From Eubacteriales bacterium (GTDB lineage: Bacteria > Bacillota > Clostridia > Oscillospirales > CAG-272): 62,687 nucleotides of DNA. Numbering within the stretch: the first letter of the stretch is position 1; every line of letters starts with the position of its first letter. Below the pieces are notes generated by a model, which was not told the DNA's origin, made no database searches, and saw only the letters and a program-made list of their open reading frames with translations. The DNA lies in NCBI GenBank assembly GCA_045532975.1, contig JAZSGX010000067.1:1-62687 (forward strand). Direction: 5' to 3'. Positions 1-62,687 of this stretch are shown here, piece after piece. The translations under genes were made by a program, and so were the position numbers.

Positions 1-40
1 ATTCAGCTGACCGATACTAATAGACCGAAAGCTTGAACTA
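1..40 (+). rRNA. rrl: 23S rRNA, 3'-terminal fragment (gene continues upstream of the window)
   Basis: attcagctgaccgatactaatagaccgaaagcttgaac aligns with the conserved bacterial 23S 3' end (E. coli ...GAGCUAACCGGUACUAAUGAACCGUGAGGCUUAACC). The exact 3' end is approximate. Confidence 0.75.
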
Positions 41-164
41 CTTTGTATCGATTATCTCAATCAATACTTTGTTGAATACACTAAAACAAGCGTTCTCATT
101 CCTTTCTTTCTTGGGTTTTTAATGAGCATTTTGCTCAAAAGAAGCGCTTGCGGGCGATTCCGAT

Positions 165-240
165 GCACCTCTAGCTCAGTTGGTAGAGCAACTGACTCTT
201 AATCAGTGGGTCCGGAGTTCGAGTCTCCGGAGGTGCACCA
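165..240 (+). tRNA. tRNA-Lys (anticodon CTT), CCA encoded
   Basis: Full cloverleaf: acceptor GCACCTC/GAGGTGC, D stem GCTC/GAGC, anticodon stem ACTGA/TCAGT with loop CTCTTAA, T arm CGGAG-TTCGAGT-CTCCG, 3' CCA. Confidence 0.9.
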
Positions 241-334
241 TTTAGGTTACAATGGCTGTTAAACAAGACGGTCGTGGTAATAGATAAATTTCGCACAAAC
301 TAAGGCGAAATACGGTAGCGGAGCCACTCCGCAG

Positions 335-449
<115 letters not shown>

Positions 450-456
450 ACAAGTA

Positions 457-498
457 AACGCTTTTAGGAAGACAAATTCTTAAAAGCGTTTTGCTTTC
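457..498 (+). terminator. Hairpin plus T-tract between the two 5S genes
   Basis: AACGCTTTTAGGAA-gacaaa-TTCTTAAAAGCGTT (14 bp, one G.U) followed by TTGCTTTC. Confidence 0.5.
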
Positions 499-526
499 TA
501 ACAATTGAATAGGAAAAAGGAAAAAG

Positions 527-641
<115 letters not shown>

Positions 642-731
642 ATTTTTCCAATTCTATTTGATTGAAAATATCAGATTAGGGAATACTTAATCTGTTAAAT
701 ACGGAAAACGTGAATGCGTTATCCCCAATAT

Positions 732-807
732 TCCGAATTAGCTCAGTTGGCAGAGCACCTGACTGTTAATCAGGTTGTCGCTGGTTCGAGCCCAGCATTC
801 GGAGCCA
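732..807 (+). tRNA. tRNA-Asn (anticodon GTT), CCA encoded
   Basis: Acceptor TCCGAAT/ATTCGGA, D arm GCTC-AGTTGGCA-GAGC, anticodon stem CCTGA/TCAGG with loop CTGTTAA, T arm GCTGG-TTCGAGC-CCAGC, discriminator G, CCA. Confidence 0.92.
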
Positions 808-809
808 TA

Positions 810-850
810 AAAGAAAAGCACGAACTTAGTTCGTGCTTTTCTTTTATTAT
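810..850 (+). terminator. Rho-independent terminator after tRNA-Asn
   Basis: AGAAAAGCACGAA-cttag-TTCGTGCTTTTCT followed by TTTATTAT. Confidence 0.8.
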
Positions 851-929
851 GGTTCCAAATGCTGAGCTCTCACATAGCTCCATCTAATCACAGTTTGTGC
901 TCTCAAAAGCGAGCTACTCAGTTGGCAGG

Positions 930-1040
930 CGGACCGAGAAAAACAATTAAGTATTGTTTTTCGACGGGAGTTAACTAAAACAAGGAGTTTTGAAGCCGAG
1001 TGTATCGAGGCGCGCAAAACGAGTATGTTTTAGGAAGTTG
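930..1040 (+). repeat. Structured module, copy 1 (reference orientation)
   Basis: Contains hairpin AAAAACAAT-TAAGT-ATTGTTTTT (939-961), GAGTGTATCGAGGCG (998-1012) and GTATGTTTT (1023-1031). Collinear with 11762-11874. Boundaries approximate. Confidence 0.7.
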
Positions 1041-1045
1041 GTTTA

Positions 1046-1211
1046 GTTAATCAGGTTGTCGCTGGTTCACGCTTCGCGTCCACTCCAGTCGCATAGTCGA
1101 TTAACTTCGCTTCGATACGCTCAGCTTGTTACTCTTCTTGCTTTGTGGAGAGAACTGCGGCGAAAACAATTCTTAATTATTTTCGCTCTTGTTCCCCAGC
1201 ATTCGGAGCCA
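1046..1211 (+). pseudogene. tRNA-Asn 3' half (anticodon loop to CCA), interrupted in the T loop by a 126-nt module. No 5' acceptor strand.
   Basis: 1046-1068 matches tRNA-Asn 765-787 at 23 of 23 positions. 1195-1219 is identical to 792-816 (25 of 25; the tRNA 3' fragment itself ends at the CCA, 1211). The T-loop GAG is replaced by 1069-1194. A degenerate D-arm-like AGCTACTCAGTTGGCAGG lies at 912-929. Confidence 0.7.
1069..1194 (-). repeat. Structured module, copy 2 (inverted), inside the T loop of the tRNA-Asn remnant
   Basis: The reverse complement carries the same ordered blocks: hairpin 1160-1186 with a TTAAG-type loop, CGCTTCGATACGCTC (1108-1122, the reverse complement of GAGCGTATCGAAGCG), and the TTGTGGAGAGAA and CTCCAGTC blocks shared with copy 3. 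Confidence 0.65.
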
Positions 1212-1212
1212 T

Positions 1213-1250
1213 AAAAGAACCACACGAACCAAGTTCGTGTGGTTTCTTTT
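1213..1250 (+). terminator. Terminator hairpin after the duplicated tRNA-Asn 3' end
   Basis: AGAACCACACGAA-ccaag-TTCGTGTGGTTTCT plus TTTATTA. Relative to 810-850 the stem differs by paired, compensatory substitutions. Confidence 0.7.
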
Positions 1251-1385
1251 ATTACTCCGATTGTTATGGCGAAAATCTGCTCACGTCAGTGATTGCTGCG
1301 ACGGACGAAGTCCTAGTCCCTGAAAGGGGGTTCGAGCCTTAGAGCGCCATAACAACTGGGCGTCTCACCAGCGACCGCTGGTTCC

Positions 1386-1507
1386 ACCTACGGTGCCGCT
1401 CCAGTCATATGGTCGTTCTGTGTCGCAATCGCAGATCACTCCGAGAACTCCCTATTTTGTGGAGAGAATTTCGTTTAAAACGATACTTAATCGTTTTAAA
1501 CTTCATT
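1386..1507 (-). repeat. Structured module, copy 3 (inverted), inside a second tRNA-like T arm
   Basis: Flanked by CGCTGGTTC (1377-1385) and CCCCAGCAGTGGGAGCCA (1508-1525). Perfect hairpin GTTTAAAACGAT-ACTTA-ATCGTTTTAAAC (1473-1501). TTGTGGAGAGAA at 1457-1468 and CTCCAGTC at 1399-1406. Confidence 0.65.
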
Positions 1508-1691
1508 CCCCAGCAGTGGGAGCCAAAACAAAAAGGACACCAAAACCTATATTAGAAATACTCAAGTGCAATTCAAAAACTGCCTTTGAATACGGAATGC
1601 GATATCGTATAAAAAATTCTTAATGCTCGTAATAATACTCTAAAGCTACATAATAGCGGGGCTTTGGGCTTTGATTTAAGTGTATATAAAG

Positions 1692-1723
1692 AAAAGTGCA
1701 AGCCTCACTTTGACTTGCACTTT
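1692..1723 (-). terminator. Terminator downstream of the permease gene
   Basis: AAAAGTGCAAG...CTTGCACTTT hairpin with a T-rich tail on the minus strand. Confidence 0.6.
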
Positions 1724-1752
1724 ATAATATTTTCCTCCAAAAGATAACATAA

Positions 1753-2610
1753 TCAAAGGCTTACCAAGCACAGCCCCAATATGCCGATTAGTATACCAGT
1801 TAGCTTTTTTACAGTCATTTTTTCCTTAAACAAAAATATTGAGCCGAAACAGACTAAAATAATACCAAGACCGTTAAACAGTGGGAATAAAACCACAGAT
1901 GGCACTTTGCCGGCAAGAAGAGTCATTACTGTGCTGATAATACACAGAGATAATGCACTGCCAATAGCGAATGGATACATCGCCTTAGCCCTTGATTTCA
2001 ATTCAATGTGTGGCTTTGAAATGACTACTAAAATCAAAAATGCAACAACAAATGAGTAATAGTTATATGCACTTACGCTTTGGTCCTTAAAGTAGAGTGA
2101 CATCATTTTTTGTATAACCATAACAGCGCCACTGGTTAAGAAAATTATAATGCCGATTATAATTCCCAATAGCTCATATTTCTTTGCTTCACCCTTTGAA
2201 TCCTTTAATAGTACAATTGAACAAATAGCCAAAATTATACCAACTAGGGACACAAGGCTCAATTTTTCAGACCACAAGAAATGTCCCAATACGCAAGGAA
2301 CGATCATACCTGATGCGTGGCAAAGGGACATAAAAGCAACCGATGTTTTTTCATACCCTGTCATTATTAATGTTTTGCTGATTGCATACATAACACCACA
2401 TGCAATGCCGCAAGCAATTGCGCCCCAACCGAATTTGGGAGCATCATCTAAAATAACTAATGGGATAAAGAAAAAACTGCCGATAAGAAATTTAAACGCA
2501 TTATAAAATGCGTTCATTCGTACACCGTTTTTCGCTGATGCAAGCTTATCGCAAAACGCATTTGTTGCGTAAAGAGGCACACAAGCTAAAATTATAAGTA
2601 TTTCCTTCAT
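1753..2610 (-). CDS. DMT-superfamily (EamA/GRP-like) 10-TM permease
   Basis: 285 aa, hydrophobic throughout with about 10 predicted helices. Abuts the upstream hydrolase gene (2-nt gap). Confidence 0.55.
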   Translation of the reverse strand: MKEILIILACVPLYATNAFCDKLASAKNGVRMNAFYNAFKFLIGSFFFIPLVILDDAPKFGWGAIACGIACGVMYAISKTLIMTGYEKTSVAFMSLCHASGMIVPCVLGHFLWSEKLSLVSLVGIILAICSIVLLKDSKGEAKKYELLGIIIGIIIFLTSGAVMVIQKMMSLYFKDQSVSAYNYYSFVVAFLILVVISKPHIELKSRAKAMYPFAIGSALSLCIISTVMTLLAGKVPSVVLFPLFNGLGIILVCFGSIFLFKEKMTVKKLTGILIGILGLCLVSL

Positions 2611-2612
2611 AA

Positions 2613-3959
2613 TTAAATAGTTATAGTTAAATTGTTTTTCTTTTTGCTTGATAATGTAAATGTCTTGCTTATTGTTTTTTTGTCTTTTATGATTTCAATT
2701 TCATAATCACCGTAAAAGCCTCTGAAATTCACACAGCCCTCATCATTCAAGGTTAAATTAATCTCAGTGTGCCATTTCTTGTTGATTAAATTGTCAAGCA
2801 TAATGTAAGATGGCTTTGGTGTCATATCAAATCTTAATAAACCACCATAGTACACATTTTCACCCACTGTCATATTTCCTTGAGACCATCTTATAGCCTC
2901 AGGCGTAGGATTATCAACATAAGCATAGCCATCAACTAAATTCCAATATATAATTTGCTCCATTGATGGGTGTGAAAACCAAATAGTATATAAGCATTCA
3001 AGAATTTTAGCTTGAATTTCCTCGTCGGCTGGTTCATTGGAGTAAGCAGGAATGGTTATTTCTGTTACCTGCAAATGCTTTGACAAATTAGAATATAAAT
3101 TCATATGTTTGTAAAGGCATTTAGGATTGTAAAGATAGCTTGATTTGTTTATTTCGGACTCTCTGCTTTCAAACACGTGGAACTGTGCTCCAATGGCATC
3201 AATTCGAGCGCCCTTTAGCATATTTGCTTCGGTGTATGCGTAATAGCTATCGGTTGAACGGCAGTTTTCACCCCAAAATGCATCGGTATGTTCGTTTATA
3301 ACCAGCTGATTATTAGGAAAATACTTTTCAGCTAGCTTAAAGCACCATTCTATGTAATCATTTTCGTCATAAAATTCAGTGACCCTATGATTCCAAAGCA
3401 TTTCGTTAGTTACTTCAATAGTCGGGATTTTATCTGCATATCTATGTGCAATTTCCTTATATCTATTTTCAAGTGCTTCCTTAATTTCGTCAATCGTTGC
3501 ATTAGATAGCCATTTGGGGAAGTGATGCTCGTATGCAAGAGCGTGCTCTCTTGGTTCAATTCCGTTTTCCTCGCAGTATTCCATACACAAATCAATGGCG
3601 GGACGTCGATAATATTTTTCTGAATTTTTATCATATCTCAGCTTGCCCCTTTCAGGCTCAACGGAGCTCCAATAAAAGGGCAGAGTAGCCATATTGAAAA
3701 TATTTTTAAAATAATCCCTATAAAGTAGGTTTTTTTCATTGGTTTCAAGCTCATCAAGTAAAAACAGATTAGCGCCAAATTTAAATTCGTGCTTAATTTG
3801 GTTAATCTTAATTTTTGCATTGGGTACAGCATTTCCGTTTTCATCAATTACGGAAATTGTCATATCGCCCTTGCGATATTTTTCTATATTTTCGCTTACT
3901 GTGCATTCGAAAAATTCCTTATTGCTTTCAAAGTGTTCAAGCACCTTATATCTATCCAT
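2613..3959 (-). CDS. Glycoside hydrolase, GH10-like (beta/alpha)8 fold, no signal peptide
   Basis: 448 aa. Candidate acid/base motif VTNEM and nucleophile motif VTEITIP. AAGGAG RBS. Confidence 0.55.
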   Translation of the reverse strand: MDRYKVLEHFESNKEFFECTVSENIEKYRKGDMTISVIDENGNAVPNAKIKINQIKHEFKFGANLFLLDELETNEKNLLYRDYFKNIFNMATLPFYWSSVEPERGKLRYDKNSEKYYRRPAIDLCMEYCEENGIEPREHALAYEHHFPKWLSNATIDEIKEALENRYKEIAHRYADKIPTIEVTNEMLWNHRVTEFYDENDYIEWCFKLAEKYFPNNQLVINEHTDAFWGENCRSTDSYYAYTEANMLKGARIDAIGAQFHVFESRESEINKSSYLYNPKCLYKHMNLYSNLSKHLQVTEITIPAYSNEPADEEIQAKILECLYTIWFSHPSMEQIIYWNLVDGYAYVDNPTPEAIRWSQGNMTVGENVYYGGLLRFDMTPKPSYIMLDNLINKKWHTEINLTLNDEGCVNFRGFYGDYEIEIIKDKKTISKTFTLSSKKKNNLTITI

Positions 3960-3971
3960 ATTTTCTCCTTT

Positions 3972-4748
3972 TTAAGCATGTTGATTTTTATATTTTTTAA
4001 TGTATTCTGTGGGGGACACGCCAATTTGTTCCTTGAATTGCCTGCTGAAAAAGTAAATGTCGGAAAAATTACACATCTCGGCAATTTGATTAACGGAATA
4101 TCTTCGCACCGATAACAGCTCGCAGGCATAATTCATTTTCTTTTGAATTATGTATTTTTTAACCGAAACCCCAAACTTTTTCTTGAATAACCGTTTTAGA
4201 CACGATTCGCTTATTTCGCAAACGGATGCTAGATATTCGTTTGTCAAGCTCTTATCCAAAAAGCCCTGCTCAATTTCCTCAATTGCAGGAAGAATTTTTA
4301 CGTATTGCTCCGTGGGCAAATAATTGTTTTTTTGAAGGCTTGAGAGAATTTTATAAAGCAGGGACATGCTTTCGAAGTAATACCCTTCGCCTTTATTGTT
4401 CCAAACGGAAAACAGCTTTTTGAAAAGAGATCCTATATATTCGTTGCTTTTGGAGTGTACAGTAAAGGCAACACTCGATATTGGCTTGTCGGATTCAAAG
4501 AAAACATCTATACATTCACCTAATTTTGAACGCTCAATTTCATATTTGGAAACAGTTCCGCGGGGTAAAAAGCGCACGGTGCTTGGTGACACCTTCAAGA
4601 CCGTGTCGCCAAAATATACAGTATATTCACCTGAAAAGTCAAAAATCAATTCATTAGCCGGAAGCAAGCTTGCGTAGCTCTCGACACTTTTTTGCTTTCT
4701 GAATAATACAACCTTTTCAATTTTAGTAATAAGAAAATTATTTTCCAT
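3972..4748 (-). CDS. AraC-family transcriptional regulator
   Basis: C-terminal AraC HTH (IAEMCNFSDIYFFSRQFKEQIGVSPTEY). Start moved to MENNFLIT, which has a GGGAGGA RBS. The ORF track begins at 4793. Confidence 0.8.
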   Translation of the reverse strand: MENNFLITKIEKVVLFRKQKSVESYASLLPANELIFDFSGEYTVYFGDTVLKVSPSTVRFLPRGTVSKYEIERSKLGECIDVFFESDKPISSVAFTVHSKSNEYIGSLFKKLFSVWNNKGEGYYFESMSLLYKILSSLQKNNYLPTEQYVKILPAIEEIEQGFLDKSLTNEYLASVCEISESCLKRLFKKKFGVSVKKYIIQKKMNYACELLSVRRYSVNQIAEMCNFSDIYFFSRQFKEQIGVSPTEYIKKYKNQHA

Positions 4749-4906
4749 ATAATCCTCCCTGAAAATTATAAGTCTCTTTTTTGGTAAATTCAATACAATT
4801 GAATTATATCATATAAATTGATGTAAAAAAAGTACAAATTGACCTGAAAATAAAAAGAGTAAAGCTGATTTTTTGGAAGTGTTAATTCGGTAAAAATAAA
4901 AAACAC

Positions 4907-4937
4907 TTGACTTTGACCCGAGGTTAGAGTTTATAAT
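4907..4937 (+). promoter_or_regulatory. MerR-type promoter with 19-bp spacer (copy 1)
   Basis: TTGACT, 19 nt (ttgacccgaggttagagtt), TATAAT. The spacer holds an imperfect palindrome ACTTTG-ACC-CGAGGT. Near-identical to 7916-7946. Confidence 0.7.
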
Positions 4938-4960
4938 ATTTATATAAGGGGGTGATTGTT

Positions 4961-6682
4961 TTGAAAATCAACGATGTTGAAAAAATAACGGGTCTGACAA
5001 GCAAAGCAATCCGTTTATATGAAAGCAAGGGACTAATTAACATTTCAAGAGAGGAAAACGGTTATCGTAATTATAGTGAGAGTGACGTTGAAGCCTTAAA
5101 GGAAATAAAGCTTTTTAGAAGAATTGGCATAGCTATATCCGATATTAAGCTGTATCTGTTTGGGGTAGTTAGCTTAGAGGAGCTAATAGAAAAAAGAAAG
5201 GCTGAAATTCTAAAGGAAAGCGGCAAAAATTCTGAAATATATGGCATTTGCGAAAGCATTTCTGCAAAAAGCTCATTGGAAGCTCTTGAAAATAATGAAA
5301 GCTTTACCGAAAACGAAAAAGCAAGAAACGGTGGTTATGGCACACCCTGTGTGGGCATAGACATCGGCACAACAACTATAAGCGCCCTTGTGTACGATAT
5401 TGATAATAAGGAGCAAATAGAAGCCTATACCCTGCCACACAACTCATACACCCAAAGGGGAGCATTTTCGGAGCAGGACGTGTCGATAATTATGGAAAAA
5501 GCAAAAAAGCTTTTGTACCATATTCTTTCAACCTATGAGAATATAGTAAGCATTGGCATAACAGGTCAAATGCACGGAATTGTGTATATAGATGAAAACG
5601 GACAGGCAGTATCTAACCTTATAAATTGGCAGGACAAGCGCGCAGACCAAGTAATAAGGGACGAAAAAACAACCTGTGATTTAATTTACGATGTAACAGG
5701 TGAGCGTATTTCAACAGGCTATGGTATTGCAACCCATTATTACAATATGCTAAATGGACTTGTGCCAAGGGGCGCTTGCGGCATTTGTACAATAATGGAT
5801 TTGTTTGCTATGGAAATATGCGGTAACAAAAAAGTTATAACTCACACATCTCTTGGCGGTAGCCTTGGTATGCTTGATGTAAAAAATAGTAGCTTTAAAT
5901 ATGATAAGCTAGCCATTCTTGGCATAGATAAGGAGCTTTTACCACAGGTAAGTGATAAGAGCCTAATTATAGGTAAATGCAAGGGTATACCGGTAGCTAT
6001 TCCAATAGGGGACAACCAAGCAAGCTTTTTAGGCTCGGTTAGTAAAAATGAGGACAGTATGCTTGTAAATATAGGCACAGGGTCCCAAATCTCCTATGCA
6101 ACCGATGAATATCAAGAGGTAGATAAGGAGCTGGAATTACGTCCACTCATTGAGGGTAAATACTTAGTTTGTGGCTCAGCCCTTTGTGGTGGCTTTGCCT
6201 ATTCAATGGTTGAGGAGTTTTTTAGAAGCTATACGGTAAGCGCAGGGGTACAGGAAAAATCTCAATATAGCGTAATAAATCAGTTAGCCAAGCAAGCCTA
6301 TGAAAATGGAGAAGAGGGTCTTTTAGTGGATGCCTTTTTCTGTGGAAAGCGTAGCGACCCTAACCTAAGAGGCTCTATTAAAAATATAGATAGACACAGC
6401 TTTACTCCGCAAGCCCTTGTTTTAGGAGTGCTTAAGGGAATGTGTAATGAGCTATATGAGCTTTATGAAAAGGTCCCTTGCAAAAAATCGCACATAGTTG
6501 CATCCGGTGGAGCTATTAAGAGAACAGAAATTCTAAAGGACATAATAGCTAAGCGCTTTGGAGCAACTGTTTCAGCTAATAGAGTTGACGAAGAATCATC
6601 AACAGGTGCTGCCCTTTTCTCAGCATTAGCAGTTGGAAAAATCAAGTATAATAATGGCTTTTCAGAGTATGTAGGAGGGTAA
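4961..6682 (+). CDS. MerR-family HTH fused to an FGGY/ASKHA carbohydrate-kinase-like domain
   Basis: N-terminus KINDVEKITGLTSKAIRLYESKGLI...YRNYSESDV plus a coiled coil. The remainder has GIDIGTTTISA and FGGY-like N and C lobes. A TTG start at 4961 follows AAGGGGG. The track's GTG at 4952 is an alternative. Confidence 0.75.
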   Translation: MKINDVEKITGLTSKAIRLYESKGLINISREENGYRNYSESDVEALKEIKLFRRIGIAISDIKLYLFGVVSLEELIEKRKAEILKESGKNSEIYGICESISAKSSLEALENNESFTENEKARNGGYGTPCVGIDIGTTTISALVYDIDNKEQIEAYTLPHNSYTQRGAFSEQDVSIIMEKAKKLLYHILSTYENIVSIGITGQMHGIVYIDENGQAVSNLINWQDKRADQVIRDEKTTCDLIYDVTGERISTGYGIATHYYNMLNGLVPRGACGICTIMDLFAMEICGNKKVITHTSLGGSLGMLDVKNSSFKYDKLAILGIDKELLPQVSDKSLIIGKCKGIPVAIPIGDNQASFLGSVSKNEDSMLVNIGTGSQISYATDEYQEVDKELELRPLIEGKYLVCGSALCGGFAYSMVEEFFRSYTVSAGVQEKSQYSVINQLAKQAYENGEEGLLVDAFFCGKRSDPNLRGSIKNIDRHSFTPQALVLGVLKGMCNELYELYEKVPCKKSHIVASGGAIKRTEILKDIIAKRFGATVSANRVDEESSTGAALFSALAVGKIKYNNGFSEYVGG

Positions 6683-6683
6683 T

Positions 6684-7886
6684 ATGAAGGACTTTACAAT
6701 AGCCTTTGAAATTGCAAAAAATCCAATTTATGCCGTATCCTTTAAGAACGGAAGAAAAACACTTGAAGTACAAGCCTTTAACGGTATCCTTACCATATCA
6801 TCACAATATGATTTTAATATGCGTCCTCTCGAATTAACCTGCGAAGTAAAAGAAGGGGATAAAATTAAGGCTGTATTCCTTGATTACAGAATAGAGCTAT
6901 ATGTAAATGGCACCATAATGGACGAGGAGTGGCCCTGTGGCACAAGGCTTTTTGAAATTGGTGATACAATTGTAGGTAGCATAGATATACAGGCTAATGA
7001 ATATGGAGCAAATGAAAAGGAAGAGCCAAGCGTAATTGGCACCTTTGAAAATGCACAAGGCTGGTATCCCGGAAACGGAGTGTTTGTAGGGGATTGTATG
7101 CCTTATGTAAGAAATGGCGAATACCACGTTTTGTATCTAAAGGATAGACACCATCATAAAAGCAAATGGGGAATGGGCGCACATCAATGGGAGCATATAT
7201 CAACTAAGGACTTTAAAAAATGGAGCATACACCCAATGGCGGTGCCTATTACCAAAAAGGAAGAATGCTCTATATGTACAGGCTCTTGGATACAAAAAGG
7301 GAATGAAGAGCATTTATATTACACCGTAAGACGGAGTGGCTTGCCTGCAATAATTACAAGAAGTATATCCTATGATGGCTATCATTTTAAAAAGGACGAG
7401 TTCTTTGGCTTTACCATATCGGAAAAATATAACGGACCCGTTGCAAGAGATCCCAAGGTAATAATGGGCGAGGACGGATTATATCATATGTTTTTGACAA
7501 CCGTGCTTGTCAAAGAAAATAAGGGCTGTCTTGTTCACTATGTATCAAAGGACTTAGAAAAGTGGGAAGAGGCAGAAAAAACCATACACGTGGTTGAAAA
7601 TAGCGACCATCCGGAGTGCCCCGACTACTTTAAGTACAATGGAAAATATTATCTTGTATTTAGTATTCGTGGCAGAGCCAAATACTTAGTGTCAGATAAG
7701 CCCTTTGATGGCTTTGTGTCCGTAACCGAGGAGCTAATCCCCTGTGCAGGTGTGCCAAAATGCGCCCAGTGGAACGGAAAGCTTATATTTACAGGCTTTG
7801 AGGCAATAAACGGATATGCAGGCTCAATGACCTTTAAATGCGCTACCGCCAAGGAAAACGGAGAGCTTATATTTGAGGACCTTTAA
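6684..7886 (+). CDS. GH32-family-like beta-propeller hydrolase (beta-fructosidase-like) with extra N-terminal domain
   Basis: RDPKV and ECPDYF motifs. GDCMPYVRNGEYHVLYL aligns with the WMNDPNG...G.YH.FY block. No signal peptide. Confidence 0.6.
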   Translation: MKDFTIAFEIAKNPIYAVSFKNGRKTLEVQAFNGILTISSQYDFNMRPLELTCEVKEGDKIKAVFLDYRIELYVNGTIMDEEWPCGTRLFEIGDTIVGSIDIQANEYGANEKEEPSVIGTFENAQGWYPGNGVFVGDCMPYVRNGEYHVLYLKDRHHHKSKWGMGAHQWEHISTKDFKKWSIHPMAVPITKKEECSICTGSWIQKGNEEHLYYTVRRSGLPAIITRSISYDGYHFKKDEFFGFTISEKYNGPVARDPKVIMGEDGLYHMFLTTVLVKENKGCLVHYVSKDLEKWEEAEKTIHVVENSDHPECPDYFKYNGKYYLVFSIRGRAKYLVSDKPFDGFVSVTEELIPCAGVPKCAQWNGKLIFTGFEAINGYAGSMTFKCATAKENGELIFEDL

Positions 7887-7915
7887 TAAAAATTCAAAAA
7901 AATTTTGAAAAACAC

Positions 7916-7946
7916 TTGACCTTGACCCAAGGTTATAGTTTACAAT
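7916..7946 (+). promoter_or_regulatory. MerR-type promoter with 19-bp spacer (copy 2)
   Basis: TTGACC, 19 nt (ttgacccaaggttatagtt), TACAAT. Perfect palindrome ACCTTG-ACC-CAAGGT at 7919-7933. Confidence 0.7.
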
Positions 7947-8002
7947 TACAATGAGCAATAGTATGCTTAATTAAAAAGAATAAATTTAGGGAGAAAAAGG
8001 CA

Positions 8003-9601
8003 ATGAAGAAAAAACTGTTTTTGACAATCATTATGGCAACTGTTCTTGTTTTGGTACTTGCATTTGCAGTGTCGGCAGACTCTGTTCATAACGAGAACAC
8101 GGTTGACTATAGTGCAACTGTAACACTTGGTGACGGAGCTGTGCTTCGTTTGTATGACGAAAACAAAGAAGCCCTTATTTGGTACATTGACGGTACAGAT
8201 GAGGGAGGAAAGACAAAATATTCATCGGTCCGCGCGGATGACTCTAATAGGGTAACGTGGAAAGCAGAAAGCTGGGACGAGGTTCAAAACTGGGACGCCC
8301 TGCTTGAGGATGGAAAAACATCAATTAAAAGCAAAATAGTAGTAATTAATTTGATGGACGATGATGTTGTTAGAAATACAGGTAACGCTAATTATCTCTA
8401 CAAGCCTATGAACAACTTTAAGCGGTTGTTTGAGAGTATGAAAAACCTTGAATACTGTTACCTAAGACTTGATACGAAGCAAATTAACACAAACTCCTTT
8501 TCTGGATGCACCAAATTGAAGTATATAAACTTAGAGAATTTGACACAACTTCAAAGAATGGCACAGAACAGTCAGTTCAGCGGATGCACAAGCTTGTTTG
8601 ACGGACAGGTGCTTGACCTTACAAGAACTCAATTATACGAATTTGAGGGCTCCTCAACCTTTAGCGGCGTTCCCTTTAAAGGTGTAAAATTCCCGGAAAC
8701 AATGGCTAAAGTGGGTAGTGGAACAACATTTAATAACTGCACAAAGCTTGAATTTGTCTCCATAGGTAACAAGGCAAGATTCTACGGCACACCGTTTAGT
8801 GGTTGCACATCACTTAAAGCAATTTACTATGTTGGTACATTAGACGAATTAACTGCTTCAATCGGTAGCAGCGTGGTTACCGCTACAACAAAATCTTATG
8901 CTGAATACAAGGCGCTTTCCGACAAGAGTGGAGTATATGCTGTGTATAATTACAGCAGATGCGAGGCGTTTAACCAAGGCGTACACGGAACAATAAATGT
9001 AACAAATGCTTGCGTTGGTATTTGCTCAGTGTGTGATGAGACAGTTGTTAACCATGTGGACGGAAATACAGGCGTAACAATTACATATTCGAATTATGCA
9101 GATGAAGGAACAAAAACATTAAAATGTAATAACACAGGCTGTACATATAACACAACAGAAGCGGCTTCTAAACTCTTTACATGTCTCGGCTATTCAGCAC
9201 CTGAGGACGGCAGAGGTGGAATTGCAATCGGCTTTACTGTAAATAATGAAGCTATTAAAGAATACACAGAAGCAACAGGAAAAACCTTAAAATACGGTGT
9301 ATTTGCAGTATTAAAGGATAGACTTGGTGATAATGATGTGTTTGCAGATGATGGCACAGTGGCAGAGGGTGTTATCGATGTTGAAATTACAAAATACGAG
9401 TTTGTAGTATTTGAAATTAAAATAGTTGGCTTTACTGATGAGCAGAAAGATACAAAGCTTGCTATGGGTGCATATGTAGCTGTAACAGATGGTGAAACTA
9501 CAAAATATTCATATATGCAGGACGACTCCAAGGGCGTAAAGGTAGGAAATTACTACTTTGTTTCATATAACAATATTGTAGGCAAGCCTGCAGTAGAATA
9601 A
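8003..9601 (+). CDS. Secreted BspA-type leucine-rich-repeat protein with C-terminal Cys-motif plus 'GYS' domain (paralog 1)
   Basis: Signal peptide MKKKLFLTIIMATVLVLVLAFAVSA. F.GC..L LRR units. C-terminus CNNTGC...LFTCLGYS...KYGVFAVL is shared with four other proteins in the window. Confidence 0.8.
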   Translation: MKKKLFLTIIMATVLVLVLAFAVSADSVHNENTVDYSATVTLGDGAVLRLYDENKEALIWYIDGTDEGGKTKYSSVRADDSNRVTWKAESWDEVQNWDALLEDGKTSIKSKIVVINLMDDDVVRNTGNANYLYKPMNNFKRLFESMKNLEYCYLRLDTKQINTNSFSGCTKLKYINLENLTQLQRMAQNSQFSGCTSLFDGQVLDLTRTQLYEFEGSSTFSGVPFKGVKFPETMAKVGSGTTFNNCTKLEFVSIGNKARFYGTPFSGCTSLKAIYYVGTLDELTASIGSSVVTATTKSYAEYKALSDKSGVYAVYNYSRCEAFNQGVHGTINVTNACVGICSVCDETVVNHVDGNTGVTITYSNYADEGTKTLKCNNTGCTYNTTEAASKLFTCLGYSAPEDGRGGIAIGFTVNNEAIKEYTEATGKTLKYGVFAVLKDRLGDNDVFADDGTVAEGVIDVEITKYEFVVFEIKIVGFTDEQKDTKLAMGAYVAVTDGETTKYSYMQDDSKGVKVGNYYFVSYNNIVGKPAVE

Positions 9602-9612
9602 GAGGTGGTACA

Positions 9613-9768
9613 ATGAAATATGTAACACCAAAATATGAAATGTCTGTTATAGAAACAGAAGATATTATAACTGCTTCATCTAGTCAGGCTGCTAATTATG
9701 AGATTGAAGAAAAGGATGATGGAAGTGGAAATATCTTAATAGATATAGGCAAGCTATTTTTCAGTTAA
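9613..9768 (+). CDS. 51-aa acidic peptide, MKYVTPKYE family
   Basis: Not in the ORF track (under 60 aa). AGAGGTGG RBS 5 nt upstream, 11 nt after the stop of the preceding gene, followed by a hairpin. Homologous N-terminus to the ORF at 34193-34360. Confidence 0.6.
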   Translation: MKYVTPKYEMSVIETEDIITASSSQAANYEIEEKDDGSGNILIDIGKLFFS

Positions 9769-9990
9769 ACAACAGAAAAGCTGTATAGAGTAGAATCTAT
9801 ATGGCTTTTTCTTTTTGCAAAAAACTTCAAAAAAGAGGTAACAAAAGAACTCGGTTTGAGTTGGAAAATAAATGGAGCGGTGGTTTATGGTGTAATGTTG
9901 GGCTAAGAGGTAGCTGCTTTTGCAATTGGTGAATTGTTGTTGCGTTTTGCAATTGACTGTGATATAATTGAGAAAAAAGGATGTGGCGAA

Positions 9991-10158
9991 ATGGAAACAA
10001 GATTTTATGAGGTTGTAAGAATTGAGGGCGAATATGCTTACATTAAGAATGTAGAAACAGGCGAGGAGATTTTTATCGCTATGTTTTTGTTGCCTGATGG
10101 GGTTGATATTGGCACAAAATTAAAATATGAAATGCTTGAATACGAAATAATTGATTAA
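9991..10158 (+). CDS. DUF3006-like small protein
   Basis: METRFYEVVRIEGEYAYIKNVETGEEIFIAMFLLPDGVDIGTKL matches the DUF3006 pattern (E.dyAvl...g....ip...LP.g..eG). Internal ATG chosen over the track start at 9934. Confidence 0.55.
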   Translation: METRFYEVVRIEGEYAYIKNVETGEEIFIAMFLLPDGVDIGTKLKYEMLEYEIID

Positions 10159-10169
10159 GGAGATATTTT

Positions 10170-11039
10170 ATGAAAAAGGTTGCAGTTTTTATGCTTTTCG
10201 GTCAGTCCAATGCGACGGGACACGCTATGCCAATGGAGGAAAAGGACATAATTCGCGAGCCGCTTAAAAACGTTTTTGGATTGAACAGAGAGCCAAATCA
10301 GAGCTTTGACACTGAAAAGGTTAAGTTTACAGGTTATACAAGCTTTGGTATGAATTTGGCGGAAAATCAGGACAATACCTATTCCGTTGCTAACTGCTTG
10401 GCAAAGAGATGGCAGGCGGATATTGATAACGGTGTGGAATTGCCTGACTTATATATAATTCATATTTCCATAGGCTCACAGGGTGTGTACGGAATGTGGA
10501 GCCCACACAGGGCGAAAAAGCTAATACCGGGCAAGCTTGGGGATTGCGACGTTTCTATGTATCCTCTTGCGGTGCATGTCCTCGGACTTACCAAAAAGTA
10601 TTTTGAGGAAAACGAGATGGAGCCCGATTTTGTGGGCATACATTGGCGTGGTGGTGAGCAGGAGACATGGCAGCATACATCTCGTCTTGAGGGTCGCTTA
10701 AAGGCAGATTACTTAACTATCTTCAATGGCTTGCGCGAGGCAATCGGAGCAGAGGCGCCTATTGTTTTACATAGGATGCCTTTTGTACAGGTTATGAAAA
10801 ATGCGGATGCAAGCGGTAAGTGTCTTGACTCTATGAATTATATAAATGGTCTATTTGAGGAAATGGCGAACGAGCTATCTAAAACAAGTGTGTTTGATGT
10901 AAGAAGATGTCCCTTCTATGATGAGAACACCTGGGACTGCAACATATTCCGCTGGGATTTAATTCATTATCAGGGCAGGACAAACGATTGGGTAGCTTCC
11001 GAGATTTTAGAAAATTATAAAAAGGAGCGTCAAATATAA
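10170..11039 (+). CDS. SASA/DUF303-type carbohydrate esterase (sialate O-acetylesterase-like)
   Basis: N-terminal FGQSNATGH (GQSN.G catalytic block). 289 aa, no signal peptide. Confidence 0.65.
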   Translation: MKKVAVFMLFGQSNATGHAMPMEEKDIIREPLKNVFGLNREPNQSFDTEKVKFTGYTSFGMNLAENQDNTYSVANCLAKRWQADIDNGVELPDLYIIHISIGSQGVYGMWSPHRAKKLIPGKLGDCDVSMYPLAVHVLGLTKKYFEENEMEPDFVGIHWRGGEQETWQHTSRLEGRLKADYLTIFNGLREAIGAEAPIVLHRMPFVQVMKNADASGKCLDSMNYINGLFEEMANELSKTSVFDVRRCPFYDENTWDCNIFRWDLIHYQGRTNDWVASEILENYKKERQI

Positions 11040-11527
11040 TGAAAAGAATCGTAGCGTTAATTTTGTGTGTGGCAACACTTTTTGCATTTTCAGTAATGTT
11101 TACGGGCTGTGGACAGGAGCAGGAAACGTATTTGCAGTATGGTAAGAAATACACATATCGGTATGATGAAAAAACTGAGGCAAAAGAAATCCATTATAGA
11201 GATACCTTTGTATTTAACGAGGACAAAACGGGTCAATATGACGAATATGAAAAAATAGAGGACTTTGAATATGACGGTAAATATAGCTATGTGCGTTCCT
11301 TCACTATAAAATTCAAGTGGAGATGGGCAGATATGGAAAAAAGCGCTATCTATATATTTGAAACTGAGCGTATTTATAACGACGAGCATGACGATTATAA
11401 GGATGCATCGATTTCCAATCTTCCATTTATAATCGGAGAGGAGTTTGTAGCGATATCGGGCGGAGCAAGATTTGTTCTTGAGGACTCCGATGTGTTTAAC
11501 GCGGAAAACGCGCTAAATGAGAATTAA
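11039..11527 (+). CDS. Lipoprotein, function unknown
   Basis: Signal peptide with lipobox FTGC. Start overlaps the upstream stop (ATAATG). Confidence 0.6.
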   Translation: MKRIVALILCVATLFAFSVMFTGCGQEQETYLQYGKKYTYRYDEKTEAKEIHYRDTFVFNEDKTGQYDEYEKIEDFEYDGKYSYVRSFTIKFKWRWADMEKSAIYIFETERIYNDEHDDYKDASISNLPFIIGEEFVAISGGARFVLEDSDVFNAENALNEN

Positions 11528-11638
11528 GCTCATTGATATAAATAAAGCGTATCAAGGTTTTGGTAAAACGGGTCGTCGGGGACGTCTAACCCTATGACAG
11601 GTATGTGGAACAGAACACGGTGGAGAAAACAGAAAAAT

Positions 11639-11664
11639 GGGACGCCGAGGGCGTTGTCCCCTAC
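11639..11664. repeat. GC-rich REP-like hairpin, copy 1
   Basis: GGGACGCCGAGGGCGTTGTCCCCTAC matches 29893-29918 at 25 of 26 positions. Core palindrome GACGCC-GAG-GGCGT(T/C). Confidence 0.7.
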
Positions 11665-11672
11665 ATAGGGTA

Positions 11673-11761
11673 CGTGGCACGGAACACGGCAAGTAAAATG
11701 TAAAGCACCCCACAATGCTTTAGGCACAGTGGGGTGATATTTGTAAACTAAGTCTGTAAGC
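11673..11761 (-). repeat. 89-bp direct duplicate of the rnpB 3' end, terminator and downstream flank
   Basis: 88 of 89 positions identical to 11875-11963 (offset 202 bp). Includes the last nucleotides of rnpB (GCTTACAGACTTAGTT on the minus strand) and the CACCCCAC/GTGGGGTG hairpin. Confidence 0.85.
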
Positions 11762-11874
11762 TGGCGACAAGGCAAAAACAATTGAGTATTGTTTTTGGTG
11801 CAGGAGCTTGCCAAAACAGTGGGAGTGACGAGACGAGTGTATCGAGGCGAAGGCAATCGCGTATGTTTTGAGCG
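11762..11874 (+). repeat. Structured module, copy 4, between the two rnpB 3'-end duplicates
   Basis: AAAAACAAT-TGAGT-ATTGTTTTT (11774-11796), GAGTGTATCGAGGCG (11835-11849), GTATGTTTT (11861-11869). Collinear with 930-1040. Confidence 0.75.
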
Positions 11875-11944
11875 CGTGGCACAGAACACGGCAAGTAAAA
11901 TGTAAAGCACCCCACAATGCTTTAGGCACAGTGGGGTGATATTT

Positions 11945-12349
11945 GTAAACTAAGTCTGTAAGCCGTGTTCTGTCGTTTAAGACGGTCATCTATCTTTGCT
12001 TTATGTTGCCATAAAGCTCCGCAAATTGCGTGCCACCCGGGGAAACGCCAAATGGCTTGTCGGGCTAACAAGATTTTCCCCATGCGGTGTTGCTTCGGAT
12101 AGGGTTTACACCCACCCTATGTTACCATAGCGTGTCGTGAGCTCTTACCTCACGTTTTCAACCTTACATAACGGACGGTCGGGGACGCCCGTCCCTACAA
12201 CCGTGGAATATTATGCGGTAATTTTCTGTTGCACTTTCCCTAAGGTCACCCTCGGCTGACGTTATCAGTTATCCTGCCCTGTGAAGCACGGACTTTCCTC
12301 ACCGTAATACCTTTCGGCAACATACGGCGCGACCGTCCAACTTAGTTCG
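11945..12349 (-). ncRNA. rnpB: RNase P RNA (bacterial, type-A-like)
   Basis: Minus strand carries GAGGAAAGTCCG (12290-12300 on plus), AGGGCAGG, AAGTGCAACAGAAA, GGTAAGAGCTCAC, GTAAACCC and ACAGAACACGGCTTACAG. P1 pairs AACTAAGT with ACTTAGTT. Ends are good to about 5 nt. Confidence 0.9.
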
Positions 12350-12355
12350 GTATCT

Positions 12356-12384
12356 ATTATAATCGAAAAAAACTTATTTGTCAA
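12356..12384 (-). promoter_or_regulatory. Sigma-A promoter of rnpB
   Basis: Minus strand TTGACA, 17 nt, TATAAT. The -10 element ends 7 nt before the P1 5' strand. Confidence 0.7.
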
Positions 12385-12454
12385 GCAAGAATTACCACAT
12401 ATATTTTTCCCTCATATGATAAAAATAGTAATAGATAACTTTTTGGGGTGGACT

Positions 12455-12646
12455 ATGATGAATGAAATACCGAAAATTCCGCTGTCGTTGCAAATGGCTC
12501 TTGCTCATAATGCAAACGCTATGTATTCCTTTTTGAAGCTTGATAATAAAATGCAGGATGAAATAATCGAAAGAGTGAATAAAACAGAAACAAAGCGCGA
12601 AATACAAAAAATAGTTGATGAAATACCTGAAATTCGCCTCCATTAG
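12455..12646 (+). CDS. Hypothetical 63-aa protein
   Basis: GGGGTGG RBS. ORF followed by hairpin GCCTCC-ATTA-GGGGGC plus a T-tract. No family recognised. Confidence 0.4.
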   Translation: MMNEIPKIPLSLQMALAHNANAMYSFLKLDNKMQDEIIERVNKTETKREIQKIVDEIPEIRLH

Positions 12647-12732
12647 GGGGCTTTTTTCTTCCAAACGGTAATTGACAGTTGTATGTATTAGTGATATAAT
12701 ATATTATGTATAATTATGTGCGAGGTGATACT

Positions 12733-13473
12733 GTGTTAAAAATTGAAAATTTAACAAAAACCTACGGCGACAAGCGTGCCGTTGACAATTTGAGCCTACA
12801 TATTAAGGCAGGGGAGATGTATGCCTTTATCGGTCACAACGGTGCAGGCAAAACCACCACTATCAAGGCCTGCACAGGACTTTTGAATTTTGACGGTGGC
12901 GAGATTTATATTGATGGGATGTCAATTAAGAAAAGCCCTCTTGAATGTAAAAGAAAATTTGCATATATTCCCGACAATCCTGACCTTTATGAGTTTATGT
13001 CGGGCATTAAATATCTTAACTTTGTGGCGGACATATACGGTGTTTCCACCGAGGAAAGAAACGAAAAGATTAAAAAATACGGTGATATGTTTGGTCTAAC
13101 CGGGGATTTGGCACAGCCTGTGTCTGCCTACTCACACGGTATGAAGCAGAAGCTTGCTATTATTTCCGCACTTGTTCATTCCCCGAAGCTCCTTATTATG
13201 GATGAACCGTTTGTGGGGCTTGACCCAAAGGCATCCTTCCTTTTGAAGGAGGAAATGAAGAAAATATGCGAAAACGGTGGCGCTATCTTTTTCTCTACCC
13301 ACGTGCTTGATGTGGCAGAGAAGATTTGTGACAATATCGCCATAATTAAGGATGGAAAATTAGTTATCAACGGCAAGATGGCGGAGGTAAAGGGAGATAA
13401 CTCCTTGGAGAGCATTTTCTTGGAGCTTGAGGACAAGGACAGTACCTTTGGAAAGGACTGGGAGAATGCTTAA
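12733..13473 (+). CDS. ABC transporter ATP-binding protein
   Basis: Walker A GHNGAGKTT, signature SHGMKQK, Walker B LLIMDEP. GTG start after GAGGTGA. A TTGACA-17-TATAAT promoter lies at about 12670-12697. Confidence 0.85.
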   Translation: MLKIENLTKTYGDKRAVDNLSLHIKAGEMYAFIGHNGAGKTTTIKACTGLLNFDGGEIYIDGMSIKKSPLECKRKFAYIPDNPDLYEFMSGIKYLNFVADIYGVSTEERNEKIKKYGDMFGLTGDLAQPVSAYSHGMKQKLAIISALVHSPKLLIMDEPFVGLDPKASFLLKEEMKKICENGGAIFFSTHVLDVAEKICDNIAIIKDGKLVINGKMAEVKGDNSLESIFLELEDKDSTFGKDWENA

Positions 13474-15055
13474 AATCCTTATTAAAACAAGACTTTTAGC
13501 CTTGCTTACCTCTTTTAGCCAGCTTGGAAAGGGTAAAAGAAAGAAAAATCAATCCCTTGCCACTGTGCTTTTGATGACGCTGCTTTTGGGCGGAGTTATA
13601 GCTGCTAGCGTTGGCTTTATGTTTTGGGGCTTTTGCGAAATGTTTGTAGCGATTGACGCTATATGGGCGTTTTGGGTGCTTGCTGTAATTTACGCAGCTA
13701 TGCTTTGTGTAATCGGTAGTATTTTCACTGTTAAAACTCAGATTTTTGAGTCAAAGGACAATGATTTGCTCCTTTCAATGCCTATACCACAAAGATATAT
13801 TTTTATTAGCAGAATGATAGTTTTGTTAATAGTCAACGTGCTTTTGGAAGCAATAATTTTGTTGCCTGCCTTGGTGATTTACTGTATTATGGTTGGCTTG
13901 TCCATTGGCGGTGTTGTTGGCTATATCGGTATATTTTTGTTTTTGCCCTTTTTGTCCTTGACTGTATCTACGGTGGTGGCTTGGGTGGTTTCCGAGATTG
14001 CATCAAGAGTAAGGCACAAAAATCTTATAACCGTTATTTTGTTCTTAATTTTCTTTGGCGGTTATATGTACTTATCCTTCTCCATAGGCGGCTTGATAGG
14101 AGAGGGCGGACTTTTTGACCCGTCGGGCTTTAAAAACACACTTGTGTTTTGGTGGGGTGCTGACGCTATTGCAAACGGTAGCCTGTTGTCGCTTTTGTGG
14201 TTTGGCTTGTGCGCTATAATCCCTGCTGTTATTACGCTTTTTGTCCTTGACAAAACATTTATAAGAATAACAACAACTAAAAAAGCCTTAAATAAGATTG
14301 AATATAAGGGCAATAAGACAAAGTCAAACGGTGTGTCCCTTGCCCTTTTGAAAAAGGAGCTTGGTCGCTTCTTTAGTAGCGTTTCTTACATCTTAAATGC
14401 GGGAATCGGTACTATTATGACTCTTGTGATGTCAATAATCTTGGCAATTACAGCAGGCGATTTATTGCCTATTGTAGATGTGGAAGGCTTTGAGTGGGTG
14501 GCTGATATAATACCGATGGCGGTGGTTATTGTTTGCGCCTTCTTTGGCTCTATGAGCTTCGTGTCTGCCCCATCTATTTCCTTAGAGGATAAGCAGCTAT
14601 GGATTTTACATTCAATGCCCATAGACCCAAAAAGCGTGTTGATGGCTAAATTCAATGCTCATATGATGGTTTGCACTCCGCTAACCCTTATAAGCTCGGT
14701 TATGCTTTGCATAGCCTATGAGGTGGGTGCATTGATGAGTATATTCGTTATAATAACCGTGCTTGCAACGGTGGTGCTTTGCGACTATGTTGGCTTGTTC
14801 TTCGGCCTTATGTTCCCAAAATTCGGTTGGCAAAACGAAAATGCGGTTATTAAGCAAAGCATGGCGGTGACTGTTTCTATGCTTTCGGGAATGGCATTCT
14901 TTGTCAGTATGGGCGTGCTTGGATATTTCACGGCTACGGTCAACCCGTGGCTTAGCGTTGGCACGATATTTGCTGTGTGCGTAATATTGTCGGTTATACT
15001 TCACCTATATTTGATTGGCGGCGGAACAAAGAGATTTGAAAATTTGAAAAAGTAA
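13466..15055 (+). CDS. ABC-2-type multi-pass permease
   Basis: About 530 aa, at least 10 TM segments. Start overlaps the ATPase stop. Confidence 0.65.
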   Translation: MLKILIKTRLLALLTSFSQLGKGKRKKNQSLATVLLMTLLLGGVIAASVGFMFWGFCEMFVAIDAIWAFWVLAVIYAAMLCVIGSIFTVKTQIFESKDNDLLLSMPIPQRYIFISRMIVLLIVNVLLEAIILLPALVIYCIMVGLSIGGVVGYIGIFLFLPFLSLTVSTVVAWVVSEIASRVRHKNLITVILFLIFFGGYMYLSFSIGGLIGEGGLFDPSGFKNTLVFWWGADAIANGSLLSLLWFGLCAIIPAVITLFVLDKTFIRITTTKKALNKIEYKGNKTKSNGVSLALLKKELGRFFSSVSYILNAGIGTIMTLVMSIILAITAGDLLPIVDVEGFEWVADIIPMAVVIVCAFFGSMSFVSAPSISLEDKQLWILHSMPIDPKSVLMAKFNAHMMVCTPLTLISSVMLCIAYEVGALMSIFVIITVLATVVLCDYVGLFFGLMFPKFGWQNENAVIKQSMAVTVSMLSGMAFFVSMGVLGYFTATVNPWLSVGTIFAVCVILSVILHLYLIGGGTKRFENLKK

Positions 15056-15064
15056 GGAAAAATA

Positions 15065-16300
15065 ATGAAGGAATTACTTTGCCCTGCGGGCAATTTTGAA
15101 AAAATGAGAGCTGCTATACTTTACGGTGCGGATGCGGTTTATCTTGCTTCTGATATGTTTGGTATGCGTGCAGCGGCTGATAACTTTACTCTTGAGGAGC
15201 TTTCCGAGGCGGTAAAATATGCCCACGAAAGAAAGGTCAAGATTTATGTTACCGTTAATACAATGCCCCACACCTGCGAGTATGAAAGGCTTAAAAAATA
15301 TCTTTTAGCATATAATGAGATGGGGGTTGATGCCCTTATCATTTCCGATATTGGTGTTATTTCCTTGACCAAGGAAATAATTCCAAATATGGAAATACAT
15401 ATCTCTACACAAGCAAGTATTGTTTCTGCTCAAACCGCTACTGCTTTTTACAATATGGGGGCAAAGCGTGTTGTACTTGCAAGAGAGCTTTCCTTGGATG
15501 AAATTAAGGAAATTCGCGCAAATACGCCGCCAGAGTTGGAAATCGAGTGCTTTATACACGGTTCTATGTGTATCTCTTATAGTGGCAGATGCCTGTTGTC
15601 TAACTTCTACACAGGCAGGGACGCTAACCGTGGTGCTTGCGCTCAGCCTTGCAGATGGAATTATACTAACGCTATGCCTCTTGCCTTTGCGGAGGAAAAG
15701 CGTTTGGGAGATAACTTGTCAATTGAAGAATACAAAGAAGGCTCCTTTGTTATGTCCTCTAAGGATATGTGTATGATTGAGCATATACCGGAGCTTATGG
15801 AAAGCGGAATTGACAGCTTTAAAATAGAGGGACGTATGAAGAGCGCTTACTATACCGCTATTTGTGCCAACACCTACAAAATGGCAATGAGTGAGTATCT
15901 TAAAAATCCTAAGAGTTATGAATATAACCCCTTGTGGCTTCGTGAGCTTGAAAGTGTAAGCCACCGCGAATATGCAACAGGCTTTTACTTTGACAATCCT
16001 ATGGAAAATCCTCAAACCGTTACTCAAAACGGGTATCTTAGGGAAAAGGCATATCTTTGCGTAGCTACGGGAGAATACGACGGAGAATTTGCTTGGTTTG
16101 TACAAAGGAACAAGATTATCGAGGGGGACTCCTGTGAAATGATTACCCCTGGTGAGTGTGGCAAAGCCTTTGTTGCAACGGAGCTATACAATGAAAAGAG
16201 CGATAAGATTGAGTCTGCTCCACATCCGTCAATGAAATTTAAAATGCGTGTGCCATTCCCTGTAAAAGCAGGAGATATTGTGCGCTCAAGTGAGGTTTAA
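15065..16300 (+). CDS. U32-family peptidase-like protein
   Basis: MKELLCPAGN...AILYGADAVYL and the E..IHG.MC.SYSGRC motif typical of U32. Confidence 0.8.
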   Translation: MKELLCPAGNFEKMRAAILYGADAVYLASDMFGMRAAADNFTLEELSEAVKYAHERKVKIYVTVNTMPHTCEYERLKKYLLAYNEMGVDALIISDIGVISLTKEIIPNMEIHISTQASIVSAQTATAFYNMGAKRVVLARELSLDEIKEIRANTPPELEIECFIHGSMCISYSGRCLLSNFYTGRDANRGACAQPCRWNYTNAMPLAFAEEKRLGDNLSIEEYKEGSFVMSSKDMCMIEHIPELMESGIDSFKIEGRMKSAYYTAICANTYKMAMSEYLKNPKSYEYNPLWLRELESVSHREYATGFYFDNPMENPQTVTQNGYLREKAYLCVATGEYDGEFAWFVQRNKIIEGDSCEMITPGECGKAFVATELYNEKSDKIESAPHPSMKFKMRVPFPVKAGDIVRSSEV

Positions 16301-17146
16301 ATGGAAACTTTTATTGAAATACTAAAAGCGATATTCATCGGTATTGTTCAAGGCATTACCGAGTGGCTCCCTGTTTCCAGCACGGGACATATGATTATTG
16401 CTAATGAATTTGTGCAGCTTGATGTGAGTGCAGGCTGCTGGGACCTTTTCGAGGTCATAACACAGTTAGGCTCTATTGTTGCGGTTGTGATTTTGTTTTT
16501 TGACAAGCTCAATCCTTGGTCGAAAAATAAGGATGCGGTAATGCGCAAAAAAACCTGGTCATTGTGGTTTAAGGTTGTGGTAGCAGTGCTGCCTGCGGCT
16601 CTTATCGGTATTCTTTTAGAGGATTGGCTCGACGAGCATTTTTATAACTTTATCGTTGTGGCAATTGCCTTGGTTGTTTACGGTGTTTTATTTATTGTTG
16701 TGGAAAGAATTAACAAGAATAAAAGATATAAAATTGAGGACGTTTATGATATTGATTACGTAACCGCCATAAAAATCGGTTGCTTCCAGGTGCTTTCCTT
16801 AATTCCCGGTACATCACGCTCGGGCTCTACAATTTTGGGCGCTTCTACTGTTGGCGTAAACAGGACTGCGGCGGCGGAATTTTCATTTTTCCTCGCTATC
16901 CCTGTTATGCTTGGCGCATCGGCACTTAAGGTTTTTAAGGCTTTTGTGCTTGATGGTTTAACCCTTAATTTAACCGAGTGGGTTGTATTGCTCACAGGCA
17001 CGGTTGTGGCGTTCCTTGTTTCTATGATTGTTATTAAGTTCTTGATGAACTTTGTACGTCGCCATAGCTTTGAATCCTTTGGCTGGTACAGAATTGCTTT
17101 GGGTATCGTTTTGATAACCTACTACGTTATAAAAATAAACGTATAA
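16301..17146 (+). CDS. uppP: Undecaprenyl-diphosphate phosphatase
   Basis: GITEWLPVSSTGH and PGTSRSGSTI motifs. 8-TM protein. Confidence 0.9.
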   Translation: METFIEILKAIFIGIVQGITEWLPVSSTGHMIIANEFVQLDVSAGCWDLFEVITQLGSIVAVVILFFDKLNPWSKNKDAVMRKKTWSLWFKVVVAVLPAALIGILLEDWLDEHFYNFIVVAIALVVYGVLFIVVERINKNKRYKIEDVYDIDYVTAIKIGCFQVLSLIPGTSRSGSTILGASTVGVNRTAAAEFSFFLAIPVMLGASALKVFKAFVLDGLTLNLTEWVVLLTGTVVAFLVSMIVIKFLMNFVRRHSFESFGWYRIALGIVLITYYVIKINV

Positions 17147-17237
17147 TTATTTTTTAAAAAAGTGTTGATAATATAATATTTTTATGTTATACTATGCGTG
17201 GCAAAAAATTAAAATTATAATATAGGAGTAAACAAAA

Positions 17238-18533
17238 ATGACTTACAACAAGAAAACTATTGAAGACGTTAACGTAAGTGGCAAAAGAGTTCTCGTAAGA
17301 TGTGACTTCAACGTTCCTTTGAAGGATGGCGTTATCACAAGCGATAAGAGAATTATCGGTGCTTTGCCAACAATTAAGTACTTGCTCGACAATGGCGCAA
17401 AGGTTATTCTTTGCTCACACATGGGTAAGCCACACAATATCTTTACTGAGGGCTTCGGTCTTACAAAGAAGGAAAAGAAGAAGGTTGAGGAGCTTCCGGA
17501 AAATGAGCAGGCAGCAGCTAAGGCAGAGCTTTTGAAGAAGGCTCTTGGCGACAAGCAGAAGTTCACACTTAAGCCTGTTGCTGACAGACTTAATGAGCTT
17601 CTTGGCGGTATCGTTACATTTGCTGAGGATATCGTTGGCCCTGATGCTAAAGCTAAGGTTGCTAATCTTGAGGCTGGCAAGGCTGTTCTTTTGGAGAACG
17701 TTCGTTTCGACGCAAGAGAAACAAAGAACAACCCTGAGTTTGCAAAGGAGCTTTCCGAGTATGCTGACATTTATGTAAATGACGCATTCGGTACAGCACA
17801 CAGAGCGCACGCTACAACAGCAGGCGTTGCTGACTATCTCCCTGCAGTTTGCGGTTACCTCATCCAGAAGGAAATCGGCATTATGGGTAAGGCTTTGGCT
17901 GACCCTGCACGTCCATTTGTTGCTATCCTTGGCGGTGCTAAGGTTTCTGATAAGATTGGTGTTATTGAAAACCTTATCGAAAAGGTTGACACTCTCATCA
18001 TCGGTGGCGGCATGGCTTATACCTTCTTTAAGGCTAATGGCTATTCTGTTGGTACATCTCTCTGCGAGGATGACAAGGTTGAGCTTGCACGTGAAATGAT
18101 GGCTAAGGCTGAGGCTAAGGGCGTTAAGTTCTTGATTCCTGTTGATAATAAGCTCGGTCGTGAATATGACGAGAATACTGAGTCTATGTACTCCGACTCT
18201 GACAAGATTCCTGATGACTGGATGGGTCTTGATATCGGTCCTAAGACACAGGAGCTCTTTGCTAATGCAATTAAGGGCGCAGGTACTGTTGTTTGGAATG
18301 GCCCTATGGGTGTTTCCGAGTGGAAGAACTTTGCGGCTGGTACTGAGGCTGTTGCTAACGCAGTTGCTGAAAGCGGCGCAATCTCTATCATCGGTGGCGG
18401 TGACTCTGCTGCTGCAGTTGAAAAGCTCGGCTTTGCTGACAGAATGACTCATATCTCAACAGGTGGCGGTGCTTCCCTCGAATTCCTCGAAGGAAAGACT
18501 CTACCGGGTATAGCTTGCTTGCAGGACAAATAA
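17238..18533 (+). CDS. pgk: Phosphoglycerate kinase (with a roughly 35-aa lysine/glutamate-rich insertion)
   Basis: [42 protein letters not shown]. Confidence 0.95.
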
Positions 18534-18544
18534 AAACATAAAAT

Positions 18545-18578
18545 AATGTCCGTAAGCCAAAACTTACGGACATTTTTA
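18545..18578 (+). terminator. Terminator after pgk
   Basis: AATGTCCGTAAG-ccaaaa-CTTACGGACATT plus TTTT. Confidence 0.75.
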
Positions 18579-18673
18579 TATATTTGCTCGAAAGCTTTTG
18601 ATTTTGAGCAATACAGATATATGTACATTTGTACATATGAAATTAAGATAATATAAAATGGGAGAATAAAACA

Positions 18674-19429
18674 ATGAGAAGAAAAGTAATTGCTGGTAAC
18701 TGGAAAATGAATATGACACCCTCACAGGCAAAGGCCTTGATTGAGGAAACTAAGCCACTTGTTGCAGGCAAGGACAACTGCGACGTTATTTTCTGCGTAC
18801 CTTTTGTTGACATCTATGCGGCACAGGAGGCTGCAAAGGGCTCTAACATTAAGATTGGCGCTGAGAATGTACACTTTGCTGCAAAGGGTGCTTACACTGG
18901 TGAAATTTCTGCTGAAATGCTCAAGGAGTGCGGCGTTGAGTACGTTATTATCGGTCACAGCGAAAGAAGACAGTATTTCGGTGAGACAGATGAAACTGTT
19001 AACCTCCGCACAAAGGCAGCTCTTGAGGCTGGCATGACCGTTATCCTTTGCCTTGGTGAGGTTAAGGACGAAAGACTCAATGGAATCACAGACGAGGTTG
19101 TTTCTATGCAGACAAAGCTCGCTTTGAAGGATGTTAGCGCAGAACAGCTCAAGAATATTATTATTGCTTACGAGCCTGTTTGGGCTATCGGCACAGGCTT
19201 GACTGCAACTCCAGAGCAGGCTGACGAAACCTGTGGTGTTATCCGTAACACAATTAAGTCCCTTTACGGTGAAGAGGCTGCTGAGGCTATCACAATTCAG
19301 TACGGTGGCTCTATGAACGCGGCAAACGCTGCTGAGCTTTTGGCTAAGGAAAATGTTGACGGCGGTCTTATCGGCGGCGCTTCCTTGAAGGCTAAGGATT
19401 TCTCAATTATTGTTGATGCGGCTCAGTAA
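18674..19429 (+). CDS. tpiA: Triosephosphate isomerase
   Basis: AGNWKMN, IGHSERR, AYEPVWAIGTG, GGASL. Confidence 0.95.
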   Translation: MRRKVIAGNWKMNMTPSQAKALIEETKPLVAGKDNCDVIFCVPFVDIYAAQEAAKGSNIKIGAENVHFAAKGAYTGEISAEMLKECGVEYVIIGHSERRQYFGETDETVNLRTKAALEAGMTVILCLGEVKDERLNGITDEVVSMQTKLALKDVSAEQLKNIIIAYEPVWAIGTGLTATPEQADETCGVIRNTIKSLYGEEAAEAITIQYGGSMNAANAAELLAKENVDGGLIGGASLKAKDFSIIVDAAQ

Positions 19430-19444
19430 GTAGCTTTTGAATTT

Positions 19445-19479
19445 GGCATACGTTTTTTGGCGTATGCCTTTTCTTTTTT
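19445..19479 (+). terminator. Terminator after tpiA
   Basis: GGCATACG-ttttttgg-CGTATGCC plus TTTTCTTTTTT. Confidence 0.8.
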
Positions 19480-19599
19480 GACAATTTGGTTCAAAAAGGT
19501 CAATGGCTTTGATTTCCCAAAGGCTACATCTTGACAAATCTATACAATAATGTTATAATTACTATGTATCGTTGTATCAATATTGTCAAGGAGGATAAT

Positions 19600-21267
19600 A
19601 TGACGAGGAAAAAGCTGATATTGATTTTGGCAATAGCGTCATGCTTGATGCTTTTGTTTGCTATAACTACGTTTGCGGCAGCATCGGATGGTATACTTGC
19701 GTATTATGATTATAATGGAGCGGGTAACGCGTCCCTTCCCGGTTATGCGCTTTTGCGAGAGGTTTATATAGTTGGCGAGAAAAACGGAACGTTGACAATT
19801 GAGGGAATCAGAGATAAGGTAATTGGCAGTACGCCTACTGCCGCAATAAAGATAAATACAATATATATTCCTCAGGGTGTTAATTATGTGAACATGCAAA
19901 ACTCTACAAACTCAGGCGTTAAAAGGGTCGTTTTCGATTACCGCTGTGACGTAAGAGTTGATGCCTTGGATATACAAGGCTTGGAGGAAATTGTTATTTC
20001 AGGTGAGGCTGCTAAGGTCACCTTTGGTGCTAACTGTTCTGCTACTACACTTAAAAAGATTTCCATAACATCCTCTCGTGCAACAGTTGTTTTTGAGGAA
20101 AATGCTTTTTCCAACAGAGCGCTTTTGAACACGCTTGATATTTCCAAGTGCACTGATTTGGAAATTGTATCGTCATATACCTTTGGCAAAAACGCCTTTC
20201 GTAATACAGCTATCAAGGAATTGAAGCTCGATGATGACCGCGCAACCTACAAGTTCAATGGAATTGGTGCGTTTTCTAACTGCGCAAAGCTTGAGAATGT
20301 TTATCTTGGCAAAACGGTAACGGACGTTGGTGATAATGCCTTTGAAAACTGTAATGCTTTGAAGCTCGTGTATGCGGACGCATTGACCACGGTTGGCTCA
20401 AATGCGTTTGCTATAAGTAAGGGCTCGGTGGATAGGTTCTTGTTGAAGGTATATATACACACAAATGGGCTTGTTAGTATTAATAGAAACGCCTTTACTA
20501 ACCGTAATTCCAACGGTGTGGTTGTGTGCACTCTGGAAACCGATAACAAAACCTACGATAATTGTAATTATGAGCTTCACTTTGGTATACCACATAAGTA
20601 CACTGAGGTGACGGGTATTTCTACCTGTTACGTTACTTATACAACGGATTGTCCTTGCCAAAAAATAGGCAACGCATATTATCGGCTCTACGAAAAGGGC
20701 AAGAATGAGCAGGCTGTGATGATGGTTTCCGGTCCGGTTACAGGTAAGGATGTTGTTCATACCTTCTCTGACGCTCATAAGCTTGAATACCCTAACGGAA
20801 TAGAGGCGGACGGTGTTGTTCTCCGTCAGTGCGCGTCATGCGGCTTGATTGCGGAAAACGAGAAAAGAGTTGACCCTGTGTTGATTTTTTTGGGATATTC
20901 CGCTTCAGAAGCAGGTACAAAAACCTTGGTTGCAGGCGTTAGATTCAATTATGAATCCTTAAAGCTTTATGAGAAAATAAACGGTGAGACTCTTGACTAC
21001 GGCTTTGTTTTGGCAGGTGAGGATAAGCTTGGCGGCGCTAACCCCTTTAACGAGGACGGTACTCTTGCAAGCGGTGCTATGAAAATGAGCATGGTGCAAG
21101 AGGGCTATTATGAAAGTGTTATGAAAATTTCCGGCTTTACCGCAAATGCAGACAAAAAAATAATATTTGCTGTTTATATTAAAATGGGTAAGGAAATTAA
21201 ATATTTCCAGGGCGATGGAGAAACTAAAAAGCCTGTGGGCGTTTCTTATTCTCAGTTCGCCAAATGA
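19600..21267 (+). CDS. Secreted BspA-type LRR protein with C-terminal Cys-motif plus 'GYS' domain (paralog 2)
   Basis: AAGGAGGA RBS. Signal peptide MTRKKLILILAIASCLMLLFAITTFAAA. LRR units (NAFENCNALKLVY...). CASCG...PVLIFLGYS...DYGFVLAG. Confidence 0.8.
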   Translation: MTRKKLILILAIASCLMLLFAITTFAAASDGILAYYDYNGAGNASLPGYALLREVYIVGEKNGTLTIEGIRDKVIGSTPTAAIKINTIYIPQGVNYVNMQNSTNSGVKRVVFDYRCDVRVDALDIQGLEEIVISGEAAKVTFGANCSATTLKKISITSSRATVVFEENAFSNRALLNTLDISKCTDLEIVSSYTFGKNAFRNTAIKELKLDDDRATYKFNGIGAFSNCAKLENVYLGKTVTDVGDNAFENCNALKLVYADALTTVGSNAFAISKGSVDRFLLKVYIHTNGLVSINRNAFTNRNSNGVVVCTLETDNKTYDNCNYELHFGIPHKYTEVTGISTCYVTYTTDCPCQKIGNAYYRLYEKGKNEQAVMMVSGPVTGKDVVHTFSDAHKLEYPNGIEADGVVLRQCASCGLIAENEKRVDPVLIFLGYSASEAGTKTLVAGVRFNYESLKLYEKINGETLDYGFVLAGEDKLGGANPFNEDGTLASGAMKMSMVQEGYYESVMKISGFTANADKKIIFAVYIKMGKEIKYFQGDGETKKPVGVSYSQFAK

Positions 21268-21285
21268 TATTTAACTAAATAAATG

Positions 21286-21320
21286 AAAAGTGCATTCTCT
21301 TTTATGAGAATGCATTTTTT
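21286..21320 (+). terminator. Terminator after paralog 2
   Basis: AAAAGTGCATTCTC-ttttat-GAGAATGCA plus TTTTTT. Confidence 0.8.
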
Positions 21321-21413
21321 GTTGCATAAAGAAAGTAAAATGAGCCAAAATATAGATGTGTAGAAAAAGGCGTGTGCTGTTGGTTGTATGCAAAGCACAC
21401 CGAAGGAGGAAAA

Positions 21414-21680
21414 ATGAAGGAGTTTAAGCATATAATTAAGGATAAAAACGGATTGCACGCCCGCCCGGCAGGTCAGTTGGCAACGGTGGCTCGGAGCTTT
21501 GAAAGTGAGATTAAGGTGTTTTCATGCGGTAAGGAGGCTGACGGAAAAAGATTGCTTTCCTTGATGTCCCTGGGGGCAAAATGCGGTGCGGAGTTGCATT
21601 TCGAAATAAGCGGAAATGACGAAAGCGAGGCTTTGACTGTGTTAGAGGAGCATTGCAAATCAAAGCTTGACGGAGAGTGA
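21414..21680 (+). CDS. ptsH: PTS phosphocarrier protein HPr
   Basis: GLHARPAG (His15 site) and LLSLMSLG (Ser46 region). GAAGGAGG RBS. Confidence 0.9.
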   Translation: MKEFKHIIKDKNGLHARPAGQLATVARSFESEIKVFSCGKEADGKRLLSLMSLGAKCGAELHFEISGNDESEALTVLEEHCKSKLDGE

Positions 21681-21681
21681 G

Positions 21682-23328
21682 ATGGCAAAGGGTATAACGG
21701 TTAGCGGTACGGGAATATCTAACGGAAAGGTATCGGGTAAGATTAAGCTTTTTGACCAAATAGAGGACGTAGTAAAGGGAAAGCAATCGGCAAAAATCGA
21801 TAGAGAAACGGAGCTTGAGCGCTTGGACGAGGCGCGCAAAATTGCCATTAAGGAAATTAAGGAGCTTGAGAAAAAAGCACTTTTGACTCTTGGCGAGAAG
21901 GAAGCTCAGATTTTTGAGATACACGCAATGCTCTTAGAGGACGAGGACTACGTTGCCTCAATTATCGGTGAGATAAACGGGGGCAAGGACGCTTGTGAGG
22001 CGGTGCGTCAAACGTCCAAGTCTTACAGTGATATGTTAGAGTCCTTAAACGACGAATATTTGTCGGCAAGAAAAACAGATATTAAGGACATTTCTAACCA
22101 ATTAATAAGAATTTTGAATGGAGGAGTGTCGCTAAAACAGGAGAATGACACGGAACCGTATATACTCGTGGCAAGCGATTTGACACCGTCTCAGACGGTA
22201 CAGCTTGATAAGAGCAGAATACTCGGCTTTGTTACCTTTGGAGGCACACCCTCGTCACATACCGCTATTTTGGCGCGGGCTATGGGCATTCCTGCTCTTG
22301 TGGGTACAGGCGTGATTGACAAGAAGTATAATGGTTGCTTTGCACTTCTGAACGCGGAAAAGGGTACTCTTATTTTGTCACCTAATGAAAAGGAAATTGC
22401 AGATTTTGAAAAGGAAAGAAAAGCCTACAACAAAATTGCAAAGGAGCACGAAAACTATTTGCGCTCAGTTATGAACAAGCCTGCGGTGACAAGGGGCGGG
22501 CATAAGGTAATGATATATGCAAATATCGGCTCGGAGGAGGAAATTGCCTCGGCCTTGTCAAGCGGAGCTGAGGGGATCGGACTTTTGAGAAGTGAATTTT
22601 TATATCTTGCGAAAAAGGATTATCCGACAGAGGATGAGCTTTTTAAGGTTTACCGCGATATTGCTATAAAAATGCAGGGAAAGCGTGTGATTGTTCGCAC
22701 TCTCGATATAGGCGCAGACAAGCAAATAGATTACTTTAATATACCAAGGGAAGAAAATCCTGCGTTGGGATATAGAGCAATAAGGATTTGTCTTGATAGA
22801 CGTGAGCTTTTTAAAACACAGCTCCGAGCTATTTTGAGAGCCTCGTCCTACGGTATGGTTGCTATTATGCTGCCTATGATTGATTCGGTATATGAGGTGA
22901 AGGAATCCAAAGCGATTTTAGAGGAGTGCAAGCTGGAATTATCCACACAGGGTAAGGAATTTGACTCGAAAATCGAGCTTGGCATTATGATAGAAACTCC
23001 TGCTGCCGCTATAATGAGCGAGGAGCTTGCCAGGTACGTTGATTTCTTCTCCGTTGGTACGAATGATTTGACACAGTACACCTTGGCGGCAGACAGACAA
23101 AACCCTTTGGTGACTGAAATTTGTGAGAAAAACACCGAGCCTGTAATGAGACTAATAAAAATGTCATCGGCTGCCATACATCAAAGGGGCGGTTGGATTG
23201 GCGTTTGCGGAGAGATGGCGGCAGATTTGAGCTTAACCCAGCGCTTTGTAGATATGGAAATTGACGAGCTTTCCGTATCTGTGCCCTATCTGTTAGGCGT
23301 GCGCGGTAAGGTGAGTGAGTGCAGATGA
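21682..23328 (+). CDS. ptsI: PTS enzyme I (phosphoenolpyruvate-protein phosphotransferase)
   Basis: GGTPSSHTAILARAMGIPA (active-site His), SVGTNDLTQY, GVCGEMA. Confidence 0.93.
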   Translation: MAKGITVSGTGISNGKVSGKIKLFDQIEDVVKGKQSAKIDRETELERLDEARKIAIKEIKELEKKALLTLGEKEAQIFEIHAMLLEDEDYVASIIGEINGGKDACEAVRQTSKSYSDMLESLNDEYLSARKTDIKDISNQLIRILNGGVSLKQENDTEPYILVASDLTPSQTVQLDKSRILGFVTFGGTPSSHTAILARAMGIPALVGTGVIDKKYNGCFALLNAEKGTLILSPNEKEIADFEKERKAYNKIAKEHENYLRSVMNKPAVTRGGHKVMIYANIGSEEEIASALSSGAEGIGLLRSEFLYLAKKDYPTEDELFKVYRDIAIKMQGKRVIVRTLDIGADKQIDYFNIPREENPALGYRAIRICLDRRELFKTQLRAILRASSYGMVAIMLPMIDSVYEVKESKAILEECKLELSTQGKEFDSKIELGIMIETPAAAIMSEELARYVDFFSVGTNDLTQYTLAADRQNPLVTEICEKNTEPVMRLIKMSSAAIHQRGGWIGVCGEMAADLSLTQRFVDMEIDELSVSVPYLLGVRGKVSECR

Positions 23329-23475
23329 CAAAGCAAAGCCTTGAAACAAAAGCTGAAAAGCACAATCCCTCCACCGTACACGAGAACCTCAAGCCTACTA
23401 AGCGAATCCCAAGTCTTTTGCACTCCGGCTTGAGGATCCCTACGGTCCCCCTCCCTTAGATTAAGGGAGGCAAAA
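23322..23475 (+). mobile_element. 154-bp insert flanked by 27-bp direct repeats of the ptsI 3' end
   Basis: AGGCGTGCGCGGTAAGGTGAGTGAGTG occurs at 23295-23321 and at 23476-23502. The insert has stems CCTCAAGCC/GGCTTGAGG and CCTCCCTTA-gat-TAAGGGAGG. Confidence 0.6.
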
Positions 23476-23550
23476 AGGCGTGCGCGGTAAGGTGAGTGAG
23501 TGTAAATAGTGCGAAACTGATTTTGCTACGTTAATGAAGAAGGAGAAAAT

Positions 23551-24012
23551 ATGATTGAAAAGCATAAATTGGTAGCCGCTTGCAGCGGTGAGGTTATAAA
23601 ATTAGAGGATGTTTGCGATGAGGTATTTTCCTCGGGGACTCTTGGCTCAGGCTTTGGAATAATACCTGACGGTAAGGATTTTGTCTCCCCTGTGGACGGA
23701 AAGGTGGTTAATGCTCACGAGGCGGGTCACGCTTATCTTTTGGCTGGACGTGACGGGCTGGAAATTCTTGTCCATATAGGCATTGATACGGTAGAGTTAG
23801 AGGGGGAATATTTTTCCCCTGTGGTAAAGGGAGGAATGAGCGTTAAAGAAGGGGACAAGCTTGCTTATGCAGATGCGGAAAAAATCCTTGACCGAGGCTT
23901 TGACCCGGTAACTGTAACGGTAATAACCAACCCTGAAATGATTGACAGGTTTGAAATAACCTACGGCCGTGTGAAAGCAGGGGACGTGGTAATGGAGTAC
24001 ACCTTAAAATAA
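23551..24012 (+). CDS. PTS EIIA component, glucose family
   Basis: HAYLL...ILVHIGIDTVELEG double-His signature. 153 aa. Confidence 0.85.
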   Translation: MIEKHKLVAACSGEVIKLEDVCDEVFSSGTLGSGFGIIPDGKDFVSPVDGKVVNAHEAGHAYLLAGRDGLEILVHIGIDTVELEGEYFSPVVKGGMSVKEGDKLAYADAEKILDRGFDPVTVTVITNPEMIDRFEITYGRVKAGDVVMEYTLK

Positions 24013-24229
24013 ACTAAAAAATGGGTTGCCGATTGATGCGGCAACCCATTTAAACTATTGGTTTGAAGCATATAAACTAAGCGTCCATTGACAAATGATG
24101 GCAAAAATTGTAACATAAAAGCAGAACACACAGGCTTTTACCTGTGTGCATATATATTATACCACAAAAAATTTTTGAAAACAAGAATTGTAATTAAAAA
24201 TTTTTAATGGTAAAATTAGGTTGAAATTT

Positions 24230-26086
24230 ATGAAAAGGAGTATTGCTTTGGCTAAGAAGGAAAAGAAAAACAAGGAGAAAAGAGTGCCTTTTAAGCTCGT
24301 TATGAAGGACACTTGGCTATCACTGTGCTTGGCGTTCAGATACGCGCCATTTGCGTGTGTTGTTATGCTTTTGTCTTATATTTTGGAAAGCATTATCGGC
24401 TTTGCCTCGGGAACTTATGCTTTAAAATACATAATTGATTCCTATGAGGACGGGCTTGAGTTTTGGGGCGTGGCATTAAGCGTTGCTTTGATTGTGGCGG
24501 TGCCTGCGGTACTTTCAATAATTACCGATTTTATAGTAGATATTACCTGGAGCATAGGCAGTAACAAAATAAGCATGTCTGTGCATAAATCTATTTTTGA
24601 AAAAAATACAAGCGTTGAGCTTTCCTGCTATGAAAACCCACAGTTTTACGACAAGTATGTTAAGGCTTCGGCAGAAACTCCAAGCCATATTTTCAATATG
24701 GTTTTTGCGGTTTTTCATTTTTGTCATACTGTTTTAAATACGGTTTTGTACGGTAGCTTGTTATTTACAATGGACCCTGTGTTTATAATTTTTGCTATCA
24801 TACCGCTTTTTGGTTCATTTTTCAAAAAGAAAAGCAATGTTTTGTGGCACAAGCATTCTGTGGAGGATAGAGAACAGCACAGAAGATGTCAATATGCTCA
24901 AAGGGTGTTTTACTCAAACGAGTACGCAAAGGAAATGCGCCTGACTAACTCTAAAAGCTTTATGCTGAAAAAATACGAGGAAGCCTCCGAGAGCCGCAAA
25001 AACGTAGTGAAAAAATACGGCAGACGTGAAATGGTGCTTGAGGTTTTGGGAAATAAGATTTCAAGCATATTGGCAAATCCATTAGCTATTGCCTATGCGG
25101 TTTTCAGAACTGTTGTGTCGGGGGCTATGGGTCTTGGCGATTGCGCGGTTGTTATTAACTCTGTGTCACAGCTTTCTAACTCATTTATACAAATAACCAA
25201 TCAATATTATCGCTTGCACGAAAAGTCCCTGTTTATTGAGGATTATAAGGAATTTATGGAGTATGAGCCTCAAATGAAGGACACGGAAAATGCTTGCGAG
25301 GCGAAAAAAGGTACCATAAGGCTGGAAAAAGTGTCCTTTAAGTATTTTGGCAGTAATGAGTACGTATTGAAAAATGTAAATTTGGAGCTTGGTCAAAACG
25401 AAAAAATCGCCTTGGTTGGTCACAACGGGGCAGGCAAAAGCACTCTTATTAAGCTGCTTTTACGCTTGTATGACCCAACGGACGGTAAAATTACCTTGGA
25501 CGGACAGGACATAAGAGATATAAAAATGAAAAGCTACCGAGATATGTTCAGTGTAGTTTTCCAGGACTTTAAGCTAATCGCTCTGCCTGTTTTTGCAAAT
25601 GTGCTTATGCGCCCCAAAAAAGACGGGGACGAGGAAAGGGTTGTTGAAGCTCTTAAGCTGAGCGGTGCTTACGACAGAATAATGGAGTTAAAGGACGGGG
25701 TGAATACCGTTTTAACTAAGGAATTCAGTGAGGACGGAGCTGTTTTGTCCGTTGGCGAAGGGCAAAAGATAGCCATTTCTCACGCATTTATAAAGGATGC
25801 TCCGTACATAATTCTTGACGAGCCAACCAGTGCACTTGACCCTGTGGCTGAAAGTGAAATGTATCAGAATATGATGCGTGTGGGAGAAAACAAGGGCATG
25901 GTCTTTATTTCTCACCGCCTGTCAAGTGCGGTTAGCGCTGACAGAATTTATATGCTTGAAAACGGAGAGGTTATCGAGGTTGGCACGCACAAGGAGCTAA
26001 TGGAGCTTAACGGAAAGTATGCGGATATGTTTAAAAAGCAGGCGCAAAACTACGTTGACATTGAGTCAAAGGAGGTGAGCGCGTAA
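24230..26086 (+). CDS. ABC exporter, fused TMD-NBD (half-transporter 1)
   Basis: Six-TM N-terminal domain. GHNGAGKST, SVGEGQKIA, ILDEPTSALD. The TTG at 24221 is an alternative start. Confidence 0.85.
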   Translation: MKRSIALAKKEKKNKEKRVPFKLVMKDTWLSLCLAFRYAPFACVVMLLSYILESIIGFASGTYALKYIIDSYEDGLEFWGVALSVALIVAVPAVLSIITDFIVDITWSIGSNKISMSVHKSIFEKNTSVELSCYENPQFYDKYVKASAETPSHIFNMVFAVFHFCHTVLNTVLYGSLLFTMDPVFIIFAIIPLFGSFFKKKSNVLWHKHSVEDREQHRRCQYAQRVFYSNEYAKEMRLTNSKSFMLKKYEEASESRKNVVKKYGRREMVLEVLGNKISSILANPLAIAYAVFRTVVSGAMGLGDCAVVINSVSQLSNSFIQITNQYYRLHEKSLFIEDYKEFMEYEPQMKDTENACEAKKGTIRLEKVSFKYFGSNEYVLKNVNLELGQNEKIALVGHNGAGKSTLIKLLLRLYDPTDGKITLDGQDIRDIKMKSYRDMFSVVFQDFKLIALPVFANVLMRPKKDGDEERVVEALKLSGAYDRIMELKDGVNTVLTKEFSEDGAVLSVGEGQKIAISHAFIKDAPYIILDEPTSALDPVAESEMYQNMMRVGENKGMVFISHRLSSAVSADRIYMLENGEVIEVGTHKELMELNGKYADMFKKQAQNYVDIESKEVSA

Positions 26087-27876
26087 TGAGCAAAAAAACC
26101 GAAAAGGTACCGTTCAAAAGAGCGGTTAAAAATAATATCTATATGCTGAGGCTTGCCTACAAGAGCGACAAGATGATGGTTATTATGCGTCTTGTTATGG
26201 GCTTTTTTACAGGCTTAAATCACGGTGTTGCTCTGTTTTTTACAAGTGAAATACTAAATGCTCTTGACAGGGGAGACTCCCTTAGCTACATATTTACAAT
26301 GACAGGCTTGATGGGTCTTTATACTCTTGCATATGAGCTTTATTTTGCTTGGTACTACAAGCTTTTAAATCCTTATCATAAGCTCAATTTTATAAGGCTT
26401 ATACATAAGAGCTTTTTCGTTAAGGCCAGCGATATTGACCTTGCCTGCTATGACACGCCCGAATTTTATAACGACTTTATATATTCAATGCAAAATTGCG
26501 ATAAGAGTATTGTGCGCACTGTTGACCAGCTTGCTGACTTGATACGCGCCGTTGTAGCTTCAGGCTCCGTCTTTGCCTTGATTATGAGCGTTGATTCGAT
26601 AATTGCCGTGATTATTCTCGGCTTTGCCGTGGTTGATATGGTAATTCGCTTTTTCCAAAACGGAATTTACTATAAGCACAATATAAAAATGAACGAGCTT
26701 TGGAGAAAAAGCTGGTACATTGAAAGGTTTTTCTCCCTGTCTGACTATGCAAAGGAAATAAGGTTGACTGACGTTAAGGAAAACATTTTGGCAGAGTATG
26801 AGGATACAATGCTTGCTCAAAGAAGGGCAGAAACAAGGCTGTGCGTGAAAACGAGCGCTATAAATGCATTAGCCGCTATTTTGAGCCACGGCTTGACTGT
26901 GTTTATTTTGCTATTTATGGGCTATCATTTAATGGTTACGGGAACGGTGCTGATAGGTGGATTTTCTGTTGCTATAACCGCGTCATGGAAATTGAAGTAT
27001 CTTTTGTACGATATACAAAGCAAGTTTGTTGAAATGAACAAGGATGCTCTTTACGCGGACAAGGTGAGGAGATTTTTGGAAACCGAATCGAAAATCAAGG
27101 GCGGTGAAAAGACCCTTGATGAGTTTGAAAGTCTTGAATTTAAAAACGTTTCCTTTGCCTACAAGGAAGAGAATGTCCTTGAAAACGTAAGCTTTAAGGT
27201 GGAAAAGGGCGAGAGAATTGCATTTGTTGGCTACAACGGAGCAGGAAAAACAACAACTACAAAGCTGATAATGCGCTTGTATGATGTGACCGAGGGTGAA
27301 ATTCTTATAAACGGAGTAAACATTAAGGAATATAACCTTGAAAGCTTGCGTGCTAAAATGGGTGCAGTATTCCAGGATTACAAGGTGTTTGCCGCAACCG
27401 TTGCGGAAAATGTGCTTGGAGATTTGTATGAGCCTGAGAAGGAAAATGTTGTTTTGCAAGCCTTAGAGGACTCCACCTTTGGAGAAAAGCTATCAAGCCT
27501 CGACAAGGGAATACACACGGAGCTGACCCGCGAGTTTTATAATGATGGAACAAATCTTTCGGGCGGCGAAAACCAAAAGATTGCCATTGCCCGTGTGTTT
27601 GCTCACAACAATGAGCTTATCATTATGGATGAGCCGTCAAGCGCTCTTGACCCCATAGCCGAATATAATCTTAACCTTGGCATTGACAAAAATGCAAGGG
27701 ATAAAACAGTTGTATTTATTACACACCGCCTGTCAACAACAAGACACGTAAACAAGATTTATATGTTTGAAAAGGGTAGAATTATAGAAGAAGGCTCTCA
27801 CGAGGATTTGATACGCAAGGGCGGAAAATATTGCCATATGTTTGAGCTTCAAGCATCAAAGTACAGAACGATATAA
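26086..27876 (+). CDS. ABC exporter, fused TMD-NBD (half-transporter 2)
   Basis: GYNGAGKTT, SGGENQKIA, IMDEPSSALD. Start overlaps the upstream stop. Confidence 0.85.
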   Translation: MSKKTEKVPFKRAVKNNIYMLRLAYKSDKMMVIMRLVMGFFTGLNHGVALFFTSEILNALDRGDSLSYIFTMTGLMGLYTLAYELYFAWYYKLLNPYHKLNFIRLIHKSFFVKASDIDLACYDTPEFYNDFIYSMQNCDKSIVRTVDQLADLIRAVVASGSVFALIMSVDSIIAVIILGFAVVDMVIRFFQNGIYYKHNIKMNELWRKSWYIERFFSLSDYAKEIRLTDVKENILAEYEDTMLAQRRAETRLCVKTSAINALAAILSHGLTVFILLFMGYHLMVTGTVLIGGFSVAITASWKLKYLLYDIQSKFVEMNKDALYADKVRRFLETESKIKGGEKTLDEFESLEFKNVSFAYKEENVLENVSFKVEKGERIAFVGYNGAGKTTTTKLIMRLYDVTEGEILINGVNIKEYNLESLRAKMGAVFQDYKVFAATVAENVLGDLYEPEKENVVLQALEDSTFGEKLSSLDKGIHTELTREFYNDGTNLSGGENQKIAIARVFAHNNELIIMDEPSSALDPIAEYNLNLGIDKNARDKTVVFITHRLSTTRHVNKIYMFEKGRIIEEGSHEDLIRKGGKYCHMFELQASKYRTI

Positions 27877-27878
27877 GC

Positions 27879-27911
27879 AAAAAGCCTTTTCCAAAAGGGA
27901 AAAGGCTTTTT
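27879..27911. terminator. Bidirectional terminator
   Basis: AAAAAGCCTTTTCC-aaaa-GGGAAAAGGCTTTTT between convergent genes. Confidence 0.8.
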
Positions 27912-27936
27912 GCGTGAGTATTTTTGAAATAGCATA

Positions 27937-29808
27937 TTACAGGAGTAGATCGTAGTAGTAAATTGGCATACTGCTCCAGCCGTGGCAAAGGCTACCGGCG
28001 TTATCGAAGGCAGTGGCTCCCTCGGCGGTTTCCCAAACTGTGCCCACTTCTATCATTGGCTCGTAGGCTTTGCGGATGTCGTTTAAAATGAAGTCCTTAT
28101 ACTTTTCTTTATTTGTTTTTATAAGGGCATCGTAGGAGTGGCATTTCATACTAAGGGAGCAGGGAATGGGGGTACCATTTGCGAGATGGTCACATATAGC
28201 TTCAGCCTCTGCATCTGAAACAATTTCAGACTTAACCGCCAAAGCGTTTACAAGCTCGGTATAATGTCCGTTTGTGTGGAAAAGACCTGACCCTGTGTCG
28301 AAAAATTCATCTTTAATTCTTGCTTTTAGCTCGGTTAGGACTTTGTCAAAATCAAAGTCAAGGCTACAAAGGCTGCAAATTTTTTTGTAATCTTCAAGTG
28401 CTAAAGCTGTAAGAATACTAATCGTTGCATCAGGGGATTTTTCCTCGCTACTGAACAACGCACCCTCGGCATAGGGTGACCAGTCGTAAAAATTCCAGTG
28501 GTTTTGACCTTGAAGCTTGCAAACAAGACCGCCTTCCATATTGGAAATAAAGGTGTTCAAAATTTCTTCGAGCTTTGGGTTGATTTGGTCTATAATGGTC
28601 GTGTCACCTGAATGCTCAATATATTCCTTTACCGAAACGATGTAGTAAAGAGAAAATGAGGGGATTGTTAAGTCGCTTCCACAGGGATAGCAGATTGACA
28701 TAAGACCATCGTCACGCCTGTCTTGGCTCATTAACAAAAGGTTGCTTTTTGCATAATCGTAGTTGCCGCCCGAAAAGGCACGGTAGCCACAGAGCATTTG
28801 ATTGCGGGAGTCGAAGGCATAGAGGCATTGCTCACGCCAAGGGCAATCAACGTAATGCTCCATCATAGACAAGCGCAGGGTGTTTAAGCAAATTTCGTAA
28901 ATTTGCCCGTCTATGCCGTGAATGTATGATTCTCTTGGAAAAACAGGGTAATATTGCGGTATTAAGCCGATGCTTTCAACATTAATTTCACCGTCAAAGG
29001 AAAGCTCTAAGTATCTGCACGCAAAACGGAGCATATAGTTTGTGTATGTGTTTTCTCCTGCATTTGCGGTATAATCAACGGAAAAATCGCGGTTGCCGAT
29101 TTTACGCTTAACGTGTCCGTTTTCAAGACATTCTCCGTAGGCGATGTTGATTTTTGTGGGCGAGCTGCATTTTATTTTGAGGGAGAGAAGCCCCACGTAT
29201 TCCCTGCCTAAGTCGTATAAATTCTTGCCGATTTTTGTGGCTTTTATCAAGTTGCCTAAGCAAAGCCTTTCGTTTGGACGGTTAACGAAGGTGCAATTTT
29301 TCGACACGGGGTAGGCTTTTTTCATATTTTCCCCTTGACCTAAAGCCCATAAATCCTCCTTTGTGGAGTCGTATGCGTAGCTAAAGCCGAGCTGAGAGGA
29401 AATCTCACGCTCAAAGCCGCTTTCATAGGCTTTACTTTGGCGACAAAGGGCTTCTTCGCTTGTGGCAAAAAGGATTTTTTTCCTGTCACAAATTTCGCAA
29501 ATAACGCCGGGTGCGTATTTTTTGTAGCGCTGAGAGTCCTTGCCGAAGTGCCACGCCAAAATGCCGATTTTGTTTATGCCGTCTGTAAGATACGGGGTTA
29601 GGTCAAGGGTGTCAACGGACTTGTAATGCTCAAAATCTCCGTATTGATTGCTTGACACGTAATTTCCGTTTATAAAAAGGGTATAATCTCCGTCAACGCT
29701 GATTTTTGCGGTGGCATTTTTTGTTTCGGGAAATTCCCCGTAAAATTCGCCAAAGCTGTTTTGTGTGCCTTGTGTATCATACCAAATCCATTTAGCTTTT
29801 TTAAACAT
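27937..29808 (-). CDS. GH78-like (alpha-L-rhamnosidase-like) six-hairpin glycosidase
   Basis: The N-terminal KAKWIW motif and size/pattern resemble short GH78 proteins. No signal peptide. Assignment is tentative. Confidence 0.45.
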   Translation of the reverse strand: MFKKAKWIWYDTQGTQNSFGEFYGEFPETKNATAKISVDGDYTLFINGNYVSSNQYGDFEHYKSVDTLDLTPYLTDGINKIGILAWHFGKDSQRYKKYAPGVICEICDRKKILFATSEEALCRQSKAYESGFEREISSQLGFSYAYDSTKEDLWALGQGENMKKAYPVSKNCTFVNRPNERLCLGNLIKATKIGKNLYDLGREYVGLLSLKIKCSSPTKINIAYGECLENGHVKRKIGNRDFSVDYTANAGENTYTNYMLRFACRYLELSFDGEINVESIGLIPQYYPVFPRESYIHGIDGQIYEICLNTLRLSMMEHYVDCPWREQCLYAFDSRNQMLCGYRAFSGGNYDYAKSNLLLMSQDRRDDGLMSICYPCGSDLTIPSFSLYYIVSVKEYIEHSGDTTIIDQINPKLEEILNTFISNMEGGLVCKLQGQNHWNFYDWSPYAEGALFSSEEKSPDATISILTALALEDYKKICSLCSLDFDFDKVLTELKARIKDEFFDTGSGLFHTNGHYTELVNALAVKSEIVSDAEAEAICDHLANGTPIPCSLSMKCHSYDALIKTNKEKYKDFILNDIRKAYEPMIEVGTVWETAEGATAFDNAGSLCHGWSSMPIYYYDLLL

Positions 29809-29892
29809 AGGTCGCTCCTCTCTGCTAGTAAAATAATTTTAGCACAAAGAGACGGAAAAAGCAATACGATTAGTTATAATGTGAGTGTTGGC

Positions 29893-29918
29893 GGGACGCC
29901 GAGGGCGTCGTCCCCTAC
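29893..29918. repeat. GC-rich REP-like hairpin, copy 2
   Basis: GGGACGCCGAGGGCGTCGTCCCCTAC matches 11639-11664 at 25 of 26 positions. Confidence 0.7.
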
Positions 29919-29961
29919 GAGAAAAAATAATGCTTGGTGCAAAATGCGGTGGGGGAGAACG

Positions 29962-29989
29962 AAAAAAGGCGACGTGTGTCGCCTTTTTT
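29962..29989. terminator. Terminator after the SNF transporter gene
   Basis: AAAAAAGGCGAC-gtgt-GTCGCCTTTTTT. Confidence 0.85.
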
Positions 29990-29996
29990 GATGTTG

Positions 29997-31382
29997 TTAT
30001 ATGAATGGTGAAATTATACCGTAAACTAAAATGACGGAGATAATAAGGGGTAGGATGTATGCAAAGTAAATGCGCATCCAATTTTTAACCTTGAAGCCCT
30101 TGCCCTCGTTGGCTTCTGCTTGGAATTTTTTGAAGCCCCAGCCGAATTTGTGGTTGCAGAACAGAACTACTACAAGTGAGCCTAAGGGTAGCAAAATGTT
30201 GCTGACAATATAGTCCTCAAGGTCTAAGACTCCTGTGCCGTTTCCAAGTGGGGTAAAGCCTGCCCAAGCGTTAAAGCCGAGGACACAGGGGATTGAGAGG
30301 ACGAAAAGACCGATGCCGCAAATGATACAAGCACGCTTCTTGCTCCAGCCTGTTAGCTCCTGTACACAGGACAAAATGTTTTGGAATACTGCAAAAATCG
30401 TGGAAAGGGCAGCAAAGGACATAAACAGGAAGAATAGCGCGCCCCAAACCATACCGCCGGACATATTAATAAATATGTTTGGCAACGTAACAAAAATAAG
30501 GTTGGGTCCTGCCGCCGCAGTTATATCGGCGCCGCCCATATAGGTAAAGAAGGCAGGGAAGATAATAAGACCCGAAACGATAGCCACAAAGGTATCAAGG
30601 GCGGCAATAGTTACGCTTTCTCCTAAGAGTGAGCGTTCCTTACCGATAAAGCTACCGAAGATAGCCATTGAGCCGATACCTAAGCTAAGGGTGAAGAAGG
30701 CTTGGTTCATAGCCTCCACTATAACCGTGAAAATACCAACCTGACTAACCTTGTCGAAATCGGGGAGAAGATAGAATTCAAGGCCCTTGCCGGCACCATC
30801 GAGAGTGAAGGAGTTGACAGCTAAAATTATGATTAAGCCAAGTAAGGCAAGCATCATATATTTTGTGATTTTTTCAAGACCCTTTTGCATATTGAAGGAG
30901 CAAACCACAAAGCCGAGAATAACGACAACCGCCACAAAGAAAATAAGTGTCCAAGGCTCTGAGAGCATTTCCCCAAAGATAGCGCCAACCTGTGCTGACG
31001 TTGTAACATCCGAGAATTTGCCCGTTATCATATAAAAGAAATACTGTATCATCCAACCGCTGACGGATGTGTAGAACATCATAAGCAAAATACAGCCGAT
31101 AAGGGAAGCGTAGCCGTGGGCGCGCCATTTTTTGTCCTCAGGCTTTAGCTTGTGATAAATTTTAACAGGGCTTGCTTGTGCGGCGCGACCCATAGAGAAT
31201 TCCATACACATAACGGGAATACCCATTATGGCTAAGAAGATAAGGTAAATAAGCACGAAAAAGCCACCGCCGTTTTTTGCGGCAACGTAAGGAAAGCGCC
31301 ACACGTTACCAATGCCGATGGCACACCCTGCGCTGATTAAAATAAAGCCTAAGCGGCTGCCTAATTTTTCACGTTTTTCCAT
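29997..31382 (-). CDS. Sodium-dependent transporter, neurotransmitter:sodium symporter (SNF) family
   Basis: SRLGFILISAGCAIGIGNVWRFPY signature. 12 TM segments. Confidence 0.88.
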   Translation of the reverse strand: MEKREKLGSRLGFILISAGCAIGIGNVWRFPYVAAKNGGGFFVLIYLIFLAIMGIPVMCMEFSMGRAAQASPVKIYHKLKPEDKKWRAHGYASLIGCILLMMFYTSVSGWMIQYFFYMITGKFSDVTTSAQVGAIFGEMLSEPWTLIFFVAVVVILGFVVCSFNMQKGLEKITKYMMLALLGLIIILAVNSFTLDGAGKGLEFYLLPDFDKVSQVGIFTVIVEAMNQAFFTLSLGIGSMAIFGSFIGKERSLLGESVTIAALDTFVAIVSGLIIFPAFFTYMGGADITAAAGPNLIFVTLPNIFINMSGGMVWGALFFLFMSFAALSTIFAVFQNILSCVQELTGWSKKRACIICGIGLFVLSIPCVLGFNAWAGFTPLGNGTGVLDLEDYIVSNILLPLGSLVVVLFCNHKFGWGFKKFQAEANEGKGFKVKNWMRIYFAYILPLIISVILVYGIISPFI

Positions 31383-31474
31383 TTTAAAATTCCTTTGCTT
31401 TTAAAAACGGGCGAACAATGTTCGCCCTGATTATTGTGCGTTTGAGAACACAGGTTTCGTGTTATGACAAATAA

Positions 31475-31708
31475 TTACGCGTTAGCCTTCAACCATTCCT
31501 CAGCGGACTTTTTAGACATACGCTTAATGTTTTCCTTTGGGTGGATTGAGCTTTCACCACCGTTTTCGTAGAGAAAGTATGAGCCGTCCTCAGTTATGTA
31601 AAGTGTTTCCTCGTAACCGTTTGGGTCACCGAAAATGCCTGAGGTTACCTTTTTTACAATTTCTGACGCTTCTGTATCGTATAATTTTTTACAAATGATT
31701 TTCTGCAT
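31475..31708 (-). CDS. Hypothetical 77-aa protein
   Basis: AAGGAG RBS before MQKIICKK. A TTGACA-17-TATCAT promoter lies upstream. No family recognised. Confidence 0.5.
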   Translation of the reverse strand: MQKIICKKLYDTEASEIVKKVTSGIFGDPNGYEETLYITEDGSYFLYENGGESSIHPKENIKRMSKKSAEEWLKANA

Positions 31709-31792
31709 AATAAAATTCTCCTTTTTTGTTATTGCTAAAATGATAACATAAAATTCAGCTCTTGTCAACGAGTATATTTTGTCAAAACTTCG

Positions 31793-32515
31793 TTAATTTA
31801 GGCTTTCTGCTATAATTTCCGCTTCTACGTTAATTCTGCCATCCTCGTGGACACTGCGCATATAATATTTTCCGTCGGTTTTGCCAAGGTATAGCTTTAA
31901 ATAATCTCCCACCTTTGCTTCGCTCAAGTAGGAAATGGCAAAGGATTTGATAAGCTTGTTTTCAGGATTTGGCAATGCGTTTATGAGCATATTCGGGTAG
32001 TTTGTATTGTTCATATGCTTGTTTACGTCGGTATCTGAATAGCGCACCGTATGTTCGCCCACCAAGGAAAGAGGAAGCTCACTTGGAATTCTGAACTTAA
32101 CGGGATTTTCCATCTCTATCGGCTTGTCAATGGAATAATTAAGAGAAATGTCGCTACTGCGCACAGGTCTTTTTTCACGGGTGTCGATAAGCGCCCAAAT
32201 GGAGTTTGCCTCGCAAATCAACTCCTCACCGCGCATAATGGAGTATGAACGGGGGAAGGAATAGCCGCGTGGCTCACAGCCCCAGGTGCTGACTGTGATT
32301 TCGTCACCGAAGGTAAGGGTTTCATACATTTCAACCCTCATACCGTAAATTACAAATGCCTTGTGCTGGTTTAAAAGCTCACCATACGAGGGACGCTCAG
32401 CCTTCATTTGGTTCATTGCGGTTTCCTGCAAAAGCTTAAATATGTAAGAGGGGCTGACAAGCTCGTTTGCATCAGTATCGTGATAACGGACGGTATAATT
32501 TGTTGACCACTTCAT
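31793..32515 (-). CDS. Acyl-ACP thioesterase
   Basis: Double hot-dog pattern: YTVRYHDTD and, 180 aa later, HTVRYSDTDVNKHMNN. Start at MKWSTNY after AAGAGG. Confidence 0.75.
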   Translation of the reverse strand: MKWSTNYTVRYHDTDANELVSPSYIFKLLQETAMNQMKAERPSYGELLNQHKAFVIYGMRVEMYETLTFGDEITVSTWGCEPRGYSFPRSYSIMRGEELICEANSIWALIDTREKRPVRSSDISLNYSIDKPIEMENPVKFRIPSELPLSLVGEHTVRYSDTDVNKHMNNTNYPNMLINALPNPENKLIKSFAISYLSEAKVGDYLKLYLGKTDGKYYMRSVHEDGRINVEAEIIAESLN

Positions 32516-32729
32516 AGAATACCTCTTTGATGATTTGTTAACAAGGTTCATTATATCACAGGCAGAGGTGGTTTTCAAGGTCTTTAAAAAAGGTGGTGTT
32601 TAAAATTGTGCAATTTTAACAAAAATGGCGGGCGAAATACCTTATTTGTTGAAAGGGCTTGACAAAACAAGGCGAATATGTTAACATAAACTGTCTATAT
32701 AATATAAAAGTCCTATAAGGAGAAAAGAA

Positions 32730-34175
32730 ATGAAAAAGAGAATTGTATTAGTTGCTTCTTTGGTTTTCGTTATTTGTTGCCTTTTCGCTATTTCGGCAAA
32801 TGCTGCCGTTTGTGCGGACGGTTGCACAGATAATTGGACGTTGACCTATGATGCCAACGGTTATCTCGGTACTGTTTCGGCTGAAAACCAATGCTCTACT
32901 TGTGGCACTGTTATTGAGAAAAAGAGCATTGAGCCAATGTTTGTTACCACAGGCTATTCCTACAATGAGGGAAATGGCGGTATCATACAGCAGTTTGCTG
33001 TGAATGAGGCATCTATTGAAGCTTTTGAGGAAATCACAGGCAAGAGTGTACAGTTCGGTGCTGTTATTGCTTCGGGTGCGGTATTGGAGGAAATCGGTAC
33101 AAGCCTTATTGATGCAAACGGTAACAGTGTTGACGAAAGAGTTTTTTCAGCTAACATTTCAAAGACGGAATGTGTTGTTTTTGACGTTATGATTAACAAC
33201 ATTCCCGAGGATGCTCGCTCAAGCGTTAGTCTTGTTTGCGGTGCGTTCATTATCGTCGGAGGCGAGGTTTCCTATATCGACAATGGTAAGGTTAGCGAAA
33301 ATGCGGTTGCTAATACCTATGACGAGGTAGTAGAAATTGTAACCAACCCTGGAACGGACGTTAAGAAGTCACTTAAGGTTCTCACCATCGGTAACAGCTT
33401 CTCGGATGACTCTATGGAGTACGTTTACAATATAGCTAAGGCGGCAGGCGTTGAATATGTTGAGCTTGGTAATGTTCGCCGTAGCAACGGTTCCTTGGCA
33501 AACCACATTGCTGACTTTAATTCAACGACTAAGAATTACGCATACAGACATTGGGCAGACGGTGCTACCGGTTGGGACCATAACTGGGACGCAAACTCAA
33601 CTCTTAAGGCTGTTCTTGAAAAGGGCACTGATTGGGATTACGTTGTGTTCCAGCAGGTAAGCACAGATTCCGGCAATGCTAACACTTACGACGATTTGAA
33701 TACTCTTATGGATTTGGTAAGACCCTACTGTCCTAACGCTAAGTTCGCTTGGCTTATGACTTGGTCATACAGAGCTGATTATGCATACTTAGAACCTACA
33801 TACGCGCAAATTGTATCCGCTGTTAACGAAAAGATTGTTACAAACGAAAATATTGACGTTATTATTCCTTGCGGTACTGCTATTGAAAATGCTAAATTGA
33901 GCGGTCAGTTCACTGATGTTCAGCTTCAAAGAGATTCTAAGCACTTGAACTACGGTATGGGTAGATATATTGCAAGTCTTACCTTCTTTAAGGCGCTGAC
34001 CGGATTGGATATTGATGATATGAATTATCCTACAAAGGATACAGAGGGACATACAGCTACCTCGGGAAGCAATGCAAACTATCAAGCAAGCTTTAAGTTT
34101 ACAGATGCGCTCAATGAGGTTTGTATCGAGTGTGCAAACAACGCTATTGAAACACCCTTCGCTACAACAAAGTAA
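32730..34175 (+). CDS. Secreted protein: N-terminal Cys-motif plus 'GYS' domain fused to an SGNH/GDSL-like esterase domain (paralog 3)
   Basis: Signal peptide, then CSTCG...PMFVTTGYS...QFGAVIASG, then LKVLTIGNSFSDDS (SGNH block I). Confidence 0.75.
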   Translation: MKKRIVLVASLVFVICCLFAISANAAVCADGCTDNWTLTYDANGYLGTVSAENQCSTCGTVIEKKSIEPMFVTTGYSYNEGNGGIIQQFAVNEASIEAFEEITGKSVQFGAVIASGAVLEEIGTSLIDANGNSVDERVFSANISKTECVVFDVMINNIPEDARSSVSLVCGAFIIVGGEVSYIDNGKVSENAVANTYDEVVEIVTNPGTDVKKSLKVLTIGNSFSDDSMEYVYNIAKAAGVEYVELGNVRRSNGSLANHIADFNSTTKNYAYRHWADGATGWDHNWDANSTLKAVLEKGTDWDYVVFQQVSTDSGNANTYDDLNTLMDLVRPYCPNAKFAWLMTWSYRADYAYLEPTYAQIVSAVNEKIVTNENIDVIIPCGTAIENAKLSGQFTDVQLQRDSKHLNYGMGRYIASLTFFKALTGLDIDDMNYPTKDTEGHTATSGSNANYQASFKFTDALNEVCIECANNAIETPFATTK

Positions 34176-34192
34176 TAAGGAGGTAGATAACA

Positions 34193-34360
34193 ATGATAAA
34201 GTATGTAAAGCCAACCTATGAAACGGAAGGCGTAGATGTAAATGACGTTATTTTAGCCTCCCCTGTAATGGACCTTGTTGGAGAGGGCACTCTCGGTAAT
34301 ATAACCGGCCCTAAGGCGCAGGTGTCTATGGATTACAGCGCGCTTTTCGGTAACAGATAA
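34193..34360 (+). CDS. 55-aa peptide, MKYVTPKYE family (second member)
   Basis: Not in the ORF track. AAGGAGG RBS. Starts 17 nt after the stop of paralog 3. MIKYVKPTYE...NDVILAS parallels MKYVTPKYE...EDIITAS at 9613-9768. Confidence 0.6.
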   Translation: MIKYVKPTYETEGVDVNDVILASPVMDLVGEGTLGNITGPKAQVSMDYSALFGNR

Positions 34361-34371
34361 AAATCAAAATG

Positions 34372-34411
34372 AAAAGAGCCTTTGCGAGAAAAAACGCAAA
34401 GGCTCTATTTT
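34372..34411. terminator. Bidirectional terminator
   Basis: AAAAGAGCCTTTGCG-agaaaaaa-CGCAAAGGCTCT plus ATTTT. Confidence 0.8.
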
Positions 34412-34847
34412 AGTTAACGGTTGGCAAGTCGGCAGATGCAACTAAGGTGGCGGGAATGGGGGAGGGATGGATTTCGGTATTCTTTGGTGGCTCTGTCCGT
34501 CCGGCGGAAAGACCGAAGGAAACGAAAAGCGCTTCGTTTACGCTTCCCATTGCTCCCTCGTCCAAGTGACCCATTTTTTCCTTTAGACGCACCTTGTCTA
34601 TGGTGCGGATTTGCTCCAAGAGAATGACGGAATCCTTTAAGAGTCCTACCTGTGAGGCGGTGACGTCAATATGGGTTGGCAGCTTTGCCTTTGACATTTT
34701 GCTTGTAATGGCGGCGGCAATTACTGTGGGACTGTATTTGTTGCCCACGTCGTTTTGCACAATCAAAACAGGGCGAAGTCCCCCTTGCTCCGACCCCACC
34801 ACAGGGCTTAAATCTGCATAATATATATCTCCTCGTCTGATATTCAA
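34410..34847 (-). CDS. mazF: MazF/PemK/EndoA-family endoribonuclease toxin with about 30-aa C-terminal extension
   Basis: [30 protein letters not shown] and [10 protein letters not shown] are MazF/EndoA hallmarks. TTG start after AGGAGTGA. Own TATAAT promoter. Confidence 0.85.
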
Positions 34848-35113
34848 GGCTTTATCACTCCTAATTTTTTTATCTTTGACTTAATTATAGCCAAGCTTTT
34901 TAAATTTAAACGTCCTTGATAACATTTTATGCAGAAAAATAAAAAATGCAAAAAGAAGCTAAGGGATAGGGGTGTACTCTAATGGACAGTTTTGAGATAC
35001 GGCAGACTTTGGCAACGGCTCGTTTTATTCAGCTGCTATATACCGTTGTTCATTTGGTGTGTTATATAACTGATTTCAATTTTCGGGAAACATTGAAGCG
35101 CCACACAGCAAAG

Positions 35114-35180
35114 CCTCCCTTTACACAAGGGAGCCCTTTTAATGTTCATCTATGTCCTGTCAATTTTCCTGATAAGCACT
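35114..35180 (+). repeat. Direct repeat, left copy (about 68 bp)
   Basis: CCTCCCTTtacacAAGGGAG hairpin plus TTTTAATGTTCATCTATG core. Repeated at 35656-35723. Confidence 0.65.
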
Positions 35181-35233
35181 GACTTCATTAAAGACACAAA
35201 AGCAATATATTTTTGTCAAATTCTCATGCGTCG

Positions 35234-35262
35234 TTGACAAATCGAGTAAAATATGGTATAAT
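35234..35262 (+). promoter_or_regulatory. Sigma-A promoter (extended -10)
   Basis: TTGACA, 17 nt, TGgTATAAT. Confidence 0.65.
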
Positions 35263-35268
35263 GTTCAC

Positions 35269-35367
35269 GCTACACAAACTGCATATTTTACTCTGATACG
35301 GGAAAATACTTTGGTAAAAAGTGTTTTCTCTCTTTTCTCATACCGTATCGGAGAGAGTTTGTGTAGC
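35269..35367 (+). promoter_or_regulatory. 99-nt three-tier hairpin leader of unknown class
   Basis: GCTACACAAACT/AGTTTGTGTAGC closing stem, CTCTGATACGG/CCGTATCGGAGAG middle stem, GAAAATACTT/AAGTGTTTTC apical stem. Confidence 0.5.
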
Positions 35368-35441
35368 AACATTCGAGGGGAAGCATTTTTTCGGTGCATT
35401 CCTTCGGGGGTGCACTTTTTTATATGCGGATAGGGGAATGT

Positions 35442-35639
35442 ATGAGTCAAGATATTTTCAAAAAGGTAATAGATATTATCGGCATAGAACTTATGCCCGG
35501 AGAACCTGCCGTTTGTCTTGGTAACGGTGAGCAAGGCTTTGAATGTTGTTGCGACGAGTGTGACTACTATTTGCGTTGTTTTCCCGAATTTGATTCAAAA
35601 ATAAAAGAATTAACAAAAAACCCCCACACACTGCTATGA
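35442..35639 (+). CDS. 65-aa Cys-rich protein (C-x9-CCC-x2-C-x5-C)
   Basis: MSQDIFKK...CLGNGEQGFECCCDECDYYLRCF. Weak RBS AGGGGA. No family recognised. Confidence 0.45.
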   Translation: MSQDIFKKVIDIIGIELMPGEPAVCLGNGEQGFECCCDECDYYLRCFPEFDSKIKELTKNPHTLL

Positions 35640-35655
35640 CAAAGGTAGAAAAAGA

Positions 35656-35723
35656 CCCCCTTATGTAAAGGGAATCTTTTTAATGTTCATCTATGCCTTG
35701 TCAATTTTTCTGACAAGCATTGC
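35656..35723 (+). repeat. Direct repeat, right copy
   Basis: CCCCCTTatgtaAAGGGAA hairpin plus TTTTTAATGTTCATCTATG core and CTTGTCA/TGACAAG hairpin. Confidence 0.65.
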
Positions 35724-35743
35724 ATTTGTGCCTACAAATGCAA

Positions 35744-35782
35744 AAAATACGGCATATCTCGAAAGAGGTATGCCGTATTTTT
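35744..35782. terminator. Bidirectional terminator
   Basis: AAAAAATACGGCATA-tctcgaaagagg-TATGCCGTATTTTTT. Confidence 0.8.
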
Positions 35783-35829
35783 TAACTGTACTTTAAGGTA
35801 TAACCCTATGGCTTTGCTTCTTTTGTGTG

Positions 35830-37104
35830 TTATTTGGTTACAATAACGCTGACACCGTCGGGAATGGCGGTGATAGTTGGGTTATCTTTTTTTAGGATTT
35901 GCTTTGCAATTTCAAGTGCTTCGTCAATGGAGTGGGCAGGGGTTAGGTGCATTCTATATACGCTTTCGTCGTCCATTTCGGAGATGTAAATAACGTGGGC
36001 GTGGAAAAGCACACGAAGTAGCACCTGGGTTTGCCATTGGTCGGGGACTGTTTGGTTTCTTTGACGGCTCAAAAACAGGGACATTGTTTTGTTTATATCA
36101 CTCTCGTCACAAAGCTGGTGGTAGAAATGGTCGCCACCGATACCGTCGTTCGACTTGGCAAGCATAATTATAACGCCACCCTTTTTAACAGTGGCTTCTG
36201 CCGCGGTCATACCCTTTACCGCTTGATACACGTTTTGGTCAAGAGGGTAGCCGCCGTTTGTGGTAATAACTACGTCAGCCTCACAAGCCTTTGCACCGCA
36301 ATGGGTACGCAAAAAGTCCGTGCCGTGACGGTGAGCCACCTCGGGGTCGCCTGCGGTTGCAAAAATAACCTCTTTTTTGTCGTTTAGCACTACATTTACA
36401 ATAAATGCAAGCTTTGCTTTTTTAGCCGCCCAAAGCATATCCTTGTGCATTGGGTTATTTTCAAGAATACCTGTGCGACAATTCTCATTATCTATAAATT
36501 CGGAGCAGTGGTTTGCAAGGACGGTTTCACGGGCGCAAACACCCGGAAGTACGCTTTTGCGTCCACCTGAAAAGCCTGCGAAAAAGTGTGGCTCAATAAA
36601 GCCCTCGGATACCAAAAGGTCTGCTTCATAGGCTATTTTGTTGATAACGCACTCACCACCGGAGGGCAGAGTACCTATATTTACAAGCATATCTCTTTCG
36701 TCGCAGTCGTGTATGTAAATTTCCTCGTTTTTAACGATTTCCTCACCAAATTTATTAACAAGCTCATCCTTGGTTGTGCCACGGTGACAGCCTGTGGCAA
36801 TAAGAATTGTGATTTTACAGTTGGGTGCGCCTTGTCTTATCTGGCGGAGCATTTCCGGAATTATAACCTTGCTTGGCACAGGGCGGGTGTGGTCGCTGGC
36901 GATAATAACCACCTTTTCCTTACCCTTGGCAAGGTCACAAAGGGGCTGTGAGCCAAAGGGGTTAGTCATTGCCTCCTTAACTAATTCCTCGCCGCTTTTT
37001 TGCGGGTCGAATGTGTTAATGCCTGACTCCAAAACGCCTATAAGCTCGTCTCCAAACTCGTATTCAATATGCTCACGTCCGTATGGAAAAAATACCTTTG
37101 TCAT
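35830..37104 (-). CDS. LarA-family (DUF2088) nickel-pincer-dependent racemase/epimerase homolog
   Basis: IIASDHTRPVP motif and about 424 aa match the LarA pattern. Start at MTKVFFPYG after AGAGGT. Confidence 0.7.
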   Translation of the reverse strand: MTKVFFPYGREHIEYEFGDELIGVLESGINTFDPQKSGEELVKEAMTNPFGSQPLCDLAKGKEKVVIIASDHTRPVPSKVIIPEMLRQIRQGAPNCKITILIATGCHRGTTKDELVNKFGEEIVKNEEIYIHDCDERDMLVNIGTLPSGGECVINKIAYEADLLVSEGFIEPHFFAGFSGGRKSVLPGVCARETVLANHCSEFIDNENCRTGILENNPMHKDMLWAAKKAKLAFIVNVVLNDKKEVIFATAGDPEVAHRHGTDFLRTHCGAKACEADVVITTNGGYPLDQNVYQAVKGMTAAEATVKKGGVIIMLAKSNDGIGGDHFYHQLCDESDINKTMSLFLSRQRNQTVPDQWQTQVLLRVLFHAHVIYISEMDDESVYRMHLTPAHSIDEALEIAKQILKKDNPTITAIPDGVSVIVTK

Positions 37105-37120
37105 ACTGTACCTCTTTCTG

Positions 37121-38797
37121 TCACATTTCAAAGCTTAGCTTAAATGACGTCTCTCCCTTTGGCAAAACGTAGTCTATAAGATATACGTTATAGGGTGCGC
37201 TGTCTAAGTGCTTGTATGCGGTTTTTATTGTTATTTTGGGCAAAAGTCCATTTTGCGCCTTAAGGGTAACGTCGTCAATTATAACCACGTCCCCTACTAT
37301 TTTTGGCTCTATTATGGAAACAAAGCGCTCCGTGATTTCCTTTTCCTCGGTTAAAATAAAGGTGTCGGACAGGGCAATTTTATTTTCCTCAAAGGCAAAG
37401 ACACGGGTGGATTTTTTCAAAAAGTCCATACCGAAGGCTTGTGCAAAGTCAAGGGTAGCGGTCCCCTTTACTTCGTCATACTCAACGAAAACGTCGTCAC
37501 GTGCTATATCGTCCTGACCTACCCCGTTAAACATAGGAATACTGTGGGAGTAGGCGCTTGGGTTAAAGAAGGTGTATCTTTCCTTTGTGTGATAGCCCGG
37601 CAGATATGGACCTGCACCGATGTCAGCAATAATTTGCTTATTGTTCCTTGCTAAAATGAATGAGGCAACATCTATGTGGTTGTGGCTCTCACCGTTGTTG
37701 CCACCCTTAACGGTAAAGCCGTAATTCTTTGTGCGCTTGGTAAAATAGCAGGAGTTTTTTACACTGTATGTAACGTTGTCTGCCATTTCCTCGGCGTTGT
37801 TTTCTGACTTATAATAGATAAAGGAACGAAGGGCAAAATTAAAGTGGGTGTTATCGTGTACAACTATACCGTGCTCTATGGGGAGCTTTTCCACCTCATC
37901 ACCGTAAACATGGCGCAAAAGGTGAGGCAAGCCTACGTTATATTTGGAGTCAAGCCCAGAGTCACTATAGGTTGCCATTACGTTTTTCTGCAAGAACATC
38001 TTACCTATAAACTTGGAAATTTCCTTTACCTTAGGGTTAGCAAACCAGTCAACCGCGCCCTTTGTTATCTCTCTTTCCAAAAGAGCATAGGAGGCAAAGA
38101 AGCCAAAGCCAAAGCTCCAGTATCCAACACCCTCGACACACATACCGTCGTTTTTGTAGCTTGCAAGGTAACATTCCATAGCGGAGTGTAGTCTTTCTTG
38201 GTTTTCAAAGAAAAGCTCGGGAGCTTCGTACATTAAAACAGAGCCGACAGCTCCTGCACATACCGCTGTCCAGTTGTTGTTGTGAGCTTCCCAAAAATAT
38301 TTGCGCTCTAGAAATGGCTCAATTGTTCTGCGCCTAATTTCATAGGTGATTCTGTCGATTAGGAGCTTTGGAAATCTGTCACAAAAAAGGCTTTTTATCT
38401 CTGCCAAGGCAAAGGAAGCGGAGGCGGCAAAAATATCAATCAAGCCAAAGTCAAAGTCCTTTGGAGTTTTGCCGTAATATTGCTCTGTGTAGTGACCGAG
38501 AGGTGCCCAGGTATAGTCGTTTAGGTAAGCCCAAACGGACTCCAAAAGGTTCAAGTAATATTCCTCGTTTTCGGGGTAAACCAAGGACATTAAGGCGCTG
38601 GACTGCAAATGGTCAAACTGCAATCTCCAGGTGCCGTTTTCGTTATCGTTCAAAATTTCGTCTGCGGTGTGGGGGCGTGGCGCTCTTTTGCTAAATGCTT
38701 CGTCATAAAGAGCCTTTAGCTCCTGTCTGTGCTGGGAAAATTCGTCACTTGTACGCACTTTTTCCCAAAAGCTCTTGTCCCTTGCAAAATCTAACAT
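37121..38797 (-). CDS. Heparinase II/III-like protein
   Basis: GGNNGESHNHIDVASF motif (H.H.D..SF) and an alpha/alpha toroid-like N-terminus. Start at MLDFARDK after AAGGAG. Confidence 0.6.
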   Translation of the reverse strand: MLDFARDKSFWEKVRTSDEFSQHRQELKALYDEAFSKRAPRPHTADEILNDNENGTWRLQFDHLQSSALMSLVYPENEEYYLNLLESVWAYLNDYTWAPLGHYTEQYYGKTPKDFDFGLIDIFAASASFALAEIKSLFCDRFPKLLIDRITYEIRRRTIEPFLERKYFWEAHNNNWTAVCAGAVGSVLMYEAPELFFENQERLHSAMECYLASYKNDGMCVEGVGYWSFGFGFFASYALLEREITKGAVDWFANPKVKEISKFIGKMFLQKNVMATYSDSGLDSKYNVGLPHLLRHVYGDEVEKLPIEHGIVVHDNTHFNFALRSFIYYKSENNAEEMADNVTYSVKNSCYFTKRTKNYGFTVKGGNNGESHNHIDVASFILARNNKQIIADIGAGPYLPGYHTKERYTFFNPSAYSHSIPMFNGVGQDDIARDDVFVEYDEVKGTATLDFAQAFGMDFLKKSTRVFAFEENKIALSDTFILTEEKEITERFVSIIEPKIVGDVVIIDDVTLKAQNGLLPKITIKTAYKHLDSAPYNVYLIDYVLPKGETSFKLSFEM

Positions 38798-38926
38798 AAA
38801 AAATCTCCTTAAAAAGATATATCTTTTTAAATATGATAGCATATAAGGGCGGTTTTTTCAATACTTTATTGACTTTTGCTTTCGTTTAATATATACTAAA
38901 ATTAACGAGAAGCTGTGAGGTGGATT

Positions 38927-40741
38927 ATGAAAAGAGTAGATTTTTCAAACATAAAAATTACAGGCGGCTTTTGGCGTGAAAAGCAGGACCTTGTCCGTGA
39001 CGTGACTGTTAAGGCGGTATATGACAGATTTTTTGAAACGGGCAGATTTGATGCCTTTAAGTGTGACCCCAATGCCAAGATTGAGCCACACATTTTCTGG
39101 GACTCCGACGTTGCAAAGTGGATTGAGGGCGTGGCTTATTTAACAAAGGAAAAAAGAGAAATAGAGCTTGAAAAAATAGTTGACCGGGTTGTTGAGGAAA
39201 TTGAGAAAAACCGCGACGAGTGTGGCTATTTTAACTCGTTTTACTTAACAAGAGAGCAGGAAAACCGCTTTACACACAGGGATTGCCACGAGCTTTATTG
39301 TGCGGGTCACCTGATTGAAGCCGCAGTTGCTTACTATGAAGCAACAGGTAAGGATAAATTCTTAAAATTGATGTGCGACTACGCGGACTACGTTGAAAGA
39401 GTTTTCAAAATCGAAGGCACTGCTAAATTTGAAACACCGGGTCACGAGGAAATAGAGCTTGCCCTTGTGCGCCTTTACGAATGTACAGGGGAACAAAGAT
39501 ATTTGGAGCTTTCACGCCATTTTGTTGACAGAAAGGGCTATGAGGATGGCGACCCTATGCGTGCTTGGATGGAGTTTGCATACAGCCAATCCCACAAGCC
39601 TGTCAGAGAGCAGGACACGGCAGAGGGACATGCGGTGCGTGCGGTTTATCTTTACTGTGCTATGGCGGATTTGGCGCTGAAGTACAATGATAACAGCTTA
39701 GTTGTTGCTTGTAAGAAAATATTTGAGAATATTTCAAAAAAGCGTATGTACATAACGGGCGGTATTGGTTCTTCAGCTGAGGGCGAGGCTTTTACCGTGG
39801 ACTACGACTTGCCAAATCTTACCGCATATACGGAGAGCTGTGCAGCTCTTGGTTTGGCACTTTTTGCCCACCGTATGCTTTTGCTTGAAAGCAATTCAAA
39901 GTTTGCTCACGTGGTGGAAAGGGCGATTTATAACGGCTTTATGTCCTCAACCTCATTAGACGGACGCGCTTTTTTCTACACTAACCCATTGGAAATTTTA
40001 CCCCATATGCTAACCTGTAACACAAGCGTGAAGAACAAAAATCCTCTTAATTTGCCAAAGCCTCAAAGGCAAGAGGTTTTTAATTGCTCCTGCTGTCCAC
40101 CTAATATAGTTAGATTTATTCCGTCTATTGCCAACTTTATGTACACTCACGACGACAAGACGATTTATGTACATCAGTTTATGGAAAGTAATGCCAAGCT
40201 TAAGGTTGGGGAGCAAGAAATTGAGATAGAGCAAAGGACAAATTACCCCTATGACGGACGCGTGGAAATAACCGTTAAGGGAGGGGATGTGCGCTTAGCT
40301 GTGCGTGTGCCAGAGTGGTGCGATTGCTATGATGCGCCCTCAAACGGATATATGTATTATTCCGTTAACGGGGAAAACAACAAGATTTGTATGGATTTTC
40401 AAATGCAACCGAGATTTGTTTATGCTAATACCGAGGTGCTTGATGATGCGGGCAAGTGCGCCCTTGTATGCGGTCCTTTGGTTTACTGTATGGAGGGCTG
40501 CGACAACGAGCATCACTTAAGAAACATAGTCCTTGACACGGATAGCGAGTTTTACTGTGGCTTTAACAGTGAGCTTGGCGTACCCACAATTACCGTTGAT
40601 GCGTATGCAAGAAAATCAAGTGAGGCTCTTTATTCCTTTAACAAGGGTAGAATTGAAAAAACAAGAGCAACCTTTATTCCTTATTTTGCCTTTGCAAACA
40701 GAGGAGTACAAGAAATGCAGGTGTGGAGCCTTTATAAATAA
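38927..40741 (+). CDS. GH127 (DUF1680) beta-L-arabinofuranosidase-like glycosidase
   Basis: CHELYCAGHLIEAAVAYY and FNCSCCPPN (Cys/Zn site). Confidence 0.8.
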   Translation: MKRVDFSNIKITGGFWREKQDLVRDVTVKAVYDRFFETGRFDAFKCDPNAKIEPHIFWDSDVAKWIEGVAYLTKEKREIELEKIVDRVVEEIEKNRDECGYFNSFYLTREQENRFTHRDCHELYCAGHLIEAAVAYYEATGKDKFLKLMCDYADYVERVFKIEGTAKFETPGHEEIELALVRLYECTGEQRYLELSRHFVDRKGYEDGDPMRAWMEFAYSQSHKPVREQDTAEGHAVRAVYLYCAMADLALKYNDNSLVVACKKIFENISKKRMYITGGIGSSAEGEAFTVDYDLPNLTAYTESCAALGLALFAHRMLLLESNSKFAHVVERAIYNGFMSSTSLDGRAFFYTNPLEILPHMLTCNTSVKNKNPLNLPKPQRQEVFNCSCCPPNIVRFIPSIANFMYTHDDKTIYVHQFMESNAKLKVGEQEIEIEQRTNYPYDGRVEITVKGGDVRLAVRVPEWCDCYDAPSNGYMYYSVNGENNKICMDFQMQPRFVYANTEVLDDAGKCALVCGPLVYCMEGCDNEHHLRNIVLDTDSEFYCGFNSELGVPTITVDAYARKSSEALYSFNKGRIEKTRATFIPYFAFANRGVQEMQVWSLYK

Positions 40742-40770
40742 ACGCAAAATGTAAAGTGAAAAGGTGAAAT

Positions 40771-41850
40771 ATGGAGTTCAATTATAAAAAAGGAATGGGC
40801 ATAGGCGGATGGCTGACCAATTACAAGCGCTTTAACGTCTTGCCTCTTGACAAAAGGTTAGAGCTAACTGTGGGTGACTATGAGCATTTTGAGAGCTATA
40901 TCACCGAGTGGGACGTAATTAACATTAAAAATATGGGTCTTGACCATATTCGCTTGGGCTTTGACCAAATCGTTTTAGAGGAAGCGCCCTTTGTGTATAG
41001 GGAGCGCACAATGGCTTTGGTGGAGAATTTTGTTGAGCTGTGCGAAAAGCACGGGCTTGGCATTGTGCTTAATTTGCACAAGTGTATCGGTAACTATTGC
41101 GACATTGAGGAAAGTGTAACGCTTTTTGACAGTGAAGAGCTGCAAGAACGCTTTATAGGTCTTTGGGTGGAGCTTGAAAGACGCTTTGCAAACAAGGACA
41201 ACGTAATTTTTGAGCTACTAAATGAGGTGCGCGAAATTGAGCCAAGCCTTTGGAACGATTTGGCAGAAAAGACCATAAACGCAATACGTCAAGTCAACAA
41301 AAACAGGCTAATAATTGTAGGCTCAATCTGTTGGAATAACCCAAATAAGCTACACGCCCTCAAGGTTTTTGATGACAAAAACGTAATTTACACCTTCCAC
41401 GTTTATGACCCCTCGGAGTTTACCCATCAAAGGAGTGTTTTACATTGGAAGCACCTATATTACAACAGAAAAATGGAGTACCCGGGGGACATACAAAAGT
41501 ACCGCGATTTTTATCGCATTGTGCATAATAACCCCTGTGCATATTCCCACGTTGATATAATGGATATGGGCTATATGCGTGAAATTTTTGAGCCTGTTAA
41601 GGAGTTCAGGCGTCTGCACCCTGACAAGGTGCTGTGGTGCGGTGAGTTTGGCACAATCCGTCACGCAGATATGAAGAGCCGGGAGAATTGGATGCGGGAC
41701 GTAATAACGCTATGCAAGGAAAACGACGTGCCTTATTCTGTTTGGAACTACTTGAGCACTCCAAACGACGGTAACCGATTCAGCTTGGTTGACGATGACA
41801 CCCGTCAAATCTTAAGCGAGGAAATGCTGAAAATAATAAACGGAAACTGA
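40771..41850 (+). CDS. GH5-family glycoside hydrolase
   Basis: FELLNEV (acid/base) and WCGEFG (nucleophile). No signal peptide. Confidence 0.75.
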   Translation: MEFNYKKGMGIGGWLTNYKRFNVLPLDKRLELTVGDYEHFESYITEWDVINIKNMGLDHIRLGFDQIVLEEAPFVYRERTMALVENFVELCEKHGLGIVLNLHKCIGNYCDIEESVTLFDSEELQERFIGLWVELERRFANKDNVIFELLNEVREIEPSLWNDLAEKTINAIRQVNKNRLIIVGSICWNNPNKLHALKVFDDKNVIYTFHVYDPSEFTHQRSVLHWKHLYYNRKMEYPGDIQKYRDFYRIVHNNPCAYSHVDIMDMGYMREIFEPVKEFRRLHPDKVLWCGEFGTIRHADMKSRENWMRDVITLCKENDVPYSVWNYLSTPNDGNRFSLVDDDTRQILSEEMLKIINGN

Positions 41851-41905
41851 CTTTTTCAACGAATTTGAGTATGATGTGATTAAGAGCATAAGGGGGAATT
41901 AAAGA

Positions 41906-43561
41906 ATGAAAAAAATTATATTTATACTACTTTGTATAGCTTTTGTTTTTGCTTTGCTTTTATCCTTTGCCTCTTGCGGCGAAAGCGGGAATAATGACAA
42001 TGGCTCACAGAGTAGCACACAGAGCTCTGTGCCATCCGAGGATGACGGTAGCATCTCCCAAAGCAGCGGAAATGCGTCCTCAGAAAGTGATGAAACGCCG
42101 AATATCACTGAGCCGAACGACTCTTTAGCAGGAATGACTGAGGCGGAAAAGGCGTTTTATCTTTACAATATGGACGTGAAAGCAGATATAGTAAAAACGA
42201 AAGTGGTGTATAGTCTTTATACAACTGTTAACGGCAAGGTGTTAGAGGCAGAGTCATCCTCAACTGTTATAGTTAAGGGCGAGGGTGAAGCTCTTGAGGA
42301 ATACAGAGAGGGAAAAACGTCTATAACAATGGAAGGCACCTCTACGGTGCAAAAGATAACAGACGGTTATGCTAACGGACGTGGATTTGAAAAAATTATC
42401 TCTGACGGTATTTTGAAAAGTGCAATTTACGAGGAAATAAGCCTTGAGGAATACTTGGCAAATCGAGAAGGGTCATCCTTGGGCGATATAGAATTAAATG
42501 AAGATAATTGTAAGTTAGCCACCCTTGAAAAAGACAAATCAGGTAACTATATTGCTAAGTTTACCGATATTATGGGAGAGGGCTTGAGATCATTTCAAAA
42601 TTTGGTTTTGGTTGCCTTTGAAAGCCTTGTATCAAACGAGCTTGCGGATGTATGCATAACCTTGGTTGTTGACCCAGACCTTGTGCCTGTTAGCATGACG
42701 ATAGAGTTTGAGTTTGACGGGGAAAATGCGCCTGCCCTTGAGATTGAGGGAGAATTTACCTTTGACGGAGATGTTGAATTCCCGCAAATCGACTGGAGCG
42801 AGTATAGTGAAAAAATTACTCCCGATAATTTTGAGACTCTTTCAAGAGAGGAGCAGGCGTTCCATCTTTTAAGAGCAGAGAACGAAGAAACTACCTTTAC
42901 TGTTGACACTGCTATGTCATTTTCCGCTTATGTAAATGGCCGTAAGCTTACCTTGGATATTACTCAAAAATCAATAGTATCTATGGAAAACGGGGGGTAT
43001 TCGGAATATAACGTTACAAAAATTGAGTCCGTTTATATGGGATACCGTGAAAGCTCCGTGGTTACACAAGGATATTTGGACGGTAAGTCGTTTACTCATA
43101 TAACCGTAAACGGTCAATTTTACGCTGCTGAGGCGATTCCTATGACTCTTACGGAATATATGATGCAGAGAATGGAGAATGCGCAGGATACTCCCGAGCA
43201 TTATGGCATTACGGAAGAAAACTGTAACATGGCCACTTGCTCAAAGGATGGAGAGGGATATTTGGCTCGGTTTTTAAGCCTTAAAGGCGCACCGCTTGAG
43301 TATTTTCAAGATATGGCGGTGGAATATTTGAGCTATCTTGACTCTTATACGCTTTATGATGTGATTTTGTTAATCAAGGCGGATGATCAGTTGAAAACTA
43401 CCGGCATTACAGTTATTTACGATTATGGTGCAGATACTTTTTCTCCACAGGTTAATATTGAGACAACATACACCTACGAAGAGGCGGATTTCCCTCAAAT
43501 GGACTGGTCAGAATTTGAAATTTCAGACGACAGCCAAAAGCCACCGTCTGCCGAGCTTTAA
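41906..43561 (+). CDS. Lipoprotein with two tandem copies of a roughly 220-aa unit
   Basis: Lipobox LLSFASCG, Ser-rich linker, then repeats ending DVEFPQIDWSEY and EADFPQMDWSEF. Confidence 0.65.
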   Translation: MKKIIFILLCIAFVFALLLSFASCGESGNNDNGSQSSTQSSVPSEDDGSISQSSGNASSESDETPNITEPNDSLAGMTEAEKAFYLYNMDVKADIVKTKVVYSLYTTVNGKVLEAESSSTVIVKGEGEALEEYREGKTSITMEGTSTVQKITDGYANGRGFEKIISDGILKSAIYEEISLEEYLANREGSSLGDIELNEDNCKLATLEKDKSGNYIAKFTDIMGEGLRSFQNLVLVAFESLVSNELADVCITLVVDPDLVPVSMTIEFEFDGENAPALEIEGEFTFDGDVEFPQIDWSEYSEKITPDNFETLSREEQAFHLLRAENEETTFTVDTAMSFSAYVNGRKLTLDITQKSIVSMENGGYSEYNVTKIESVYMGYRESSVVTQGYLDGKSFTHITVNGQFYAAEAIPMTLTEYMMQRMENAQDTPEHYGITEENCNMATCSKDGEGYLARFLSLKGAPLEYFQDMAVEYLSYLDSYTLYDVILLIKADDQLKTTGITVIYDYGADTFSPQVNIETTYTYEEADFPQMDWSEFEISDDSQKPPSAEL

Positions 43562-43566
43562 TTAAT

Positions 43567-43602
43567 AAAAAAGCTTATCACCTCAAAGTGATAAGCTTTT
43601 TT
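43567..43602. terminator. Bidirectional terminator
   Basis: AAAAAAGCTTATCAC-ctcaaa-GTGATAAGCTTTTTT. Confidence 0.85.
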
Positions 43603-44095
43603 ATTCTTCTTTAGGGATTGATTTGTTGATATATTCTGCGTGGGAAGCTTCAAGCTGACAAAGGACAGCGTCACAGTATCCGTTGTTTTGGAAAACAACC
43701 AAATATTTTTCACCGCAAAATATATTGTGGCAATAGCGGTACACAAAGGTTTTACCGTATTTTTTCTCCAATTTTTTTCTGATACCCTTTTCATATTTTT
43801 CAATGGTCAAGGCGTCTGTCATAGGGTAGTAGCAAACGTATGCTCCTCGCTTGCCTGTTAGCTTGTCAACGTAAAAGTCAAGCCTGTCGCCATTTTCCAT
43901 AACTATATATGAATAGGTAGTAATTTCGTGCCTGATAAAAAGAAACAGCCCCACAGCCAAGAAAACCACAGACAGGGACATAAGAATTGTGCGCACAAGA
44001 CCTGTGCCAAAGCCCATCAAAACGAATGAAGCTACAATTAAGCTACCGTAAATGGCGCGCAAAAGATTATCGGTGTGCTTCGGTGTATATTTCAT
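43601..44095 (-). CDS. Hypothetical membrane protein (2 TM)
   Basis: AAGGAG RBS. Two hydrophobic helices, then a soluble domain. Confidence 0.55.
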   Translation of the reverse strand: MKYTPKHTDNLLRAIYGSLIVASFVLMGFGTGLVRTILMSLSVVFLAVGLFLFIRHEITTYSYIVMENGDRLDFYVDKLTGKRGAYVCYYPMTDALTIEKYEKGIRKKLEKKYGKTFVYRYCHNIFCGEKYLVVFQNNGYCDAVLCQLEASHAEYINKSIPKEE

Positions 44096-44151
44096 ATAAC
44101 TCCTTATAAAGTGAAAAGGGGTGAAGCATTAGCAACACCCCGTATATTCAC

Positions 44152-44337
44152 TTACGCGTTTTCTTTCTTAAAGATCTCTTTTCCGTTGTAGTAGCCACAC
44201 TCGGAGCATACGCGGTGTGTGAGGTTGTATTCACCACACTGCTTGCATCTTGCCATTGTTGGAGCTGTGAGCTTGGAATTGTTTGATCTTCTCAAATTTG
44301 TACGGGAATGAGACTGCTTTCTCTTTGGTACTGCCAT
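44152..44337 (-). CDS. rpmF: 50S ribosomal protein L32 (Cys4 form)
   Basis: MAVPKRKQSHSR...C..CG...H.VC..CG. Confidence 0.93.
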   Translation of the reverse strand: MAVPKRKQSHSRTNLRRSNNSKLTAPTMARCKQCGEYNLTHRVCSECGYYNGKEIFKKENA

Positions 44338-44393
44338 GTTGAGTAACCTCCTTTATGTTATGTAGAACATTTTTCTAAAACATTATACTACAA

Positions 44394-44918
44394 TTATTCT
44401 TCATTTTCAAGTAGTTTTTGTAAAATTGCTAAGCGGGGATCAATTTCTTTTTTCTTCGGGCAACCGCAAAGACCAGAATTAAGGCTTTTGCCGCATTTTG
44501 GACAAAGACCTGCGCATTCCTCTTTACACAGGAGCTTTGATGGGAATTCAAGCATTAAATCCTCTACTAATTCACGGTCGATGTCCAATTTGCCGTTTTT
44601 CACAATGACGTAATCGTCATTTGCTTCGTTTTGTAGAGTGCCTGATGCCGCAACGGTACGGTTGAATGTGAGGGTAAATGTGCCAAAAATATCCTCAAGA
44701 CATCTTGCACAGCGTGATTGATAATCAATTTCCGCATATGCGCAAAGGGTCATGTAACCGGCATTGTCGGTAACGTAACCGTGCACACGGATTGGCGCTG
44801 TAAAAGAAACGTCGTCCGGGGGTAAAATTGCATCCTCGTCGTCTGCTTGGGTAATTTCGTACTCAAAATCCAAACGCTGGCTTTTACCACTTAAAAGTGA
44901 TGATAAATCCAAAATCAT
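44394..44918 (-). CDS. yceD: YceD/DUF177 family protein
   Basis: Conserved position upstream of rpmF and a C-terminal CKEECAGLCPKCG motif. Confidence 0.8.
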   Translation of the reverse strand: MILDLSSLLSGKSQRLDFEYEITQADDEDAILPPDDVSFTAPIRVHGYVTDNAGYMTLCAYAEIDYQSRCARCLEDIFGTFTLTFNRTVAASGTLQNEANDDYVIVKNGKLDIDRELVEDLMLEFPSKLLCKEECAGLCPKCGKSLNSGLCGCPKKKEIDPRLAILQKLLENEE

Positions 44919-45059
44919 GCAATCTTCTCCCATCGCAATATTTTACAGTTAGATATTATATATAAATTTTCTTGTTTTGTCAAGTATTTTTTCAAAATTT
45001 CTTGATTGATTCATATTTATGTGATAGAATAGTACAAGAAATCCAAAAAAGGAGCTATT

Positions 45060-45665
45060 ATGGAAGAAAAATCTACTGCCAAGCGTGTTGGCGCTATTAT
45101 AAAAACCACCTTAACTGTGGTGCTTTTTGTCTTTATCGGTGCTTTGATTTTCAGAATGTGCCAAGCATCTCATCAGGCATTAGAGGAAACGGTGATAACC
45201 GAGGAATTTAAGTCTGCCTACAAATTAGATAACGATATTCGTACTCACGCCGTAACCGAGGAGTTTTCGGAAAACGGCGCGGTTTACGCTTATTCCCTTG
45301 TTTATATGAAAAAAGCGGGGTATTTGCAATTTACTGTGCGCTACAATACAAGGCACATTGACGAGGTGAAGAAAACCTACCCTGAGTTTGACGAAAAGAA
45401 TATTCGCTATACCTTAGTTGATGCCAAGGGAAAGGAATATAAGCCAAATGTGTTAGAAACAGACGAGGCGTATAACTACAAGTATTTTAAGTTAGAGTTT
45501 ACAGACGTTAATTTTGAAAGCGACAATTTGAGCGTTAAAATGCACCTTGACGGCATTGATATAAATGTGGGTACAAAGTCAACCGCTATTGTGCATAAGA
45601 AGGACAGCTCATCAATTCCGTATCAGCTCACAGGCGATGACGAGGATGCGCTTTTAGGAAAATAA
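45060..45665 (+). CDS. Hypothetical membrane-anchored protein
   Basis: AAGGAG RBS and a single N-terminal TM segment. Confidence 0.55.
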   Translation: MEEKSTAKRVGAIIKTTLTVVLFVFIGALIFRMCQASHQALEETVITEEFKSAYKLDNDIRTHAVTEEFSENGAVYAYSLVYMKKAGYLQFTVRYNTRHIDEVKKTYPEFDEKNIRYTLVDAKGKEYKPNVLETDEAYNYKYFKLEFTDVNFESDNLSVKMHLDGIDINVGTKSTAIVHKKDSSSIPYQLTGDDEDALLGK

Positions 45666-45668
45666 ATC

Positions 45669-45698
45669 AAAAAACTGCGACACGTGTCGCAGTTTTTT
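45669..45698. terminator. Bidirectional terminator
   Basis: AAAAAACTGCGAC-acgt-GTCGCAGTTTTTT. Confidence 0.85.
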
Positions 45699-45713
45699 GA
45701 TTTTGCTGTAGTT

Positions 45714-48700
45714 TTATCTAATTCCGTAGTACTGTGCGAGCTTGTCAACGTCATCCTTGTCAAAGGCACCGTCGAAAATCATAAACTCGTCCACGGTTCC
45801 CGGCATTGCGTAGGAGTAGGTTCCTCTACCATCCTGACCGATGTTTAAGCTATACGCGGTGTCAACGGAATCCTCTTGGAGGCTTGCGGGAATATCTATC
45901 GTAAAAATGGTTTCAAAGTCTATACATACGCCAATTTTGTGGTTTGTACGGTCAACGAATACGATGAAGTGAACCCATCCGTCTTGATAGTCAGCGGGCA
46001 GTGATACCTCGCGGTCCACACGGTTGGAGCCGTCGCCAAAGTTGAACTTAACCTTTGTCTGGGTGAGTGAGAAGGCGATACCGTTATATTTGCCATTGTC
46101 CCAGTTTTTGTTTGAGAAAATACATGGGTCTGCATTGCTTGATGTTACACCGTCGGTATTTAACCAAAATGCAACGGTAAAGCTATCTGTTCCCTTGGCG
46201 AAGTTGTTAATTGAAGCGTATCCTTTATCAAGAACAATGCCTTGACCGAAGTAACCATCTTCGTAGTCGACGGTTTTGCCCACGCTTGTGTTTCCGCCAC
46301 AGGCGTCTGTAACATTACCGTCAAAGGTCAGATATGTGGAAAGGGTGTGGTCTGTTATGAATTTATCAACGTAGCCGTCGCTATCCTTTTCAGGGGTTGG
46401 CTCACTTGTGTGGTGACGTCCCGGTACGTTTGGACGTTCTTCAGCAATGATGCCTTCAAATAAGCCAGATGGAACTCTTGAGGTCCATTTGCTTGGCTGT
46501 TCAAAGTAACCAAGGGCGTGGAGAACAATGGAGGCAGTATCGCGGATTTCCATATCCTCAATGGTTGCATTTTGAACGTTTTTGCCGGTTGCTGCGAACA
46601 TAACGTATTTTTCAGCGTCAGTCAAGCCGCCGTGACTTGTGCCTGAGCCACCGTGGTCTGCGGTTACGATAAACAAGGTGTCGTCAATCGCACCGTTTGC
46701 CTCGTATGCCTCATAAATTCTTCCGATATAACTGTCAATTTCTGCTATCTTTGAAAGCTGTGTAGCGGAGCCGTAGCCGCTGCTGTGTCCTGCACCGTCT
46801 GCCTCGTCAAACTGAACGAACATAGCGGTTGGAGTGTTGCTTTCAAGATATGCAAGGATTTCTTCTGTCAACGCAGAGTCTGATGATTGGGTTGCCTTAT
46901 GCACGCCAATATCGTCCTCAATAATACCAACGTTGATTGGATTCCAGTTACAGAAGGAGGCAAGGACTGCATCCGGGTTATTTTCTCTTATAACACGGAA
47001 GAAGCTTGGATATTCGGAATTGCTTGGATATGCAGATGATACATTATCGTTTGTCAGGCCGTGTACTTGCGGAGTAACACCGTGTAAAAGTGAGCCCCAA
47101 CACTGAGCACTGATTGTAGGATTAGAGGTTAAGCAGTTATATGTTGTAGCACCGTTTGCAAAAATGCTGTCGATGTTCGGCGTTTGAGCATTTTGGAAGA
47201 ATGTGCCTGCACCGTCAACACCGATAATTACAACGTGCTGATATGCGTCGCTTGGGCTTGCAATTACCGTAACTGTAAATTTACCTGTAAAGCCCTTTGC
47301 GGTTGCAGTAACCTCAATACCTTTGTTTCTTGTAACACCTGTGAGAATGTAGTTATCAACGGAAACAACCGAGCTGTCAAAGCTATATGTCAGCTCTCTT
47401 TCGTGTCCGCGCACGGTAACTGTTTTTGGAAGCTCTATGGAATGTCCGATTTCTACGGTAATGTCATCAAGAGCAACGACTTCCTTGCTTGATATCTCGT
47501 CCAGTGTGTCTCCGTAGGAAGTGGAGGAATAGATTTCGCCCTCGCTTGGCTTGTCTCCTTGGAGATATTCGTATTCGGTAACACCGTTAAATTTAGTTGC
47601 AGTATAAGCGCCCATTACAAGCCCTGTATATTCGCGCTTTTCGGTTATGCCGATAACCTTCAACTCAAAAAGGTTGGCGGAATATTTTGTTATGTCGGCG
47701 CTTAAAACACCTGTTGCAGGCTTACCGTCTGCACCGAAAATGTCTTTTTTACCGATTACGTCCTTGAGAACTACAAAAATACCGTAGTTGATAGTCTTGT
47801 CTGAGATTTCCTCATATTTTGCAAGGGCTTCCTTGTTTACGGAGTAGCCTATTGCAAATGAGCCGCTTGCACCCTCAAAAACGGAATAACCGACAAAAGT
47901 AAACAGTGGCTCGAATACGCCCTTTGCCTCATATTCCTCACCGCAGATGGAGCAAAGGAAGTTACCGTTGCCTCTTTCGAGATAGCTTGTGTAGGACATT
48001 GAAAGCATGCCACCGTCGGTATTGTGGCCAAGGGCAGGATTTGCCTTTGAATACTCCTCGTCGATGTAGCTGATGTTTGTCTGTGTTTCATCGTCATATG
48101 TATAAACAACTTGAATTGCAGGGGAATCGCAATCAGCAGGAGTAACTATATTGAGCACACCGTTTCTTGCTGCGCTTTGTCTTTTTAAAACCACGGACTT
48201 GTAGGTGGAGTTAATAAGCGTAGCAAAGCCACCGCCCGAGGAGTCACCGTTCAAGTTGATGTCATTAAAGGAGCTGTTTGTCGCTATGATATGATTTGTG
48301 TCGCTGTCTGAATAATAATCGCCGATTACAGTATTGTTGATGTAAATATATTCCTTACCTATAAGAGAATCAGCATGCCAGCTATCAATATATAAACTCG
48401 CGATTCTGCTATTGTTGATATAGCTGTCCGCCAGAATGTTATTAATAGCTATTCTGTCCGCATAGGTATGGTCCATTTGGAAGGAAATATCTGATTTACC
48501 GGAGCTTTTGAAATGAATAGTCCTGCAGGTCCTATCCTTGTTGTTAAAGAAGCAGGTATCAAATTTAAGATTTGTGGTGCCTGAAGCATGGCCGTCCTTT
48601 TGGTAAATAAGCTCGTCTTCACTGACAACTATGGCGTTTTTGATGGTTAAATCTCCCTGTACAATATAAAATCCGATGTAACCACCATAATAGTCAACGC

Positions 48701-49211
48701 CGTTTGACATAGCTTTGGCATTTACCTTTGTCACGTCAAAGCCTTCTTGTACCTCTTCAATGGTCCTGTTACCAATCAAGGTAAGGCAAGCGCCTTGGTT
48801 GTTGATAAAAAAGCCTGCGTATCTGTTGTCATCGGGAATCCACCAATAGTGACCGTTAAAATAAACGTTCATTTTTACTGCCTTGTCAAGTCGGATGCCC
48901 GAGCCTGTGGGGTTGCTTGGGTTTGTGCCCATGCAGTAGCTTACGTTTTCTGCAAGAATCAAATTTAAGGTCTTGCCGTCAAATTGATTTACAAAATACG
49001 TAGAATCGGCTGCTGTTGAGTCGCTGTATGAGGAATAAAGCTTCTCGATACCGATAACGCTTTTGCCCTCATCCTTTAATGTGTTCGCAAGGTCTGATTC
49101 TTCACTTTGTACTACGTAATAGGTGTTTTCACCCTCTGCCGCCAACGATACAACAGAAAGGGCGAAAATTAAGGAAAGCACAAAAGTGAGAATTAAAAGT
49201 GTTCTTTTCAT
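45714..49211 (-). CDS. Large secreted multidomain protein: beta-helix-like region, Cys-motif plus 'GYS' domain, Ig-like, alkaline-phosphatase-superfamily phosphodiesterase, LamG-like (paralog 4)
   Basis: Signal peptide MKRTLLILTFVLSLIFALSVVSLAAE. CSICG...PLFTFVGYS...NYGIFVVL. VIIGVDGAG...DEADGAGHSSG...VTADHGG. C-terminus FTVAFWLN...DEFMIFD. Confidence 0.8.
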   Translation of the reverse strand: MKRTLLILTFVLSLIFALSVVSLAAEGENTYYVVQSEESDLANTLKDEGKSVIGIEKLYSSYSDSTAADSTYFVNQFDGKTLNLILAENVSYCMGTNPSNPTGSGIRLDKAVKMNVYFNGHYWWIPDDNRYAGFFINNQGACLTLIGNRTIEEVQEGFDVTKVNAKAMSNGVDYYGGYIGFYIVQGDLTIKNAIVVSEDELIYQKDGHASGTTNLKFDTCFFNNKDRTCRTIHFKSSGKSDISFQMDHTYADRIAINNILADSYINNSRIASLYIDSWHADSLIGKEYIYINNTVIGDYYSDSDTNHIIATNSSFNDINLNGDSSGGGFATLINSTYKSVVLKRQSAARNGVLNIVTPADCDSPAIQVVYTYDDETQTNISYIDEEYSKANPALGHNTDGGMLSMSYTSYLERGNGNFLCSICGEEYEAKGVFEPLFTFVGYSVFEGASGSFAIGYSVNKEALAKYEEISDKTINYGIFVVLKDVIGKKDIFGADGKPATGVLSADITKYSANLFELKVIGITEKREYTGLVMGAYTATKFNGVTEYEYLQGDKPSEGEIYSSTSYGDTLDEISSKEVVALDDITVEIGHSIELPKTVTVRGHERELTYSFDSSVVSVDNYILTGVTRNKGIEVTATAKGFTGKFTVTVIASPSDAYQHVVIIGVDGAGTFFQNAQTPNIDSIFANGATTYNCLTSNPTISAQCWGSLLHGVTPQVHGLTNDNVSSAYPSNSEYPSFFRVIRENNPDAVLASFCNWNPINVGIIEDDIGVHKATQSSDSALTEEILAYLESNTPTAMFVQFDEADGAGHSSGYGSATQLSKIAEIDSYIGRIYEAYEANGAIDDTLFIVTADHGGSGTSHGGLTDAEKYVMFAATGKNVQNATIEDMEIRDTASIVLHALGYFEQPSKWTSRVPSGLFEGIIAEERPNVPGRHHTSEPTPEKDSDGYVDKFITDHTLSTYLTFDGNVTDACGGNTSVGKTVDYEDGYFGQGIVLDKGYASINNFAKGTDSFTVAFWLNTDGVTSSNADPCIFSNKNWDNGKYNGIAFSLTQTKVKFNFGDGSNRVDREVSLPADYQDGWVHFIVFVDRTNHKIGVCIDFETIFTIDIPASLQEDSVDTAYSLNIGQDGRGTYSYAMPGTVDEFMIFDGAFDKDDVDKLAQYYGIR

Positions 49212-49519
49212 AAGGTTTCTCCTTTCAAGGTATAACTCCTTCAAATAAAGTTATATTTAATAATTTAATTGTACAACATTATGAAAGAGTTTACAAGTGT
49301 ATAAACACATTTTCTGCGTTTTGACTAAAAATTGTTGCTTTTTTTGTTGAGGCCTACAAAAAATATGTTGCAATTTCAACAATTTTATGACGTTGGCGGT
49401 GGCTATCTGAGCTGTCGAATTTTGATGTGAGCATTAGCACATAAAAATAAACGCTTGTCAAATTAATGGAACGATACGCAGAAAAAGGTGGGGCTTATGT
49501 TAGCGTTTGCATTAAAAAC

Positions 49520-49552
49520 AAAAAACAGGAATTGCCAAAATTCCTGTTTTTT
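49520..49552. terminator. Terminator
   Basis: AAAAAACAGGAAT-tgccaaa-ATTCCTGTTTTTT. Confidence 0.8.
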
Positions 49553-49645
49553 AGGCTGATAGTTTGTTTTTTGTCAGGCGAAGTTCCGCTGGTGACAAAT
49601 CGAATAGCGCGGTTAAACAGTAAAAGCGGTGGATGAGGTGCAGAG

Positions 49646-50362
49646 CTACTTTTTGTCGGGAGATGTACCGCTTGTCAGGAAACGGATTGCACGGTCAACT
49701 GCGTCCTTTGAGTCATACCAAGGCTCTGAGTCGTAGCGGTAGTCGAACTTTTTGCAATACCAGGAAACGTCCTTGATTAGCTTGTCAAAGTATGCGTTTT
49801 CTATCTTTGAAATGTCCTCAAAGAAATCGCCGAACTTTCTCTTGTCAAGCTTTCTTTTTGCGTTTTCCATAAGCATTTGATAGTGGGGCAGGCAAAAATA
49901 TTTTTGCGCTCTTAATTTTTCTCTGAAGCGGGAGTCGGTGCCGTAGAGGAAAACTGTATTTTCTATTATGCGGCTATAATGGTTGTCCAAAATTTCGCAT
50001 ATATAACAGGAGTCTCCCTTGTCCTTTGCCGCCTTTTGATGGTTGCGGAATTTGCCACCGAAAAGGTTGGAAACAAAATTGCCGTCAAATTTTTCCTTTA
50101 AGGTCATTAGATGGCTCTCCAAAACCAGGGCTAAGGAAAGGCTGTTATTTTGCTCGGTCATCATCTTGAAATGGTGGTGGCAAAAGCCCTTTTCGTTAGT
50201 TATCATTCTGTTTGAAGGCTCCATCATAGCAGGACCTAACGCCATTTCAACCTCTTTTTTCTCCATTTTGTCGAAAAGCTTACAGATAGGGCAGTCGCAA
50301 TTGCCCTCCTCCATACCCTTTTCAAAGACTTCATTTATGGGAATAGTATATATTTGTTCCAT
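49646..50362 (-). CDS. Cys-rich hypothetical protein (DUF6062-like)
   Basis: CDCPIC...FCHHH...CYIC...FCLPH pattern. AAGGAG RBS. Confidence 0.55.
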   Translation of the reverse strand: MEQIYTIPINEVFEKGMEEGNCDCPICKLFDKMEKKEVEMALGPAMMEPSNRMITNEKGFCHHHFKMMTEQNNSLSLALVLESHLMTLKEKFDGNFVSNLFGGKFRNHQKAAKDKGDSCYICEILDNHYSRIIENTVFLYGTDSRFREKLRAQKYFCLPHYQMLMENAKRKLDKRKFGDFFEDISKIENAYFDKLIKDVSWYCKKFDYRYDSEPWYDSKDAVDRAIRFLTSGTSPDKK

Positions 50363-50452
50363 ATTTTTCTCCTTAGCGGTTATTGACTTATACTAATTAT
50401 ACGGTTATAATAAAGTTATTGCAAGACTTATTTTGTAAATTCGGGAGGAATT

Positions 50453-51337
50453 ATGGAAAAAGTTATTCCCTTTACCCTTGAAAACGGAGTTTGTGGGGTT
50501 AAAATTGAAAGTGCGCCGCGTATTGATATTTTTAAAACCTTTGACTGTGGGCAATGCTTCCGCTTTGACCCCGTGTCAGTTTTTGGAAATAAATATGAGT
50601 ATGGTGGGGTTGCCTTTGGCAGATACGTTGTTTTCGGTCAAGACAAATTAGACGAGCTATACATATATAACGCAACTAAAGAAGATTACGAGAAAATTTG
50701 GCGTGGCTTTTTAGCCTTTGACGTTGACTATTTAGAGATTGACAGTCATATATCTTGTGCGCTGAAAAGTGAGCATATGGACAAGGCGATTGAATGCTCA
50801 AAGGGTATCAGAATTTTGCGTCAGGACGGCTGGGAGGCGGTTTGCTCCTTTATAATTTCTCAAAACAACAACATACCGAGAATTAAGAAGATTATTTCCG
50901 CTTTATGCCAAAATTACGGGGGGAGTGTCTGTTTTTTAGGGAAAACATATTATACGTTCCCAAACAGTGAAACGCTTTTAGAGGCGGGGGAGGGTGCGAT
51001 TTTTGCCCTTAAAACAGGCTTCCGCGCAAAATATATAATAGATGCCTGTCAAGGCATTTCGGAAAAGCGAATTTCCCTTGAAAATATACGGAAAAACGAG
51101 AATTTTGAGGAGTGCGTAAACGAGCTTTGCAAAATTAAGGGCATTGGCTTAAAGGTGGCATCCTGCGCTTTGCTTTTTGGATTTGACAAAACCGAGGCTT
51201 TTCCTGTTGACGTGTGGATGAAGCGCGCCCTTGAAAAATACTTCCCACAGGGCATTGACTTAAAGGGGCTTGGCAAATGGGCGGGAATTGCACAGCAATA
51301 CCTGTTTTATTACGAAAAGTACATCCAAAACCCTTGA
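50453..51337 (+). CDS. ogg: 8-oxoguanine DNA glycosylase/AP lyase (HhH-GPD)
   Basis: FDCGQCFRF N-terminal motif. HhH IKGIGLKVASCALLFG and FPVDVW. Confidence 0.8.
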   Translation: MEKVIPFTLENGVCGVKIESAPRIDIFKTFDCGQCFRFDPVSVFGNKYEYGGVAFGRYVVFGQDKLDELYIYNATKEDYEKIWRGFLAFDVDYLEIDSHISCALKSEHMDKAIECSKGIRILRQDGWEAVCSFIISQNNNIPRIKKIISALCQNYGGSVCFLGKTYYTFPNSETLLEAGEGAIFALKTGFRAKYIIDACQGISEKRISLENIRKNENFEECVNELCKIKGIGLKVASCALLFGFDKTEAFPVDVWMKRALEKYFPQGIDLKGLGKWAGIAQQYLFYYEKYIQNP

Positions 51338-51396
51338 CTATGGGCAAATAATGGTATATAATCAAAGTGCAAAATCATTTTAATGAGGTAAAAGAT

Positions 51397-52422
51397 ATGA
51401 AAACAGTATGCTTCGGCGAAATTATGTTAAGATTAAATCCAGCAGGCTACACAAGATTTGTGCAGACCGACAATTTTGGCGCAACCTATGGCGGCGGTGA
51501 GGCAAACGTTGCAGTTTCCTTGGCTAACTACGGTATTGACGCGTCCTACGTTACAAAGCTTCCTAAGCACGAAATAGGTCAAGCGGCTGTAAATTCCTTG
51601 AGAAGATACGGTGTTGACACATCCGATATTGTAAGAGGTGGCGAAAGAGTTGGTATTTACTACCTTGAAACAGGCGCATCTCAGCGTCCTTCAAAGGTTA
51701 TTTATGACAGAGCCTACTCAGCTATTGCAATGGCAAAGAGAGAGGACTTTGATTGGGATAAAATTCTCGACGGTGCTAATTGGTTCCACTTTACAGGTAT
51801 TACTCCAGCCTTGGGCGGTGAAATGCCAGAGGTTTGCTTGGATGCCTTGAAGGCTTGCCGTGCTAAGGGCATTACAACAAGCTGCGACCTTAACTTTAGA
51901 AAAAACCTTTGGACAAGCGAAATGGCTGGCAAGGTTATGGGCGAGCTTATGTCTTACGTTGACGTTTGCATTGCTAACGAGGAGGATGCTGAAAAGGTAT
52001 TCGGTATCAAGGCAGAGAATACAGACGTTGATGCAGGTGTTGTAAATCACGAGGGCTACAAGAGCGTTGCAAAGCAGCTTAGCGACCGCTTTGGCTGTAA
52101 GAGAGTTGCTATTACGCTCCGTACAAGCATTTCCGCAAATGACAACATCTGGGCAGCTATGCTTTATGACAAGGCAGAGAATGAGTATTACTTCTCACGC
52201 TCATACAACATACATATTGTTGACCGTGTTGGCGGTGGAGACTCCTTTGGCGGCGGCTTGATTTACGCTTCCTTGATGAACAAGTCATCCCAGGATGTTA
52301 TTGAGTTTGCAGTTGCGGCTTCTTGCTTGAAGCACACCATTCTTGGCGACTACAACCTTGTTTCTGTTGCAGAGGTTGAAGGCCTCATCAAGGGTGGCGG
52401 AAGCGGACGTGTGCAAAGATAA
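51397..52422 (+). CDS. kdgK: PfkB-family sugar kinase, 2-dehydro-3-deoxygluconokinase-like
   Basis: GGGEANVAV near the N-terminus and DRVGGGDSFGGG near the C-terminus. Confidence 0.8.
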   Translation: MKTVCFGEIMLRLNPAGYTRFVQTDNFGATYGGGEANVAVSLANYGIDASYVTKLPKHEIGQAAVNSLRRYGVDTSDIVRGGERVGIYYLETGASQRPSKVIYDRAYSAIAMAKREDFDWDKILDGANWFHFTGITPALGGEMPEVCLDALKACRAKGITTSCDLNFRKNLWTSEMAGKVMGELMSYVDVCIANEEDAEKVFGIKAENTDVDAGVVNHEGYKSVAKQLSDRFGCKRVAITLRTSISANDNIWAAMLYDKAENEYYFSRSYNIHIVDRVGGGDSFGGGLIYASLMNKSSQDVIEFAVAASCLKHTILGDYNLVSVAEVEGLIKGGGSGRVQR

Positions 52423-52433
52423 TTTACAAAAGA

Positions 52434-52471
52434 AAATAGGTGTACTGATTTTGTCGGTACACCTATTTTTT
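52434..52471. terminator. Bidirectional terminator
   Basis: AAAATAGGTGTAC-tgattttgtcg-GTACACCTATTTTTT. Confidence 0.8.
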
Positions 52472-52762
52472 ATTGTTGATAGAAGTAAGGTCGGTTGCAA
52501 TGAGACGAAGGTGTGCGATTTGGCTTTCTGTTAAGCCCGTACAGTCAAGTGTCTTTGTTGATTCTCTGCCTAAAAGATAGTCAGTTGAAACCTTAAAAAA
52601 GTCCGCAATTTTTATAAGCATTTCAATAGACGGCAGAACATTGTCATTTTCCCAATTGGAGACGCATTGCTTGGTTACGTTCATTTCACGGGCAAATTCT
52701 ACTTGGCTTATTCCGTGCTTTTGTCTTAATTTGCGTATGTTTTCATGCAATAGGCAACTCAT
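52463..52762 (-). CDS. XRE-family HTH transcriptional regulator
   Basis: NIRKLRQKHGISQVEFAREMNVTKQCVSNWEN. Confidence 0.85.
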   Translation of the reverse strand: MSCLLHENIRKLRQKHGISQVEFAREMNVTKQCVSNWENDNVLPSIEMLIKIADFFKVSTDYLLGRESTKTLDCTGLTESQIAHLRLIATDLTSINNKK

Positions 52763-52875
52763 TTTTATGCTCCTTGAGTCAATTTTTACAATACAATTAT
52801 ATAACTTATTCTTGACAATTATAAAATACTATAGTATACTAAAAATGGACTTTGTAAGCTTGAAGGAGGAAAAAT

Positions 52876-55284
52876 ATGAATTGTCCAAAATGTAATGAAC
52901 AAATAAACGGTAGATTTTGTCCCGAGTGTGGGTATGATACGTCTATCAAAAAGCAATGTCCTGCCTGTGGAGCGGAAATAAGCGGCAGATTTTGCGAAAG
53001 CTGTGGCTATGATGGCACAAAGAAAAATAAAAAAGGCCCGTTTATTAAAAGGCACAAAATAGCGTGTGTGATTGCCGTGCTGCTGGTTCTTTGTATGGCG
53101 GCAGCTGTTCCGTTCGTTATGAATATGATGAATAACTACAGAGCAGACGTTATTATGGAAATTGGAGTAGGCTATAACAAGGCACAGGTCGAGAATTTAC
53201 TTGGAAAGCCGGACAAGGAAACTAAATTCGAGTGGGTTTATGTTGACAATGACAATTTGAAGGAAGTAGAAAAGCTTGGCGAGGAAGCAATGGAGGCATT
53301 AATGTATGGAGAGCTTGAAAGAGCTGAGGCATTGATGGAAGAATATGAGGAAAAGTGTCTTCGCTACGGGAACGAGCCGTTTGCTTGCGTTGAGATTAGA
53401 TTTGACGAGGAAGAAAAGGTAGACTCGGTATTGTTCAATCCAAATAAAAGCTATGGTAAGGAATATAAGCCTACCGGGGTTACAAGGGCGGAGCTCGGTT
53501 CCAGGTGTAGTGTAGAGGCGATTATGATTATTGACAACGGGGAAACTGAAATTGTGCCTGTGGGAATATATGAGGATCCCTCAGTTGGTGGTGGTAGAGG
53601 CGGCTACAGTGTTGAATACTCGGATGGCGGATGCTATTGCGGACATATAGACAGTGCGGCCTTTAATGCGGAAAAAACGGTAATTATAGAGCATTCATCT
53701 GAATTTGGTATGTATTCTTGGCAAAGTGCGGCGTGGATTGACAGCTATTCAAAATTGGAGTGCGTAGACGAAAGCTATGGCAGCGTTTTGTTTGTTGCAA
53801 AAATTATAGACGGAGTTTTGATGGGCTATTATGTTCGCTCAAGTGACAATTCGGTTATAATACCCGATATTGTTACAGCTATAGGTGATGGAGCGTTTAA
53901 GGATCGAGATGAACTTATAGGTGTAACGATTCCTGATAGCGTAATCAGCATAGGTGACGGAGCATTTGAAGATTGCGAAAATCTTAAAAGTATAACAATT
54001 CCTGATAGTGTAATCAGCATAGGCGATGGAGCTTTTTATAATTGTCCGAGTCTTGAAAGCAATGAATATGAAGGCGGGTGCTATTTGGGAAGCGAAGAAA
54101 ATCCATACTTGATTTTGTATGAAATAAATGATAAAGAAGCAACAAGCTTTGAAATTAATCAAGACACAAGATTTATTGGTGAAGATGCTTTCCATCGTTG
54201 CGACGACTTGGAAAGCATAACCATCCCCAGCGGTGTTACCAAAATAGGCGATGGAGTATTTTGTGGTCTTAGCGGTCTTAAAAGCATTTTTGTAGAGGAA
54301 GAAAACGAAAGCTACAAGTCAATTGACGGAAGCTTGTATACGAAGGATGGAAAAACTCTTATCACGTATGCTGCGGGAAGGAAGGAAAGCTCCTTTACAA
54401 TACCTGACTGCGTAACAGATATAGACGATTTTGCGTTTTTAGGTTGCTCTAAATTAACAAATATTGTAATACCAAATAGTGTAACAAGAATAGGCGAAAC
54501 ATTTGACGGATGCCAGGAGCTTATGTTTAACGAATATGAAAACGGGCTTTATTTGGGAAATGATGAAAATCCATATTTAGCTTTCGTTCGTGCAAATGAA
54601 GAAGAAATCACGAGCATTAAATTTGGTGAGAGCACAAGAATAATTTGCAAATCAGCATTGATGTGGCAATCTGAACTTACAAGTGTAATAATTCCTGAAA
54701 CCGTAATTAGTATAAGCGATGAAGCGTTCAGTGGCTGCTTCGGTCTTGCAAACATTACGATTCCTAACAGCGTAATCAGCATAGGTGACCGAGCATTTGG
54801 AAATTGCGAAAATCTTAAAAGTGTAACAATTCCAAATAGCGTGACAAGTATAGGCAATGAAGCGTTCAGCGGTTCTGGTCTTGCAAGCATTACTATTTCC
54901 GACAGTGTAATCAGTATAGGTGACAGAGCGTTTAGCTGGTGTAACAGCCTTGTAAGTATAACGATTCCTGACAGTGTAACAAGCATTGGGGCTGAAGCAT
55001 TTATCCGGTGTGACGCTCTTAAGAGCGTGATAATAGGCAATGGCGTAACAAAAATAGGCGATGAAGCGTTTAGTATGTGTGAAGCTCTTGAAAGTGTGAC
55101 AATAGGCAGTGGTGTGACAAGAATAGGCCGTGGTGTCCTTGGTGATTGCCGTAGCCTGACCAGTGTGACATTTAAGAATACAACGGGCTGGAAATACAAT
55201 GGAATAGCTGTTGAGGTTACGGATTCAAGTGAAAACGCAAAGAATTTTTGCGATTGTTGGAATTTATGGACGAGAAACCCATAA
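52876..55284 (+). CDS. Double zinc-ribbon, single-TM, BspA-type LRR protein
   Basis: CPKCNEQINGRFCPECG and CPACGAEISGRFCESCG, a TM segment at about aa 62-84, then at least 15 units of IPDSVISIGDGAF..C..L. Confidence 0.8.
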   Translation: MNCPKCNEQINGRFCPECGYDTSIKKQCPACGAEISGRFCESCGYDGTKKNKKGPFIKRHKIACVIAVLLVLCMAAAVPFVMNMMNNYRADVIMEIGVGYNKAQVENLLGKPDKETKFEWVYVDNDNLKEVEKLGEEAMEALMYGELERAEALMEEYEEKCLRYGNEPFACVEIRFDEEEKVDSVLFNPNKSYGKEYKPTGVTRAELGSRCSVEAIMIIDNGETEIVPVGIYEDPSVGGGRGGYSVEYSDGGCYCGHIDSAAFNAEKTVIIEHSSEFGMYSWQSAAWIDSYSKLECVDESYGSVLFVAKIIDGVLMGYYVRSSDNSVIIPDIVTAIGDGAFKDRDELIGVTIPDSVISIGDGAFEDCENLKSITIPDSVISIGDGAFYNCPSLESNEYEGGCYLGSEENPYLILYEINDKEATSFEINQDTRFIGEDAFHRCDDLESITIPSGVTKIGDGVFCGLSGLKSIFVEEENESYKSIDGSLYTKDGKTLITYAAGRKESSFTIPDCVTDIDDFAFLGCSKLTNIVIPNSVTRIGETFDGCQELMFNEYENGLYLGNDENPYLAFVRANEEEITSIKFGESTRIICKSALMWQSELTSVIIPETVISISDEAFSGCFGLANITIPNSVISIGDRAFGNCENLKSVTIPNSVTSIGNEAFSGSGLASITISDSVISIGDRAFSWCNSLVSITIPDSVTSIGAEAFIRCDALKSVIIGNGVTKIGDEAFSMCEALESVTIGSGVTRIGRGVLGDCRSLTSVTFKNTTGWKYNGIAVEVTDSSENAKNFCDCWNLWTRNP

Positions 55285-55346
55285 TGATGTTTGTTAGCGT
55301 AATAAGAAAAATAGCTAGCCCACATCGTAAATTTGATTATATAAAA

Positions 55347-55384
55347 TACGGCTATTCCCGCTCGTTTCTCGGGAATAGCCGTAA
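55347..55384. terminator. Bidirectional terminator
   Basis: ACGGCTATTCCCG-ctcgtttct-CGGGAATAGCCGT. Confidence 0.75.
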
Positions 55385-55387
55385 ATT

Positions 55388-56134
55388 TTACATAAATAGG
55401 CAGAAGATGATTGGTAAGAAAATGGCGGGGAGCATATTGGCGATTTTGACCTTTGTTGCGCCTACCATATTTAAGCCAAGGGCGATAACAATGATGGACC
55501 CTGTGGCTGAAATTTCGTTAATTGAGTTCAAAAGCAGGTCCTTGAGTGCTCCGGCACCAAGCTCAATGGCACCCTGATAAATAAAGAGCGGAATTGCCGC
55601 AAGCATAGAGCCAATGCCACCGAAGGTTGTGGCAAAAACAAGGGCGGTTATAAAGTCGAGTAACGCCTTTGTATATAGAAGCTCTTGATTTTCTCCACCG
55701 GAAAGACCGCTGTTAAGCGCGCCCATAATGGCAAGGGCGCCAACGCAACAGGTAAGGGTGGTGGAAACGAAGCCCTTTGATACGCTTTTTTTCGCTCTTG
55801 CTTCGTCTATTTCGGGGTGACCTGTAAAAGCGGGCTTGTTTCTTACAAATTTGCGCTCCATAAAAGAGCCGAATTTTTCAAGCAAGCCGTCAATGTCAAT
55901 AATTGTGCCGATAACTGTGCCTATAACCAAGGAGAGCAAGATAACAAGCTCCTTGTCAGATGACATAGCACCCTTTATGCCTATGAAAATGACGAAAACT
56001 GAGATTGCCTTCATAGCCGCCTCGGGAATTGAGGCTAAGCGTTGGTATTTTGAGAAAACACGGGAGAGCAAAATACCTAAAAGGGAGCCGCCGACAACCG
56101 TTGCACAGTTAACTAAAGTTCCAAGAAAGGGCAT
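55388..56134 (-). CDS. DUF554-family membrane protein
   Basis: MPFLGTLVNCATVVGGSLLG N-terminus is typical of DUF554. Confidence 0.7.
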   Translation of the reverse strand: MPFLGTLVNCATVVGGSLLGILLSRVFSKYQRLASIPEAAMKAISVFVIFIGIKGAMSSDKELVILLSLVIGTVIGTIIDIDGLLEKFGSFMERKFVRNKPAFTGHPEIDEARAKKSVSKGFVSTTLTCCVGALAIMGALNSGLSGGENQELLYTKALLDFITALVFATTFGGIGSMLAAIPLFIYQGAIELGAGALKDLLLNSINEISATGSIIVIALGLNMVGATKVKIANMLPAIFLPIIFCLFM

Positions 56135-57036
56135 TAATTCAACTCCTCATAAAATTTATCTGCAAGGGCGCAAAAGCTCTCAATTGACAGCTTTTCTCCC
56201 CTGATATTAATATCAAAGCCGAGCTCCTCAATGATTTCTCCAATACGCGTCTTTGGAATGTTGGAAAAAGAGGACGAAAGAGAATTAAGCATGGTTTTTC
56301 TGCGTTGGGCAAAAGCGCCCTCAATAACGCGGAACAACATTTTTTCGCTTTTTGTTTTGTATAGTGGCTCGTCGTAAAGCTCAATCCTTATAACCGTTGA
56401 GGTTACCTTGGGCGCGGGCAAGAAATTGTCGGGAGAAACGTCAAATAGCTTAAGGGCTTGTCCGTAGTAGGCAATAGATGCGGAAATTGCGCCGTAGTCC
56501 CCCTTGGTTTCGGTAGCGCACAGGCGGTCGGCAACCTCCTTTTGTACCATAACGGTAATAGAGGTTAGGCGGCTTTTACCGTTTTCTCCCCGAGCCTGCT
56601 CCAAGAGCTTCATTATGATAGGCGTGGTGATGTAATATGGCAAGTTGGCGCAAACGGACACAGAGGAGCTTCCAAAATGCTCGTTTATAAACTCACCTAA
56701 ATCAAGCTTTAAAAAATCCTCGTTTACAACGGTGATATTTTGATGCTCCGCCAAGGTTTCTCCAAGAATAGGAATAAGAGTTTTATCAATTTCAACAGCT
56801 ACAACCTTGTCGTAGCAAAGACAAAGCTCGTTTGTCAAGCAACCGATACCGGGGCCGATTTCGATAACCGCGCTTTCGCTATCTTTTTGCTTGCAGGAGT
56901 GGTAGGAATAGCTTTCGTCCGCTATTTGCATTGGAATTTGACGGTTAATCAAAAAGTTCTGACCAAAAGCCTTTTTTGTGCCTGTTTGGTGCTTGGACAT
57001 AATGCGCTTAACCACGTTTACGTCGCACAAGTTCAT
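56134..57036 (-). CDS. rsmA: 16S rRNA (adenine1518/1519-N6)-dimethyltransferase
   Basis: KKAFGQNFLIN and VIEIGPGIGCLT (SAM site). Start at MNLCDV after GGGGGTGGAG. The longer track ORF would overlap tRNA-Thr. Confidence 0.88.
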   Translation of the reverse strand: MNLCDVNVVKRIMSKHQTGTKKAFGQNFLINRQIPMQIADESYSYHSCKQKDSESAVIEIGPGIGCLTNELCLCYDKVVAVEIDKTLIPILGETLAEHQNITVVNEDFLKLDLGEFINEHFGSSSVSVCANLPYYITTPIIMKLLEQARGENGKSRLTSITVMVQKEVADRLCATETKGDYGAISASIAYYGQALKLFDVSPDNFLPAPKVTSTVIRIELYDEPLYKTKSEKMLFRVIEGAFAQRRKTMLNSLSSSFSNIPKTRIGEIIEELGFDINIRGEKLSIESFCALADKFYEELN

Positions 57037-57131
57037 ACACTCCACCCCCTGTTTTTTGAAAAAATGAGCCTTGGCGTTAAAAATCAAATTTAATCTACAA
57101 CGCAAGGCTTTACATAAAAAATACAAAAAAA

Positions 57132-57206
57132 TGGAGCTGACGATGAGATTTGAACTCATGACCTGCTGATTACGAATCAGCTGCACTACCACTGTGCTAC
57201 GCCAGC
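57132..57206 (-). tRNA. tRNA-Thr (anticodon CGT), CCA encoded
   Basis: Minus strand GCTGGCG-TA-GCAC-AGTGGTA-GTGC-A-GCTGA-TTCGTAA-TCAGC-AGGTC-ATGAG-TTCAAAT-CTCAT-CGTCAGC-T-CCA. Confidence 0.88.
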
Positions 57207-57228
57207 ATATTTGATTATTTGCTTTTGT

Positions 57229-57257
57229 ATTATATCATAAACGTTTTGAAATTGCAA
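57229..57257 (-). promoter_or_regulatory. Sigma-A promoter for tRNA-Thr and rsmA
   Basis: Minus strand TTGCAA, 17 nt, TATAAT. Confidence 0.65.
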
Positions 57258-57280
57258 CAATAAATTTTAAGTAAATAAAG

Positions 57281-57306
57281 AAAACGGCGAAAAATCTCGC
57301 CGTTTT
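57281..57306 (-). terminator. Terminator after the histidine kinase gene
   Basis: AAAACGGCGA-gattttt-TCGCCGTTTT plus CTTTATTT on the minus strand. Confidence 0.8.
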
Positions 57307-57312
57307 GCAATA

Positions 57313-58845
57313 TTATTGTACATTTTGCTCAGGTGTGTCACTTTGAGGGACGGCTTTGAATTCAAACCAGAAAATACTACCCTTACCAACCTCGCTGGAA
57401 ACACCAAAGCGGGAGTTGTGTACCATAAGTATGTTTTTAACTATGGAAAGGCCTAAGCCTGTACCTGTTATGGCGCGCTTGTGTACCTTGTCAATTTTGT
57501 AGTATCTGTCCCACACAAGAGGCAGGTTTTCTTCACTTATACCCTCACCTGTGTCGATAATTGACACTCTGACGATATCGTCAAGCACGTCCTGTCGGAT
57601 GGTGACAGTCTTGTCCTCGCCTGTGTAGTTAACAGCGTTGTTGACAAGGTTATATACAACCTGTAAAAGCCTTGTTTCGTCGGCAACAATGTAAACGTCC
57701 CTGTCGTGAATAAAGGAAATCTTGTATTCCTTATGGCTCAAAAGCGCGTCGTAGCGGTTAACTGTATCGGAAATAACCTTTGTCAAGCAAATTTTCTTCA
57801 TATCAAAGGATTGAGTACCCGATTGCAGCTTTGAAACCAACAAAAGGTCGTTGACAAGGGAGTTAAGCCTCGATGCCTCGTCAATAATAACCTGCATATT
57901 TTCAGGAGTGATTTCACTTGGAAAATCACGCATAAATTCGGAGTAGCCCGTTATCATAGTCAAAGGAGTACGCAAATCGTGGGAGATGTTGGCAATAAGC
58001 TCCTTTTGGATTATGTCCGCACGTTCAAGCTCCGTTGTCATTGTGTTCAAGGTCTTTGCAAGCTCTCTTATTTCGTAAGGCCCGTTCTCCTCGAAGCGGA
58101 CGTTATAGTCGCCGCCCCTTAATTCGGATGCGCCCTTGGTTATTTTTTCAATAGGCTTGGAAAGATTTTTCGTTAAGATGAAGGAGATAAGAACAGCAAA
58201 TGCGAAAAAGCCAAGTGTAACTAAGGCAAGGACAATGCGCACCGCACTTGTAGTTGCGGACATTGGCTCAATATCTGCATTTAAAATCAGCATAACCTGA
58301 TTTCCTGCCTTGCCTGTGACTAAGCGCACGCAGATAAGACAGTCCTCACTGATTTCCTCATCGCTTGTATTCTTTAGTCCCTCATTGGAGTTGAAGTCTC
58401 TGAATTGCTCTCTTGGAAGGACGACGGTGTATTCTCCGTCGTTTTCAATAGCCTCGTTATACCAAGTAGAGAGCAAATTAGTTGAGCTTTCATCAAGGGT
58501 ACAAATGATACAGTCGTTCAAAATGTGGTTTTGGTAAAGAATTTCGTACCCGTTTACCATAACTACCCCTAAGCAAAGCTGGTATTCCTTTGAAACCTGC
58601 TCAATGAGAGAGGCAATATCTTGGGAGTCAATATTTTCGGAAATAAGGCTTGAAGCACGCTTAATGTCGGACTCTCTTGCCGACTTGAATGCGGCATCCA
58701 AGAAAATCGCGTGGAAAACCCACAAAACCAATAATAAGGAAATTGCAAGGATTGCAACGCCCGAAAAAATGTGAAACCTTATGGAGCGAGTCCTTTTTTT
58801 TCGGCTTTTGACTCCGTTTTTTACATCTTTTACTTCGTTAAGCAT
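57313..58845 (-). CDS. Sensor histidine kinase (TM-HAMP-HisKA-HATPase)
   Basis: ISHDLRTPLT H-box, NLVNNAVNYT N-box, GTGLGLSIV G-box. The start lies 1 nt after the response-regulator stop. Confidence 0.85.
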   Translation of the reverse strand: MLNEVKDVKNGVKSRKKRTRSIRFHIFSGVAILAISLLLVLWVFHAIFLDAAFKSARESDIKRASSLISENIDSQDIASLIEQVSKEYQLCLGVVMVNGYEILYQNHILNDCIICTLDESSTNLLSTWYNEAIENDGEYTVVLPREQFRDFNSNEGLKNTSDEEISEDCLICVRLVTGKAGNQVMLILNADIEPMSATTSAVRIVLALVTLGFFAFAVLISFILTKNLSKPIEKITKGASELRGGDYNVRFEENGPYEIRELAKTLNTMTTELERADIIQKELIANISHDLRTPLTMITGYSEFMRDFPSEITPENMQVIIDEASRLNSLVNDLLLVSKLQSGTQSFDMKKICLTKVISDTVNRYDALLSHKEYKISFIHDRDVYIVADETRLLQVVYNLVNNAVNYTGEDKTVTIRQDVLDDIVRVSIIDTGEGISEENLPLVWDRYYKIDKVHKRAITGTGLGLSIVKNILMVHNSRFGVSSEVGKGSIFWFEFKAVPQSDTPEQNVQ

Positions 58846-58846
58846 T

Positions 58847-59539
58847 TTATAGTGGCTTTTCTTCGAAGCGGTAACCCATACCGCGAATAGTAACGATAAA
58901 GTCGCTATACTTACCAAGACTCTTTCTCAAAATCTTGATATGAGTGTCAAGAGTTCTGTCATCGCCAAAGAAATCATAGCCCCAAACGTCGGACAAAAGC
59001 TTGTCACGGGAAAGGGCAATATTCTTGTTTTTAAGCATATAGAAGAAAAGCTCGTATTCCTTGGGGGACATATCAATCCTCTCTCCGTCGATATATACTA
59101 TTCTCGCAGTTAAGTCAGCCACTAAGCCGCCGTTTGCCAAGGAAACAACCTCGTTTTTGTTCTCCTCGACCTTTTGAGAAGCGGAGCGCTTCATAATGGC
59201 GTTAACGCGGAGCATATGCTCCTTTGGAGAAAAGGGCTTAACAACGTAGTCGTCAATGCCAATCTCAAAGCCGTTGATTTTATCGTATTCCTCACCGCGG
59301 GCGGAGAGCATAACTATCGGCACGCTTGAGGTCTTTCTTATCTCTCGCGAAGCGGAGAAGCCGTCAAGCTCAGGCATCATAATGTCCATGATAATAAGGT
59401 CAAAGGAGCCGTTTTTGAATTTGATAACCGCATCCATACCGTCGCACGCCTCAGTCACCTTGTGACCGTCAAACTCAGCATACTTGCGTATGAGCTTTCT
59501 TATCATTTCCTCGTCGTCAACAATTAGAATGTTATACAT
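58847..59539 (-). CDS. OmpR/PhoB-type response regulator
   Basis: ILIVDDEE...DLIIMDIMMPELDG receiver domain and a C-terminal winged helix (RGMGYRF). Confidence 0.88.
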   Translation of the reverse strand: MYNILIVDDEEMIRKLIRKYAEFDGHKVTEACDGMDAVIKFKNGSFDLIIMDIMMPELDGFSASREIRKTSSVPIVMLSARGEEYDKINGFEIGIDDYVVKPFSPKEHMLRVNAIMKRSASQKVEENKNEVVSLANGGLVADLTARIVYIDGERIDMSPKEYELFFYMLKNKNIALSRDKLLSDVWGYDFFGDDRTLDTHIKILRKSLGKYSDFIVTIRGMGYRFEEKPL

Positions 59540-59600
59540 TTTAATCACCTCACGCTTTATTGTAGCACAAAAAAACTTAAAAATCAATAGTGGTTTATAT

Positions 59601-59647
59601 ACCGAAAATGCAGCACCCGTTGAACGGATTGTGCTGCATTTTCGGTT
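59601..59647 (-). terminator. Long hairpin after htrA (weak U-tract)
   Basis: ACCGAAAATGCAGCAC...GTGCTGCATTTTCGGT, a 16-bp stem. Confidence 0.5.
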
Positions 59648-59688
59648 ATTTTGAAGGAGAGTAGGATAGTATCAATTTTAGTGGAGTA

Positions 59689-60927
59689 TTATTCGTAATA
59701 CTCATAGACTGTAACGGTTACTGCATCGGTTGTGTTACCGCGTCTGATGTAGAGGGTAAGCTGTGAGCCGATTTCCATACCGTTAATGATTTTTGTCAAC
59801 TCGTCGGCGGAGGTGATTGCGTAGTCCCTACCCCCAAGTCTAACGCCGTAAATCTGGTCGTTGAGCTGAAGCGCGGAGCTATTGTCACCCTTATCTCTTT
59901 TGAGAATTTTGGAAACGTAAACACCGTTGAAAATCTCCATATTAAACTCTGTAAATATGGTTGGACGGTTGGTTGCGTAGCCAAGAGTGATAAAATCTTC
60001 ATATACTTTACATGCATCGGCTGATGGAATCGCAAAGCCTAAGCCCTCAATTTCCGTGCCGATGGATTTTGCGTTTACAATACCAACAAGCTCACCGCGA
60101 AGGTTGAAAAGACCACCGCCCGAGTTGCCGGGATTTATAGGAGCATCAATTTGCAAAAGGTTCATTTTAATACCGTCAACCGTAAGTGTGCGGTCGAGAG
60201 CACTTATATAACCGTTTGAAACCGTGCCGCCAAGCTGACCTAAGGGATTACCGATTGCAATGATGTCCTCGCCAACTCTTAATTCATAATTGTCATTGGC
60301 AAAGGAAGCAATAGGAAGCTCCTTGGTTTCTTGAATTTTTAATATTGCAATATCACCGATAACGTCGTAGCCGATAACGGATGCTTTATAGTCCGTACCG
60401 TCTGTTAACGTAACTGTGATGGTTGATTTTGTGCTTTCAATGGCGTCCTCAATAACGTGGGCATTTGTGATAATGTGATAGCCCTCTTCGGTAATCTTGC
60501 CGCTATCCTTATCCTCGGTCTTGTACTTGCCGACGATAACACCGCTGCCTGCACCGCTTTGAGTGTAGTAGTTTTGGAAAACAGCGTATTCTGTTTTAAC
60601 CTCAACCACCGTGTCCTTAACAGTGGCTATGATATCTGCGCGGGATGGATTTGAGCCGAATGACCCGCTGATAACAGCCTCGTAGGGACTTTTATGAATA
60701 TCATTTATTATAACCTCGTTACCACTTGAGCCGTTGGCGTTTTGAGAGGCGAAGATACCCCCAATAACGCCAAGAGTGGCGGAGATGATTATGCAAAAAA
60801 CACAAACCAAAACAAGGACCGTTGTACTAACCACGCCTTTGGACTTGCCGTTGCCTATATAGAAATGAATAGGTTCTTTTCCGTCGCCGTTCCCGTTAAG
60901 GTTGTCATTGTATATAAAGTCTGACAA
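59689..60927 (-). CDS. HtrA/DegP-family serine protease with N-terminal TM anchor and C-terminal PDZ
   Basis: ITNAHV (His), DIAILK (Asp), GNSGGGLFN (Ser). TTG start after GAGGTG. Confidence 0.85.
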   Translation of the reverse strand: MSDFIYNDNLNGNGDGKEPIHFYIGNGKSKGVVSTTVLVLVCVFCIIISATLGVIGGIFASQNANGSSGNEVIINDIHKSPYEAVISGSFGSNPSRADIIATVKDTVVEVKTEYAVFQNYYTQSGAGSGVIVGKYKTEDKDSGKITEEGYHIITNAHVIEDAIESTKSTITVTLTDGTDYKASVIGYDVIGDIAILKIQETKELPIASFANDNYELRVGEDIIAIGNPLGQLGGTVSNGYISALDRTLTVDGIKMNLLQIDAPINPGNSGGGLFNLRGELVGIVNAKSIGTEIEGLGFAIPSADACKVYEDFITLGYATNRPTIFTEFNMEIFNGVYVSKILKRDKGDNSSALQLNDQIYGVRLGGRDYAITSADELTKIINGMEIGSQLTLYIRRGNTTDAVTVTVYEYYE

Positions 60928-61191
60928 TTTGGCACCTCGTTCAAAACATTTCGTTTGCTTTTGTGATTACATTATAAACCATGAATGTGACAGTTTTTTG
61001 AACATAGGAAAAATAATGATTGAAAAAAGAGAGTATTTGAAACAATGGATGCGTTCGTCAAAATTTACAAAACTCGGCTTTTTAGCCAAGAAAAAACAAG
61101 GGTGGATTTGTTGATTTTGCCATATTTACATTTTTAAAGGGAAGTGTTATAATTAACGTATAATATAAATCTATTACATAAGGAGAAATTT

Positions 61192-62687
61192 ATGAGCAAG
61201 AGGTTTTTACTAACCGTTGCTGTTATGGCGCTTTTGATGTGCGCATTTGCAATGGTTGTGGGCGCAGCACCTGCAAAGCCAACCCTTGATGTTGACTTTA
61301 GCTCTGTTGCAGAAATTGATGGGTTTACCCCACCATCTCAGCTTTACGTAGGTACAGCTCAACGTGTTTTATTGGATGACGGAGAGGGCAATTATGTTAC
61401 ATATCCTACATACTACGTAACAAAGGATAGCGAAACTTTTGATTTTGACTTTTCAAAGCTTAACGCGGCACAGGCGGTACAGTATTCAAAGAAGTCTGTT
61501 GTAATGGTTGAAATTCCAAACGGAGTTAAAACGGTTTCCGGTAGCTATTTTGCAGGCACAGGTAACTTTCCGCTTTGCGTATCTGTTCAGTTCCCCGGTA
61601 CTGTAACAAGCTACGGCGGCAGTATGTTCCAAACTAATACTGTGATAAGAGTTGTTGAGTTTTTGGACGGTGAGGAGCCTGTTACAATGGGTGACGGTAT
61701 GTTTGGCGCTAACTGGCAAGCAGGTACTGCCAACCTTGAATATGTTAGATTCCCTAACAATCTTATCTCGATAGGTGCTAACACATTCGGTAAGTCTTAT
61801 CAGAACAAAACAATCATTCTTGGCGAAAATCTTCAGTCCATAGGCGCGGGCTTCTTTGGTGAGTCAACACCTGATAACAAGGATACAAACATCTATGTTT
61901 CTGACAAGTTTTTTGCTAATACCGATATCGTTGCAAGTGTTTTCGGTAACTTTGCTCAATATCACGGTAACATTTTGAAGCTTAGGTTGTTCTATGCTGG
62001 CTCAAAGGAAGCTGCTGAGGCGTTTGTTGAAAAGGGCAAGGCTGCTCAGAGCGGTTATGTGTTTGACAAAGCTACTATTGTTAGCAAGGATGAGTATGAC
62101 CCAAGCGTTCACAAGCTCACATCTGCTATCAGCATAATTATGATTTACGATTATGAAATTTGTGACCTGTTCTATGATGGTCACAACATGAGCAGTGAAG
62201 CGGAGATGAAATTCACAAGTTATTTCGAGCCTATCAAATTTGCATCCGTTTGTGAAAACGGCACTTGCACATATGCAGGCTATGACGATTCAAAGACAAT
62301 TGGCGCACTCTTTGTAAACTACGGTTACTCAATGACCGAGGTTGAAATTGGCGGCAAGCTTTCAATGTCACAGTTCTTCGGTATTGACAAGGCAAATCTT
62401 GAAAAATATACTACCTTGACAGGTAACGCCTTTGAGTATGGCTTTGTTGTTTCTTCAAACGCTGACCCAATGAACGAGGCAAACAGCGGCTTGATTGCAG
62501 AGGGCAAGACCTACATAACAACACAAAACGGATTTAAGCACGACTACTTTGCAGTTGCTGTTGCTGGATTTACAGACGCAACCGTTGATAACGCACTTAC
62601 ATTCTGCGTTTATGTTAAGGATGGAGCAAAGGTTTCCTACCTTGATAACGGTGAAACAGTTGAAACGGTAAATATGAAGAGCTACAA
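61192..62687 (+). CDS. Secreted LRR protein with Cys-motif plus 'GYS' domain (paralog 5), 3'-truncated by the window edge
   Basis: Absent from the ORF track because it has no stop. AAGGAG RBS. MSKRFLLTVAVMALLMCAFAMVVGAAP signal peptide. In frame to 62687. CENGTC...LFVNYGYS...EYGFVVSS. Confidence 0.75.
   Translation, partial: MSKRFLLTVAVMALLMCAFAMVVGAAPAKPTLDVDFSSVAEIDGFTPPSQLYVGTAQRVLLDDGEGNYVTYPTYYVTKDSETFDFDFSKLNAAQAVQYSKKSVVMVEIPNGVKTVSGSYFAGTGNFPLCVSVQFPGTVTSYGGSMFQTNTVIRVVEFLDGEEPVTMGDGMFGANWQAGTANLEYVRFPNNLISIGANTFGKSYQNKTIILGENLQSIGAGFFGESTPDNKDTNIYVSDKFFANTDIVASVFGNFAQYHGNILKLRLFYAGSKEAAEAFVEKGKAAQSGYVFDKATIVSKDEYDPSVHKLTSAISIIMIYDYEICDLFYDGHNMSSEAEMKFTSYFEPIKFASVCENGTCTYAGYDDSKTIGALFVNYGYSMTEVEIGGKLSMSQFFGIDKANLEKYTTLTGNAFEYGFVVSSNADPMNEANSGLIAEGKTYITTQNGFKHDYFAVAVAGFTDATVDNALTFCVYVKDGAKVSYLDNGETVETVNMKSY

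Follow-up and report, generated by a model that had tools for sequence, protein, structure and literature searches.

A small-protein gene behind a GYS-domain protein gene as a candidate precursor of an LPP-like peptide pathway

The 55-residue protein encoded at 34193-34360 is probably a leader-plus-core precursor of a pathway like that of the linear polyphosphorylated peptides (LPPs), encoded apart from its maturation genes and wired to genes for proteins that carry a domain here called GYS. Two uncharacterised families meet in this arrangement, a small protein and a beta-sandwich domain of about 140 residues, the latter accounting for about 3% of the genes in these gut bacteria. The genus offers a natural experiment, with one maturation operon and up to 23 precursor genes, most of which are coupled to surface-protein genes. 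The LPP pathway itself has already been described; what sets the present system apart is the dispersal of LPP-like precursors behind the genes of GYS surface proteins. Here, we describe the gene and its family, its adjacency to GYS genes, its co-occurrence with the GYS domain and with a PqqD protein, and relatives that are linked in cis to the PqqD operon.

The peptide gene and its counterpart at a second locus

The window, that is, the whole stretch of 62,687 nucleotides that was analysed, is a single contig (C37) of an assembly of 1.98 Mb in 125 contigs with 41% G+C. The open reading frame at 34193-34360 on the forward strand, with its stop codon at 34358-34360, is a real gene, and the 55-residue translation quoted in a preliminary description of this DNA was reproduced exactly. 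The ribosome-binding site AAGGAGG reported there is present on the same strand at 34177-34183, 9 nt ahead of the ATG, and the spacing of 17 nt that had been claimed is exact, the TAA of the upstream gene 32730-34175 ending at 34175 and the peptide ATG beginning at 34193. The bidirectional terminator said to follow the gene corresponds to a hairpin of 12 pairs, 7 of them G-C, at 34375-34406, which scores as terminator-like on both strands and is common to the peptide gene and a convergent PemK/MazF-type gene on the reverse strand (34410-34847) that ends 4 nt past it. Ahead of the two-gene unit lies a promoter-like site, TTGACA-17-TAACAT, at 32659-32687 on the forward strand, recognised by its match to the consensus only (10/12).

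The upstream gene encodes, on the forward strand, a secreted protein of 481 residues composed of a signal peptide, a GYS domain (residues 63-203, 32916-33338; our own HMM, E 3e-36) and a DUF4886 domain (residues 216-447, 33375-34070; Pfam PF16227, E 3.3e-46), which we take to be a member of the SGNH hydrolases. The same gene order had been noted at 8003-9768, and at both loci we indeed find a peptide gene behind a GYS-protein gene. At the second locus, Pfam and our HMM identify a secreted LRR_5 protein of 532 residues (8003-9601, forward strand) with a C-terminal GYS domain at 9149-9583, and after a gap of 11 nt there follows a paralogous gene for a 51-residue peptide (9613-9768, forward strand), recognised by sequence match and by the family profile. 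The two peptides align at their N-termini only (10/22 identical, BLASTP E 6e-6), and a degenerate DNA pattern for MKYV..P..YE occurs in the window at these 2 places and nowhere else, the expectation from 100 shuffles being 0.00. The upstream proteins have in common a single stretch of about 110 residues (residues 69-176 against 390-494; 38/110 identical, 35%, E 1e-11) and, besides it, a signal peptide each, which bears out the earlier remark that GYS is all they share.

Pfam places no model over the GYS stretch in either of these proteins. An HMM of 141 positions, made from the stretch common to the two, matches 56 open reading frames in the source genome, mostly at the C-terminus. Within the window, further GYS domains with no peptide gene behind them occur in the gene 19531-21267 (domain at 20854-21261, forward strand) and inside the gene 45714-49244, which encodes 1176 residues (domain at 47499-47927, reverse strand), and another is in the gene 61192-62687 (domain at 62284-62685, forward strand), which is truncated where the contig, and with it the window, ends. 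A query of residues 383-532 from the LRR protein recovered 514 proteins at E<=1e-5, bearing LRR_5 or no Pfam domain, and the few source names among them are assemblies of Ruminococcaceae, Oscillospiraceae or Clostridia bacterium. A model of the GYS domain from a 34-row alignment (pLDDT 95.7) is a beta-sandwich with helices. Its best Foldseek match in the PDB is a DUF3823 protein (E 2e-3, TM 0.37), and the best VIA-align matches are generic Ig/FnIII-like chains (best Z 6.2, rmsd 3.5 A over 100 residues).

A peptide family linked to the GYS domain

The peptide of 34193-34360 had been introduced as the second member of a family, and that family has 11 members in this genome and 169 clusters elsewhere. 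A profile built from the first five members recovers ten small open reading frames in the 2-Mb genome. A later genome search with the family profile, in which the gene under study scores E 1.8e-21, adds an eleventh paralogue, on contig C45, truncated by the contig end. A profile search of 1.84 billion representatives yielded the 169 clusters at E<=1e-3, 12 of them at <=1e-10; the best 150 of the 169 are 37-104 residues long, nearly all start with MKY or MKKY, and at no more than 104 residues none is a fused form. A word-indexed protein search found five close orthologues of the 55-residue peptide at 75-93% identity. Four copies are nearly identical in protein, with DNA similarity that ends at the ribosome-binding site and the stop codon and with dN/dS of 0.09-0.32; the peptide paralogues are subject to purifying selection. 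Of the sequencing runs listed as containing this sequence, 20 are of DNA and none is of RNA, which has no bearing on whether the gene is expressed. Pfam and NCBIfam scans of both window peptides assigned no family, the ESM Atlas returned just 'hypothetical protein' clusters at 0.86-0.88, the peptide profile matched no PDB chain, and a literature search by motif strings found nothing on the family.

The family follows a common plan, M-K-Y-x-x-P-x-Y, then D-V/I-I-x-A-S, then 20-30 variable residues and a short tail ending in ...LF, ...LFGNR or ...LGLR. In an alignment of 135 sequences, Y4 and S23 never vary, and at least 90% of the sequences keep P7 and D18. This conservation suggests a leader of residues 1-23 (34193-34261, forward strand), containing Y4-x-x-P7-x-Y9, D18 and S23, followed by a putative variable core of residues 24-55 (34262-34357, forward strand). 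The proposed division is consistent with mean pairwise distances of 0.48 in the leader and 0.77 in the core, and with a model of the free peptide (pLDDT 74.7) in which residues 1-26 are without regular structure, residues 27-43 form a hairpin and residues 48-52 a short helix over the ...SALFG... motif. The peptides are acidic and contain neither a conserved Cys nor a signal sequence. Double-glycine leaders are marked by a GG, GA or GS cleavage motif and an ELxxIxGG pattern; a peptide of this kind was rejected as a candidate, since no such motif is present and the residue before the invariant Ser varies (A, T, V, L, E and others).

The preliminary description had tied the peptide to the GYS domain rather than to the LRR or esterase parts of the upstream proteins and had proposed co-occurrence across genomes as a check. 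Of 50 genomes from the genus, 44 contain peptide and domain together, 5 contain neither, one has GYS only (a single copy) and none has the peptide only, counts that come from kin genomes and therefore overstate independence, the five negatives possibly being one clade. Altogether there are 336 peptide matches in 44 genomes and 1340 GYS matches in 45, and the copy numbers of the two are correlated (Spearman 0.78; 0.70 among GYS-positive genomes). In a sample of 301 genomes of the order, the source genome alone has full-length peptide matches, and it alone is matched by the GYS profile.

Adjacency points the same way. In the source genome, the starts of 6 of the 11 peptide genes are found -4 to +17 nt from a GYS stop codon, and a further copy, at the edge of contig C71, is preceded by 60 nt that can be aligned to a GYS gene's 3' end; counting this copy, 7 of 10 assessable peptide genes stand behind GYS genes. 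The other three are solitary; the genes ahead of them, 77-245 nt away, are an oxidoreductase gene, metA and an unknown gene. Among 40 of the 150 listed peptide matches, taken from 30 other genomes of the genus, 26 have a GYS-domain reading frame ending -4 to +71 nt upstream, wherever GYS sits in the protein. Another three follow, at 12-13 nt, a large reading frame that the 2.6-kb flank cuts off; one is at a contig end, and ten are solitary, five of them at one conserved locus. Conversely, only 6 of the 56 GYS genes in the source genome are followed by a peptide gene, apart from the C71 copy at its GYS-like gene end, and no other recurrent small reading frame was found behind the remaining GYS genes of the genome. 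The peptide-linked GYS domains are scattered over the GYS tree, with 5 changes for 6 labels and 95 of 500 shuffles as low.

The two partners also diverge together. Peptides of the EGTLGNITG...LFGNR type, to which 34193-34360 belongs, stand behind proteins with an N-terminal or internal GYS domain, and peptides of the ...YEIEQKDDGSGN... type behind LRR proteins with a C-terminal one. Over 32 pairs, GYS distances and peptide distances are correlated (Spearman 0.46), with none of 2000 permutations as high, and the correlation holds separately for leader and core. Chance-level co-occurrence, named in the preliminary description as what would refute the tie, was not what the genomes showed. Adjacency, co-occurrence and co-divergence agree, and the tie between peptide and GYS domain therefore stands as first proposed.

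Outside the genus, the profile matches just the first 30 or so positions of small reading frames of the form MKKY-x-x-PE-h-E ... EDVIT-x-S, which have short acidic tails, often with Trp. In 12 of 13 enlarged loci these are preceded, at 3-26 nt, by the gene of a large protein with a signal peptide; the proteins are of varied composition (LRR_5, F5/8 type C, heparinase-like and others). The C-terminal 120 or so residues of these neighbours are mutually alike and distantly GYS-like (hhalign probability 66%, E 5.7e-5, 94 columns).

Such coupling might be expected of a stand-alone small partner of the GYS domain that undergoes no maturation, the conserved N-terminus binding GYS and the variable tail being specific to each protein; the peptide would then be an export or folding helper in the cytoplasm, or an outer subunit. 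We rank this as the main rival of an LPP-like precursor and consider it unlikely. It draws on the direct adjacency and start/stop overlap with GYS genes, on co-divergence, on the tracking of upstream-protein architecture by peptide subtype, on the unstructured N-terminus of the free-peptide model and on the distantly GYS-like neighbours outside the genus. Complex prediction for GYS and peptide gave ipSAE values of 0.57, 0.55 and 0.57 against 0.00 for the best of three controls, with a partner pLDDT of 56-57 and runs agreeing in at least 95% of contacts. In calibration, 116 of 157 solved complexes reached the tool's mark, as against 2 of 215 mismatched pairs; at values of 0.60 or below, only 18 of the 157 solved complexes passed, along with both passing mismatches, and the prediction is graded as weak support. 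The peptide may contact the GYS beta-sandwich directly. Against a stand-alone partner, GYS proteins carry Sec-type signal peptides and the peptide lacks any export signal; about a quarter of the peptides are solitary and about three quarters of the GYS genes have none; GYS folds confidently alone in the model; and the invariant Ser at the border of leader and core is left unexplained.

A secreted signal or an antagonistic peptide, pheromone-like or bacteriocin-like, could ride on the strong transcripts of surface-protein genes while being unrelated to GYS, and the leader-plus-variable-core anatomy, the many divergent copies per genome, the solitary copies with their own terminators and the export pump among published LPP relatives (PMC13381572) would all suit such a role. 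Its peptides would have to do without a double-glycine motif, which the alignment lacks, and without a conserved Cys, and they would be acidic; moreover, no transporter, receptor or regulator gene adjoins any copy examined, and the strict co-occurrence and co-divergence with GYS would go unexplained. We regard a signal or antagonist as quite unlikely.

A PqqD operon and the proposed maturation of the peptides

The source genome encodes one stand-alone PqqD protein, of 92 residues (PF05402, E 6e-17), on the 2.3-kb contig C41, and hence on a different contig from the peptide gene 34193-34360. It is flanked by a kinase-like protein of 251 residues and a peptidase-like protein of 158 residues. Two models, TIGR04352 HprK_rel_A (E 2e-6) and ScmC (E 3e-9), match the 251-residue protein with scores well short of their curated cut-offs, and a GTGKST P-loop is visible in it; Pfam and PDB sequence searches gave no match. 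In the 158-residue protein, which matches the archaeal-type signal peptidase TIGR02228 (E 1.2e-7, below cut-off) and Peptidase_S24 (E 0.003), GTSMMP, a His and GDN can be read, and no PDB sequence match was obtained. Among solved structures, the PqqD protein is closest to the lasso recognition element TbiB1 (E 3.4e-5), and its best NCBIfam matches are likewise lasso B1 chaperones. A relative has the same three genes as an operon, with radC on one side, a methyltransferase gene on the other and no precursor. A literature search for the combination of kinase, PqqD and S24 found nothing on the present peptide family, and two papers on mining for recognition elements mention neither HPr, S24, a kinase nor a signal peptidase.

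Peptide and PqqD tend to occur together. Among the 301 genomes of the order, a PqqD homologue is present in 96, made up of 25 of the 27 that are peptide-positive and 71 of the remaining 274 (odds ratio 36, the genomes being kin). In the 50 genomes of the genus, 33 have PqqD and peptide, 11 the peptide only, none PqqD only and 6 neither. Incompleteness of the assemblies would account for 6.8 +/- 2.3 missed PqqD genes among the 44 peptide-bearing genomes, against 11 observed (P(>=11)=0.057). Four of the 11 are 90-94% complete, one with 23 peptide genes. A family-level search of five of these genomes, four 90-94% complete and one 76% complete, found no stand-alone PqqD, with no match at all in G328, G316, G339 and G304 and a match within a 460-residue frame in G313. 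The peptides of the genomes in which no PqqD homologue was found keep an intact N-terminus. These genomes are evidence against a strict dependence on the PqqD operon, and they favour a GYS partner without maturation.

Relatives of the peptide are also found beside the operon itself. Of 50 PqqD loci fetched, 37 have the full triad and 46 the PqqD-peptidase pair, and in eight (L090, L102, L104, L108, L109, L112, L122 and L123) a small reading frame with the family leader lies upstream on the kinase's strand (HMM E 5e-4 to 6.8); a ninth, L128, was recognised by eye. The genomes of these loci had been counted as peptide-negative, and the 27 of 301 is therefore a lower bound. For a GYS partner without maturation the association with PqqD would have to be a phylogenetic coincidence, and that reading explains neither the enrichment nor the related peptides upstream of the kinase-PqqD-peptidase operon in eight or nine of the 50 loci.

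We propose, for the favoured LPP-like precursor, the following sequence of events. The peptide gene would be co-transcribed and, in many paralogues, translationally coupled with the gene of a secreted GYS protein, as the observed gene arrangement suggests. The N-terminus, K-Y-x-x-P-x-Y ... D-V-I, would bind the discrete PqqD-type recognition protein from C41, the HprK-like kinase would phosphorylate the invariant Ser23, and the signal-peptidase-like protease would cut off the leader near residues 20-22. The product would be a phosphorylated core of about 33-35 residues, and one maturation operon might in this way serve 10-23 precursor genes per genome. Counting against an LPP-like pathway are the sub-cut-off matches of kinase and peptidase, the position of the precursor off the cluster and the peptide-bearing genomes in which no PqqD homologue was found.

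A radical-SAM route of maturation was set aside; the sole SPASM enzyme of the genome adjoins a classic SCIFF peptide on contig C62, and the other PqqD-like match of the genome is a SCIFF maturase beside the SCIFF peptide. At the loci L105, L107 and L133 an extra radical SAM gene is present.

Relation to known peptide systems and to the cell surface

Lasso leaders, as described in PMC6784204, bind a PqqD-like recognition element through Y-x-x-P-x-hydrophobic, and the peptides here have a YxxPx[hydrophobic] leader motif alongside a PqqD protein most similar to TbiB1 and to the B1 chaperones. A lasso precursor is nevertheless very improbable. No B2-type protease is encoded, PF13471 reaching only 16.7 bits, below cut-off, inside a 1406-residue frame; the sole strong Asn_synthase match (PF00733) is on another contig and looks like a housekeeping gene; the operon has three genes and no dedicated cyclase; and a Thr at -2, absent from the 55-residue peptide, is not conserved in the family. 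The product of the present system would be linear.

LPPs were described from Bacilli in 2026, and their clusters in Bacillota have the composition lppA-K-B-S-D-N (Popov et al., Nat Commun 2026, PMC13381572). According to that paper, the clusters encode precursors of 35-200 residues, whose N-termini conform to YxxPxVLxHQxIxFETxxS and whose C-termini vary greatly, together with an HprK-like kinase, a discrete recognition element (RRE), an MsbA-like exporter, an NTP transferase and a signal peptidase of the archaeal, SipW-like type. The leader is offered by the RRE to this peptidase for cleavage after T-1, and the kinase polyphosphorylates Ser3 of the core (PMC13381572). The clusters are often found in capsule loci, and in their Discussion the authors note just that link as to a role (PMC13381572); the text of the paper contains none of the words 'surface', 'adhesin' and 'Clostridia' (PMC13381572).

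The peptides described here resemble LPP precursors, as published, in being small, with lengths of 37-104 residues that fit the range of 35-200 (PMC13381572), and in having a YxxP N-terminus, a Ser just past the leader and a variable C-terminus. With the weak kinase and peptidase matches given above, the C41 triad corresponds to the K-B-S core at the domain level, its genes being side by side and without a cyclase, and both systems are linked to cell-envelope loci. The leaders differ in detail. By eye, our consensus YxxPxYExExhExxDVIxxS agrees with the published one just in YxxP, at +5, where both have a hydrophobic residue, and at the terminal Ser, the spacing from Tyr to Ser is 19 here and 18 there, and there is a conserved Asp at -3 in place of Phe, the corresponding positions being D-V-I or V-I-T rather than Phe-3/Glu-2/Thr-1. 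Because the full LPP consensus as published is unmatched, we consider the family to be a divergent branch and not a part of the published clade. The systems differ further in that the precursors here lie outside the cluster, dispersed (11 in the genome, up to 23 in the genus) and mostly behind GYS genes; in that the operon has three genes, without an MsbA-like exporter or NTP transferase alongside; and in the host, apparently a gut clostridial bacterium by the names of the nearest homologues and not a Bacillus-type organism.

The coupling of precursors to GYS genes, together with their co-divergence, points to the cell surface as the site of action of LPP-like peptides, and the GYS domain is a concrete, testable partner candidate for them. 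It is conceivable, though unlikely, that the matured phosphopeptide is exported, joins a wall or capsule polymer via its polyphosphate and docks the GYS domain as a RiPP-type anchor; peptide and domain would then be two halves of a surface-display system not described before. That the peptide lacks a signal sequence, so that a core would need some other route to an exported GYS domain, counts against an LPP-like pathway as a whole. Two PF14907 genes close a polysaccharide locus on contig C94, away from the C41 operon, and, with the same low probability, these transferases might help in joining the peptide to the polymer, dozens of LRR adhesins and enzymes being held on the cell as a result. 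The conserved part of the peptide would, on this speculative and improbable scheme, serve maturation.

Pairs of a beta-sandwich and a small module are known from cohesin and dockerin. By analogy, a sandwich of about 140 residues in dozens of secreted proteins has here a partner of about 55 residues that is weakly predicted to bind it; the peptide differs from dockerin in having neither calcium-binding repeats nor a signal peptide, and no cohesin is among the structural matches listed for the GYS domain. In prochlorosin-type systems, a single enzyme serves many scattered precursor genes, whose products share a conserved leader and differ greatly in their cores. The present arrangement, with one maturation system and many unlinked precursor genes, is similar, and differs in its chemistry and in that each precursor is coupled to a surface-protein gene.

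Genomic setting of the GYS domain and the peptide genes

The GYS domain, a predicted beta-sandwich of about 140 residues shared by dozens of secreted proteins, is massively expanded in the 2-Mb source genome (G000), where it occurs in 56 ORFs, or about 3% of the genes. Copy number across the genus ranges from 0 to 72 per genome, and a search of 300 further genomes from the order gave no match to the domain. GYS-domain genes lie in the window at 19531-21267 (+), 45714-49244 (-) and 61192-62687 (+). Many copies coincide with contig ends, which suggests that the assemblies are broken by GYS copies.

A conserved solitary peptide locus is present in five genomes of the genus (loci L069, L073, L075, L078 and L083). 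The peptides are of the MKYTTP.YEVE... type, and their genes lie 98-124 nt downstream not of a GYS gene but of a gene encoding 144-157 aa, whose product begins MKHKYLLIDTSILP... or MGKYLLVDK....

The peptide gene at 34193-34360 shares its terminator with a convergent PemK/MazF-type toxin gene (34410-34847, -; PF02452, E 2e-34), and the 450 nt upstream of that gene, when quickly translated, revealed no obvious antitoxin ORF. Downstream of the first peptide locus (8003-9768), two ORFs of 289 and 162 aa (10170-11527, +) match no Pfam or NCBIfam family.

The kinase-PqqD-peptidase operon and its surroundings

In the source genome, the operon encoding a putative HprK-like kinase, a PqqD-type protein and a putative signal-peptidase-like protease occupies a contig of 2.3 kb (C41; locus L009, 1-2271). 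The contig ends in a 41-aa open frame that, read by eye, resembles the C-terminus of an IS30-type transposase. Judged from sequence, this element may account for the contig break and, given so short a contig, for possible loss of the operon from other assemblies through short-contig filtering.

In many loci elsewhere in the order, the kinase gene is preceded by an acidic, Ser/Thr-rich lipoprotein-like ORF that separates it from the cis-encoded leader peptide (L090, 1749-2180; also L102, L104, L108, L114, L117, L119 and L121). Motifs in these ORFs, such as EDPFSDW, GVEDWD and GDFGSLFG, echo the peptide tails ...GEWD, ...DPWG and ...SALFG. In variant operons from other genomes of the order (L105, L107 and L133), the PqqD and kinase genes flank a radical SAM gene and a longer peptide that contains Cys. 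Upstream of several operons (L100, L104, L114, L115 and L122) are putative S-layer-homology-domain protein genes, called from N-terminal repeats read by eye; these neighbors look like a further cell-surface association of the operons.

Other loci in the source genome

A classic SCIFF peptide gene with its radical SAM maturase (contig C62; L010, 343-1950) is unrelated to the peptide gene at 34193-34360. In PMC13381572, LppN of the clusters for linear polyphosphorylated peptides (LPP) is an uncharacterised NTP transferase. Two tandem PF14907 (NTP_transf_5) genes (contig C94, 22456-24796; L138 and L139) form the end of a glycosyltransferase-rich polysaccharide locus.
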